A DNA stretch of 43,482 bases from Candidatus Woesearchaeota archaeon (GCA_964470085.1 CAYXZJ010000003.1:1-43482), one strand, 5' to 3'. Shown: positions 1 to 43,482, counted from the stretch's first letter. Program-made: numbers and translations. The notes: generated by a model from the sequence alone, not told the origin.

Positions 1-1273
1 CTGTAAGAGATTTACAGACACCAGCAGCTACCGTAACACCAGCATCTCTGATTGCGAATCTTGCCATATAAGCATTATCCTTAACGGATTCCAAAACAAG
101 GTTTCCAATAGGCTTAACCTTAACAATAGCAACATCCCCATTCTTTAAGAAGTCTGGGTGGTCTTGAGCAACTTGTCCTGTTGCAGGATCCAACTTAGAT
201 ACCAATTCAACGAATTGACATGGTACTTGAGCTGTGTGAACGTGGAATACAGGTGTATAACCCTTTGCAATTACAGTTGGGTGGTTAATTATTGCAACTT
301 GTGCTTCAAACTCTTCTACAATCTTTGCAGGAGCTGCAGCGTCACAAATAACGTCTCCTCTAGCTACATCCTTTTTTCCGACACCTCGTAAGTTTACACC
401 TACGTTATCTCCAGCTTCAGCTTCCTTAAGTTGTTCGTGGTGAGCTTCAATTGATCTAACTTCACCAGATATACCAGTTCCACTTCTACCTGGAAGGATA
501 ATAACCTTTTGTCCAACCTTTATTACTCCAGTTTCAACTTTTCCTACAGGAACAGTTCCAATACCAGTGATTTCATAAACATCCTGGATTGGCATTCTCA
601 TTGGTAAGTTTGTTGGTTTTTCTGGTGCAGGGAACTTATCTATTTGTTCTAAAATAGTTGGTCCTTTGTACCAAGGCATCTTATCGCTTCTCTTAACAAT
701 ATTATCACCCTTAAAGGCTGATGTTGCTAAGAAAACAACTTGATCTGGTTTGTAACCAGCTTGTTTTATGATGTTTGTTACATCTTCCTTAACTTTGTTG
801 AATTTTGCTTCTTCATAATTAACAACATCCATTTTGTTAATAGAAATAGCCAAATTCTTAACACCCATAGTTCTTAACAACCATACGTGTTCCTTAGTTT
901 GAGGTTGAACTCCACCATCAGCAGCTACAACCAAAAAAGCACAATCTGCTTGTGAAGCACCAGTAATCATATTCTTAACGAAATCTTTGTGTCCTGGAGC
1001 ATCTATAACAGTAACCTCAAAGTTTTGAGTTATTAACTTCTTATAAGAAAGATTGATTGTTACTCCTCTCTCTCTTTCTTCCTTAAGGTTATCCATTACA
1101 TAAGCAAATTCGAAACCAATTTTACCGTTTTTTTCTGCTTCCCCTCGAAACTTTTTCATTTCTTGTTCTGAGACTCCGCCACCATCGTAGAACAATCTAC
1201 CAACAGTAGTAGATTTACCATGGTCAACGTGGCCTACAAAAACAACATTCATGATAGGTTTTTCTTTTGCCAT
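1..1273 (-). CDS. tuf: Translation elongation factor EF-1alpha (aEF-1A), 3' end truncated by window edge
   Basis: Reverse-strand translation from ATG (1273..1271) reads MAKEKPIMNVVFVGHVDHGKSTTVGRLFYDGGGVSEQEMKKFRGEAEK. This includes the GHVDHGKST G1 motif. The frame stays open to position 1. It is absent from the ORF track because it is open-ended. Confidence 0.95.
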   Translation of the reverse strand, partial: MAKEKPIMNVVFVGHVDHGKSTTVGRLFYDGGGVSEQEMKKFRGEAEKNGKIGFEFAYVMDNLKEERERGVTINLSYKKLITQNFEVTVIDAPGHKDFVKNMITGASQADCAFLVVAADGGVQPQTKEHVWLLRTMGVKNLAISINKMDVVNYEEAKFNKVKEDVTNIIKQAGYKPDQVVFLATSAFKGDNIVKRSDKMPWYKGPTILEQIDKFPAPEKPTNLPMRMPIQDVYEITGIGTVPVGKVETGVIKVGQKVIILPGRSGTGISGEVRSIEAHHEQLKEAEAGDNVGVNLRGVGKKDVARGDVICDAAAPAKIVEEFEAQVAIINHPTVIAKGYTPVFHVHTAQVPCQFVELVSKLDPATGQVAQDHPDFLKNGDVAIVKVKPIGNLVLESVKDNAYMARFAIRDAGVTVAAGVCKSLT

Positions 1274-1412
1274 ACTTTTTTGTTAAATTTAGTTATTTTG
1301 ATCTAAAAGATCTAACCTACGTGTTAATTTTACTTTAAAAAGTTTATTATAAGGAACAAAAATCGTCCTAAAATTAAAAAAAGTTTATAAAGTAGATAAT
1401 TCTTATATCTTT

Positions 1413-2015
1413 ATGACTAAAGAGGGTGATATCGTTCTATTAAAAGCGAAAGTTGTAAGAGAAAAACCAAAATCTAGTATTAAAAAAAAGGTTACATCAA
1501 AGAAAACGTCCCACAATAAATCTGCAAAAACAATCCATACAAAAACAAATAAAATAATGTATAATGAGAAAATTTTTATTGAAAACTTTGTAAATTTACA
1601 AAAAGCAATGACAAATTTGTCTGTAAAATTTACCGATTTATCTGCAAATATTTCAAAATTACTTAATGTCTTCGAAGAATCCGCAAAACAATTAGCTCAG
1701 AAAGAAAAAGGAACAGAAAATCATTTTGTAGAAAAAATTGATTCTTTATTGGAACAAAATAAAACAATTGCAAAGGGCTTAGTATTAATGGAAGATCAAG
1801 TTAAAAGACAATCAAGATTTCCGAAACCAACAAGTATAGATAATTTACAATCATCTCCTCTTCAATCAAATTCAATTCCACAATCAAGTTCAACTCAAAT
1901 TAAATTCGGAAACCAAATAAACAATAACCAAAACTTAAATCAATCACAAAGCGTTCAACCACAACCAAATTTATCTGAAGATGCAGATAGACCAAAACCT
2001 TTGCCACCATTATAA
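1413..2015 (+). CDS. Hypothetical protein with a basic N-terminus, a predicted helical middle and a Q/N/S-rich C-terminal tail
   Basis: 200-aa ORF. Its stop TAA is followed immediately by the ATG of the next ORF (2016), suggesting an operon. I recognise no family. The tail is low complexity (QSSPLQSNSIPQSSSTQ...NNNQNLNQSQSVQPQPN). Confidence 0.45.
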   Translation: MTKEGDIVLLKAKVVREKPKSSIKKKVTSKKTSHNKSAKTIHTKTNKIMYNEKIFIENFVNLQKAMTNLSVKFTDLSANISKLLNVFEESAKQLAQKEKGTENHFVEKIDSLLEQNKTIAKGLVLMEDQVKRQSRFPKPTSIDNLQSSPLQSNSIPQSSSTQIKFGNQINNNQNLNQSQSVQPQPNLSEDADRPKPLPPL

Positions 2016-2735
2016 ATGGAAAAAGAAGAATATATTAACAAAACTTTTCTTGAAAAATTTACATTGTCTATTTTAACAAATATAAGTAAAACAAAATTTA
2101 ATTTAGATAATCCAGAAACGATAGATTCGGATATAATTGTAAGACTTTCTAACGAATTAATGAAATCAATATCAACAAACGAAGAAACAATAGAAAAACT
2201 ATCGAATTTTAATCAAGATATAGAAGAAAAATATTTCAATTATAACAAAGAATCGAACAATTCGCAACAAATTAATTTGATGCAAAAAACATTTGATTTA
2301 AACTTACAAAAACCACAACAAAACTTTCAACTAAATACATTTTTACAAAAAAATGATATAAACATTCAACCAACAGAAAACATTTTTCAAAAACCACAGA
2401 TTCCCAAAACACAATTTAAACCTCAACAAATAAATAGGCCAACTCAAGTTATGCAAAAATATGGGAAAATACATACCCTAGTATTAGATCCAATGATCTC
2501 TTTAATAAGATGTTTGGGAGCAGATAAACAAATTATAATAATAAAAGGTGGAACTCAACAAATAACAAATATAGTATTAAATAAAGAAGATATAACATAT
2601 ATTATGGAAGCATTCTCATTTGATTCTCATATTCCATTAATCGAAGGTCCATTTAATGCACAGGTAAACAATTTAAATATAACAGGCGTTTGGTCAAATA
2701 TGATAGACTCAAATTTTGTCATAAAGAGAAATTAA
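2016..2735 (+). CDS. Hypothetical protein whose C-terminal ~95 aa resemble the N-domain of FlaI/PilB/GspE-type secretion ATPases; no ATPase domain
   Basis: KYGKIHTLVLDPMISLIRCLGADKQIIIIKGG...EGPFNAQVNNLNITGV...FVIKRN matches, from memory, the YGKI..L..DP.I..I.C.G ... P.vDA.L.dGsR ... F.IRK region just before Walker A in FlaI-like ATPases. The ORF stops exactly where Walker A would start. The N-terminal half is Q/N-rich. Confidence 0.5.
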   Translation: MEKEEYINKTFLEKFTLSILTNISKTKFNLDNPETIDSDIIVRLSNELMKSISTNEETIEKLSNFNQDIEEKYFNYNKESNNSQQINLMQKTFDLNLQKPQQNFQLNTFLQKNDINIQPTENIFQKPQIPKTQFKPQQINRPTQVMQKYGKIHTLVLDPMISLIRCLGADKQIIIIKGGTQQITNIVLNKEDITYIMEAFSFDSHIPLIEGPFNAQVNNLNITGVWSNMIDSNFVIKRN

Positions 2736-2736
2736 G

Positions 2737-3018
2737 ATGGATAATAGAATAACAAAAGAAAAAATAAAGAAATATTTTAATGTCACAGAAACAGCTCTAG
2801 AAACAATAAAGAAAAACATAATTCCAGGACAAGAAATTAATTCAAAAGAAATAATCGATATGGCAACAAATTATATTTCTGATGCTCATCATTTTTTTTC
2901 AAACAATGATTGGGTAAACGCATTCGCAGCACTAAATTATGCTCACGGATGGATAGATTCGGGTGTTAGATTAAAAGTATTTGATGTACACGATGATAAA
3001 TTATTCACGGTTTGTTAA
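2737..3018 (+). CDS. DUF357-like small archaeal protein
   Basis: 93 aa. ...YISDAHHFFSNNDWVNAFAALNYAHGWIDSGVRLKVFDV resembles the DUF357 signature (Y..Da..f...gd...A......Ya.GwlDag.rlg). It starts 2 nt after the previous stop. Confidence 0.55.
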   Translation: MDNRITKEKIKKYFNVTETALETIKKNIIPGQEINSKEIIDMATNYISDAHHFFSNNDWVNAFAALNYAHGWIDSGVRLKVFDVHDDKLFTVC

Positions 3019-3021
3019 TTA

Positions 3022-4155
3022 TTACCAACAAATTGGATTACCCATTATTTCTGAAGTAGGACAAATAGATCTATTAACTTTTGGAGAAACTTGAACAAGT
3101 GTTAATTGATTTAATTTAGAAAAATCAAATCCGAATATTTTACTAGCAGTAGCATCTAGCCCAATAATTTCACTTCCGGTATCTAAATTAATTTTTGATG
3201 AGTGAGTGTATCCATATTTAGTTAAATTTGATACTTCATTTGCATCTAAAGCATAATTAAATATTTTTACTTCATCAATTAAACCATTAAAGTATGTATT
3301 TTGAGTAACCAATTTTCCTGAACCAGGTTCCGCACCAATAAAGAAACTATTTGTAACTGTACTATAATCTATATCTGCATAGACAGAATTTTCTATTTCA
3401 GATTTTTTTATTCCATCTACATATAATCTAGCGTATTTACCATCAAAAGTAGCAACAAAATGATGCCAACCAGAAGATAATGAGGTATAACTAGAACTTG
3501 GAACTAAATAATTACTATTATCTTTTACTTTTATCCAAAAATTAACATTTCCAGTAACTTCATCATTAAAATTTAATGCATATCCACCACCTTCAGTATT
3601 TGATATGATAGTTTCATTTTTATCAAATTTGGACCAATCATTTTTATTCGCCCAAGCGCTGATACTAATTTCTCTCTTTGGTTTAACATTTTCAAAAGAA
3701 ATATAGTCATCTATTCCATCAAATTTTCTAGCACCATTTGTTTTACCTATTTTTTCAAAACTAGAACCGTTAATTGTACCACCAGTTGATTCTCCATCAA
3801 AATCTAGATATAAAATTGGATCTCCATTCGGATTAGATAATTGAAATACGTTTTCCACACCGTATATTCCACTAATAGGATCAGTTTCGTTGTTCATTGT
3901 TATGTTTAGTTCTTCAAAATTAAAACGCCCTTTATTTTCAACCTCTATTGCAATAAATTTAGAACCATAATCACAATTATATTTTCTAATAGAAATCGAT
4001 GTTCCACTTGGACATTCAGGTAAACTATCTTCTTGAGCAAATAGTTTTAAATAATTATACACAACAGCAGACAAGGAAACAGTTAATGTAATTAATAATA
4101 CATATGCTATAATATTACTAATACCACGATTATTTGATTTCTGAATTTTGTTCAT
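3022..4155 (-). CDS. Archaeal type IV pilin-like protein (class III signal peptide) with a LamG/concanavalin-A-like lectin domain
   Basis: The N-terminus KSNNRGISNIIAYVLLITLTVSLSAVVYNY fits the archaeal pilin/flagellin N-terminal motif (RG|vS.viG..LLi.itv). LamG-type blocks follow: LDFDGES..GARKFDGIDDYISF, ISISAWA, WHHFVATFDGKYARLYVDG, FFIGAEPG, YFNGLIDEVKIFNYAL. Confidence 0.75.
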   Translation of the reverse strand: MNKIQKSNNRGISNIIAYVLLITLTVSLSAVVYNYLKLFAQEDSLPECPSGTSISIRKYNCDYGSKFIAIEVENKGRFNFEELNITMNNETDPISGIYGVENVFQLSNPNGDPILYLDFDGESTGGTINGSSFEKIGKTNGARKFDGIDDYISFENVKPKREISISAWANKNDWSKFDKNETIISNTEGGGYALNFNDEVTGNVNFWIKVKDNSNYLVPSSSYTSLSSGWHHFVATFDGKYARLYVDGIKKSEIENSVYADIDYSTVTNSFFIGAEPGSGKLVTQNTYFNGLIDEVKIFNYALDANEVSNLTKYGYTHSSKINLDTGSEIIGLDATASKIFGFDFSKLNQLTLVQVSPKVNRSICPTSEIMGNPICW

Positions 4156-4735
4156 CTCCTTCCACCTTTTCTATTATTACTAATATTGTATCGTCAACTG
4201 GGGCAGCTACAACATATACGTTGTCATCCGTATTTATCTCGATATTATTATTTCCATCAGGATATATATTTGTAAAACCTGGGAGAAACGTTTTAGGATT
4301 AAATGATCCAAAATCAATATTTAACATTCCACTAATAAGTCCACTAACATCTTTTTTAGAACATTTATCTTTATTTAAGTTGTTTTCGCATGTTTTGGCA
4401 GTAATTTTATTAGATCCATAATTTTCTATTGTAAATGTGTTTTCTCCTTCGGTTTCTTCTTCGTTCTCATAAATAATTATAAAATTTAATGAAGGATCCT
4501 GATCTTTTAATGTTACTACAATATCATTTATAGTTTCCCTCAAATCCGTATTTTCACCACCATACGCAATATAATTCTGAACTTGAGATAATTCATTATC
4601 TATCATATCAGAATACTTTTCAGTTTTTGAGAAATCAGCATATGTATTGACTCTATTAAAGGTGGTTCCAATTCCAAATATCAGAACAGAAATTATGACT
4701 GCCGTCAATATAAAAAACTGCCCTCTTTTATCCAT
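4130..4735 (-). CDS. Archaeal pilin-like protein (class III signal peptide)
   Basis: MDKRGQFFILTAVIISVLIFGIGTTF is a KRGQ|hydrophobic class III signal. The track ORF begins 4 codons upstream (4747); the ATG at 4735 is an equally good start. Its 3' end overlaps the start of the LamG pilin gene by 26 nt. Confidence 0.6.
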   Translation of the reverse strand: MDKRGQFFILTAVIISVLIFGIGTTFNRVNTYADFSKTEKYSDMIDNELSQVQNYIAYGGENTDLRETINDIVVTLKDQDPSLNFIIIYENEEETEGENTFTIENYGSNKITAKTCENNLNKDKCSKKDVSGLISGMLNIDFGSFNPKTFLPGFTNIYPDGNNNIEINTDDNVYVVAAPVDDTILVIIEKVEGDEQNSEIK

Positions 4736-4802
4736 ATAGAAAAACAATATTTCATTGTTTATAAAATTATGTTGAAAAAAAAGAAAAAATGAAAAATGTA
4801 TT

Positions 4803-4943
4803 TTAAAGAATAATCTCTATTCCCTTTTCAGATTTACGCCACTGACCTTTGTCATAAATGGATTTCAAAAAATTATCTAATTTTGACGCTTCGCAATTAG
4901 GATCACTGTCAGGATCATAGTATTTTTTTAAGCAAATCTTCAT
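4803..4943 (-). CDS. Small ORF (46 aa) with a near-perfect Shine-Dalgarno
   Basis: Below the track cutoff. The minus strand reads GGAGGTGAAAAATG then MKICLKKYYDPDSDPNCEASKLDNFLKSIYDKGQWRKSEKGIEIIL and TAA. The SD is nearly identical to those of the RuBisCO, OFOR-alpha and DUF333 genes. An AT-rich TATA-like stretch lies upstream. Confidence 0.35.
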   Translation of the reverse strand: MKICLKKYYDPDSDPNCEASKLDNFLKSIYDKGQWRKSEKGIEIIL

Positions 4944-5133
4944 TTTTCACCTCCTAATCATTAAAATATTATTTTCTTTAAATAAAATATTGAGTTTCAA
5001 AATATATTTTTTTTTAGGGTCTTGCTTATATACTGTTTAACTAAAAAATGAGTATTTGTATTGAATAGTTAAACATTTCACTATTGAGTTAAACAAAAAA
5101 CTTAAATAAACTAACAAAATCATTTAAAAAGCA

Positions 5134-5970
5134 TTAATCTTTTGAGAATTTGATTCCATTTGCTTTCTTAATTACACCTTTACGACAATCTTTTATATCT
5201 TCTTTTTTAGCTTTTTTCAAATATTTTTTCACTAGATGTTTTTTGTCTCTTATTTTTAATTCTTTGTTCGTATGAGGTCCGCCAATACATCCTCCTTCAC
5301 AGAATAAACAATCTAGAAATAGAACCTTTTTATTAGGTTTTTCTAGAAATTTAGAAACGTCTTTTATTCCATCAATTACTGTAACTTGATTTGATTTTAA
5401 GATTCCATCAATATGAGCAGTTTTGTATAAGGCTCCACTAAGTGGATATATTTTGGTATAATCATTATAAAATTTATCGAATTGAGCTTCAGCATTACTT
5501 TCTTTTATATTATTTTTCTCAAATAATAATTTTAGTTGTTGATAATCAATAACATAATCGACATATTTTGTTTTTTCTGCCTCGAGTTTTTTCATACTAC
5601 AAGGAGAAATAAAAATTATTTTATAATCAGGAAAATATTTTTTACATATTTTTGCCATTGCAACCATCGGAGAATCAATTGGCATCATATTACCGATAAG
5701 TTCAGGATGATTATTTTCTATATATGAAACAACTCCAGGACAAGTAGACGAAATAAGGATTTTTTTTGTGTTTTTTAATTTCTTATGATAATCACGATTA
5801 ATCATTTTAGCCCCGAAGGTTAACTCGACAACTTTATCGATGCCAAATTGCCTTAATTGCGTAATAATTGAAGGATATTTAAAATCTGTAACAAAACTTG
5901 GAGCCAACATTGCCAAACATTTTTGTTTCGATTTAATAACTTTCTCAATTTTCACTACATTATTTTTCAT
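5134..5970 (-). CDS. Minimal [FeFe]-hydrogenase-like protein (H-cluster domain only, ~278 aa)
   Basis: H-domain motifs are present: LAPSFV..FGAKM; SSTCPGVVSYIENNHPELIGNM (compare TSCCPGW...YPEL); SPCSMKKLE (compare MPCxxKxxE); FLDCLFCEGGCIGGP (compare ExMACxGGCxxGGG). I prefer the ATG at 5970, which has AGGAG 6 nt upstream and an ATGA overlap with the upstream stop. There is no ferredoxin-like F-domain. Confidence 0.8.
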   Translation of the reverse strand: MKNNVVKIEKVIKSKQKCLAMLAPSFVTDFKYPSIITQLRQFGIDKVVELTFGAKMINRDYHKKLKNTKKILISSTCPGVVSYIENNHPELIGNMMPIDSPMVAMAKICKKYFPDYKIIFISPCSMKKLEAEKTKYVDYVIDYQQLKLLFEKNNIKESNAEAQFDKFYNDYTKIYPLSGALYKTAHIDGILKSNQVTVIDGIKDVSKFLEKPNKKVLFLDCLFCEGGCIGGPHTNKELKIRDKKHLVKKYLKKAKKEDIKDCRKGVIKKANGIKFSKD

Positions 5971-6659
5971 AAACATCTCCTAATTGTTGTATATTTTTTT
6001 AAAAAAGTCACTTTATATTTGTACACTTTATCGTATGGAATAAACCATCTTGTAGCCTTAGAAATACTTGCATCTTCAATTATTTTTCTAAATAATCTAA
6101 TAGAATTGCCATGAGCAGAAATAGCAATATCGGTTTTATTCTCTTCCATTATTTCAACAAGAGATTCAATAAATTTTCTTACTCTTTTTTCTACATCTTC
6201 AAAACTTTCTCCTTTCAGTGCTTTATTTTTCCAACCTCTATGAATAGAGTCATATTCTATACGTCCTAAAAATTGAATTATATTATTCTTTTCTTCTCTA
6301 GTAAAATTATTTTTAGGAAATTGTAAATTTAATAATTGTTCTCCTGTCAATTTAATAAAATTATCATGACTTATACCATTAAGTATACCATAACTTCTTT
6401 CTATAATTTCATCGTCAATAATTGTTTTTTTACATTCAGGGTGAAAAACTAGTACCTCATCTAACGTCTGTTTTGAACGATTTAAAGAAGACCTAATCGC
6501 AATTTCGAATTTTTTATTTTTTAATTTATTAGCAACACATTTAGCATCCGAAATTCCACTTTCCGTTAAACTTGGATTCTCCCATCCGGTAAATATTTTA
6601 TCTCGATTGAATGTGGTTTGTCCGTGCCTGAAAATATAGATGTAATAACTTTCTCTCAT
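5967..6659 (-). CDS. Histidine phosphatase superfamily protein (phosphoglycerate mutase-like)
   Basis: IYIFRHGQTTFNRDKIFTGWENPSLTESG carries the RHG catalytic motif, and a later ISAHGNSIR supplies the second His. ATGA overlaps occur at both ends. Confidence 0.8.
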   Translation of the reverse strand: MRESYYIYIFRHGQTTFNRDKIFTGWENPSLTESGISDAKCVANKLKNKKFEIAIRSSLNRSKQTLDEVLVFHPECKKTIIDDEIIERSYGILNGISHDNFIKLTGEQLLNLQFPKNNFTREEKNNIIQFLGRIEYDSIHRGWKNKALKGESFEDVEKRVRKFIESLVEIMEENKTDIAISAHGNSIRLFRKIIEDASISKATRWFIPYDKVYKYKVTFLKKYTTIRRCL

Positions 6660-7447
6660 TTTATTTTTTCCTGAAGAGTTGGTTTTAATGTAGAAAAGAT
6701 TATTCCCAATGGAATTTTTCCTTCTTTTGAATTATAATTAAATTCTTCTGCTATTTTTTTTGCCTTTTCATAATCATAATTGTCTTCTATTTTATACATA
6801 TATTTGTCTTTATTATTTGCATCTAAGTTAAATATTAAACAATCTTGAATGACTTCAACGAACGAAAATCCTTTGTGTTCAATTGCTTTTGTGAAAACTT
6901 CTGTCATATGTGAAATGTCTCGAGCATTTGTTCTAGCGACAAAAGTTGCTCCACATGCAATAGCAATTCTAATTGGATTAAATGGCTCATTTTCCTCACC
7001 TTTAGGTTTTACTTTCGTAATAAATCCTTTTTGTGAAGTTGGTGTAGATTGACCAGTAGTCAAAGAAAAACTTTGATTATCATGTAAAATTAAAGTCATA
7101 TTTGAATTATATCTAAAAGCGTGAATAAAATGTTCCATGCCTTCAGAGTATACCGCTCCATCTCCCGCAAAAGCAACAACCTTAAGTTTAGGATTTGCGA
7201 TACTTATTCCCAAGGCAGTCGGAATTGAACGTCCATGTAAACCATAAATTCCACTCAAATTCAAATAATCAAATATTTTGGCATGACAACCAATATCAGT
7301 TACCATTGCAAAATCACTTTGTTTACATTTTTTTGTATCAATAAATCCAGCAACAGTTTGTTTGAATGCTTCAAGAATCATATAATTAGGACAACCAGGA
7401 CACCAAGTAATTTCTTCTTTTGTTTTTAATTTATCCTTCGTATTCAT
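6656..7447 (-). CDS. 2-oxoacid:ferredoxin oxidoreductase, beta (TPP-binding) subunit
   Basis: WCPGCPNYMIL, DIGCHAK, GLHGRSIPTALGI and AFAGDGAVYSEGMEHFIHAFRYNSNMTLILHDNQSFSLTTGQ (GDG...N TPP motif). Confidence 0.9.
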   Translation of the reverse strand: MNTKDKLKTKEEITWCPGCPNYMILEAFKQTVAGFIDTKKCKQSDFAMVTDIGCHAKIFDYLNLSGIYGLHGRSIPTALGISIANPKLKVVAFAGDGAVYSEGMEHFIHAFRYNSNMTLILHDNQSFSLTTGQSTPTSQKGFITKVKPKGEENEPFNPIRIAIACGATFVARTNARDISHMTEVFTKAIEHKGFSFVEVIQDCLIFNLDANNKDKYMYKIEDNYDYEKAKKIAEEFNYNSKEGKIPLGIIFSTLKPTLQEKIK

Positions 7448-8958
7448 TTTATCATCTTTTTAATTTGTTTATTTAATTCATCAGCAAAAAATGGTCTTCC
7501 ATCATATTTCAAAATTTTATCTTTTATTTCGATACCTATTTTTTGTTTAATAAGAGAACCTAATTGCGCAGTTGCATTATTTTCTATCAAAACTACCTTT
7601 GATGCTTTTTTAATTTCTTGTTCTATTTCTTTAGAAAAAGGAGATAGATAAATAATTTGTAGAAACTTAGCATCAATATCTCTAATTGAATCCTTTATTG
7701 CTCCTTTAGTAGAACCCCAACCAATAATCAAATTTTTAGATTTTTTTCTTCCATATGTTTTATACATAACTAATTTAGAAACATCTAACTCGATATTTTT
7801 TATTTTACCTAATCTAGAGTTAACGTTGTTTATAGTAATTAACGAATCTTCGGTCGAATTTTTATTTATATTCATCTCATAACTCGAAGCTTTAACAATT
7901 TTAGATCCAGGTATACTTCTAGAAATCTTTATTGGTGTAAGTTTATGATCTATTTTATTCTCAGAATATTCTCCTTCCGCTAAATGTTTATCTGATAATA
8001 AAATAGATAATACACCATACTTTTCTGATAACATCAATAATTCATTTGTTTTTTCAATCGCCTCTATTGGATCACCTGGTGCACAAACAACTCTAGCAAA
8101 TTCCCCATGACCTGCATATAATGCAACGTTTAAGTCGGACTGAGAAGTATACGTAGGAACTCCTGTAGCAGGTCCAGGTCTAGATGCTAAATAAACAGTT
8201 AATGGAATTTCACTTATTCCCTGCAAACTAAAAGCTTCGGTCATTAAATCAAATCCACCACCACTTGTTCCAATCATTGTTAATTTGCCAGCAAAACTTG
8301 TTCCAAGAGCCATATTCGCAACAGCAATCTCATTTTCCGCTTGAAAAACCTTTAATGATTCGTTTTGTATTTTTGCAATTTCATTTAAAACTCCAGTTGC
8401 CGGAGTCATTGGGTAACTAATAAAAAAGTTTAAGTTAGATTTTTTAGCACCAATTGCAACGGCTTCACTTCCAGACATTATAGTCAATTTATTCTTTAAT
8501 TTCTTTAAATTAAATTTGGTTTCTTCTGAATCATATCCCATTAATACAGCCTCATTTGCCTCTTTAGAATTAAAGTGTTTTTTTACGATTTGTACTAAAA
8601 TATCTTTAGAAATCCCAAAAATCTTTGTAATTTTTCCACATAAAATCAAATTAAGGTTTTTATTGGTATAATTAGTCTCATCCTTTAATATTAATCCACC
8701 TCTTTTTAACTGTCCACGATGCAAAATTTCTGTATGATTGTCCAGCGCTACAATAATATCAACAAAAAAATCAGTACTTGCAGTTTCAGTATCAGAAAAA
8801 TTCAAAACATTAAAATTATGTCCACCACGAACTAAACTTTGATAATCTCTATAATTGAATGTAAAATATCCATAACTTGTCAAAATTTCTGACATTATCT
8901 GCGACACTTTATTTATTCCTTGTCCAGCAGAACCACCAATAAGAATATTATACCTCAT
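7444..8958 (-). CDS. 2-oxoacid:ferredoxin oxidoreductase, fused gamma-alpha subunit
   Basis: The N-terminus MRYNILIGGSAGQGINKVSQI...RGGHNF is the gamma domain. GSEAVAIGAKKSNLNFFISYPMTPATGVLNE is the alpha domain. I place the start at the ATG at 8958, preceded by GAGGTGAAA. The track start at 8964 is a GTG inside the SD. Confidence 0.9.
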   Translation of the reverse strand: MRYNILIGGSAGQGINKVSQIMSEILTSYGYFTFNYRDYQSLVRGGHNFNVLNFSDTETASTDFFVDIIVALDNHTEILHRGQLKRGGLILKDETNYTNKNLNLILCGKITKIFGISKDILVQIVKKHFNSKEANEAVLMGYDSEETKFNLKKLKNKLTIMSGSEAVAIGAKKSNLNFFISYPMTPATGVLNEIAKIQNESLKVFQAENEIAVANMALGTSFAGKLTMIGTSGGGFDLMTEAFSLQGISEIPLTVYLASRPGPATGVPTYTSQSDLNVALYAGHGEFARVVCAPGDPIEAIEKTNELLMLSEKYGVLSILLSDKHLAEGEYSENKIDHKLTPIKISRSIPGSKIVKASSYEMNINKNSTEDSLITINNVNSRLGKIKNIELDVSKLVMYKTYGRKKSKNLIIGWGSTKGAIKDSIRDIDAKFLQIIYLSPFSKEIEQEIKKASKVVLIENNATAQLGSLIKQKIGIEIKDKILKYDGRPFFADELNKQIKKMIK

Positions 8959-8960
8959 TT

Positions 8961-8967
8961 TCACCTC
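8961..8967 (-). promoter_or_regulatory. Shine-Dalgarno (GAGGTGA) of the OFOR operon
   Basis: The minus strand reads GAGGTGAAAATG, the same 12-mer as at 12806..12817 and 25649..25660. Confidence 0.6.
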
Positions 8968-9008
8968 AAAGAGAATAAAACCCTTATTTTATTTAAATCT
9001 TTCTTTAA

Positions 9009-10244
9009 TTAAACAATTCTACTTGTCGCTTTTTTTGGTCCCCAAACACAAGCATCATTACAATCTCTCGGATTTTCTAAACATTTTGGTCTATTATAGA
9101 ATTCAACACCTTTTTCTTTTTTATATTGCTTATATTTTTCAGCTGTCTGAACGGTATTTTTCATTATTTCATATTGAGCCTTACCACAAATTCTTTCTGT
9201 TGTTTTTAATTCAAAAGCTTCAATAGTTCCACTTTCATTTACCTTTACTAATTGAGCCTGCGGGATATCATTTAATGCAATTTTTTCTAAATCAGAAATC
9301 CATTCTTTTTTATTACCAGACTGATTAACAATTTCTGGGACATAAAATCCATATGGAGCTCCAATATTTAATCCATCTGAAATATGATAATTAATTGTTC
9401 TGTGTCTTTGAGCTTGAGCTAATCCAGCAAAACTCATTAAATACGAAGTAGAATAAACATCTCCGAAATATTCTTTGACTTGTCGTGAATTAAATAAAGA
9501 TAATTTTTTGCAAGATTTAGATTCTAAACCATCAATTAAAAATGGAGATAGTTTATAATAAAAATCATCTAACGAATTTTGAATATTAATAGATAGCTCT
9601 AAATCGTCTGGTCCTTTGTAAACTAAGAAAAATGGTTGAGATTGAGAAATTACATTAAGCAAAAAATTAATTTGTCTTAAATTGGCAGTATATGCCATTT
9701 TTGTAGGAGTAAATATACTAGTCATATAACGAGCATTTTCTTGAGCTAATTTTTTTACCGCAATTTCTTTATCATTAACTGCGGGATATATTTTATCAAT
9801 CTCAGGAATTAAAATATCCATCCATTTGTTATACAATTTTAATTGTTCAGAATCAATATCTTTCATTTGTGTATACCTAGCAGATTTTTCACTAGTAACA
9901 TATTGTTTTTCATTATTTAATATCATAGCAGCAATCTTTGGAATATCCTCGATATACAAGTTTAACCAAATATGTTCAAAGACACTATGATGTTTTGATG
10001 GTAAAATTTGTTTGTTGATTAAATCAGATTTGTAATCTTCTTTCACTAAATCATCCCAACCTTTGTTCGAATAACAAATTCTAGCAAAATTTTGAGTAAA
10101 ACATTTTAACGCGTCCTGTTGTGTTTGAAGCTCGTCAAGACTCGTAAATTGTAAAATATTTTGAATACTTCTATATTTTTTTTGAAATTCAGAATCCTCA
10201 TCTGCTGGTACAGGTGAAGAAATTCCCACTAATTGAATTTTCAT
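9009..10244 (-). CDS. thyX: ThyX-like (flavin-dependent thymidylate synthase) protein, apparent tandem two-lobe form
   Basis: The N-lobe has ARICYS, HHSVFEH, TSEKSARYT and AQENARY...NLRQINFLL. The C-lobe has LAQAQRHRTINYHIS and ERICGKAQYEIMK. At 411 aa it is nearly twice the usual ThyX length. Confidence 0.55.
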   Translation of the reverse strand: MKIQLVGISSPVPADEDSEFQKKYRSIQNILQFTSLDELQTQQDALKCFTQNFARICYSNKGWDDLVKEDYKSDLINKQILPSKHHSVFEHIWLNLYIEDIPKIAAMILNNEKQYVTSEKSARYTQMKDIDSEQLKLYNKWMDILIPEIDKIYPAVNDKEIAVKKLAQENARYMTSIFTPTKMAYTANLRQINFLLNVISQSQPFFLVYKGPDDLELSINIQNSLDDFYYKLSPFLIDGLESKSCKKLSLFNSRQVKEYFGDVYSTSYLMSFAGLAQAQRHRTINYHISDGLNIGAPYGFYVPEIVNQSGNKKEWISDLEKIALNDIPQAQLVKVNESGTIEAFELKTTERICGKAQYEIMKNTVQTAEKYKQYKKEKGVEFYNRPKCLENPRDCNDACVWGPKKATSRIV

Positions 10245-10340
10245 AAATAAAAAAAGTAAAAATTAGTCTTAAAGAAATGTATAGTAAAATATCATATAAA
10301 AATTCGTTATCTTTAAATAATATAAAACAAATATACATAT

Positions 10341-10934
10341 ATGGTTACAAGAAAGTGTCCGGCGTGTGCAGAAAAAATTGATAAGAAGTTTAGGTATTGT
10401 CCTTGGTGCGGAGTTGGAATAAAAAACATAAAAGACAAAAAAGATTACGGAATGCTTGGTAAAAGTGATAATATAGATACAAATATGTTCGCTTCTGAAA
10501 TGAAATTACCAATAGATATTAATTCAATATTAAAACAATTAGAAAAAGAAATGGGGAGCATGTCGGATGGACAACCACACAGGTTTAATATAAAAATTCA
10601 AACTGGTGGAATACCAATGCCAGCAAACGTTAGACAACCAGTTATAAAAAAAGAAACAACAAAAATAACACAAGAAGAAGCTGAAAGAAGAAATAAACTC
10701 CCAAAAAAAATTGCAAAGTCAAAAGTAAAAAGATTCTCAGACAACATTGTATACGAAATAGAAGTAGACGAAGTAAAAGAAAAATCTCAGATTAATATAA
10801 TAAAATTGGAAAGTGGATTTGAGATAAGAATATTTGGTAAAGAATATTGCTTTGTAAAAAGTATACCATTAAATATGACACTCGTAGGATATAAAATTTT
10901 AAAAGATAAAGTTTTAGTAGAATTTAAAGAATAA
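10341..10934 (+). CDS. Zinc-ribbon protein with a possible HSP20/alpha-crystallin-like C-terminal domain
   Basis: The N-terminus CPACAEKIDKKFRYCPWCG is a CxxC...CxxC zinc ribbon. The C-terminus IVYEIEVDEVKEKSQINIIKLESGFEIRIFG...SIPLNMTLVGYKILKDKVLVEFKE has an ACD-like pattern. Confidence 0.45.
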   Translation: MVTRKCPACAEKIDKKFRYCPWCGVGIKNIKDKKDYGMLGKSDNIDTNMFASEMKLPIDINSILKQLEKEMGSMSDGQPHRFNIKIQTGGIPMPANVRQPVIKKETTKITQEEAERRNKLPKKIAKSKVKRFSDNIVYEIEVDEVKEKSQINIIKLESGFEIRIFGKEYCFVKSIPLNMTLVGYKILKDKVLVEFKE

Positions 10935-12425
10935 TTATTTTATAGTTTCTAATAATTTTATTACTTTTTCTTGTCCAATTATTAAAATAAACGCAGCAAG
11001 TTTAGGACCTTTTTCTTTCGCAATCAAAGCTCTATAACAAATATCAAAAAAATCTTTATTAGATATTTCTAATTCTTCACAAATTTGGTAAAATTTATTA
11101 AACAAATCTTTTTCGTCATCATATTTTTTTTCTTCAAGAGCTTTTTTCAACATCAATAAAACATTCTTCTCTTTTCCATCAACACTACCAATTTGTTCTT
11201 GTAATGTAAATCTCATATCATCACTAGCAAATTTTTCTAACCAATTTTTTACTCTTTCAGCTCTTATTTTACTTTCTTCATTTAAACCTTGAGTTTTACC
11301 AAGTTGAATTAATGTAGACAAATGTCTAAATCCTTCTCTATTTGGTTTTTTATCCTTAACATTCAAAACAGAAAATTCATACATTCTCTTTTCTTGAGGA
11401 TCTGCCTTTCCACTATAATATTTTTCTTCCAATCTGTCAAAATCTTCATAAATTTTTAAAACATCATTATCAAAACTTATTTGAAATTTAGATTTAGGTT
11501 TTGTACCAACAAATAAATACCTCAAAACATCTGGCTCATAAATCTCTAAAACTTCATCTAACGAAGTAGCATTCCCTTTGGAAGAAGAAAATTCTCCTCC
11601 GTGTTTTATTGCAATCCATTCATAAAATTGATATACTGGTGGTTCAAAACCAAAAACTTCTTTAGAAATCTCTTGAGAAGTTGTGAACGATCCTCCATAA
11701 ACACTATGATCAATTCCCCCCGGTTCAAAATCAACTCCCTCAAATTTCCAACGTAACGGCCAATCTATTCTCCAACGTATACTAATTAATCCTTTTTTTC
11801 GATAATCAAATGTTTCCTCATTACCACAATCACATTTGTAAGTAATATTATATCCATCAATATTCAATATTTTTGTTGAATCTTTTTTACATTTATCACA
11901 ATAAATCATAATCGGCATCCAATCTTTTTCCAATGGCTCTTTTCTAAATTTATTAAGTATAGACACTATTTTTTCTTTATTATCTAATGCTGTTTTTATT
12001 AAATTAGCATATTCACAATTTCTGTTCTTTTTACATTGATAAATAAAATTAGTTTCTATTCCTATTTTTTTTAATGATTCTTCAAATTTCTTTTCATTAT
12101 ATTCAGCATAAGTCATTTTAGAATCAAAAGGTGATGGAATATCACTTATAGGCATACCTAAATATTTAGAATAGTCAGGATTTACTCCAATTGGAACCTT
12201 TCTAAATCTATCAAAATCATCCCAAGAATAAATAAAACGAACTTTTTTCCCTTTATCTCTGAGAGCTTTAACTACCATAAATGTTGTTATTACCTCTCTA
12301 AAATTACCTATATGAACCTGACCAGACGGTGTGATTCCAGAGGCACAAACATATACATCTTTCTCTCCTTTCTCTGCAATTACCTTTTCAGCAATAGCAT
12401 CTGCCCAAAAAAATTTTTCAACCAT
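10935..12425 (-). CDS. lysK: Lysyl-tRNA synthetase, class I (archaeal type)
   Basis: VCASGITPSGQVHIGNFREV carries the HIGN class I signature. Length and overall pattern match class I LysRS. Confidence 0.9.
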   Translation of the reverse strand: MVEKFFWADAIAEKVIAEKGEKDVYVCASGITPSGQVHIGNFREVITTFMVVKALRDKGKKVRFIYSWDDFDRFRKVPIGVNPDYSKYLGMPISDIPSPFDSKMTYAEYNEKKFEESLKKIGIETNFIYQCKKNRNCEYANLIKTALDNKEKIVSILNKFRKEPLEKDWMPIMIYCDKCKKDSTKILNIDGYNITYKCDCGNEETFDYRKKGLISIRWRIDWPLRWKFEGVDFEPGGIDHSVYGGSFTTSQEISKEVFGFEPPVYQFYEWIAIKHGGEFSSSKGNATSLDEVLEIYEPDVLRYLFVGTKPKSKFQISFDNDVLKIYEDFDRLEEKYYSGKADPQEKRMYEFSVLNVKDKKPNREGFRHLSTLIQLGKTQGLNEESKIRAERVKNWLEKFASDDMRFTLQEQIGSVDGKEKNVLLMLKKALEEKKYDDEKDLFNKFYQICEELEISNKDFFDICYRALIAKEKGPKLAAFILIIGQEKVIKLLETIK

Positions 12426-12449
12426 TTTTTTTATAGTATTTATCAGTAT

Positions 12450-12734
12450 TTAAAATTTTAGAATCTTAAATTCTTTAAATTCTCCACTCCATTTTTTGTT
12501 TTCAAAAGTAATATTTCTAATTTGTGCATGTTTAGGCCCCTTTTTTATAATTTCTAAAAATGGATTTATATTAAAATCATCTCCCTCAACTAAAATCTCA
12601 GCATTCCCATTTTCTAAATTTCTAAAATAACCACTTAATCCATTTTTAGTGGCATTTTCTTTAACAAACTGACTATAAAAAATACTTTGAACAGTTCCTT
12701 GAATTGTTATTTTACAAGCGGATTTCATAATCAA
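12450..12734 (-). CDS. Acylphosphatase-like protein
   Basis: 94 aa. ITIQGTVQSIFYSQFV...GLSGYFRNLENGNAEILVEG follows the AcyP pattern (V.G.VQGV.FR ... G.V.N...G.VE), but the conserved Arg of the phosphate loop is missing. Confidence 0.6.
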   Translation of the reverse strand: MIMKSACKITIQGTVQSIFYSQFVKENATKNGLSGYFRNLENGNAEILVEGDDFNINPFLEIIKKGPKHAQIRNITFENKKWSGEFKEFKILKF

Positions 12735-12805
12735 ATATATTCAACTTTGTTTTTATATCTTTTTATTAAAGAAACATTTAAATAAAGAAAACAACTATTT
12801 CTTTC

Positions 12806-12812
12806 GAGGTGA
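12806..12812 (+). promoter_or_regulatory. Shine-Dalgarno (GAGGTGA) of the RuBisCO gene
   Basis: gaggtgaaaATG. The track start at 12809 is a GTG inside this SD. Confidence 0.6.
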
Positions 12813-12814
12813 AA

Positions 12815-14233
12815 ATGGAAGATAGATTTCTAAAAACATTAAATTCTCATCAAAAAGCGTATATTAATTTAGAATTAAAAGATCCAAAAAATGGCGAATA
12901 TATGCTTGGAGTTTATCATTTAGTACCAAATAACGATTATAATATGTTACAAGCAGCAGCCGAAGTCGCAGCCGAATCATCTACTGGAACAAATTTCGCC
13001 GTAAAAACAGAAACCGCATTTTCTAGAACAATGAATGCATTAGTTTACCAGATTGATTATAAGAAGAATTTAGCTTGGATTGCATTTCCTTGGAGACTTT
13101 TTGACAGAGGTGGAAACGTACAAAATATCTTAACATATGTTGTTGGAAATATTCTAGGAATGAAACAAGTTAAAGCGCTAAAATTATTAGATGTTTGGTT
13201 TCCAAGTTCAATGTTGGAACAATATGACGGACCAAGTTATACGTTAGATGATATGAGAAAATATTTGGGAGTTAAAGGACGACCAATATTAGGAACAATA
13301 ATAAAACCTAAAATGGGACTAACAAGTGCAGAATATGCAGAAGCTTGCTACGATTTCTGGGTCGGTGGCGGAGATTTTGTCAAAAATGACGAACCGCAAG
13401 CAAATCAAGATTTTTGTCCATATGATAAAATGGTACAAAACGTAAAAGAAGCAATGGACAAGGCAGTCAAAGAAACTGGAAAGAAAAAAATCCACTCATT
13501 TAATGTTTCATCAGCAGATTTTGATACAATGATTCAAAGATGTGAAATGATAAAAAACGCAGGATTCGAAAAAGGAAGTTATGCTTTTTTGATTGATGGT
13601 TTAACTGCTGGTTGGATGGCAGTTCAAACACTAAGAAGAAGATATCCCGATGTATTTATTCACTTTCATAGAGCTTCTCATGGAGCATTTACAAGAGAAG
13701 AAAATCCTATTGGAATGTCTGTTTTAGTTTTATCAAAATTCGCAAGATTAGCCGGTGCGTCAGGAATTCATACAGGGACTGCGGGAGTTGGAAAAATGGC
13801 TGGAAGTAAAGAAGAAGATAAAGTTTCAGCATTAAGTATTTCAAAATTCAAACAAAAAGGACATTTTTTTGACCAAAGTTGGTCGAAAATAAACGAAAAA
13901 GATAAAGACATTATTAATTTAACAAAAAAAGATATTGCTAATCATTTAGTTCTGGAAGATGATTCTTGGAGAGGAATGAAAAAATGTACACCAATAATAT
14001 CGGGAGGATTAAATCCAACACTACTAAAACCATTTATTGACGTTATGGGAAATGTAGATTTTATAACAACAATGGGAGCTGGCTGCCACGCTCATCCCGA
14101 TGGAACAACGGCAGGAGCAAAAGCTCTAGTTCAAGCATGTGAAGCTTATAAGAAAAAAATAACCATAAAAGAATATGCAAAAACACATAAAGAATTAGCA
14201 AAAGCAATTAAGTTTTTTTCTCAAAAACAATAA
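12815..14233 (+). CDS. rbcL: RuBisCO large subunit, form II/III type
   Basis: GTIIKPKMGLT, GGGDFVKNDEPQ (carbamylated Lys motif), HFHRASHGAF, GIHTGTAGVGKMAG, WRGMKKCTPIISGGLNP (close to the form II block WGGMKACTPIISGGMN), MGAGCHAHPDG and EYAKTHKELAKAIKFF. Confidence 0.92.
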   Translation: MEDRFLKTLNSHQKAYINLELKDPKNGEYMLGVYHLVPNNDYNMLQAAAEVAAESSTGTNFAVKTETAFSRTMNALVYQIDYKKNLAWIAFPWRLFDRGGNVQNILTYVVGNILGMKQVKALKLLDVWFPSSMLEQYDGPSYTLDDMRKYLGVKGRPILGTIIKPKMGLTSAEYAEACYDFWVGGGDFVKNDEPQANQDFCPYDKMVQNVKEAMDKAVKETGKKKIHSFNVSSADFDTMIQRCEMIKNAGFEKGSYAFLIDGLTAGWMAVQTLRRRYPDVFIHFHRASHGAFTREENPIGMSVLVLSKFARLAGASGIHTGTAGVGKMAGSKEEDKVSALSISKFKQKGHFFDQSWSKINEKDKDIINLTKKDIANHLVLEDDSWRGMKKCTPIISGGLNPTLLKPFIDVMGNVDFITTMGAGCHAHPDGTTAGAKALVQACEAYKKKITIKEYAKTHKELAKAIKFFSQKQ

Positions 14234-14278
14234 TATTGTATTAATTACATTTTTATATATTAATAATTAAAATACATT

Positions 14279-14869
14279 ATGAGAGAATATATTTACTATT
14301 CTAAAAACGCTGTAACCGCCGGGAATTTTATAAAAGATGATTTGAAAGCCGCAGGTAGAATGGATATTGTTTGTAACGTCATAATTTCCGCATTTTTTAT
14401 ATCAAACGAAATGAGAGACGATGTAATACTTCACCTAATTTTTGAAGGTCAACCAAATCCGCCAAGACATTTAGTTTTGAAATCAGACAAAGATATGCCA
14501 ATTTCTAAAAAAGACGTTGCTGGATTAATAAAAAAAATGTTATATAAATCCCCAGACCACGAAGGACTAAAAGAAATATGCCCAGGATGTTCAATTGAAA
14601 AAAAATCATTTGAAAAACTAATTGCAGATTTAGATAAAGAAGGAAAAAATATATTTTTATTAGATGAACGAGGAAAGGATATCAGAGATTTAGAGATGAA
14701 AGGAAATGAAGTATACGTAATAGGCGACCAAGATGGTTTCCCAACAGACAAAAGAAAGTTTCTAAAGACCATCGACAAAATTTCGGTATCTCCAAAAACA
14801 CTATTTGCCTCCCAAGTTTTTACAATAATTCATAATGAAATTGACAGAAATTTAAGGAAATCTATATAA
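14279..14869 (+). CDS. trmY: tRNA (pseudouridine54-N1)-methyltransferase TrmY (SPOUT, DUF358)
   Basis: MREYIYYSKNAVTAGNF...AGRMDIVCNVIISAFFISNEMRDDVILHLIFEGQPNPP...VIGDQDGF...ISVSPKTLFASQVFTIIHNEIDR closely parallels M. jannaschii TrmY as I recall it. Confidence 0.85.
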   Translation: MREYIYYSKNAVTAGNFIKDDLKAAGRMDIVCNVIISAFFISNEMRDDVILHLIFEGQPNPPRHLVLKSDKDMPISKKDVAGLIKKMLYKSPDHEGLKEICPGCSIEKKSFEKLIADLDKEGKNIFLLDERGKDIRDLEMKGNEVYVIGDQDGFPTDKRKFLKTIDKISVSPKTLFASQVFTIIHNEIDRNLRKSI

Positions 14870-14936
14870 ATAACTTATATCCTAACATATTATGTCTCAA
14901 AATGGACAAAAATTAAGTGAAAAGGGGTTAAATAAA

Positions 14937-16706
14937 ATGAAAAATAAACAAGTTTTATTTTTAGTATTGTTTTCTTTGGTTTTTTGCTTTAATTTGGTAA
15001 GTGGAATAACTATTTTTGATTGTAAATATAATAATGATATTTACTATAAAGATAGTTGTGATAAATTTTTTAATGAGCCTATTGATTGGGAAAATTTATC
15101 TTATGTAAATGTTACTAAACAAAATGTTACACAAAATGAGTCTAGTAATTACATTTACGATGATGGATCATCCGGAAAGAATACTGAAACTCAATATAAA
15201 ATTTACTATGGTTATAATAATGGAACTTCAAAAGAAGTTTATTTACAATACTCAAATGATTTATTTAATGACCCTAGTACTGGTATAATTGATGAACCAA
15301 AAAGTATTATTTTTGAATATGATGGTTCATATAGATATGAAAATAATAATAGTCAGGCATGGGTAGTAGATAATTGTACATCTGGTGGAGGTATGATAAA
15401 AATACATTATTATGGTATGAATAATCAATACATTGCGATAAAAATAAATGAAAATGGAGTACCTAATAAATGTACTACCAAAAGTGGGCATACATTTGAA
15501 ATGCCAACCACAAGAAGTATAAGTATGGATGGAAAAAGAAGCAACTTTAAAGAAATGTTGAATTCAGAAACAAATGAACTTATATTTAGATATACAATAA
15601 TTGATAATATTGTTTTTGTATGGGAATATAGTAATTATTTAAATCTATATTCCAAGGACAATGTTGAAGACCTTTCAACAATGGGAGGAGGATTTGATTC
15701 TTTTGTTTCTAAACTAAGTACTTATTATAAAGGTGCAAATGTAGAAGAAATAATAAATTTTTTATATGAAACAAATGATTACATTATTTTATCTCTTGAA
15801 AATGGATCTGGTTTTAATTTTTTGAAAGATAATGATATGTATAATTTTGAGGTTTTAAGTGTAAATAAAGAAGATTTGTCTGCATCATTTTTCTTTAAAC
15901 ACAACAATGAGCCCTCACAAATTGTAGAAGATAAAATAGGTAATCCCGGCTCAATTATTTACAATATAACAGAAAAAGGAGAAGTTATATTAATAATAGA
16001 AAAACAGAATGGACAAGTAGCAAGTTTTGCAACATCATCTTTGAAAGAAACAGAAGATTATGCAAAAAAATATGGATATACTTATTTAAATCATGATGAA
16101 AAAATATATTTAAAAAATGGTCAATTTTGCGATTTAGATAAAGGATGTGCTATACCGGAAGATATAAAACTAAGTGTTGAAAATAATACAAATGTTACAG
16201 AATCAAACACAGAAACAGAACACATTTTTAATGAAACTCCTACAATTGAAACTAAAAGAGAATATAACGTTTCAGGAGTAGAAGATAAATTTTATAAAGG
16301 ACTACAGGGGTATTTAAACACTTTAGCAGATTTAAAGGCGTTAGCAAATTTCAGATTGTCTAATTTGTCTTGTGATGAAATAAAAGATGTAATTCAAGAT
16401 AATATAAATGACATCCAAATTCCACAAGAAATACCATTTTCCGATGAAGTATTTTCTTTATCGCTTGATGGAAACTATCTAGGAAGTATTGTTTTAGAAA
16501 ATAAAATATTAACAGAATACATATGTGATGCTCCAGGTAAAATCACATATAAAGTTGATATCAATAAAAATATTCTAACCTCTTTAGAAACAAGTGAGGA
16601 TATTTTACAGACTGTTTTAGATAATGTAAAAATTGAAGGAACGACTATAGTAAAAAAAATAAAACTATTCTTCATAAAAATAGGGTTAGGAATATTATCC
16701 AGTTAA
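14937..16706 (+). CDS. Secreted hypothetical protein (signal peptide, N-glycosylation sequon-rich)
   Basis: MKNKQVLFLVLFSLVFCFNLVSG is a signal peptide, with AAGGGG upstream. The track ORF starts 15 codons earlier, at 14892. There are many NxS/T sites and no family I recognise. Confidence 0.55.
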   Translation: MKNKQVLFLVLFSLVFCFNLVSGITIFDCKYNNDIYYKDSCDKFFNEPIDWENLSYVNVTKQNVTQNESSNYIYDDGSSGKNTETQYKIYYGYNNGTSKEVYLQYSNDLFNDPSTGIIDEPKSIIFEYDGSYRYENNNSQAWVVDNCTSGGGMIKIHYYGMNNQYIAIKINENGVPNKCTTKSGHTFEMPTTRSISMDGKRSNFKEMLNSETNELIFRYTIIDNIVFVWEYSNYLNLYSKDNVEDLSTMGGGFDSFVSKLSTYYKGANVEEIINFLYETNDYIILSLENGSGFNFLKDNDMYNFEVLSVNKEDLSASFFFKHNNEPSQIVEDKIGNPGSIIYNITEKGEVILIIEKQNGQVASFATSSLKETEDYAKKYGYTYLNHDEKIYLKNGQFCDLDKGCAIPEDIKLSVENNTNVTESNTETEHIFNETPTIETKREYNVSGVEDKFYKGLQGYLNTLADLKALANFRLSNLSCDEIKDVIQDNINDIQIPQEIPFSDEVFSLSLDGNYLGSIVLENKILTEYICDAPGKITYKVDINKNILTSLETSEDILQTVLDNVKIEGTTIVKKIKLFFIKIGLGILSS

Positions 16707-16721
16707 ACTCCATTTTTCTTT

Positions 16722-16750
16722 GCGTGTTTTATTTTTCACACGCTTTTTTT
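16722..16750 (+). terminator. Hairpin plus T7 tract downstream of 14937..16706
   Basis: gcgtgt (16722..16727) pairs with acacgc (16738..16743) across a 10-nt loop, followed by ttttttt (16744..16750). Archaeal termination at oligo-T tracts is established. Confidence 0.4.
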
Positions 16751-16774
16751 GTGTTTATTAACCACGCGAAATCC

Positions 16775-16782
16775 TTATAAAT
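16775..16782 (+). promoter_or_regulatory. Candidate TATA box for aspS
   Basis: ttataaat sits about 21-28 nt upstream of the ATG at 16803 with no SD, which would fit a leaderless transcript. The AT-rich background makes this weak. Confidence 0.3.
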
Positions 16783-16802
16783 TATATTAGTGTAATACTC
16801 AC

Positions 16803-18074
16803 ATGGATAGAACATTAATCAATGATTTAAAACCAAACGAAAACGTTTTAATTAAAGGTTTTGTGTATGAAATAAGAGCTCTAGCAAAATTGAAATTTCT
16901 TCTAGTAAGAGATAGGACAGATATTGTTCAGTGTATAGTAAAAGATCAAAAACTAGATAATATATTCTCAGAATTAACACTAGAAAGTGCAGTTGAAATC
17001 GTAGGAAAAACAAAAGAAGCAAATGTAAAGACTGAATTCGTAAGAAAGGACATAGAAATTGAAGTTGAAGAAATTAAAATTGTAGCAAAAGCGGAACCAT
17101 TACCAATTCATATTAACGAAAAAACTACAACAACTGATTTTTCAACACGTTTAGATTACAGGTTTTTAGATATACGAAAACCAAAAGTTCAAGCAATTTT
17201 CATTGTAGAGGCAACAATAATGGACGCATACAGAGAATTTATGAGAAATGAGGGCGGATTAGAAGCAGTTTTTCCAAGTATTATAGGAGCAAGTTCAGAA
17301 GGAGGAACAGAACTCTACAGATTAAAATATTTTGAAAAAGACGCTTATTTATCACAAAGTTGCCAATTATACAAACAGATGCTTGCTTGTTCATTAGAAA
17401 AAGTGTTCGCAATATTCACAGTTTGGAGAGCAGAAAAACACAATACATTAAGACACCTGAACGAATCCAGACAATTAGACTATGAAGAAGGTTTCGCTGA
17501 TGAATTCAATATTATGAATACGTTAGGAAGATGTGTTCAATTCGTTGTATCAAAGGTTTTAGAAAAAAACAAAAAAGAGTTAGAAATTCTTGGAGTAACA
17601 CCAAAAGTTCCAGGAATAAAATATTTAACATTTGCAGAAACCATTGAAATACTCAAAAAAGAAGGAGTTCACACTGAAGAACTTGATTTAACACCTGATT
17701 GTGAGAAAAAACTAGGGGAATTGTTTCCAAATACAGTAGTTTTCGTACATGATTGGCCTTTGGCAGGGAAACCATTCTATATAATGCCTAAAGGAGAAAA
17801 TTTGAGTTGTGGATTTGATGCAATATATCAAGGAATGGAATTGTCTTCCGGTGGACAAAGAATTCATATCCCTACATTATTAGAAGAAAGACTAATTGCA
17901 AAAGGATTAGACCCAAAAGATTTCAAAGATTATATTGACAGTTTCAGATACGGAGCTCCACCACACGGCGGTTTCGGAATGGGTTTAGAAAGATTAACAA
18001 TGTTAATACTTGGGATTCAAAATATAAGAGAAGTCGCTCTTTTCCCAAGAGATAGAACTAGGTTAACCCCTTAG
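16803..18074 (+). CDS. aspS: Aspartyl-tRNA synthetase, archaeal type
   Basis: An OB-fold N-terminus is followed by class II motifs: FRAEKHNTLRHLNE, GMELSSGGQRIH, YGAPPHGGFGMGLERL and ALFPRDRTRLTP. Confidence 0.93.
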   Translation: MDRTLINDLKPNENVLIKGFVYEIRALAKLKFLLVRDRTDIVQCIVKDQKLDNIFSELTLESAVEIVGKTKEANVKTEFVRKDIEIEVEEIKIVAKAEPLPIHINEKTTTTDFSTRLDYRFLDIRKPKVQAIFIVEATIMDAYREFMRNEGGLEAVFPSIIGASSEGGTELYRLKYFEKDAYLSQSCQLYKQMLACSLEKVFAIFTVWRAEKHNTLRHLNESRQLDYEEGFADEFNIMNTLGRCVQFVVSKVLEKNKKELEILGVTPKVPGIKYLTFAETIEILKKEGVHTEELDLTPDCEKKLGELFPNTVVFVHDWPLAGKPFYIMPKGENLSCGFDAIYQGMELSSGGQRIHIPTLLEERLIAKGLDPKDFKDYIDSFRYGAPPHGGFGMGLERLTMLILGIQNIREVALFPRDRTRLTP

Positions 18075-18124
18075 GGACAAATTAATAACAAAAAGTATAT
18101 AAATTAAGTTTTTTACTACTTTAT

Positions 18125-19819
18125 ATGAATAAATCACACAAATTATTGGGATTGTTCTTTATATTAACATTTTTGTCTTCACTCACGTACGCTGGAGCCT
18201 GTAACGATGCATTTACATATCTATATGGTGAAATAATCAAGGATGATTTTAATAATAGTTTTGTTAATGGTATATTAGATGTCACAAAAAACGTTGCATA
18301 TAATGGAACAAAAATTATAGAAAATCTATCTATAGACTGGGAAAACCTTGAAATGGACATAAATTCATCAATAAATTTCTCTCAATTCGATTTTACAAAT
18401 ATGTCTGACTATATTAACCAAATAAATTTTTCAGATGGATTCGGTGGATTAAGAAATTATTTGTCTAATTTTAGTATTATAAATGGAACAAATTCATTAT
18501 TTAATTTATCTCATTTAGGACCTTTTTATAATTACATAATTGAACAGGATTTCTTTGATGTAATAGAGAATTTAAATATTACTAAAATAAATGAAAAAGA
18601 CTTAAATTTTTCTAACATTTCTACAGTAAAAGAAATAATTCGTGAAATATTAATTACCATAAATTATCCTGATAATATTTCTTCTAAATTTAATATTTCT
18701 TCTAAATTCAATGTTACAATAGAAAATTGCACAAAAGATATAGAAATAAATTTAGAATTTAATGATGAAATTATAGAATATGAATTACATTTAGGTGGAC
18801 ATTTATTCTCCGGAAAAATTGTTTTATATACAAACAAAATAGTCGCAGATATACAATACGAAAAAAATATACTTATAGCAGAAGCAATTTTCAATAACAA
18901 AAATGTATTCCTTTCAATTGACATAGGCGAAATAATAAATACATCAGACAACTCATTAATTACAATAAATAGCACAGCGGTTACTAACGGAAGCACAAAT
19001 GTTTCCAATATGATAATGTTGAAACCAAATTCAACCAATGTAACTATACAAATTCCGAAATCTACAGTTATTTCTAGTACAAATATGTCATGGGACGGAA
19101 CAATAAAATCTCCAACATTAATAAAAGCAGATATTCCATATAAATCAGGTAAAACAAGAACACAAAGTATAGCAATATCTGTCGGTTCAGATACTGAAAG
19201 TTTAACTTTTAGTAACGCAGTAAAACTACTTTTTCCAGGAGAATCCGGTAAAGAAGTAGCATACATAACTAATGACGGTTCATTCAATATAATAACAAAT
19301 GTTTGTGCAGAAAATACTCAAGATTGGGCAAACACAAATATAACAGCAGCTAGCGAATGTTATTTTGACGATGGAAATGATATAACAATCTGGACAAAAC
19401 ATTTTACAGATTTTTTAACTTATACAGAAACAACAAAAAGCTACTCATCAAAAAGTACTTGTGTGACAAAATGGACATGTAGTGAGTGGTCAACTTGTGT
19501 TGACGGCATACAAACAAGAGAATGTAGTTACCCAACCGGAAATTGTGTCCCAACAGAATCAAGGCCAAGAGAAATTGGAACATGTTATATAACAGAAAAA
19601 ATTCCAGAACAAATAATATTAAACAACAGCGAAAAAGATAGTACTAAAAAAGCAGGATTCGGTCTAGGTGCAGTTATTGGAGGTTCAGGTTTCACAATTT
19701 GGATAGTAATTGCATTAGCAATAGTTGTTATTTTATTATTAATAATTTTACTAAACCTTAATAAAAAAGAAAAAAAATTAAGTACTAAAGACAAAAGAGA
19801 CGACAAAAAAACAGAATAA
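18125..19819 (+). CDS. Surface protein: signal peptide, sequon-rich ectodomain, conserved C-terminal module, TSP1-like Cys motif, TM anchor
   Basis: The signal is LLGLFFILTFLSSLTYAGA. The C-terminus has GFTIWIVIALAIVVILLLIILL followed by a basic tail. It shares a module with the next gene: IWTKHFTDFLTYTETT and WTCSEWSTCVDGIQTRECS. Confidence 0.65.
   Translation: MNKSHKLLGLFFILTFLSSLTYAGACNDAFTYLYGEIIKDDFNNSFVNGILDVTKNVAYNGTKIIENLSIDWENLEMDINSSINFSQFDFTNMSDYINQINFSDGFGGLRNYLSNFSIINGTNSLFNLSHLGPFYNYIIEQDFFDVIENLNITKINEKDLNFSNISTVKEIIREILITINYPDNISSKFNISSKFNVTIENCTKDIEINLEFNDEIIEYELHLGGHLFSGKIVLYTNKIVADIQYEKNILIAEAIFNNKNVFLSIDIGEIINTSDNSLITINSTAVTNGSTNVSNMIMLKPNSTNVTIQIPKSTVISSTNMSWDGTIKSPTLIKADIPYKSGKTRTQSIAISVGSDTESLTFSNAVKLLFPGESGKEVAYITNDGSFNIITNVCAENTQDWANTNITAASECYFDDGNDITIWTKHFTDFLTYTETTKSYSSKSTCVTKWTCSEWSTCVDGIQTRECSYPTGNCVPTESRPREIGTCYITEKIPEQIILNNSEKDSTKKAGFGLGAVIGGSGFTIWIVIALAIVVILLLIILLNLNKKEKKLSTKDKRDDKKTE
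18674..18709 (+). repeat. In-frame 18-nt tandem duplication (NISSKF x2)
   Basis: aatatttcttctaaattt followed by aatatttcttctaaattc, with only the last base differing. Confidence 0.8.
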
Positions 19820-19830
19820 ATATAGTTTTA

Positions 19831-22074
19831 ATGCTCCTTTGTAAAATGAATCAAATAATAAAAAACATAATCAACAGAACAATAATTTTCCTATTTATCA
19901 CAATATTCGTATTATTAATTTCATTCGTCAAATCCGAAGAAATTCCAGTAGAATTATCAAATCTTAATAACTTAATTAATGAAAGTAATTCAATAAACAA
20001 AATATATTATTTAGAATCAAACAAATATTGGAAAGAATTTGTATCAGAAAGAACAATTTCAATGGAAATATACGATAATATGAATTCTAAAGAACAAATA
20101 ACATCTGAAGATATTGAACAAATTATTTCACAAACACAAAAACTAAAAGACAAATTAGAAATAATAAGAGGAATAATAGAATTAGACAAATCATTCGCAG
20201 ATAGAAAATCTCCTGCAGGATTTGAAGGTGTAATTAATCAAAATTCAATAAATGGAGATTCCCGAATAAGAATATTCTTTACACCTGAAGATTCAAGTGT
20301 CAAATTATTAATGTCAACAAAACTACAATCCCAAAATTTGGTGACTGGAACTTCTGGACTTGGATTAAAAACCGGGATAGTAAACGTAATATCAACAAAT
20401 TTCGCCTATCAAATAAAATCTGCAGGAAAAACGGTAAATTTATACGATTCAAATGGAAATAAAAAATCAAATTCGGTTTTGCAAGATGAAGCACAAAGTA
20501 TAGCATTAAATTGGGCTGGAATATCTAATGCACTTGCTGCATTATTTACAAAATATAATGTATTAAACGGAAAAATAAAAGATTTTACAATAATTGGAAA
20601 AACAAGCAGTGGAACTCTTTTCGAAAGAACATATCAATTTATGTTCATAAATGCGAAAGTAGAAACATTTAACACAACAATAAAATATTATTGTTATTTC
20701 TCAAACCTATATGAATGTAATAAAATATTCTTTTATGATTGGGATAATTCATTAATAAAAACTGAATATCCTAGTAAAGGTTCATCATCAACATTTGAAC
20801 CGAATAGAGAAGGATACAATTTTTTAGGATGGAATAATTCTGTAAGTAATGTATTATCAAATATAGAGACATATGCTCAATACGAAATAAAAAAATTCAA
20901 CGTAATCTTCAAAAACTATAACGGAAGTATACTTTCTACTCAAATTGTAGAATATGGTCAATCGGCAACAGAGCCAGAAATTCCAACACGAGAAAATTAT
21001 AATTTTATAAAATGGAACGATTCATTTGAAAACATAAAAAAAGATATAGAAATAACTGCACAATTCAGACAAATGGATTTAACTTCAGAAATACTAATAA
21101 ATTCGAGTGAAAATACTATAAACTTAACATCCGAGAACTTTGGAATACTACTAAATTTAACATCATTAATTAATTCGACAACCAAAAGTGGAACAATTCC
21201 AGAAATTAATATTACATTTCCTAATATTTCAATAAGTATACCAAAGAATAATGTTTCAAGCACATCCAATTGGGATGAAAGTATTATTTTCCCAAATAAT
21301 CCAACAGCATCATTACCATCTACACAATTAATTCAGCGAAACGTAAGTACAGTAATACTAATAGGTTCATCAACAACATCATTATTATTTTCCAACGCAA
21401 TACGAATAGAATTTATCGGAGAAAAGAATAAAGAAGTTGGATATTTCAACTCCGACGAAGTTTTTAATAAAATAACAAACCAATGTTCTATTGACGATCA
21501 AAATTGGGCAAATACAAATCTAACAATTGGAGATTGCTATTTACATAACGGGAATAATACAATCATCTGGACAAAACATCTTACTAAATTTGTAACATAT
21601 ACAGAAACTACAATAGATATATCAACTCCAACTCCAGTTTCTGTTCCAACAACAAGTGGTGGAATTAGCAAAAGTTCTTCATCTTCTAAATCCACAAGTA
21701 AAAATACAGAACCAACTTGGAATTGTTCAGAATGGTCAATTTGTACAAACAAATTTCAAACAAGAACATGTAATTGTATAAAAAATTGCCTAACATCGTC
21801 AAAATCAACTCCAGTTTTATCAATAGAGTGTAACGAACCAAATCAACAAGAAGAAATTATAGTTATAAAAACACCAACCACAGGTAATTCTATTAAAAAA
21901 TCTAACGAAGTATTCAATTTATCAGACAACATTGAACTAATAATATTTATCGCAATAGCAATAATTACATTATTATCAATATTTTTATTATATTATACAT
22001 TACTAAAAAAAACTAACAATCAGCCAAAAGTATCTTCGCCTCAGAAGGTCGAGCTCCAAGACCACGAATATTAA
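19831..22074 (+). CDS. Surface protein with Listeria-Bacteroides (Flg_new/InlB B-repeat-like) repeats, conserved C-terminal module, TSP1-like Cys motif, TM anchor
   Basis: REGYNFLGWNNS...YAQYEIKKFNVIFKNYNGSIL..QIVEYGQSATEPEIPTRENYNFIKWNDSF...ITAQF fits the Flg_new repeat pattern. The C-terminal module has IWTKHLTKFVTYTETT and WNCSEWSICTNKFQTRTCNC. The TM segment is IELIIFIAIAIITLLSIFLLYY. Confidence 0.65.
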   Translation: MLLCKMNQIIKNIINRTIIFLFITIFVLLISFVKSEEIPVELSNLNNLINESNSINKIYYLESNKYWKEFVSERTISMEIYDNMNSKEQITSEDIEQIISQTQKLKDKLEIIRGIIELDKSFADRKSPAGFEGVINQNSINGDSRIRIFFTPEDSSVKLLMSTKLQSQNLVTGTSGLGLKTGIVNVISTNFAYQIKSAGKTVNLYDSNGNKKSNSVLQDEAQSIALNWAGISNALAALFTKYNVLNGKIKDFTIIGKTSSGTLFERTYQFMFINAKVETFNTTIKYYCYFSNLYECNKIFFYDWDNSLIKTEYPSKGSSSTFEPNREGYNFLGWNNSVSNVLSNIETYAQYEIKKFNVIFKNYNGSILSTQIVEYGQSATEPEIPTRENYNFIKWNDSFENIKKDIEITAQFRQMDLTSEILINSSENTINLTSENFGILLNLTSLINSTTKSGTIPEINITFPNISISIPKNNVSSTSNWDESIIFPNNPTASLPSTQLIQRNVSTVILIGSSTTSLLFSNAIRIEFIGEKNKEVGYFNSDEVFNKITNQCSIDDQNWANTNLTIGDCYLHNGNNTIIWTKHLTKFVTYTETTIDISTPTPVSVPTTSGGISKSSSSSKSTSKNTEPTWNCSEWSICTNKFQTRTCNCIKNCLTSSKSTPVLSIECNEPNQQEEIIVIKTPTTGNSIKKSNEVFNLSDNIELIIFIAIAIITLLSIFLLYYTLLKKTNNQPKVSSPQKVELQDHEY

Positions 22075-22612
22075 AATAACCCGTATTAAAATTTAATCCC
22101 AATAAAGATAAAAGATAGGATTCTGAAAAAGACGAAATCCCCAAAGTAGTAGTGGATATTGGTTCAGCATTATAATTTAATGCAAGTATATAATCTTCTT
22201 CTCCAGATTCATTATTCACCTTTACTATATTAAAATCATTCAATGAATAACAAACTGGTGTATTTGTAGAAGAATGTATCTTGTTTCTTAAACAATTTTC
22301 TTTCATACTTTCTGTTAAAGTTGAATATTCTGTCGTCGGAATACGCCTATACATATCTTCATTATATACCAAACCCAACAAAATACTGCTATTTTGAAAA
22401 TCAAAACTAGAATTTGCTCTTTCTTCAATATCTTTTGACCGAACCAATCTTTTATTAATATGTTCAAATTTAAAAAAATTATTTAAACTAACCATTGCAT
22501 GTGCATTAGGATTCATATCGTCTCCTAATATAAGGTTAGCATTATTACCTAAATTTTTACTAACATATTTATTATATTCTCTCCTTAATTCATCATCTAA
22601 AAAATTAATCAT
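22013..22612 (-). CDS. Uncharacterised protein, most divergent member (P3) of a 4-copy paralog family
   Basis: It shares blocks with P1, P2 and P4: EYNKYVSKN; DDMNPNAHAMVSLNNFF; SILLGLVYNE; EYSTLTESMKENC; NTPVCYSLNDFNIV. Its start overlaps the P2 stop by 8 nt. Its 3' end overlaps the convergent surface-protein gene by 62 nt. Confidence 0.5.
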   Translation of the reverse strand: MINFLDDELRREYNKYVSKNLGNNANLILGDDMNPNAHAMVSLNNFFKFEHINKRLVRSKDIEERANSSFDFQNSSILLGLVYNEDMYRRIPTTEYSTLTESMKENCLRNKIHSSTNTPVCYSLNDFNIVKVNNESGEEDYILALNYNAEPISTTTLGISSFSESYLLSLLGLNFNTGYFNIRGLGARPSEAKILLADC

Positions 22613-23378
22613 TATAACTCTCCAATAAAGTTTTACTATTCAATGTAAGTAATATCCTCCCATTTGGGTTATATGATCTACTAATTTCTCTCTTACACAA
22701 ATCAAAATTAGAATTTACAGATAAAACCGACAATCCAGAACCATTTGATTCGTCAATTATTCTTCTATTGCCTCTACCATTACTAATTGGAACACCATGT
22801 TTGTTTACCATTTGAAATCTCATAGTATAATTATTTAACTCCGATACATGTAATACTTCAGGAAAATCTTTTGAGAAATAAAAATGAAAATAATAATCAT
22901 CTTTTACGGGGTTTTTCTTCAAAACAAGATTATTTAATGGAATTAAAACAGGATTTTCTTTAGAATACTTGATATTAAGATTTTCTAATTGTTCAGACAA
23001 TTTTTCAGTAATATACTGATCAAATAAAGATACGTTTTCACCAGACAACACTAAACCAGTCTCAATAAATTTATTTTTTAAATTAATTCCTTTATTATCA
23101 AATTTCAAAATACTTTCTAGAGAAACTGGGGAAACAAATTGAAATGGTTGATTTTTAGTCCTTAACATTCTATTAACAACACCAATTGCATAAGGATTAG
23201 AACCATAAACATTACCTTTATTATATTCTAGCATACTTTTCAAAAAATCGTCACCCTCGAAATTAGAATCTATAAAATCACAATAATTTTCATAAAAAAG
23301 TCTCGCATCATGTCCTCTCACATAAGTAGGTATTTCTTTTGGAAGTTTAATATTTAAATTATACATATTCCCAACCAT
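22605..23378 (-). CDS. Uncharacterised protein, paralog family member P2
   Basis: Blocks: LFYENYCDFI; YGSNPYAIGVVNRML; FQFVSPVSLESIL; IETGLVLSG; LFDQYITEKLSEQ; NPVLIPLNNLVL; NKHGVPISNGRGNRRIIDESNGSGLSVLSVNSN. There is no signal peptide or TM segment. Confidence 0.6.
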   Translation of the reverse strand: MVGNMYNLNIKLPKEIPTYVRGHDARLFYENYCDFIDSNFEGDDFLKSMLEYNKGNVYGSNPYAIGVVNRMLRTKNQPFQFVSPVSLESILKFDNKGINLKNKFIETGLVLSGENVSLFDQYITEKLSEQLENLNIKYSKENPVLIPLNNLVLKKNPVKDDYYFHFYFSKDFPEVLHVSELNNYTMRFQMVNKHGVPISNGRGNRRIIDESNGSGLSVLSVNSNFDLCKREISRSYNPNGRILLTLNSKTLLESYND

Positions 23379-23427
23379 AATATTATTTTTTTAAAATATT
23401 ATTTAAACTTTGTCTCTTTTATTCGTC

Positions 23428-24123
23428 CTAAGGTAGTGACATTATATACACATCAGATTCAGATTCATTATTTTTTAATCCATGCGAATAAAAAATATCA
23501 TAATTTCTCTTAATGCTAAGTTTTCCTAATCCATCACGACTTTGTTGTGCTATAATTTTATGCTCACCATCTGGCCTTATTATGGGACATCCTTTCTCAT
23601 CAATACTTGAATATTTGCAACCTAATCTAGAAGATCTCATTCCTCTAACAACATTATATGAAATATTTGGACTTCTTAACTCAATAAAATGTTTCTCTCT
23701 TTTTTTATCATAAGAAAACTTAAATGCACTAAACGGTAATAAAACCAAATCGTTAGGTGTTAAAGGTGTTTCATCATCTTCAATTTTTTTATCCAAAGAC
23801 GTATATAGTGTAGATAAATCTTCATCTTTAGAAGAATCAAAACCATCGTAAATAACTCCAATATCAATTGGATTTTTTAAATCTTTAATTGATTTAATAT
23901 GTTCTAAATCCCCTAAACTAAGTGTTCTATACTCTTTTCGCTCAAACGAACTTATTTCATATTTCAAAAATTCATCTAAAATAATCATGTTAGCAATATT
24001 AGATTGAACGGCACAACCATGTCTATCGTCATCAAGGAAAAATGGATATTCAGATTTGTATTTCTTACACACATAACTATTAAATGATTTTAATAATCTA
24101 CCAGACAATTTCTGAATCGCCAT
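23428..24123 (-). CDS. Uncharacterised protein, paralog family member P1
   Basis: Blocks: SFNSYVCKKY; DDDRHGCAVQSNIANMII; YRTLSLGDLEHI; IDIGVIYDG; LSTLYTSLDKKIE; DLVLLPFSAFKF; DEKGCPIIRPDGEHKIIAQQSRDGLGKLSIKRN. Confidence 0.6.
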   Translation of the reverse strand: MAIQKLSGRLLKSFNSYVCKKYKSEYPFFLDDDRHGCAVQSNIANMIILDEFLKYEISSFERKEYRTLSLGDLEHIKSIKDLKNPIDIGVIYDGFDSSKDEDLSTLYTSLDKKIEDDETPLTPNDLVLLPFSAFKFSYDKKREKHFIELRSPNISYNVVRGMRSSRLGCKYSSIDEKGCPIIRPDGEHKIIAQQSRDGLGKLSIKRNYDIFYSHGLKNNESESDVYIMSLP

Positions 24124-24181
24124 AACTATGTATTACAATATCTTTAATAAACATTATTATGATTAAATATTATAATTAGAA

Positions 24182-25309
24182 CTATGGGATAATTTCTGGA
24201 CCAAAATTGTCTTCATAATTGAAATCATCTTTTTTTACAACATTTGAATCAATAAGACGATTTATGTCGTTCATCTTGGATTTTATCTCGTTAATATAAA
24301 ATTTAATCGAATCACAAATCATTTCATTCCCTTCTTCAGGCCAAAGTTCAGCATATCTCCAATACATACATCTTCCCCCACACAAATCATAAACATCGCA
24401 GTTTCCACATTTACTCTTACAGTCAAACTTCTTTAATTCACTTGGCTTATTATTTAAAGTTCCAGCCTTAAAGTCCTCTATAGAGTTCATAATTGGACAA
24501 TGAACGATTTTTCCACTAGTCGTAATAGTGTACCCCAAATAACCAGAACCACATCTTAATTCACATTTTTGATTATTTATTATAGGCTTTACTATTCCAA
24601 CAAACGGATAAATACGATATACTTTACCGTTTTGTACATTACTAAACCACCAATCAATCAATTTTTTATTAGATTTATTATATTCTTCGAAAAAATTCTT
24701 AATTTTATTATATTCATAATCAAATTTGTAAAATCCAACGTCTAATTGCCAATGTATAGATGAAAAAATTCCACAATCAATTAATGTTGTTAGATATTTT
24801 ACCTGTTCAAAAACATCTGGAAATTCTTGAGCAATAGTCATTCTTGCGACAATTTCTCCAGTATAACCATTTTCTCTTGCCCATTTTAAATTATTCATTA
24901 ATTTATCAAAAACTCCTTTTCCTCTGTTATAATCCGTCCTATCTTTACATCCATCGACAGAAACCAACATTTTATCAATCTTTTTCAAATATTCTATAGG
25001 AAGTAATTTTAAATTTAAAGCGTTTGTTTGCATTCTATATTTCATCGGTAAATCTTTCAAATAATCAATAATTTCAACAATTTTATTCGCTTTTAACAAA
25101 GGTTCTCCGCCGTAAAATATTAACACTGGATTAGGATCTTGCGAAAGAAATTTCTTCAATTTAGCCAAATCGACAGAACTATCACAAGGTTCACAAAAAT
25201 CGAACTTAAATTTTTTATCAAGTCCGTTGTCAAACTCTTGCATGGATTTTTCATAACAGTACTTACATTGTAAATTACAATCTTCTGTCAAAATTATGTG
25301 ATAATGCAT
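24182..25309 (-). CDS. Radical SAM enzyme with C-terminal SPASM domain (peptide/protein-modifying maturase type, AF0577-like)
   Basis: The N-terminus has LTEDCNLQCKYCY (CxxxCxxC) and FYGGEPLL. The C-terminus has CELRCGSGYLGYTITTSGKIVHCP followed by CGNCDVYDLCGGRC (CxxCx5CxxxC, the SPASM signature). Confidence 0.88.
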   Translation of the reverse strand: MHYHIILTEDCNLQCKYCYEKSMQEFDNGLDKKFKFDFCEPCDSSVDLAKLKKFLSQDPNPVLIFYGGEPLLKANKIVEIIDYLKDLPMKYRMQTNALNLKLLPIEYLKKIDKMLVSVDGCKDRTDYNRGKGVFDKLMNNLKWARENGYTGEIVARMTIAQEFPDVFEQVKYLTTLIDCGIFSSIHWQLDVGFYKFDYEYNKIKNFFEEYNKSNKKLIDWWFSNVQNGKVYRIYPFVGIVKPIINNQKCELRCGSGYLGYTITTSGKIVHCPIMNSIEDFKAGTLNNKPSELKKFDCKSKCGNCDVYDLCGGRCMYWRYAELWPEEGNEMICDSIKFYINEIKSKMNDINRLIDSNVVKKDDFNYEDNFGPEIIP

Positions 25310-25383
25310 ATTATTTCAATATAAAATACTCTTAAAAATCTATTGATAAAAATATTTATAAGATAAAGAATTCTAATATTTAT

Positions 25384-25647
25384 ATGAAAAACAAAAAAGG
25401 ACTCATCGGAGCAATATTGATTTTAGGAGTTCTTCTTGTCGTTGGTTTTATTTTCTTCAAAAATTCAATAACAGGAAACGTAATACATGAAGAAAACGAC
25501 GAATACGTAGAATATTGTGAAAGTTTCGGTTATAAAGTTGGAACATCTTTTTATGATAACGGAGAAAAATACACCGTATGTATAGACGACAATTATAAAA
25601 AATGCGACATAGAAGAATTTTATAAATCAGAATGTTTATTAGGATAA
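25384..25647 (+). CDS. Small membrane-anchored/secreted DUF333-like Cys protein
   Basis: The N-terminal TM/signal is LIGAILILGVLLVVGFIFF. YCESFGYKV...NGEKYTVCIDDNYKKCDIEEFYKSEC fits the DUF333 four-Cys pattern. Confidence 0.6.
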   Translation: MKNKKGLIGAILILGVLLVVGFIFFKNSITGNVIHEENDEYVEYCESFGYKVGTSFYDNGEKYTVCIDDNYKKCDIEEFYKSECLLG

Positions 25648-25655
25648 GGAGGTGA
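25646..25655 (+). promoter_or_regulatory. Shine-Dalgarno (AAGGAGGTGA)
   Basis: aaggaggtgaaaATG. The track start at 25652 is a GTG inside the SD. Confidence 0.6.
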
Positions 25656-25657
25656 AA

Positions 25658-26125
25658 ATGAAAAGCAAACTATGGGACAAGTACAAAATTGCCGTCATTA
25701 TAACAGTAATTGGAATAATTTTGATTTTAGTTTTAACAAACATTAATTCTGAAAATATAATAGGAAAAATTCTCCCACAAATTGGGCCGGTGACACAAAT
25801 AGCTAATCCAGCTTCGACAAATTGTATAGAACTAGGTGGAACATTGGAAACTAAAAATGACCAAAACGGAGAATACGCAATCTGTAAAAAAGACGAAGAG
25901 GAATGTGAAGAATGGGCATTATTTAAAGGAGAATGTGAATTTGAAAATATGCCAAAATGTGTACCAAAAACCTGTTGTCATCCAACAGAATGTGTATTAG
26001 AAGGTCAACAAGATAAATGTGAAGATACAATTTGTACAATGGAGTGTAGAGCTGGAACTTTAGATTGTGGCTTTGCATCTTGCACATACGTCTTAGGGAA
26101 ATGTGAGGTTGTACAAAATGAATAA
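25658..26125 (+). CDS. Membrane-anchored/secreted DUF333 protein with an extra Cys-rich C-terminal domain
   Basis: A TM segment (IAVIITVIGIILILVL) is followed by IANPASTNCIELGGTLETKNDQNGEYAICKKDEEECEEWALFKGEC, a canonical DUF333 pattern. The last ~55 aa contain 10 Cys (PKCVPKTCCHPTECV...CTMECRAGTLDCGFASCTYVLGKCEV). Confidence 0.7.
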   Translation: MKSKLWDKYKIAVIITVIGIILILVLTNINSENIIGKILPQIGPVTQIANPASTNCIELGGTLETKNDQNGEYAICKKDEEECEEWALFKGECEFENMPKCVPKTCCHPTECVLEGQQDKCEDTICTMECRAGTLDCGFASCTYVLGKCEVVQNE

Positions 26126-28874
26126 ATCATATTCTTTATTTTTTGTTTTTTTATTTTTATTAACATTTGTTAGTTGTACTGAAGAATTTAGTATAATGAT
26201 AAAACCAAACGGGAACATGTTGAGAACTCTTTCTTTTCAAAGAAATCCAACCGATTATGAAATAATTAACGTTACCGAAGAAGAATATAATGAGTTAATG
26301 GAATCAAATAGGTGGAAAATTGAAAGAATATATAAAATAAAACCTTTAATGACTGAATCTGTTGGAATAACAAACGCAAATTCTTCTTGGAATTTACAAG
26401 TTGATGGATTAAATATTACAGGTGAAAATCAAACCATATGTATAATAGACGATGGAATAGACTATAGACATCAAGATTTGGGAAATTGTACAAATGAAAC
26501 ATTTCTAGCCGGAAATTGTTCTAAAGTTATAGGAGGATACGACTTCGGAGATAACGATAGCGACCCATTCTCAGTATTCGATCATGGAACTCATGTAGCT
26601 GGAATTATATCCGGAAATGGAAGTATTGTAGGAATTGCACCAGATTCACAAATAGTAGCATTAAAAGTATTCAATGATAGTGGAATAGGAAATAGTACTT
26701 CAATTAGTGATGCTATAGATTGGTGTGTAAATCATTCATTAGAATACCATATAACTGTTATTTCAATCAGTTTAGGTCTAGAAAAAGAACCAAATGTAGA
26801 GATGTTATACGAAACCAATTGCGACGATAACTTTTCAAGAATGTATGGGGCAGTAGAAAAAGCAGTTGCAAAAAACATTTCTGTGGTTGTAGCAACAGGA
26901 AATTCTGGAAATCTTTCAGGAATTGGAGTTCCAGCTTGTCTTTCAAATGTAATTCCAGTTGGAGCAACATATGATTATGATGGAGAAATTTTTAATGGAA
27001 TGGGTGTAAAAATGGATAATACTACAATAAACAAAATCGCATATTTTACAAATAGAAATAATTTGTCAAAGATATTAGCTCCGGGAGCATTCATAAATTC
27101 TACAATTACTAATTATGGATATGGTGAAATGGCAGGAACATCGATGGCAACACCAATGGTTGCAGGAGCAATCGCCTTAATAAATCAATACTTAAATATG
27201 TCTAACCAAACAAAAAATTCGTCAGAAATTCAAAATTTACTTTATGATACAGGGAAAAAAATAAATGATTCCGGATACACCAATATAAATTATTCAAGAA
27301 TTGACATATACTCTGCATTATTAGAAATAGACAATACTTCTGCACAAATAACAAATAGTTTTCCAAAAAACAATACAAAAACTACAAATAACTCTTTTAT
27401 TTTCAAAGTAAATGTAAGCGATTGGCAATTAAAAAATATAACAATAAACTTGTATAACTCAACTGAACTATTATATACAAACACAACTAACATAACTGGG
27501 AAACAAAACTACTCCGAATTTAATTACACAATAGAAAATGAAGGATTATATTATTGGAATTATGAAGTATTCGATGTAAAAAACAACATACCAACAACAA
27601 CAAATAATTCAATAACACTAATACCTGTTTTTTCTGAATTAGTTACACCGACAAATTTAACTTATACAAATAAAAATGAAACAAATTTTACTTGTAACTC
27701 ATCATCTTATTCAATAAATTTATCGAACGTAACATTTACTTTATATAATTCAGCTGGATTATTATATACAAACACAACAAATATAACAGGGACAGAAAAT
27801 AGTACAACATTTAATTATACATTAAAAGATTATACGTTAAAAAACGAATCAGAATATTATTGGAATTGCTTCGTAACAAATAATAACTCGGTAAATTACA
27901 CAACTGATAATTATACACTCATTTATGACATAACTATTCCACAAATAATTAATTTATCGAACTATACAACAGATCAAAATGTAACAATATACTGGGATAT
28001 ATCAGAAGACGCAAATGTGTCGATAAATATATTTAATTTAACAAATAGTATAACAAAAAGTACTTCCGAATACAATAAAACAGGAGCATTAACAATAAAC
28101 GGATTACAAAATAATACCGAATATAATTTTACAATTAATTTTTGTGACAAAGCACAAAATTGCAACCTATCTCTAGATAATTTTACAATTAAAACATTAC
28201 AAACCTTATTCTGCGGAGATGGAATGTGTAATAATGCAGAAACCTGCTCATCATGTTCGTCAGATTGTGGAACATGTCCAAGAAAATCTTCTAGCGGTGG
28301 AGGTTCAACAGAACCAATCATTGGAACAACAACAAATCCAGTATTATTAACAAAAGTAAGTGAATATTCAAAGAATTTAGGTTTAAACACAAAAGTTTAT
28401 TTCCAAAATTCAAAAATGGAAAAACATTCTATTCAAATAAATAAAATACAAAATAAAACAGTCGAAATTGAATTAAATAGTGAACCAATAATATTCAACC
28501 TAAGTCAAAATGAATCCAAAAAAATAAACTTGAGTAACGACGAATTTTATGATTTGTATGTAAAAGTTAATTCAGTATTATCAAATAAAGCAAATATAAC
28601 AATAAAATCAATAAATGAAACAATAATTAATTTTGAAAAAATAAATGAAACAAACAATTTAACAACCGATAACAAAACATCTGAAGAAAAAAACTATTCA
28701 ATAATTAAATATGAAAAATTCCCTTTAGACAAAATATTAAATAAAACAACAGTAAACTATTTATTATTAGTAATCGGAACAATTATAGTATTAATGATAC
28801 TCATAAAAATAATAAAAAATGGAAAACAAAAAAGTAAAGCCACTAAGATTAAAGCCATCGGCAAGAGACAATAG
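26118..28874 (+). CDS. Subtilisin-like (S8) serine protease, surface-anchored, heavily sequon-decorated
   Basis: The catalytic triad is present: ICIIDDGID (D), DHGTHVAGIISG (H) and GTSMATPMVAGAIAL (S). The signal ends in the lipobox-like FVSC. Two ~90-aa repeats are present (LYNS..LLYTNTTNITG...YYWN). It also has a CGDGMCNNAETCSSCSSDCGTCP module and a C-terminal TM segment. The ATG at 26118 overlaps the upstream stop (ATGAATAA). Confidence 0.88.
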   Translation: MNKSYSLFFVFLFLLTFVSCTEEFSIMIKPNGNMLRTLSFQRNPTDYEIINVTEEEYNELMESNRWKIERIYKIKPLMTESVGITNANSSWNLQVDGLNITGENQTICIIDDGIDYRHQDLGNCTNETFLAGNCSKVIGGYDFGDNDSDPFSVFDHGTHVAGIISGNGSIVGIAPDSQIVALKVFNDSGIGNSTSISDAIDWCVNHSLEYHITVISISLGLEKEPNVEMLYETNCDDNFSRMYGAVEKAVAKNISVVVATGNSGNLSGIGVPACLSNVIPVGATYDYDGEIFNGMGVKMDNTTINKIAYFTNRNNLSKILAPGAFINSTITNYGYGEMAGTSMATPMVAGAIALINQYLNMSNQTKNSSEIQNLLYDTGKKINDSGYTNINYSRIDIYSALLEIDNTSAQITNSFPKNNTKTTNNSFIFKVNVSDWQLKNITINLYNSTELLYTNTTNITGKQNYSEFNYTIENEGLYYWNYEVFDVKNNIPTTTNNSITLIPVFSELVTPTNLTYTNKNETNFTCNSSSYSINLSNVTFTLYNSAGLLYTNTTNITGTENSTTFNYTLKDYTLKNESEYYWNCFVTNNNSVNYTTDNYTLIYDITIPQIINLSNYTTDQNVTIYWDISEDANVSINIFNLTNSITKSTSEYNKTGALTINGLQNNTEYNFTINFCDKAQNCNLSLDNFTIKTLQTLFCGDGMCNNAETCSSCSSDCGTCPRKSSSGGGSTEPIIGTTTNPVLLTKVSEYSKNLGLNTKVYFQNSKMEKHSIQINKIQNKTVEIELNSEPIIFNLSQNESKKINLSNDEFYDLYVKVNSVLSNKANITIKSINETIINFEKINETNNLTTDNKTSEEKNYSIIKYEKFPLDKILNKTTVNYLLLVIGTIIVLMILIKIIKNGKQKSKATKIKAIGKRQ

Positions 28875-29112
28875 AAGATACCTTTTAATTGATTCTGTCG
28901 ATCATAAAAATATTGAAAATGCTATTCTAAAATATATAGGCATACTTGGATATTCAAAAGCTGCGTTTATGTTTGTCAAAAATGATAAGTTTGAAAATAA
29001 AATAATTGGCTCGTGTCTGAGAAAATCATTAATTGATGTAAAATCTGCCTTATTATTATCGGATATAAAAGTGGAAAAAGTTTCAGAAACTATAAAGAGA
29101 TTAACAAATTAA
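28819..29112 (+). CDS. rnp2: RNase P protein component 2 (Pop5/Rnp2)
   Basis: KPLRLKPSARDNRRYLLI...ILGYSKAAFMFVKND...IIGSCLRKSLIDVKSALLL...VEKVSETIKRL parallels archaeal Pop5 (LPPTLR.KkRYi.f ... vSGTIKRL). Its start lies 56 nt inside the protease gene. Confidence 0.7.
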   Translation: MENKKVKPLRLKPSARDNRRYLLIDSVDHKNIENAILKYIGILGYSKAAFMFVKNDKFENKIIGSCLRKSLIDVKSALLLSDIKVEKVSETIKRLTN

Positions 29113-29771
29113 TTTTTTACCAAAACAGCTTCTTCCAAACCACTTTCATTATATTTTTCATCATTCAATTCAGGTATGCCATCAAAAACTTTATTACAAG
29201 AATCAATACTTTTGGATATCTCATACATTTCTTGTTCTAATCTTTTATAATCTTGTTCTAATCTTTTATAATCTTTTTTTAATATTTCATAATCTTGTTG
29301 TTTTTCTTTTAACCTTCTTTGATTTTCTATTGTTAATCTGTCATTTTGACCCTTTAATAGGTTGTTTTCCGTTTTGAATCTTTCATAAGTTTGTAGTTCA
29401 TCTAGTAATTTGTTGTATTCTATTATTAATCTTTCATAACTTTGTTGTTTTTCTGAATATTTCAATTCTAATTCTTGATATTCTGTATCTAATGGACAAT
29501 TCTCAGAACAAGAAATGTTGTTTATGCTAACAGAAGTTTCATCATTATTGTCAGAAATTTTTTCTTCCAACTTTGAGTTTTTATCATTTGATTTAAATGT
29601 TAAATCATCTGGAAAATTATATTTAACAGCATCAGCAGCAGATTTACCTAAACCCAAATATCCTGCAGCTAATATACCTCCAAGGAAAGAGAAAGGAAAC
29701 ACAGCAACTGAAACTAAAGCACCAGCCAAACCAGTATATTTAGCTACTGTTTCTCTAGTACTTCTTTTCAT
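29109..29771 (-). CDS. Membrane-anchored coiled-coil protein
   Basis: A Gly-zipper-like hydrophobic N-terminus (GLAGALVSVAVFPFSFLGGILAAGYLGLG) is followed by a long heptad-like region (YERLIIEYNKLLDELQTYERFK...DYKRLEQDYKRLEQ). I recognise no family. Confidence 0.5.
   Translation of the reverse strand: MKRSTRETVAKYTGLAGALVSVAVFPFSFLGGILAAGYLGLGKSAADAVKYNFPDDLTFKSNDKNSKLEEKISDNNDETSVSINNISCSENCPLDTEYQELELKYSEKQQSYERLIIEYNKLLDELQTYERFKTENNLLKGQNDRLTIENQRRLKEKQQDYEILKKDYKRLEQDYKRLEQEMYEISKSIDSCNKVFDGIPELNDEKYNESGLEEAVLVKN
29230..29271 (-). repeat. In-frame 21-nt tandem duplication (DYKRLEQ x2)
   Basis: tcttgttctaatcttttataa occurs twice in perfect tandem. Confidence 0.85.
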
Positions 29772-29997
29772 AACTTTAAATAGAAAGAATAATTTATAAA
29801 TATTACCATTAACAAGTTACACTACCTTTTTTAATTCAACACCATCAATAACAAGTAATTATCTAAAATACCTTCATAAATTCGCAATCTGGAATTCTAA
29901 CTCCTAAAGAATCATTATCTAAAAATAAATATCGCTCCATTTTTATATTCTGAACAAAGTCCATAAAGAATATAAACAAATCAAATTTAGAATAATT

Positions 29998-30252
29998 ATG
30001 ATATCAAATTGGGTCTTTTGGTTTATTGGCATTTTAACAATTCCTTTAGGATTTTTATTACATCACATAACAAAAGATGAAAAAGATATTTATACCAAAT
30101 TTTTCCCCGCTATTTTATGGATTTTAGCAATTATAAGTGCTATTTTTTTAACAATTAATAAAACTACAGCTATCAAAACAATTTATATGTTCATAACAAT
30201 CCTATTCTGGAATTATGCAGATAAAATAATTAACATTTTTAACAAAAAATAA
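29998..30252 (+). CDS. Small integral membrane protein (about 3 TM segments)
   Basis: 84 aa, mostly hydrophobic (WVFWFIGILTIPLGFLL, FFPAILWILAIISAIFL, IYMFITILFW). Confidence 0.4.
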   Translation: MISNWVFWFIGILTIPLGFLLHHITKDEKDIYTKFFPAILWILAIISAIFLTINKTTAIKTIYMFITILFWNYADKIINIFNKK

Positions 30253-30273
30253 AATTATATAAAAATAATAAAA

Positions 30274-32445
30274 TTACTGATTCTCAGATAATCCTTTTCT
30301 AGTTCTAATAGAAGCTATAACCTTATCTTGTAATTCTCTAGGCAGTGGCTTGAAACTCTGACTTACTAAACTAGAAACTCCTCTTCCTTCAGTCGTAGAT
30401 CTCAAATCACTTGTCCAACCAATCATTTCTCCAACAGGCAATTCTCCTCTTATTGTAACTCCACTAGCATCCTGTTGTACATCAACTAAATTTCCTCTCT
30501 TTTGAGAAATCAACGATGTTAATGCACCCATAAAATCATTTGGAGCTTCAACTTGATGTATCTGTACAGGTTCATAAATAGTTGGAATAGCACCTCTCAT
30601 TGCTTCTCTTATAGCATCTCTAACTGCAGGATATACCTGAGCAGGACCTCGGTGAATTGCATCTTCATGAAGTTTTAAATCAACTAAACTTACTTTCATC
30701 TTAAAACATGGTTCTCTAGCCAAAGGACCAGCCTTCATAACTTCCTCAAATGCATCCAATACTAATTCTATAACTTCACCAATATGAACTTCTCCCTTTG
30801 TCTTATCTAGAAATACATTTCCTTGGAATATATCTCTATATTGTTGTGCTTCTTCTCTAGATATTCCTAATCCAACCAAAGTTTCATCTAAAGTCTTATC
30901 TTTCTTTTTTACTCTTCCTCCAGGTAACTTAGATTCAGATATTGCCTTAACAATTGACTCTTCTAAAGGTTCAACTGTCAAGAAGAAACTATTATGTTTG
31001 TTAGGAGAACGACCTTCAGCTGCAACAGATGCCTTACTTACAGATTCTCTATAAACAATTACTGGAGGACCAATTTGAACATCTAAACCTTTTTCAGTCT
31101 TTATTCTGTTCTCAATTATCTCTAAATGTAATTCACCCATACCAGAGATCAAAGATTCACCAGTTTCTTCGTTAATTTCAATTCTTAAAGAAGGATCTTC
31201 CTTTCCAACTTGTCTTAATACTTCAATTAACTTTGGCAAATCAGCTGTTCTTTTCGCAGTAATACTCTTAGTAACTACTGGTTCAAATAAGTGCGTTATA
31301 GCATCAAAATGTTCCATTGGATTTTTACTAACCGTTTCACCAACAACAACATCTTTTAACCCAACTAATCCAACAATATTACCAGCCACAACCTCGTCTA
31401 ACTGAACTCTTTGAGCTCCCTTGTAAACAGAAACTTGTTGAGCTCTTACTTTTTTATTAGCTAAATTCAAATATAATTCATCACCTTGTTTAATTTTTCC
31501 AGCGAACAATCTACCACAAGCAACTTCACCAGCATGAGGATCAATAACGATTTTAATTGGAACAAATGCAACCTCACCATCAATGTTACATGTCCTTAAA
31601 TCTTGTCCAACTGAACTATCAACGTCACCATGCCAAATCTTTGGAACTCTATATTCTTGAGCTTGTCTAGGATTTGGATGGTTTTTTACTACCATAGTCA
31701 AAACAACTTCATGAATTGGAGCTAATTTTGCTAATTTCTTATAATTTTCTTCTCCAGATTCGTAAGCATCAATAATATCCTTAAAAGTTATACCTTTCTT
31801 CTGCATGTAAGGAACACTTAAAGCCCAATTATGGAAAGCACTACCAAAAGCAACAGTACCATCAGCCACACTAACTTGCCACTTTTGTTTATATTCATCC
31901 TCAGCAATTTCCGCAATTAATCTATTAACATCGTTAATTATCTTAATAAATCTTTTTTGCATATCTTCAGGAGTCAATTTTACCTCTCTAATCAATCTAT
32001 CAACTTTATTTATGAACAAAACTGGTTTTACTCTTTCCTTCAATGCTTGTCTCAAAACTGTTTCCGTTTGCGGCATTATACCTTCAGAAGCACAACATAA
32101 AACTATAGCTCCATCAACAGCTCTCATAGCCCTAGTAACATCACCACCAAAATCTACGTGACCTGGAGTATCAATCAAGTTAATTAAATAATCAACACCT
32201 TCAACGTGATGAACCATAGAAACACTAGCTGCATCAATTGTAATACCTCTTGCTGCTTCATCTTCATGAAAATCCAAAGTTCTAACTTTACCAGCCAATT
32301 CTTCACTCATCATACCAGCACCAGCAAGTAAATTATCAGAGAATGTAGTCTTACCATGATCGATGTGAGCACAAATTGCAATATTTCTTATGTGAGTTGG
32401 ATCTCTTTGTAACTCTTCAATCTTCTCAATACTAACATCAGCCAT
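30274..32445 (-). CDS. fusA: Translation elongation factor EF-2 (aEF-2)
   Basis: IRNIAICAHIDHGKTTFSDNLL, LINLIDTPGHVDF, NKVDR and the diphthamide-site block HEDAIHRGPAQ. Confidence 0.96.
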   Translation of the reverse strand: MADVSIEKIEELQRDPTHIRNIAICAHIDHGKTTFSDNLLAGAGMMSEELAGKVRTLDFHEDEAARGITIDAASVSMVHHVEGVDYLINLIDTPGHVDFGGDVTRAMRAVDGAIVLCCASEGIMPQTETVLRQALKERVKPVLFINKVDRLIREVKLTPEDMQKRFIKIINDVNRLIAEIAEDEYKQKWQVSVADGTVAFGSAFHNWALSVPYMQKKGITFKDIIDAYESGEENYKKLAKLAPIHEVVLTMVVKNHPNPRQAQEYRVPKIWHGDVDSSVGQDLRTCNIDGEVAFVPIKIVIDPHAGEVACGRLFAGKIKQGDELYLNLANKKVRAQQVSVYKGAQRVQLDEVVAGNIVGLVGLKDVVVGETVSKNPMEHFDAITHLFEPVVTKSITAKRTADLPKLIEVLRQVGKEDPSLRIEINEETGESLISGMGELHLEIIENRIKTEKGLDVQIGPPVIVYRESVSKASVAAEGRSPNKHNSFFLTVEPLEESIVKAISESKLPGGRVKKKDKTLDETLVGLGISREEAQQYRDIFQGNVFLDKTKGEVHIGEVIELVLDAFEEVMKAGPLAREPCFKMKVSLVDLKLHEDAIHRGPAQVYPAVRDAIREAMRGAIPTIYEPVQIHQVEAPNDFMGALTSLISQKRGNLVDVQQDASGVTIRGELPVGEMIGWTSDLRSTTEGRGVSSLVSQSFKPLPRELQDKVIASIRTRKGLSENQ

Positions 32446-32464
32446 AAGATATATTTTGAATTAC

Positions 32465-32475
32465 TTATTTAAAAA
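32465..32475 (-). promoter_or_regulatory. Candidate TATA box for EF-2
   Basis: The minus strand reads tttttaaataa about 20-30 nt upstream of the ATG at 32445, with no SD, which would fit a leaderless mRNA. The AT-rich background makes this weak. Confidence 0.3.
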
Positions 32476-32544
32476 CCTTTTGGAAAAATATTTAGTATTT
32501 ATACAAAACTAAAAGTTTAAAATATGTAAAATATAATCTATTTT

Positions 32545-32805
32545 ATGAAGAATTTAGGAAAAGACTTTTTAGCCGGATTTTTTAACGGAGGAACGCCATT
32601 CAGCGCCAAGAATAAAAACAACTCTAATCCGTTAAGACAAAAGGCAGATCAACTAATGGATGAAATTAACTTCAAAGATGAAAACATTATTGATTCAATT
32701 TGTTTTGTTAGTGGCGGAATCGTTGGAACATGTATAGCCCCAATAGATGCAATAATAACAATTGTTAATGATGTAAAAAGAACATTAAAAATAGAAAATG
32801 ATTGA
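32545..32805 (+). CDS. Hypothetical small protein
   Basis: 86-aa ORF whose stop overlaps the agmatinase start by 8 nt. It has one hydrophobic segment (ICFVSGGIVGTCIAPIDAIITIV). I recognise no family. Confidence 0.35.
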   Translation: MKNLGKDFLAGFFNGGTPFSAKNKNNSNPLRQKADQLMDEINFKDENIIDSICFVSGGIVGTCIAPIDAIITIVNDVKRTLKIEND

Positions 32806-33532
32806 AATTATTTCTGTACCCAGAATAAATGCGTTAGGATTAAAAGGACCAGAAAATAATGAAATACTTCTTAAAAAGATAAATCACAAAATAATCGAAA
32901 TAAAGAATGACGATATATCTGAAGACGAGAAAAAAATTTTTAAGTTTTCGAATGAATATATTAAAAATAACGAAAAAACATTATTCGTCGGCGGAGATCA
33001 TTCAATAACATATCCAATTGGGAAAGCTTTTTTGAAAAACAACAAATCCGATTATTTTTTTGTTATTTTCGATGCACATCCAGATTGTATGCCAGCTATG
33101 AAAGAACCAACACACGAAGATTATTTAACGGCACTAATAAAATCAGGATTGAATCCAAAGAATATTTGTCTAATAGGAATTAGAAAATTAGAACCAGAAG
33201 AAAAAAAATTCATTCACAAAAACAAAATAAGATATCTAAAGCCAGAGGAAATCAATAAAGATACAATTGATTTTTTAGAAAGAAAAATAAAAAATAAAAA
33301 AGTATACATATCAATAGATATCGACGCAATAGATCCGAAATACACCCCAGCAGTTAATTATAGGGAAGAAAATGGAATAAACAAAAGAACTTTTTTTAAA
33401 TTATTAAAAAGATTATTAAAACTAAATATAAAAACTATTGATTTAGTGGAATTTGTGCCTCAAAACGATAAAAAAAATAAATCACAAAAAACGATAAAAA
33501 AACTAATAAAACTAATTAACAATAGTCTTTAA
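32798..33532 (+). CDS. speB: Agmatinase/ureohydrolase family protein (short form)
   Basis: The Mn-binding motifs are present: FVGGDHSITYP, VIFDAHPD, ISIDIDAIDP and IDLVEFVP. Confidence 0.8.
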   Translation: MIEIISVPRINALGLKGPENNEILLKKINHKIIEIKNDDISEDEKKIFKFSNEYIKNNEKTLFVGGDHSITYPIGKAFLKNNKSDYFFVIFDAHPDCMPAMKEPTHEDYLTALIKSGLNPKNICLIGIRKLEPEEKKFIHKNKIRYLKPEEINKDTIDFLERKIKNKKVYISIDIDAIDPKYTPAVNYREENGINKRTFFKLLKRLLKLNIKTIDLVEFVPQNDKKNKSQKTIKKLIKLINNSL

Positions 33533-34549
33533 TTTTTTATATCCAAAAAAGTCTGTTGTATAATTATATGCTCCCGCATTCAAAAAAACTATTTTGTCAC
33601 CGACTTTAGGATTATTTAATTTTACTTTATATCTAAAAATATCATCTCTCGTCGGAGAATTTCCTTTTATTAAATAATAATCTCCCTTTTCCGAATCGGA
33701 TAATTCATTTTCTACAATCATTTTTGTTCCTGTTAATAATGTATCAAGAGCACAATTGTAAAGAGTTGTGTTTAGTATTATATTATTTTCTTGTATTTGA
33801 ATAATTTCTGTTTCTAATTTAATTGCTGGTCCACAAACAAACCTCCCAGGCTCAATAATTGTTTCAATATTATTACTTTTTAGCCACTCTACAACATCTT
33901 TTATTTTGTTAAAAATATACGGAAGTATATCCGCAGTATAACTCTTATATTTTATTGGTAAACCACCACCTATATTCACAAAATTTATTCTTTTTAATGT
34001 AGTTTCATCAATAGAATCCTTAAGTTCATCAATTATTTCCCACTCAGATGTGTTTTGACTTTTTCGATGAATATGAATTCCTATTTTATTCAAATATTTA
34101 TTATCTTTTTCTTGTAATATTAATGAATTAACCTTATTAGAATACATACCATAAACGAAATATTTTCCAGTTCCAACTCTATGTTCGTTAAATTTCATTC
34201 TAATTGACAAGTTTATTTTTATTTTCAACTTATTAATAACATTTATTATTTTAAAAAAATCTATTTCATTATCAACTACAAAATTACGTATACCAACGCT
34301 TAAAAGTTCTTCAATTTCTTTTTCGTTTTCAGCAAGTATAAAAAATATAATTTTAGATTTATCTTTTATCATTCCAATTTCATCTTTTGAATGAATAGAA
34401 AATAATACATCGGGATCTTCTTCTTGAATAATATTTCCAACCTCATGATTCGTCTTATAAGAATACGATATTTTCAATCCCAGTTTTTTCAAAGTATCAA
34501 GTTGTTCAAAAATAGCTTGTTTATTTAGTATAAATCTGGCTTCACCCAT
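33512..34549 (-). CDS. PLP-dependent Orn/Arg/DAP decarboxylase (alanine-racemase fold)
   Basis: ISYSYKTNHEV (PLP Lys), HIHRKSQ, VNIGGGLPI, EPGRFV and LNAGAYNY. Substrate cannot be assigned from sequence alone. Confidence 0.8.
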   Translation of the reverse strand: MGEARFILNKQAIFEQLDTLKKLGLKISYSYKTNHEVGNIIQEEDPDVLFSIHSKDEIGMIKDKSKIIFFILAENEKEIEELLSVGIRNFVVDNEIDFFKIINVINKLKIKINLSIRMKFNEHRVGTGKYFVYGMYSNKVNSLILQEKDNKYLNKIGIHIHRKSQNTSEWEIIDELKDSIDETTLKRINFVNIGGGLPIKYKSYTADILPYIFNKIKDVVEWLKSNNIETIIEPGRFVCGPAIKLETEIIQIQENNIILNTTLYNCALDTLLTGTKMIVENELSDSEKGDYYLIKGNSPTRDDIFRYKVKLNNPKVGDKIVFLNAGAYNYTTDFFGYKKLKTIVN

Positions 34550-35486
34550 CTTTCAAAAGACCTTCCTTTTTCATTTCGTCTAAACACTTTGACATCAATA
34601 AAGGGAATGTTATTGTAACATCTCCTATTACGGTGGCTCCCTGTCCATCATCTTTAATTTTTCCCCAACTTTTTGCTTCTTGAGTTGTAGCCCCACTTAA
34701 AGAACCAGAACTTGGATGAGATGTTGTTAGGTATACCGCATAATCAAATCCACCAGATAACAAAGCAGCGAAAATAGCATAATGTTTAGAAATGGACCCC
34801 CCCAAAGAAATTAATCCTTTTTTTTCATCAAAACTCAAATCTGTAACAATTCTATTCATATCTAATATTGTATCAACTATAAAATCTGGATGTTTTTGTT
34901 GAAACATAAATAATTGGAAACCAAAAGAAGAATCAACAATTCCTGGACAATATATTGGAATATTTTTTTGAGCTGCTTGATATAAAATGGAATTTTCATC
35001 ATCAACCAACAATCCAAGTTCATATAATAACTCCGAAGAAGAAATTCTTTTCTTCTTTTTATATATTTTTTCTAAATATTCAATCATCAAATCCTCAAAT
35101 TTCATATAACTTTCATTTCTTATAAGCAAATTTCCTACTCTGTTTTCTCCTTTTTCGTGTAAAGCTACATCATCAACGTTTGAATTTGTTAATTCGAAAG
35201 TCTCTCCACTTGCTTTAATTAAATCTTCTTCAATAGAACCAGATGTAGTAACCAAAATATTAGGTATACCTAATTTACATAACTGAGCAAAAAAACCACG
35301 TAGTCCAGAAGTTACCATATTTGAAGTAAAAGTAAGAAATATTTTTGCTCCATCTCTTTTCATTTTTAGAATAATTTTGGAAGCCTCGGCTAATTCCATA
35401 GATTGGAATCCTAGGTTTTCAAAACTACCAACTAATTCGGAGATAGTCATTCCGTTATGCCATAAAAAATCTTTTACTTTTTTCAT
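34542..35486 (-). CDS. dys: Deoxyhypusine synthase
   Basis: FLTFTSNMVTSGLRG, LVTTSGSIEEDLIK, IYCPGIVDSSFG, GGSISKHY and WGKI. I place the start at the ATG at 35486, with GAGGT 4 nt upstream. The track start at 35516 is a TTG. Confidence 0.9.
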   Translation of the reverse strand: MKKVKDFLWHNGMTISELVGSFENLGFQSMELAEASKIILKMKRDGAKIFLTFTSNMVTSGLRGFFAQLCKLGIPNILVTTSGSIEEDLIKASGETFELTNSNVDDVALHEKGENRVGNLLIRNESYMKFEDLMIEYLEKIYKKKKRISSSELLYELGLLVDDENSILYQAAQKNIPIYCPGIVDSSFGFQLFMFQQKHPDFIVDTILDMNRIVTDLSFDEKKGLISLGGSISKHYAIFAALLSGGFDYAVYLTTSHPSSGSLSGATTQEAKSWGKIKDDGQGATVIGDVTITFPLLMSKCLDEMKKEGLLKDG

Positions 35487-35578
35487 AAAAACCTCAAAAC
35501 GCAGTAAGACTAACAAATTTAATTCACAATTGGAATTGCTTGTATTTGTCTCATAAAATAAACAAGAAAAATGTGTTT

Positions 35579-36169
35579 TTAATTCTTTCGAAAATCAAAA
35601 TAAACTGCATCAACCGCTTGTTTTGTAGAAGCCCCAATTGAAATCATAAATTCTTGTAATTCTTTCGTTGAACAAAAATCTTTTTTATGCTCTGCAAAAG
35701 TTGCAATCTTAATTGAAGTTCCTATTTTTTGACAAACCCTTAAATTTTGACTAATTCTAGCAATCCTAATTGATAAATCAAAATCATCCAATTTTTTTAA
35801 ATCACAAAAATCAATAACAATTGAAATATTTTTTTGTTTGGCTATCTTAGCTAAAACGTGATTTATTCCAGAGTCTTTTTGCTTCAGATTATCAAATTTT
35901 AGACCTTTTTCAGGAGATATCAAATAATTAATCGGCATTGTTTCAAGGACACGTCGATTAAATAAATTGTCCCCACCTATAATTGCTATAATTTTATTCT
36001 TTTTTCGTAATAAATCAATAATTTTTCGTAATTCTTTTTCATCCCCATTGGTATCAATCAAATAACCATCATAAATATCTTCCTTAAGAATTTCCCCTTT
36101 CGATAAAATTTTCTTAAGAAAATATGAATTATTATCTTGTATTAATCTTAAATCATTTTTCATGTACAA
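35579..36169 (-). CDS. rnp3: RNase P protein component 3 (Rpp30/Rnp3)
   Basis: SGINHVLAKIAKQKNISIVIDF...RIARISQNLRVCQKIGTSIKIATFAEHK parallels archaeal Rpp30 ([21 protein letters not shown]...). Confidence 0.7.
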   Translation of the reverse strand: MYMKNDLRLIQDNNSYFLKKILSKGEILKEDIYDGYLIDTNGDEKELRKIIDLLRKKNKIIAIIGGDNLFNRRVLETMPINYLISPEKGLKFDNLKQKDSGINHVLAKIAKQKNISIVIDFCDLKKLDDFDLSIRIARISQNLRVCQKIGTSIKIATFAEHKKDFCSTKELQEFMISIGASTKQAVDAVYFDFRKN

Positions 36170-36193
36170 ATAATGCCAAACAATTATTTAAAT

Positions 36194-36883
36194 CTAACCA
36201 GAAATTAAACTTCCAAGATAATTTTTCTTTTCTTGAACAATTTTTTCAATATCAGACAAACATCCTACAATATATGTTGGAACCTTTTTCTTATAAATTA
36301 TTGAAGCCCCTTTTTGATCTAAAACGAAATGTTGACCAGCAGAAAATTTAATTTTTTTTGCTATATTATTAAAATCTTCCCAAGAAATATTTTTAATGAA
36401 CTTTGCATTTTTATTTTCTTTTGGATTATCTGTATAAACCCCTTTTATATTTGTCAAATTTACAAAAGGACATTTCAAATATGAGGCAATCGCAGCGGCC
36501 GTAGCATCTGTTGTCTGAGGAATTGTTGTATGTCTTAATGCTCCACAAAAAACTATATGATTTTTTTGTAAAAGATTTTCAACCCTCTTCAAAGAAAACG
36601 GATGATCTTCATTAGCCTCCTTCCCAAAATAATCCATCATAAAATTTGCATGAAATCTAGTAATAGCAATTCCTGCCTTTGATTGTTTATCAATATCCCC
36701 ATTCAATTTTCGTGAAGCATTAATATATTTTCGTGCTGTAGTCCCACCACCAGTTACGACAACAAATTTCGTATTAGGATATTTTTGAATAAATTTCTTA
36801 AAATCTTTCAAAAAAACATAATCTACGTCATCTGGAATTATTCTAGATCCCCCAAGACTAATCACCACCTTATCTAAAACCAT
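36194..36883 (-). CDS. pyrH: UMP kinase, archaeal type
   Basis: VVISLGGSRI, FVVVTGGGTTARKYI and TTDATAAAIASYL. The length is about 229 aa. Confidence 0.88.
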   Translation of the reverse strand: MVLDKVVISLGGSRIIPDDVDYVFLKDFKKFIQKYPNTKFVVVTGGGTTARKYINASRKLNGDIDKQSKAGIAITRFHANFMMDYFGKEANEDHPFSLKRVENLLQKNHIVFCGALRHTTIPQTTDATAAAIASYLKCPFVNLTNIKGVYTDNPKENKNAKFIKNISWEDFNNIAKKIKFSAGQHFVLDQKGASIIYKKKVPTYIVGCLSDIEKIVQEKKNYLGSLISG

Positions 36884-36966
36884 AATATTATTATGTTAAT
36901 CATTTTTTTAAAGTTTCTTATAACAATAATCAAATAATTTATAAGGTATAACACCTTTATCCAGAA

Positions 36967-38349
36967 ATGACAGATAAAATAAAAAAACCAACCAGAACTA
37001 TTTCTGGAGTTGCTCCAGTTGCAGTGATGGTTCCTCCAAGACAATGTCCTCACGGAGCATGTCTTTTTTGCCCGACATTAAATGCCCCACAAAGTTATAC
37101 ACCAGAAAGTCCCGCTGTATTAAGAGCAAGAGCAAACGATTATGATTCTTACAAACAGGTAAAAACAAGAATAAAAATGTTAAACGAAATGAAACATCCA
37201 ACTGAAAAAGTTGAATTAATAATTATGGGAGGAACATTTTTAGCATATCCAAAAGATTTCAGATACAGTTTTGTGAAAGGATGTTATGATGCTTTAAACG
37301 GGAAAAAATCAGAAACACTAAAAGAAGCACAAAAGATAAATGAAACCGCTAAATATCGTTGTATTGCAATTTGTTTTGAAACAAGACCAGATATTTGTTC
37401 AGATAATGATATAAAAGAAATGTTAAAATATGGTGGAACAAGAGTAGAATTAGGAGTTCAGGCAATAGACGACGGAATTTATAAAAAAGTTAATCGTGGT
37501 CATACTGTAAAAGATGTTATTGATGCAACAGCAAGATTAAAAAAAGCTGGATTCAAAATCGGTTATCATATAATGCCTGGTATACCAGGAAGTAATCCTC
37601 AAAAAGATATCAAAATGTTTAAAGAAATCTTTAGTAATCAATCTTTTAAGCCAGACCAAATAAAAATTTATCCATGTCAAGTCATGAAAGGAGCTAAATT
37701 AGAAGAACTATATTGGGGAGGAGAATATGCTCCATATTCAAAAGAGGTCGCAACAAAAATAATTAGAGAAATGATCAAATTAACACCACGATATTGTAGA
37801 ATAATGCGAGTAATGAGAGAAATTCCACCAACTTTTTTAACAGCAGGAATTGTCAATATAGACTTAAGAAAAGATATTGAAGATATAATCAGAAAAGAAA
37901 AAACAACAGTAAAAGAAATACGTTTTAGAGAGGTTGGATTTGCAATACGAGATTCAAGAAAATTAAATACTGATTTAAAATTAAAACAAACCAAATACAC
38001 AGCAAGTAACGGAACAGAATATTTTTTAGAAATAGTAAATAAAGATGACGTCTTATTTGCATTATTAAGACTAAGACTAGAAAACAAAAAAAACGAATCT
38101 GCCATCGTAAGAGAATTACATGTATATGGTCCTGCATCGTTATTAGGTAAAAATGAAACTGAAAAATGGCAACATAAAGGACTTGGTAAAGAATTATTAA
38201 TAGAAGCAGAAAAAATAGCAACAAAGAAAGGATATAAAAAGATAAAAATCATCTCAGGGATAGGAGTAAGAGAATATTACAAAAATTTGGGTTACAAAAT
38301 AGATAAAGAAAAAATATATATGGAAAAGGAGTTGAAAAATGCCAAGTGA
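36967..38349 (+). CDS. elp3: Elp3-type tRNA uridine(34) carboxymethyl-forming radical SAM/GNAT enzyme
   Basis: TISGVAPVAVMVPPRQCPHGACLFCP carries the CX4CX2C cluster motif of Elp3. A radical SAM core follows, then a C-terminal GNAT (VRELHVYG...WQHKGLGKELLIEAEKIA). Confidence 0.9.
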   Translation: MTDKIKKPTRTISGVAPVAVMVPPRQCPHGACLFCPTLNAPQSYTPESPAVLRARANDYDSYKQVKTRIKMLNEMKHPTEKVELIIMGGTFLAYPKDFRYSFVKGCYDALNGKKSETLKEAQKINETAKYRCIAICFETRPDICSDNDIKEMLKYGGTRVELGVQAIDDGIYKKVNRGHTVKDVIDATARLKKAGFKIGYHIMPGIPGSNPQKDIKMFKEIFSNQSFKPDQIKIYPCQVMKGAKLEELYWGGEYAPYSKEVATKIIREMIKLTPRYCRIMRVMREIPPTFLTAGIVNIDLRKDIEDIIRKEKTTVKEIRFREVGFAIRDSRKLNTDLKLKQTKYTASNGTEYFLEIVNKDDVLFALLRLRLENKKNESAIVRELHVYGPASLLGKNETEKWQHKGLGKELLIEAEKIATKKGYKKIKIISGIGVREYYKNLGYKIDKEKIYMEKELKNAK

Positions 38350-38920
38350 ATTAGGATTATTAGATTCTTTTAATGTATTGAAAGACTTTCCAATCGTCAA
38401 AACTACAATCATAGAAAAAAAAATCGACTTGATGAATATAAATTATCCCTGTTACATAAAGGTTGATTCATATATACATAAAAAACAAAATGGTGGAGTA
38501 TTTTTCTGTGACGATAAATCAAGTGGAGAAAATGCATTCGACAAAATAAAAACTAACTTCCCTGAAAATAAAATAGTATACCAAGAAGTTGTTAATGGGT
38601 TAAAAATAATTATTGGAATAAAAAAAGACAACGTATTCAACAAAGTAATAATGTTTGGCGAAGGGGGAAGTAATTTAGATGAAAAAAATATTGTTTTTAG
38701 AACAATAAATATGAATAGAACAGAAATTTCAAAAATGTTTAAAGATTTAAAAATAGGAAGAGAAATAAGTTTATACAGACATAAAGAAAAATTAATTAGT
38801 TTAGTTGAAATGGTTTCTTACTTCGCACGTTACAATAACATCGAAGAAATGGACCTAAATCCTGTAATATTAAGTGATAAAGGTCCATTAATTGTAGATG
38901 CAAGAATAAAAAATGGATGA
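38339..38920 (+). CDS. Stand-alone ATP-grasp domain protein, ADP-forming acetyl-CoA synthetase beta (AcdB)-like
   Basis: YPCYIKVDS.IHKKQNGGV, IIIGIKKDNVFNKVIMFGEGG and EMDLNPVILSDKGPLIVDARI parallel the Pyrococcus AcdB blocks YPVVMKVVSPQIIHKSDAGGV, VIVGMIRDPQFGPAVMFGLGG and ELDINPIFA...AVDARM. No alpha/CoA-ligase partner is adjacent. Confidence 0.7.
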   Translation: MPSELGLLDSFNVLKDFPIVKTTIIEKKIDLMNINYPCYIKVDSYIHKKQNGGVFFCDDKSSGENAFDKIKTNFPENKIVYQEVVNGLKIIIGIKKDNVFNKVIMFGEGGSNLDEKNIVFRTINMNRTEISKMFKDLKIGREISLYRHKEKLISLVEMVSYFARYNNIEEMDLNPVILSDKGPLIVDARIKNG

Positions 38921-39542
38921 TCAAAAAAAGATTTGGAATAAAATTGCTCCAAGTTGGAATAAAGTAAGACAAAAAACACCTGAAATTGTAACTAATTTTT
39001 TAAAAGATTGTTCTGGAAATATATTAGATTTAGGCTGTGGTTCTGGAAGAAACTGTATTAATTTAGGTAACAAAAAAAAATATTTTTGTGTTGATTTTTC
39101 TAGAAGAATGTTAAAATATGCAAAAATAAATCTTAAAAAGAACAAAATAAATGGAGAATTTATCAAATCTGAATCTTATAATATACCATTTAAAGATAAT
39201 TTTTTCGACCATGCAATTTGCATTGCAGTATTACATTGTATAAAGACAAAAGAAAACAGAATAAAAACAATAAATGAAATGTATAGAACACTAAAAAAAG
39301 GACAAACGGGATTGATTTCTGTTTGGAGTAAAAATTCAAAAATACTAAAAAATAAACCTAAAGAATCAGAGATTACATGGAAATTAAAAAGAAATTCGGT
39401 AAATCGATTTAATTATACATATGAAGAAGAAGAATTAAGAAACGAATTAGAATCAGTTGGATTTAAAGTAAAAAAATCAAATTTCAAATCAAAACAAGAT
39501 AAATATGAAGATAATAATATAATCTTTATTGTAAAAAAATAA
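38913..39542 (+). CDS. Trm9-like class I SAM-dependent methyltransferase
   Basis: IWNKIAPSWNKVRQKTPEIVTNFL, ILDLGCGSGRN, FDHAICIAVLHCIKTKENRIKTINEMYRTLKKGQTGLISVWS and FNYTYEEEEL parallel the yeast Trm9 blocks YNEIAPHFSQTRYKPWPIVTQFL, IDVGCGNGKY, FDFAISIAVVHHWSTRERR...GGQALIYCWA and YYHLYREGEL. Confidence 0.75.
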   Translation: MDDQKKIWNKIAPSWNKVRQKTPEIVTNFLKDCSGNILDLGCGSGRNCINLGNKKKYFCVDFSRRMLKYAKINLKKNKINGEFIKSESYNIPFKDNFFDHAICIAVLHCIKTKENRIKTINEMYRTLKKGQTGLISVWSKNSKILKNKPKESEITWKLKRNSVNRFNYTYEEEELRNELESVGFKVKKSNFKSKQDKYEDNNIIFIVKK

Positions 39543-39578
39543 CACTAACTTTAAAAAAATGATAATATTATTCATATA

Positions 39579-40331
39579 ATGACCAATTACTCATATTCGC
39601 GTATCTCAACATTCGACACATGTCCGTATAAATACAAACTCCAATACATAGATAACATAAAAGCAGACATTCCAACTACAGTTGAAGCATTCATGGGAAA
39701 TATTGTTCATACTACACTTCAGATGTTATATAAAGATAAACGACTAGGAATTGAACAAACCAAACAATCACTAATAAAATATTATGAGTGTTTATGGAAA
39801 AGAAATTTTACAAAAGATATATTAATCACGAAAGAAAAATCCGAAGATGAATACAAAAAAATTGGAGAAAAATATATATTAGATTATTACAACAGAATGT
39901 ATCCATTTAATCAACTAACAATCATTGATTTAGAAACTCAAGAAAAATTAAAATTAGATAAAGAAAACAATTGGTATATAAGAATAGATAAATTTGCTAA
40001 AGATAAAAACAATAATTATTACATTTGCGATTACAAAACAAACGCGAATATGAAAACTCAAAAAGAAGTTGACGAAGACGAACAACTTGCAATGTATTCT
40101 ATTTGGGTGAAAGATAAATTCAAAAATTGTAAATCAATAAAACTTGTTTGGCACATGCTTGCATTCAATAAAGACCTAATTTCTGAAAGAACAAACGAAC
40201 AGTTAGAAAAATTAAAAACAAAGATATTAAACAAAATAAAGACAATAGAATCAACCAAAACATTTGAAAAGAAAACTGGAAAATTATGTAATTATTGTAT
40301 TTACAAAAACATTTGTCAAAAATCACAATAA
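39579..40331 (+). CDS. PD-(D/E)XK nuclease, Cas4/RecB-like with predicted 4Fe-4S cysteines
   Basis: YSRISTFDTCPYKYKLQY (first Cys), IIDLE, YICDYKT (D.K), EQLAMYSIW (QxxxY) and the C-terminal CNYCIYKNIC (CxxCx5C). Confidence 0.75.
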   Translation: MTNYSYSRISTFDTCPYKYKLQYIDNIKADIPTTVEAFMGNIVHTTLQMLYKDKRLGIEQTKQSLIKYYECLWKRNFTKDILITKEKSEDEYKKIGEKYILDYYNRMYPFNQLTIIDLETQEKLKLDKENNWYIRIDKFAKDKNNNYYICDYKTNANMKTQKEVDEDEQLAMYSIWVKDKFKNCKSIKLVWHMLAFNKDLISERTNEQLEKLKTKILNKIKTIESTKTFEKKTGKLCNYCIYKNICQKSQ

Positions 40332-40868
40332 ATCTGTTTTTGAAATAATTCCCTTAATTTTTTCTTTATCCATAACTATAACGGCTGAATTTTCTTTAAC
40401 TAATTCAATAATACTATTTACAGAATTGTCCAATCCAACCATTGGTAAAACATTCTCCATAACTTCACAAACCCTCATTTTCATTAAATCTTCTGATGAT
40501 ACATTGCTTGAAAGTTTATCTAACAAAATGTTTTCTGAGACAACCCCAACAATTAAACTTCCATCCATAACTGGTATTTGAGAAATGGACAATTCTCTCA
40601 TAATTTTAGACGCGTCCTCAACTTTTTTATTCAAATCTATAGAAATTACTTTTTTGGTCATAATATCTTTACATTTTTTTGTATTTTTATTTTCTAAAGA
40701 ATCTAATACAGTCAATATTTTATCAACAACTAAATATGAGGGTTGAATATTCCCACTTTCAATTTTCGCTATCATAGATTGAGAAATTCCAGACAAACAT
40801 GACAAATCCTTCTGACTAATATTTACATTTAATCTTCTTTTTTTTAATGAATTAAGATTTGGTAGCAT
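40323..40868 (-). CDS. XRE-type HTH plus tandem CBS domain regulator
   Basis: ISQKDLSCLSGISQSMIAKIESGNIQPS forms the HTH. Two CBS motifs follow (IMTKKVISID...ISQIPVMDG..IVGVVSE and VCEVMENVLPMV...VIVMDKEKIKGIISKTDLL). Confidence 0.8.
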   Translation of the reverse strand: MLPNLNSLKKRRLNVNISQKDLSCLSGISQSMIAKIESGNIQPSYLVVDKILTVLDSLENKNTKKCKDIMTKKVISIDLNKKVEDASKIMRELSISQIPVMDGSLIVGVVSENILLDKLSSNVSSEDLMKMRVCEVMENVLPMVGLDNSVNSIIELVKENSAVIVMDKEKIKGIISKTDLL

Positions 40869-40892
40869 GTTTAATTAAATATAACACTTATT

Positions 40893-40918
40893 ATAAATAT
40901 TCCTATAAGAATATTTAT
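40893..40918. promoter_or_regulatory. Perfect 10-bp inverted repeat with a 6-nt spacer in the HTH-CBS / metK divergent intergenic region (candidate operator)
   Basis: ataaatattc ctataa gaatatttat, with arms at 40893..40902 and 40909..40918. It overlaps TATA-like sequence. Confidence 0.35.
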
Positions 40919-40957
40919 GTCAAAAATAATTATAAAGATAAATTATTATTCAAATTA

Positions 40958-42118
40958 ATGAAGCGATATTTCACATCAGAATCTGTTGGAATTGGACATC
41001 CAGATAAAATAGCAGACGCAATTAGTGATTCAATATTAGATGAATGTTTAAAACAAGACAAAGAATCCAGAGTTGCCGTAGAAACACTTGTAACAGAACA
41101 AAAAGTTGTTGTTGCTGGAGAAATAACTACAAGCGCAAAAATAAATTACGAAGAAATTGTTAGAAATACTATAAAAGAAATTGGGTATACCAATGAAAAT
41201 ATTGGATTTGATTACAAAAATGTAAATGTAGAAATATTATTACATGCTCAGTCTCCAGATATAAGTCAAGGAGTAACAGAAGGAGTTGGATTATTTACCG
41301 AACAAGGAGCTGGAGATCAAGGAATAATGTTTGGATTTGCAACAAACGAAACTAGAGATTATATGCCCTTAGCAATTGATTTAGCAAATGCAATCGTTAA
41401 AAAAGCAAAAGAAGTAAGAGAAAAAAAAGAAATAGACTATTTGTTTCCAGATTGTAAAAGCCAAGTAACATTACTTTATGAAGATAACATAATTCAATCT
41501 ATTGACACAATTGTATTTTCTACTCATCACAAAGAAAATATAGAACTAGAACAAATTAGAAAAGATTGCATTGAAAAAATAATTTTACCAACCTGTAAAG
41601 AATATATAAACGATAAAACAAGAATATTAATTAATCCAACAGGACGATTTGTAATTGGTGGACCAATGGGAGACACCGGATTAACCGGACGAAAAATAAT
41701 AGTTGATACTTACGGAGGATATGCAAGACACGGAGGTGGAGCATTTTCAGGAAAAGACCCATCAAAGGTCGATAGAAGTGCGGCATACACATGTAGATGG
41801 ATTGCAAAAAACATAGTAGCTGCAAAATTATGTGACAAATGTGAAATTCAGTTATCGTATGCAATTGGTTATCCACAACCAATAAGTATATTTGTAGAAA
41901 CTTTTAAGACAAATAAAATTCCAGAAGAAAAAATAATAGAAATTATAAAAAATGTATTTGATTTAACTCCAAAAGGAATAATAAATTCATTAAACCTAAA
42001 AAATCCTATCTACAGAAAAACAACATTTGCAGGACATTTCGGACAAGAACCATTCGATAATTATTTCCCATGGGAGAAAATAAATAAAGTTGACAAAATT
42101 AAAAAACTAATTAATTAA
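40958..42118 (+). CDS. metK: S-adenosylmethionine synthetase, bacterial/eukaryotic MetK type
   Basis: MKRYFTSESVGIGHPDKIADAISDSILD, GAGDQGIMFGFA, TGRKIIVDTYGG and GGGAFSGKDPSKVDRSAAY. The track ORF begins 33 codons upstream in AT-rich intergenic sequence; the ATG at 40958 fits MetK N-termini. Confidence 0.95.
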   Translation: MKRYFTSESVGIGHPDKIADAISDSILDECLKQDKESRVAVETLVTEQKVVVAGEITTSAKINYEEIVRNTIKEIGYTNENIGFDYKNVNVEILLHAQSPDISQGVTEGVGLFTEQGAGDQGIMFGFATNETRDYMPLAIDLANAIVKKAKEVREKKEIDYLFPDCKSQVTLLYEDNIIQSIDTIVFSTHHKENIELEQIRKDCIEKIILPTCKEYINDKTRILINPTGRFVIGGPMGDTGLTGRKIIVDTYGGYARHGGGAFSGKDPSKVDRSAAYTCRWIAKNIVAAKLCDKCEIQLSYAIGYPQPISIFVETFKTNKIPEEKIIEIIKNVFDLTPKGIINSLNLKNPIYRKTTFAGHFGQEPFDNYFPWEKINKVDKIKKLIN

Positions 42119-43157
42119 TTTTTTTACCTGTTAAAATATTTTTTTTACCAAGTAAACAACTATCATAGTCTGAAGGAAATGCTATCATTGGACGAACAAA
42201 TTTTGCTTTTCCAAATCCTAAATCATAATCTTTACAATTCATATGTATAGGCCTAATCATATCAGCTTTATAGTTTGGTTCACCAACCGAATAAGACAAT
42301 ACAGATAACGGTGATTGATTAATACTTAAATCATGTACAGCAGTCATTACTCTTTTTTCAGGCATACCTTTTTCGTTAAAGTTATCAAATCTATTTGGAA
42401 ATATATAATTACCAAATCTATACACTCTATCTTCTTTATTCATCCAACCTATTTCTGGAGCCTCAATAATTGATCTCATAAAATCAAATCCATTATGTAA
42501 ACTAAGGTATAAACCCCCACTATTACAAAATTTCAAAGATGTTTCTGACGGATTAAATCCAAGATGAAGTGAAGACACTGGAACAACTATGGGGCTATTA
42601 ACTTTAGGAATAAGCTTACATTCATTAATCAATTCATGATACAACTGAGAATAAGTGTCCTTATTTTTCCAATAGTTACCGGGATTAAAATCTAGACTAC
42701 GAATAACAACAGCATTATCAACAGATAATCCTTCTAATCCTTTTGAAGATTCTCTAAAAATTGTTTTAAAATCAGAAGGATTTATCATTCTAAATGAATA
42801 TCCATTTTCATTACAATATTCTCTTAAAACATCATTCAATAAAACATTTGCATAAATTCCAGAACAACACAAAACAGGAGTTCCATCTTTTCCATAATCT
42901 AACCCTATTTTTTCATCCAACGTACCAGATAAATTACAATTATATTTACCATTTACAGGATCAGAGATTAAATTTCGTATTCTTTTTCCTCTATAATCAT
43001 CATGAATATTTATTGGGTTTCCACCACAAGTGACCTTAGTCCCATATGGTTTATAATCATCAACATTTGCAATAGATTTAGCCTTTTTAGAATAAAGATT
43101 ATAAATTTCCTCAGCCAATTGTCCCTGTATAAAACCATATTGTTCTTCTTTTATCAT
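42111..43157 (-). CDS. Uncharacterised protein, paralog family member P4 (longest, with N- and C-terminal extensions)
   Basis: Blocks shared with P1 and P2: EIYNLYSKKA; VLCCSGIYANVLLNDVL; FRMINPSDFKTIF; DNAVVIRSL; YSQLYHELINECK; SPIVVPVSSLHL; NEKGMPEKRVMTAVHDLSINQSPLSVLSYSV. Confidence 0.55.
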   Translation of the reverse strand: MIKEEQYGFIQGQLAEEIYNLYSKKAKSIANVDDYKPYGTKVTCGGNPINIHDDYRGKRIRNLISDPVNGKYNCNLSGTLDEKIGLDYGKDGTPVLCCSGIYANVLLNDVLREYCNENGYSFRMINPSDFKTIFRESSKGLEGLSVDNAVVIRSLDFNPGNYWKNKDTYSQLYHELINECKLIPKVNSPIVVPVSSLHLGFNPSETSLKFCNSGGLYLSLHNGFDFMRSIIEAPEIGWMNKEDRVYRFGNYIFPNRFDNFNEKGMPEKRVMTAVHDLSINQSPLSVLSYSVGEPNYKADMIRPIHMNCKDYDLGFGKAKFVRPMIAFPSDYDSCLLGKKNILTGKKIN

Positions 43158-43284
43158 ACCAAGAAGAGTTTTTTAATGCTTATAAAGCTTTTGTTTTGTT
43201 GTTATTTGTAAGTGACAAACATATTGTTTTTAATAAAAATAAAAACATATTTAAAAGATAAAGCAATAATCAAATCATACTTCT

Positions 43285-43482
43285 ATGGTTGATAAAATCG
43301 AAATCCGTGGCGCAAGAGAACATAATTTGAAAAACATAGATTTATCCATCCCAAAAAACAAACTCGTCGTATTTACAGGATTATCAGGTTCCGGTAAATC
43401 TACGCTTGCATTTGATACACTATATGCCGAAGGACAGAGAAGATATGTAGAAAGTTTAAGTTCATACGCAAGGCAATTTCTA
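43285..43482 (+). CDS. uvrA: Excinuclease ABC subunit UvrA, N-terminal fragment (runs off the window)
   Basis: Translation from the ATG at 43285 gives [66 protein letters not shown], a canonical UvrA N-terminus with Walker A. Confidence 0.9.

Follow-up and report, generated by a model that had tools for sequence, protein, structure and literature searches.

Four successive genes on the minus strand form the locus studied here; by the window we mean the whole 43,482-nt stretch of DNA that was analyzed. The host is a very small symbiotic-type archaeon of the DPANN (Pacearchaeota/Nanoarchaeota), and its assembly of 602 kb is 88% complete, so that a gene "not found" here is not the same as a gene absent. 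ORF calling delimited the four genes, which matched the Pfam and NCBIfam families POR+POR_N, TPP_enzyme_C, His_Phos_1 and Fe_hyd_lg_C. The features of the locus, with two genes outside the operon, were as follows.

8990..8997, minus strand: candidate archaeal TATA box TTTAAATA, read from the sequence, its end 31 nt upstream of the ATG
8961..8967, minus strand: Shine-Dalgarno sequence GAGGTGA, preceding the ATG of the first gene
7444..8958, minus strand: 2-oxoacid:ferredoxin oxidoreductase (OFOR) alpha, 504 aa, with gamma (domain III) and alpha fused, shortened form (PF01558 + PF01855)
6656..7447, minus strand: OFOR beta, 263 aa, predicted to bind TPP and a [4Fe-4S] cluster (PF02775, 113.7 bits)
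5967..6659, minus strand: 230-aa protein with a histidine phosphatase fold, most likely a phosphoglycerate mutase of the cofactor-dependent kind (dPGM) (PF00300, 107.6 bits)
5134..5970, minus strand: H-domain-only [FeFe] hydrogenase homolog, 278 aa, group E "ultraminimal" type (PF02906, 150.4 bits)
5091..5130, minus strand: candidate archaeal oligo-T terminator, with T-runs TTTTT, TTTT and TTTTTT past the hydrogenase stop codon
12809..14233, plus strand: RuBisCO large subunit, candidate supplier of 3-phosphoglycerate, outside the operon (PF00016, 314.9 bits; PF02788)
38339..38920, plus strand: ATP-grasp_5 protein, candidate beta subunit of an ADP-forming acetyl-CoA synthetase (ACD), outside the operon (PF13549, 80.5 bits)

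The four minus-strand genes and their three ATGA start/stop overlaps (7444-7447, 6656-6659 and 5967-5970) had been described in the original prediction and were found at the same coordinates. By a crude ORF call across the host genome, such an overlap joins 26 of 431 same-strand neighbour pairs (~6%); three in succession are more than expected by chance, which fits a single translationally coupled operon running from 8958 to 5134. The strong Shine-Dalgarno sequence noted earlier ahead of the first gene was likewise present. The ORF caller had extended this gene to a GTG at 8964, a start that we rejected because the GTG lies inside the Shine-Dalgarno sequence; the OFOR alpha subunits of relatives begin with MRLNILIGG, supporting the ATG at 8958. 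The candidate TATA box sits in a 50-nt gap separating a thyX-like gene from the operon (a sigma-70 promoter scan is not applicable to archaea). Two landfill metagenome studies, carried out independently of each other, yielded contigs that bridged all three gene junctions with 0-1 mismatches, indicating that the arrangement is no assembly artefact.

The first two genes encode an OFOR whose closest solved relatives are the two-subunit enzymes of Sulfolobus tokodaii. The alpha subunit, which carries a YPMTP motif, matched StOFOR alpha best among solved structures (5b48_A, 209.5 bits over three stretches), and the beta subunit matched 5b48_B (169 bits), its WCPGC, IGC and QDC motifs aligning to the [4Fe-4S] cysteines of that chain with all four Cys kept. 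Scores against TIGR03710 (alpha, 406.6 bits) and TIGR02177 (beta, 235.7 bits) fell under the respective cut-offs of 482.75 and 261.9, which fits a shortened alpha subunit and sequence divergence. As judged from these alignments, the enzyme is a two-subunit OFOR of the Sulfolobus type with one predicted [4Fe-4S] cluster. As in the (alpha-beta)2 enzyme StOFOR (PDB 5b46/5b47/5b48), alpha is a fusion of domains III, I and II, beta would hold TPP and the sole cluster, and there is no delta or ferredoxin domain. The host alpha is ~120 residues shorter than that of StOFOR (504 aa vs 627 aa), the missing residues falling in the N-terminal (domain III) part and downstream of the POR_N region. That no delta subunit is encoded here, which had been left unexplained, is true but ordinary, since enzymes of this class lack one by nature.

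The product of the last gene contained a single PF02906 match (residues 19-234) and no extra cysteine motifs. An alternative ATG at 5976 would give a protein of 280 aa; the AGGAG element is spaced 6 nt from the ATG at 5970 and 0 nt from that at 5976, favouring 5970 as the start. C77, C124, C224 and C228 aligned to the H-cluster ligands C300, C355, C499 and C503 of CpI, and K127 and E130 to CpI K358 and E361; the four cysteines and the K358/E361 equivalents were invariant among 37 family members. The AP(S) motif aligned to APA of T. maritima HydA. Where canonical group A enzymes have TSCCP the host protein has SSTCP, so that Thr takes the place of the proton-relay cysteine (CpI C299), a position that was never Cys among the 37 members, and CpI M353 and M497 are replaced by Ser and Leu, respectively. 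An AF2 model showed a single domain (pLDDT 96.3), and Foldseek matched it to [FeFe] hydrogenase H-domains with TMq values of 0.72-0.83. More than 1200 homologs were found, many of them named Pacearchaeota. A quick tree, built without the reference group E sequences of PMC11216029, placed 24 of 26 short proteins and one 352-aa protein on one side of a branch, with the multidomain relatives opposite (SH-aLRT 90).

These features fit the group E ultraminimal class of [FeFe] hydrogenases and bear out the minimal hydrogenase homolog of the original prediction in its length, its four H-cluster cysteines and its H-domain fold. That very small [FeFe] hydrogenases occur in DPANN archaea, also claimed there, agrees with Greening et al. 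(2024, Cell 187:3357, PMC11216029), whose main text describes group E enzymes with a mean length of 286 aa from Nanoarchaeota, Micrarchaeota and Iainarchaeota. According to the same text, the group E enzyme of "Ca. Forterrea multitransposorum" (Fm) binds an H-cluster and favours the H2-producing direction, oorAB genes often lie next to the hydrogenase genes, and maturases are missing from most genomes with these hydrogenases; [2Fe]adt binding and H2 evolution are also described for an enzyme whose host genome is closed and encodes no maturases. As described there, the Fm and Na enzymes resemble the host protein in having ~280 aa, only an H-domain, one [4Fe-4S] cluster and the [2Fe]-site cysteines, as well as altered proton-transfer residues, a DPANN host (Nanoarchaeota/Pacearchaeota), adjacent oorAB and no HydEFG. 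Fm is active, whereas for the host hydrogenase activity is a prediction, and the host locus differs in having a phosphoglycerate-mutase-like gene between oorB and hydA. Such a gene is not mentioned for group E loci in the main text or legends of PMC11216029, and the word "phosphoglycerate" occurs 0 times in its main text.

This intervening 230-aa protein scored 70.5 bits against TIGR01258, under the cut-off of 81.7, and its 16 top solved matches were all PGM/BPGM (best 1fzt, 70.8 bits). It retains 11 of 13 dPGM active-site residues, and 14 key residues were invariant across 21 orthologs. Among the invariant positions were R11, H12, N18, T24, G25, R61, E87, Y90, R141, H183 and N185, five of which (R11, H12, R61, E87 and H183) form the core needed for catalysis in histidine phosphatases; the FTGW, ERxYG and AHGNSxR motifs were invariant too. 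The dPGM-specific substrate residues are, in yeast numbering, S11, N14, T20, Y89, K97, R113, R114 and N183. Six of these eight are retained; the other two, yeast K97 and R113, correspond to H98 and H140, both invariant. The protein resembles the short, monomeric dPGM of S. pombe (1fzt) in its RHG phosphohistidine motif, the three motifs above, its small size and its lack of a C-terminal tail, and differs from classical dPGM in having His for the substrate-site Lys and one Arg. The host copy carries an extra loop of ~20 residues, missing from its two nearest cluster-linked orthologs. Among 61 related genomes, which are not independent samples, 39 had a strong ortholog, 18 had PF01676 (iPGM/ApgM) above cut-off, 0 had both and 4 neither. 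In the host assembly (88% complete) PF01676 was not found, nor was PGK; enolase and pyruvate kinase were present. The protein is thus most likely a dPGM and the only phosphoglycerate mutase of the genome, as far as the sequence comparisons go, and it probably represents a non-orthologous replacement of iPGM/ApgM in the genus. As sole mutase it would belong to the carbon path of the operon, most likely supplying the missing step from RuBisCO-derived 3-phosphoglycerate toward pyruvate. The gene had been recorded as an unexplained "phosphatase" among redox genes; the PGM-like fold stands, and its position most likely has an ordinary explanation.

The linkage of OFOR to hydA extended well beyond this genome. 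Of 81 species loci, 40 had an OFOR within 7 kb of hydA and 18 had one directly adjacent; genes for ACD-alpha or AMP-forming acyl-CoA synthetase often adjoined it. A 31-member hydA clade had no OFOR nearby. Within the genus, 33 of 36 genomes had OFOR and only 12 the small hydrogenase, suggesting that the latter is an optional add-on. The full four-gene order with the mutase was common to only one other species; a third retains the mutase-hydA pair without OFOR, and in the hydrogenase tree these three species, host included, form one group. The mutase ortholog is sited elsewhere in most of the genus. Unrelated small genes (GNAT, phosphoribosyltransferase, nitroreductase) were wedged into the OFOR cluster of relatives, so the cluster tolerates passengers and appears as an insertion hotspot. 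Linkage is conserved for the OFOR-hydA pair, which in our best explanation is an ancestral, widespread unit, and not for the four-gene arrangement; the mutase gene would have entered between oorB and hydA later, probably a single time and within a small clade.

The operon had been called self-contained, which did not hold: its ferredoxin lies on another contig and HydE/F/G were not found. The window contains no Fer4 ORF, as was noted at the outset, and the ferredoxin missing there is accounted for by a 53-aa protein encoded elsewhere in the genome. A small ferredoxin occurred in 54 of 61 relatives and in 13 of 13 high-quality genomes, and none was linked to hydA in 80 loci. The genome search that had been proposed for ferredoxin and maturases thus succeeded for the former; in the 88% complete assembly HydE and HydG gave no TIGR03955 or TIGR03956 match, and for HydF there were only generic GTPase matches (best TIGR03918 45.4 bits vs a cut-off of 325.55). 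Other pathway partners were detected: an IF-2B-family isomerase, a Glycos_transf_3 protein and, on contig C1, an alpha-type ACD subunit (Succ_CoA_lig). In the closest relative a RuBisCO 85% identical to that of the window lies ~0.9 kb beyond hydA.

Taken as a whole, the operon is quite probably the end of a minimal fermentation in a Pacearchaeota-type DPANN archaeon. Nucleoside/AMP salvage by the Glycos_transf_3 protein, the isomerase and RuBisCO would yield 3-phosphoglycerate, which the operon mutase would convert to 2-phosphoglycerate, and enolase and pyruvate kinase to pyruvate. OFOR would then turn pyruvate or another 2-oxoacid into acyl-CoA and CO2, passing the electrons to the single-cluster 53-aa ferredoxin; the ADP-forming acetyl-CoA synthetase would produce ATP and acetate, and the hydrogenase would reoxidise the ferredoxin, releasing H2. 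The central idea of the original prediction, ferredoxin reduction by OFOR with H2 vented by a minimal [FeFe] hydrogenase, is supported by the protein families, by OFOR-hydA linkage and by the main text of PMC11216029, and H2 production by the host enzyme is a supported prediction. The scheme resembles the PFOR, ferredoxin and [FeFe] hydrogenase of clostridia and hydrogenosomes, where ferredoxin takes up the electrons of 2-oxoacid oxidation and is regenerated as H2 is released. It differs in that every host component is in minimal form and that the carbon probably comes from RuBisCO-based nucleoside salvage, not glycolysis, no PGK having been found in the assembly.

Several observations count against the fermentation reading: the maturases not found in the assembly, the replaced proton-relay and pocket residues of the hydrogenase, the mutase score under cut-off with its two His replacements, and a small hydrogenase in only 12 genus genomes where OFOR is in 33 of 36. 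We weighed this reading against others. The hydrogenase-like protein may be no hydrogenase in vivo but hold only a [4Fe-4S] cluster, as a small electron carrier, redox sensor or Nar1/NARF-type Fe-S assembly factor. The failure to find HydE/HydG, or HydF above noise, in the assembly would agree with this, as would replacement of both pocket Met and of the Cys that serves as proton relay; the CC pair is likewise missing from many of the closest multidomain relatives, as it is from sensory-type groups. We nevertheless consider it unlikely, given the activity of the maturase-less group E enzyme reported in PMC11216029 and the tight linkage to a ferredoxin-reducing enzyme. Moreover, members that share no more than 30-70% identity keep the bridging C228, the K358 equivalent and the AP(S)/SP pocket motifs unchanged or almost unchanged, a degree of conservation not readily expected of a protein that holds just a [4Fe-4S] cluster. 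A phosphatase (such as one for phosphoserine, sugar phosphate or alpha-ribazole phosphate), unlinked to the redox genes and placed by neutral rearrangement, is a similarly improbable reading of the 230-aa protein. Its complementarity with iPGM/ApgM is perfect over the 61 genomes, no other PGM candidate was found in a genome with enolase, pyruvate kinase and RuBisCO, the FTGW, ERxYG and AHGNSxR motifs do not vary, PGMs rank above phosphatases among solved structures, and the mutase-hydA pair is retained in three diverged species, one without OFOR. What speaks for a phosphatase is the TIGR01258 score under cut-off, the two changed classical substrate residues, the unrelated small genes accepted by relatives' OFOR clusters and the location of the ortholog elsewhere in most of the genus.

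OFOR and hydrogenase could also form a physical complex, a "pyruvate:proton oxidoreductase" in which the beta [4Fe-4S] cluster would feed the exposed H-cluster directly, with no need of free ferredoxin. The overlapping or abutting oorB and hydA genes of 18 species are consistent with this, both enzymes are stripped to one surface cluster, and no ferredoxin gene is hydA-linked in the 80 loci; yet the small ferredoxin present in most relatives (and in all 13 high-quality genomes), the occurrence of OFOR with no small hydrogenase in most of the genus, the 31-member hydA clade lacking a nearby OFOR and the gene inserted between oorB and hydA in the host leave it very unlikely. There is an equally slim chance of a joint scenario, with OFOR-hydrogenase docking and ferredoxin-independent H2, a mutase co-translated in a small clade and H-cluster building independent of HydEFG; if true, a single transcript would cover the flow from RuBisCO-derived 3-phosphoglycerate to H2.

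The core of the fermentation reading, a pyruvate-to-hydrogen module with an ultraminimal hydrogenase, was already published in 2024, since the main text of Greening et al. reports an active group E member, adjacent oorAB and usually missing HydEFG; the locus is in that light largely ordinary. How an H-cluster is assembled without HydEFG is a question already posed in the literature. The locus is a further instance of genome-reduced DPANN archaea shedding fermentation electrons via the smallest known [FeFe] hydrogenases beside a minimal OFOR. Its modest addition is that the neighbouring "phosphatase" is probably the phosphoglycerate mutase of the lineage, with which one can trace, in a genome of 0.6 Mb, a complete route that starts at 3-phosphoglycerate of nucleoside origin and ends in acetate, ATP and H2.

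Four consecutive ORFs occupy the minus strand from 8958 down to 5134, as seen both in the ORF listing and by reading of the sequence. These genes and their candidate flanking signals are listed below.

The operon and its candidate signals
8990-8997: TTTAAATA box in the 50-nt gap upstream of the operon, candidate upstream signal
7444..8958, minus strand: gene 1 (oorA), alpha subunit of 2-oxoacid:ferredoxin oxidoreductase (OFOR), 504 aa counted from the ATG
6656..7447, minus strand: gene 2 (oorB), OFOR beta subunit, 263 aa
5967..6659, minus strand: gene 3, histidine-phosphatase fold, 230 aa
5134..5970, minus strand: gene 4 (hydA), small hydrogenase, 278 aa
After the final stop codon of the operon: T-runs, candidate downstream signal

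The GTG at 8964, taken as the start of gene 1 by the ORF caller, falls within the Shine-Dalgarno sequence GAGGTGA, and the relatives of gene 1 have the N-terminus MRLNILIGG. For gene 4, AGGAG lies 6 nt from the ATG at 5970, with no spacing to the alternative ATG at 5976. The original prediction had claimed three ATGA start/stop overlaps, which were found at exactly the positions it gave. Since a crude ORF call gave such overlaps for just 26 of the 431 pairs of same-strand neighbours in the genome, three in succession indicate a tight operon. All three junctions were spanned, with 0-1 mismatches, by contigs of two independent landfill metagenome studies, and the four-gene order is therefore genuine. 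The TTTAAATA box and the T-runs are only candidate signals of the operon; a scan for sigma-70 promoters and hairpin terminators, which is not applicable to archaea, gave 23 as compared to 26.8 in shuffles. Immediately upstream of the operon (9009-10244, minus strand) lies a ThyX-like gene of 411 aa, about twice the usual length, whose Pfam Thy1 match is confined to residues 51-192. The 386-nt gap downstream of hydA contains a 46-aa ORF (P0271, 4803-4943, minus strand) with a strong Shine-Dalgarno sequence and one Cys pair; it has no Fe-S motif, and the closest relative carries a different gene behind hydA, so we rejected it as an operon member.

The gene 4 product consists of one Fe_hyd_lg_C domain (Pfam, 150 bits). 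Alignment with the reference [FeFe] hydrogenase CpI indicated that the H-cluster cysteines C300, C355, C499 and C503 are present, as are K358 and E361, while the proton-relay C299 is replaced by Thr, M353 by Ser and M497 by Leu. The four cysteines, together with K127 and E130, were invariant among 37 short family members aligned at 30-72% identity, and none of the 37 had a Cys at the position preceding the first H-cluster Cys. The AlphaFold2 model was very confident (pLDDT 96.3), and the best solved-structure matches of this predicted fold were all [FeFe]-hydrogenase H-domains (TMq 0.72-0.83). The family comprised 1205 proteins at E <= 1e-10 among the near-length proteins searched. In a 50%-identity library, ~25 short clusters were separate from multidomain relatives of 550-800 aa, and in a quick tree one branch (SH-aLRT 90) separated 24 of 26 short proteins and one 352-aa protein from the rest. 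Judged by its sequence, the gene 4 product would match the 'group E ultraminimal' H-domain-only hydrogenases of DPANN archaea. According to Greening et al. 2024 (PMC11216029), group E enzymes average 286 aa, occur in DPANN phyla including Nanoarchaeota, and retain the H-cluster cysteines with altered proton-transfer residues; the Fm enzyme is described there as binding [2Fe]adt with a bias to H2 production, the oorAB genes as frequent direct neighbours, and most genomes as being without HydEFG. The genome search that the original prediction had proposed was successful for ferredoxin; in this 87.7% complete genome HydE and HydG were not found, and the HydF search returned generic GTPases only.

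The original prediction had regarded the lack of a delta subunit as an unexplained gap. We found no such gap, since two-subunit OFORs carry one [4Fe-4S] cluster and are without a delta/ferredoxin domain, so that the missing subunit is a feature of the class. Gene 1 encodes POR (domain III/gamma) and POR_N domains and gene 2 a TPP-binding domain (Pfam). In NCBIfam both best matched models of the two-subunit 2-oxoacid:acceptor oxidoreductase type, falling a little short of the cut-off in each case. The nearest solved structures were the two-subunit OFORs of Sulfolobus tokodaii, 5b46 and 5b48, at 209.5 bits for the alpha subunit and 169 bits for beta. The beta-subunit cysteines align with those of the S. 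tokodaii enzyme (WCPGC, IGC and QDC). The alpha subunit is ~120 residues shorter than that of Sulfolobus, a short length common to all relatives (505-514 aa). In four related species we noted an unrelated insert between oorA and oorB, with ends overlapping or abutting.

Inserts between oorA and oorB in related loci
L029:5691-6206: phosphoribosyltransferase
L030:8833-9617: GNAT and small membrane-like ORF
L031:5738-6163: second GNAT
L032:4413-5012: nitroreductase

The presence of unrelated small genes at this point in four relatives argues that the OFOR cluster tolerates insertions; in this lineage the operon appears to be a hotspot for them.

Orthologs of the small hydrogenase were detected in 12 of 36 congeners and in one other genome among the 61 related genomes compared (51-68% identity). 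As OFOR beta was found in 33 of the 36 congeners, the small hydrogenase is an optional addition to a widespread OFOR. Linkage was assessed in 81 loci, the window and 80 others at species level, and in 18 of these oorB directly abuts hydA. Conservation of the gene order held in part: OFOR lies within 7 kb of hydA in 40 of the 81 loci, whereas the four-gene order with the mutase-like gene 3 recurs only in the closest relative. One hydA clade of 31 members had no OFOR nearby. hydA frequently had as a neighbour an ACD-alpha-type gene (ADP-forming acetyl-CoA synthetase), at 7 loci, or a gene for AMP-forming acyl-CoA synthetase, at 18 loci; no linked ferredoxin gene was found in the 80 loci, and Fe-S motif proteins occurred in three. 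Homologs and related loci were titled Pacearchaeota, Woesearchaeota or Nanoarchaeota archaeon. Four hydA records (L098, L102, L122 and L133) bear bacterial titles (Fusobacteriaceae, 'bacterium', Paceibacterota) and nest among archaeal sequences; these contigs are probably mis-binned or mis-labelled. Eight related genomes (G029, G035, G036, G012, G007, G002, G011 and G044) encode a 560-585-aa [FeFe]-hydrogenase homolog that, depending on the congener, replaces or accompanies the small hydrogenase and is 31-35% identical to the window's protein across the first half of the H-domain.

The 'phosphatase' between the redox genes, earlier left unexplained, has an ordinary answer, being mutase-like by its solved matches, its residues and its complementarity with PF01676 (the iPGM/ApgM family). 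The gene 3 product has a histidine-phosphatase fold (Pfam), and the top 16 solved matches were all phosphoglycerate/bisphosphoglycerate mutases, with the short S. pombe enzyme in first place and true phosphatases ranked lower. In a mapping to yeast PGM1, 11 of 13 active-site residues were retained and invariant in 21 orthologs (48-57% identity); the K97 and R113 positions are invariant His. Among the 61 genomes, which are related rather than independent samples with a switch that appears several times, 39 had a strong ortholog (E <= 1e-26), 18 had PF01676 above its cut-off, none had both and four had neither. Within the genus, a 510-aa iPGM of bacterial type occurred in exactly the four genomes lacking a strong ortholog (G029, G030, G035 and G036), a clean case in which one phosphoglycerate mutase appears to have been displaced by a non-orthologous one. 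Elsewhere in the order, other families carry a 420-aa ApgM-type enzyme. PF01676 had no match in the window's own 87.7% complete genome. The TIGR01258 score (70.5, below the cut-off of 81.7) counts against a cofactor-dependent mutase, yet several lines point to gene 3 being one. We rejected a role as a hydrogenase maturation factor, since strong orthologs are common in genomes without the hydrogenase.

In most of the genus the mutase gene is located away from hydA. Two further species carry it immediately ahead of hydA: the closest relative (L070, CAZTFL010000001.1) has the order oorA-oorB-mutase-hydA, and the other (L076, CAZZNU010000015.1) has a mutase-hydA pair and no OFOR. Because the three mutase-linked hydA genes cluster together (SH-aLRT 93, quick tree), requiring one change on the tree, the simplest account is that the mutase entered the cluster just once, within a small clade.

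The assembly (602,474 bp in 44 contigs, 29% G+C; the window is contig C3) also supplied the ferredoxin that had been regarded as unexplained, a 53-aa single-cluster protein (Fer4_13/Fer4_15) on contig C13 with homologs in 54 of 61 relatives. Next to its gene on the same strand come those for a regulator of the ArsR family and, after it, for a class-V aminotransferase of the cysteine desulfurase type (L067:524-2184, minus strand), which suggests a small Fe-S supply cluster. RuBisCO, which would supply 3-phosphoglycerate (3-PG), lies at 12809-14233, 3.8 kb from the operon, and in the closest relative an 85%-identical RuBisCO is ~0.9 kb from hydA. The genome also encodes an IF-2B-family isomerase, a 499-aa Glycos_transf_3 protein, both ACD parts, enolase and pyruvate kinase; PGK was not found in this 87.7% complete assembly. 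Pyruvate kinase was matched by one open frame only, of 226 aa (G000:C14:10635-11255, L064/L065), which covers Pfam PK 3-54 and 181-328; the mid-domain is apparently missing, and it could be a minimal or broken enzyme. Going by family membership, nucleoside salvage would yield 3-PG, which the operon's mutase would convert to 2-PG, leading through PEP to pyruvate; OFOR would then form acetyl-CoA and reduced ferredoxin, ACD would release acetate with ATP, and the hydrogenase would pass the electrons of ferredoxin to H2. The substance of the proposed electron-disposal module stood, while its being self-contained did not, as ferredoxin is encoded on contig C13. The operon is a further example of an already published type of system, and the mutase insertion is a minor, clade-restricted variant.
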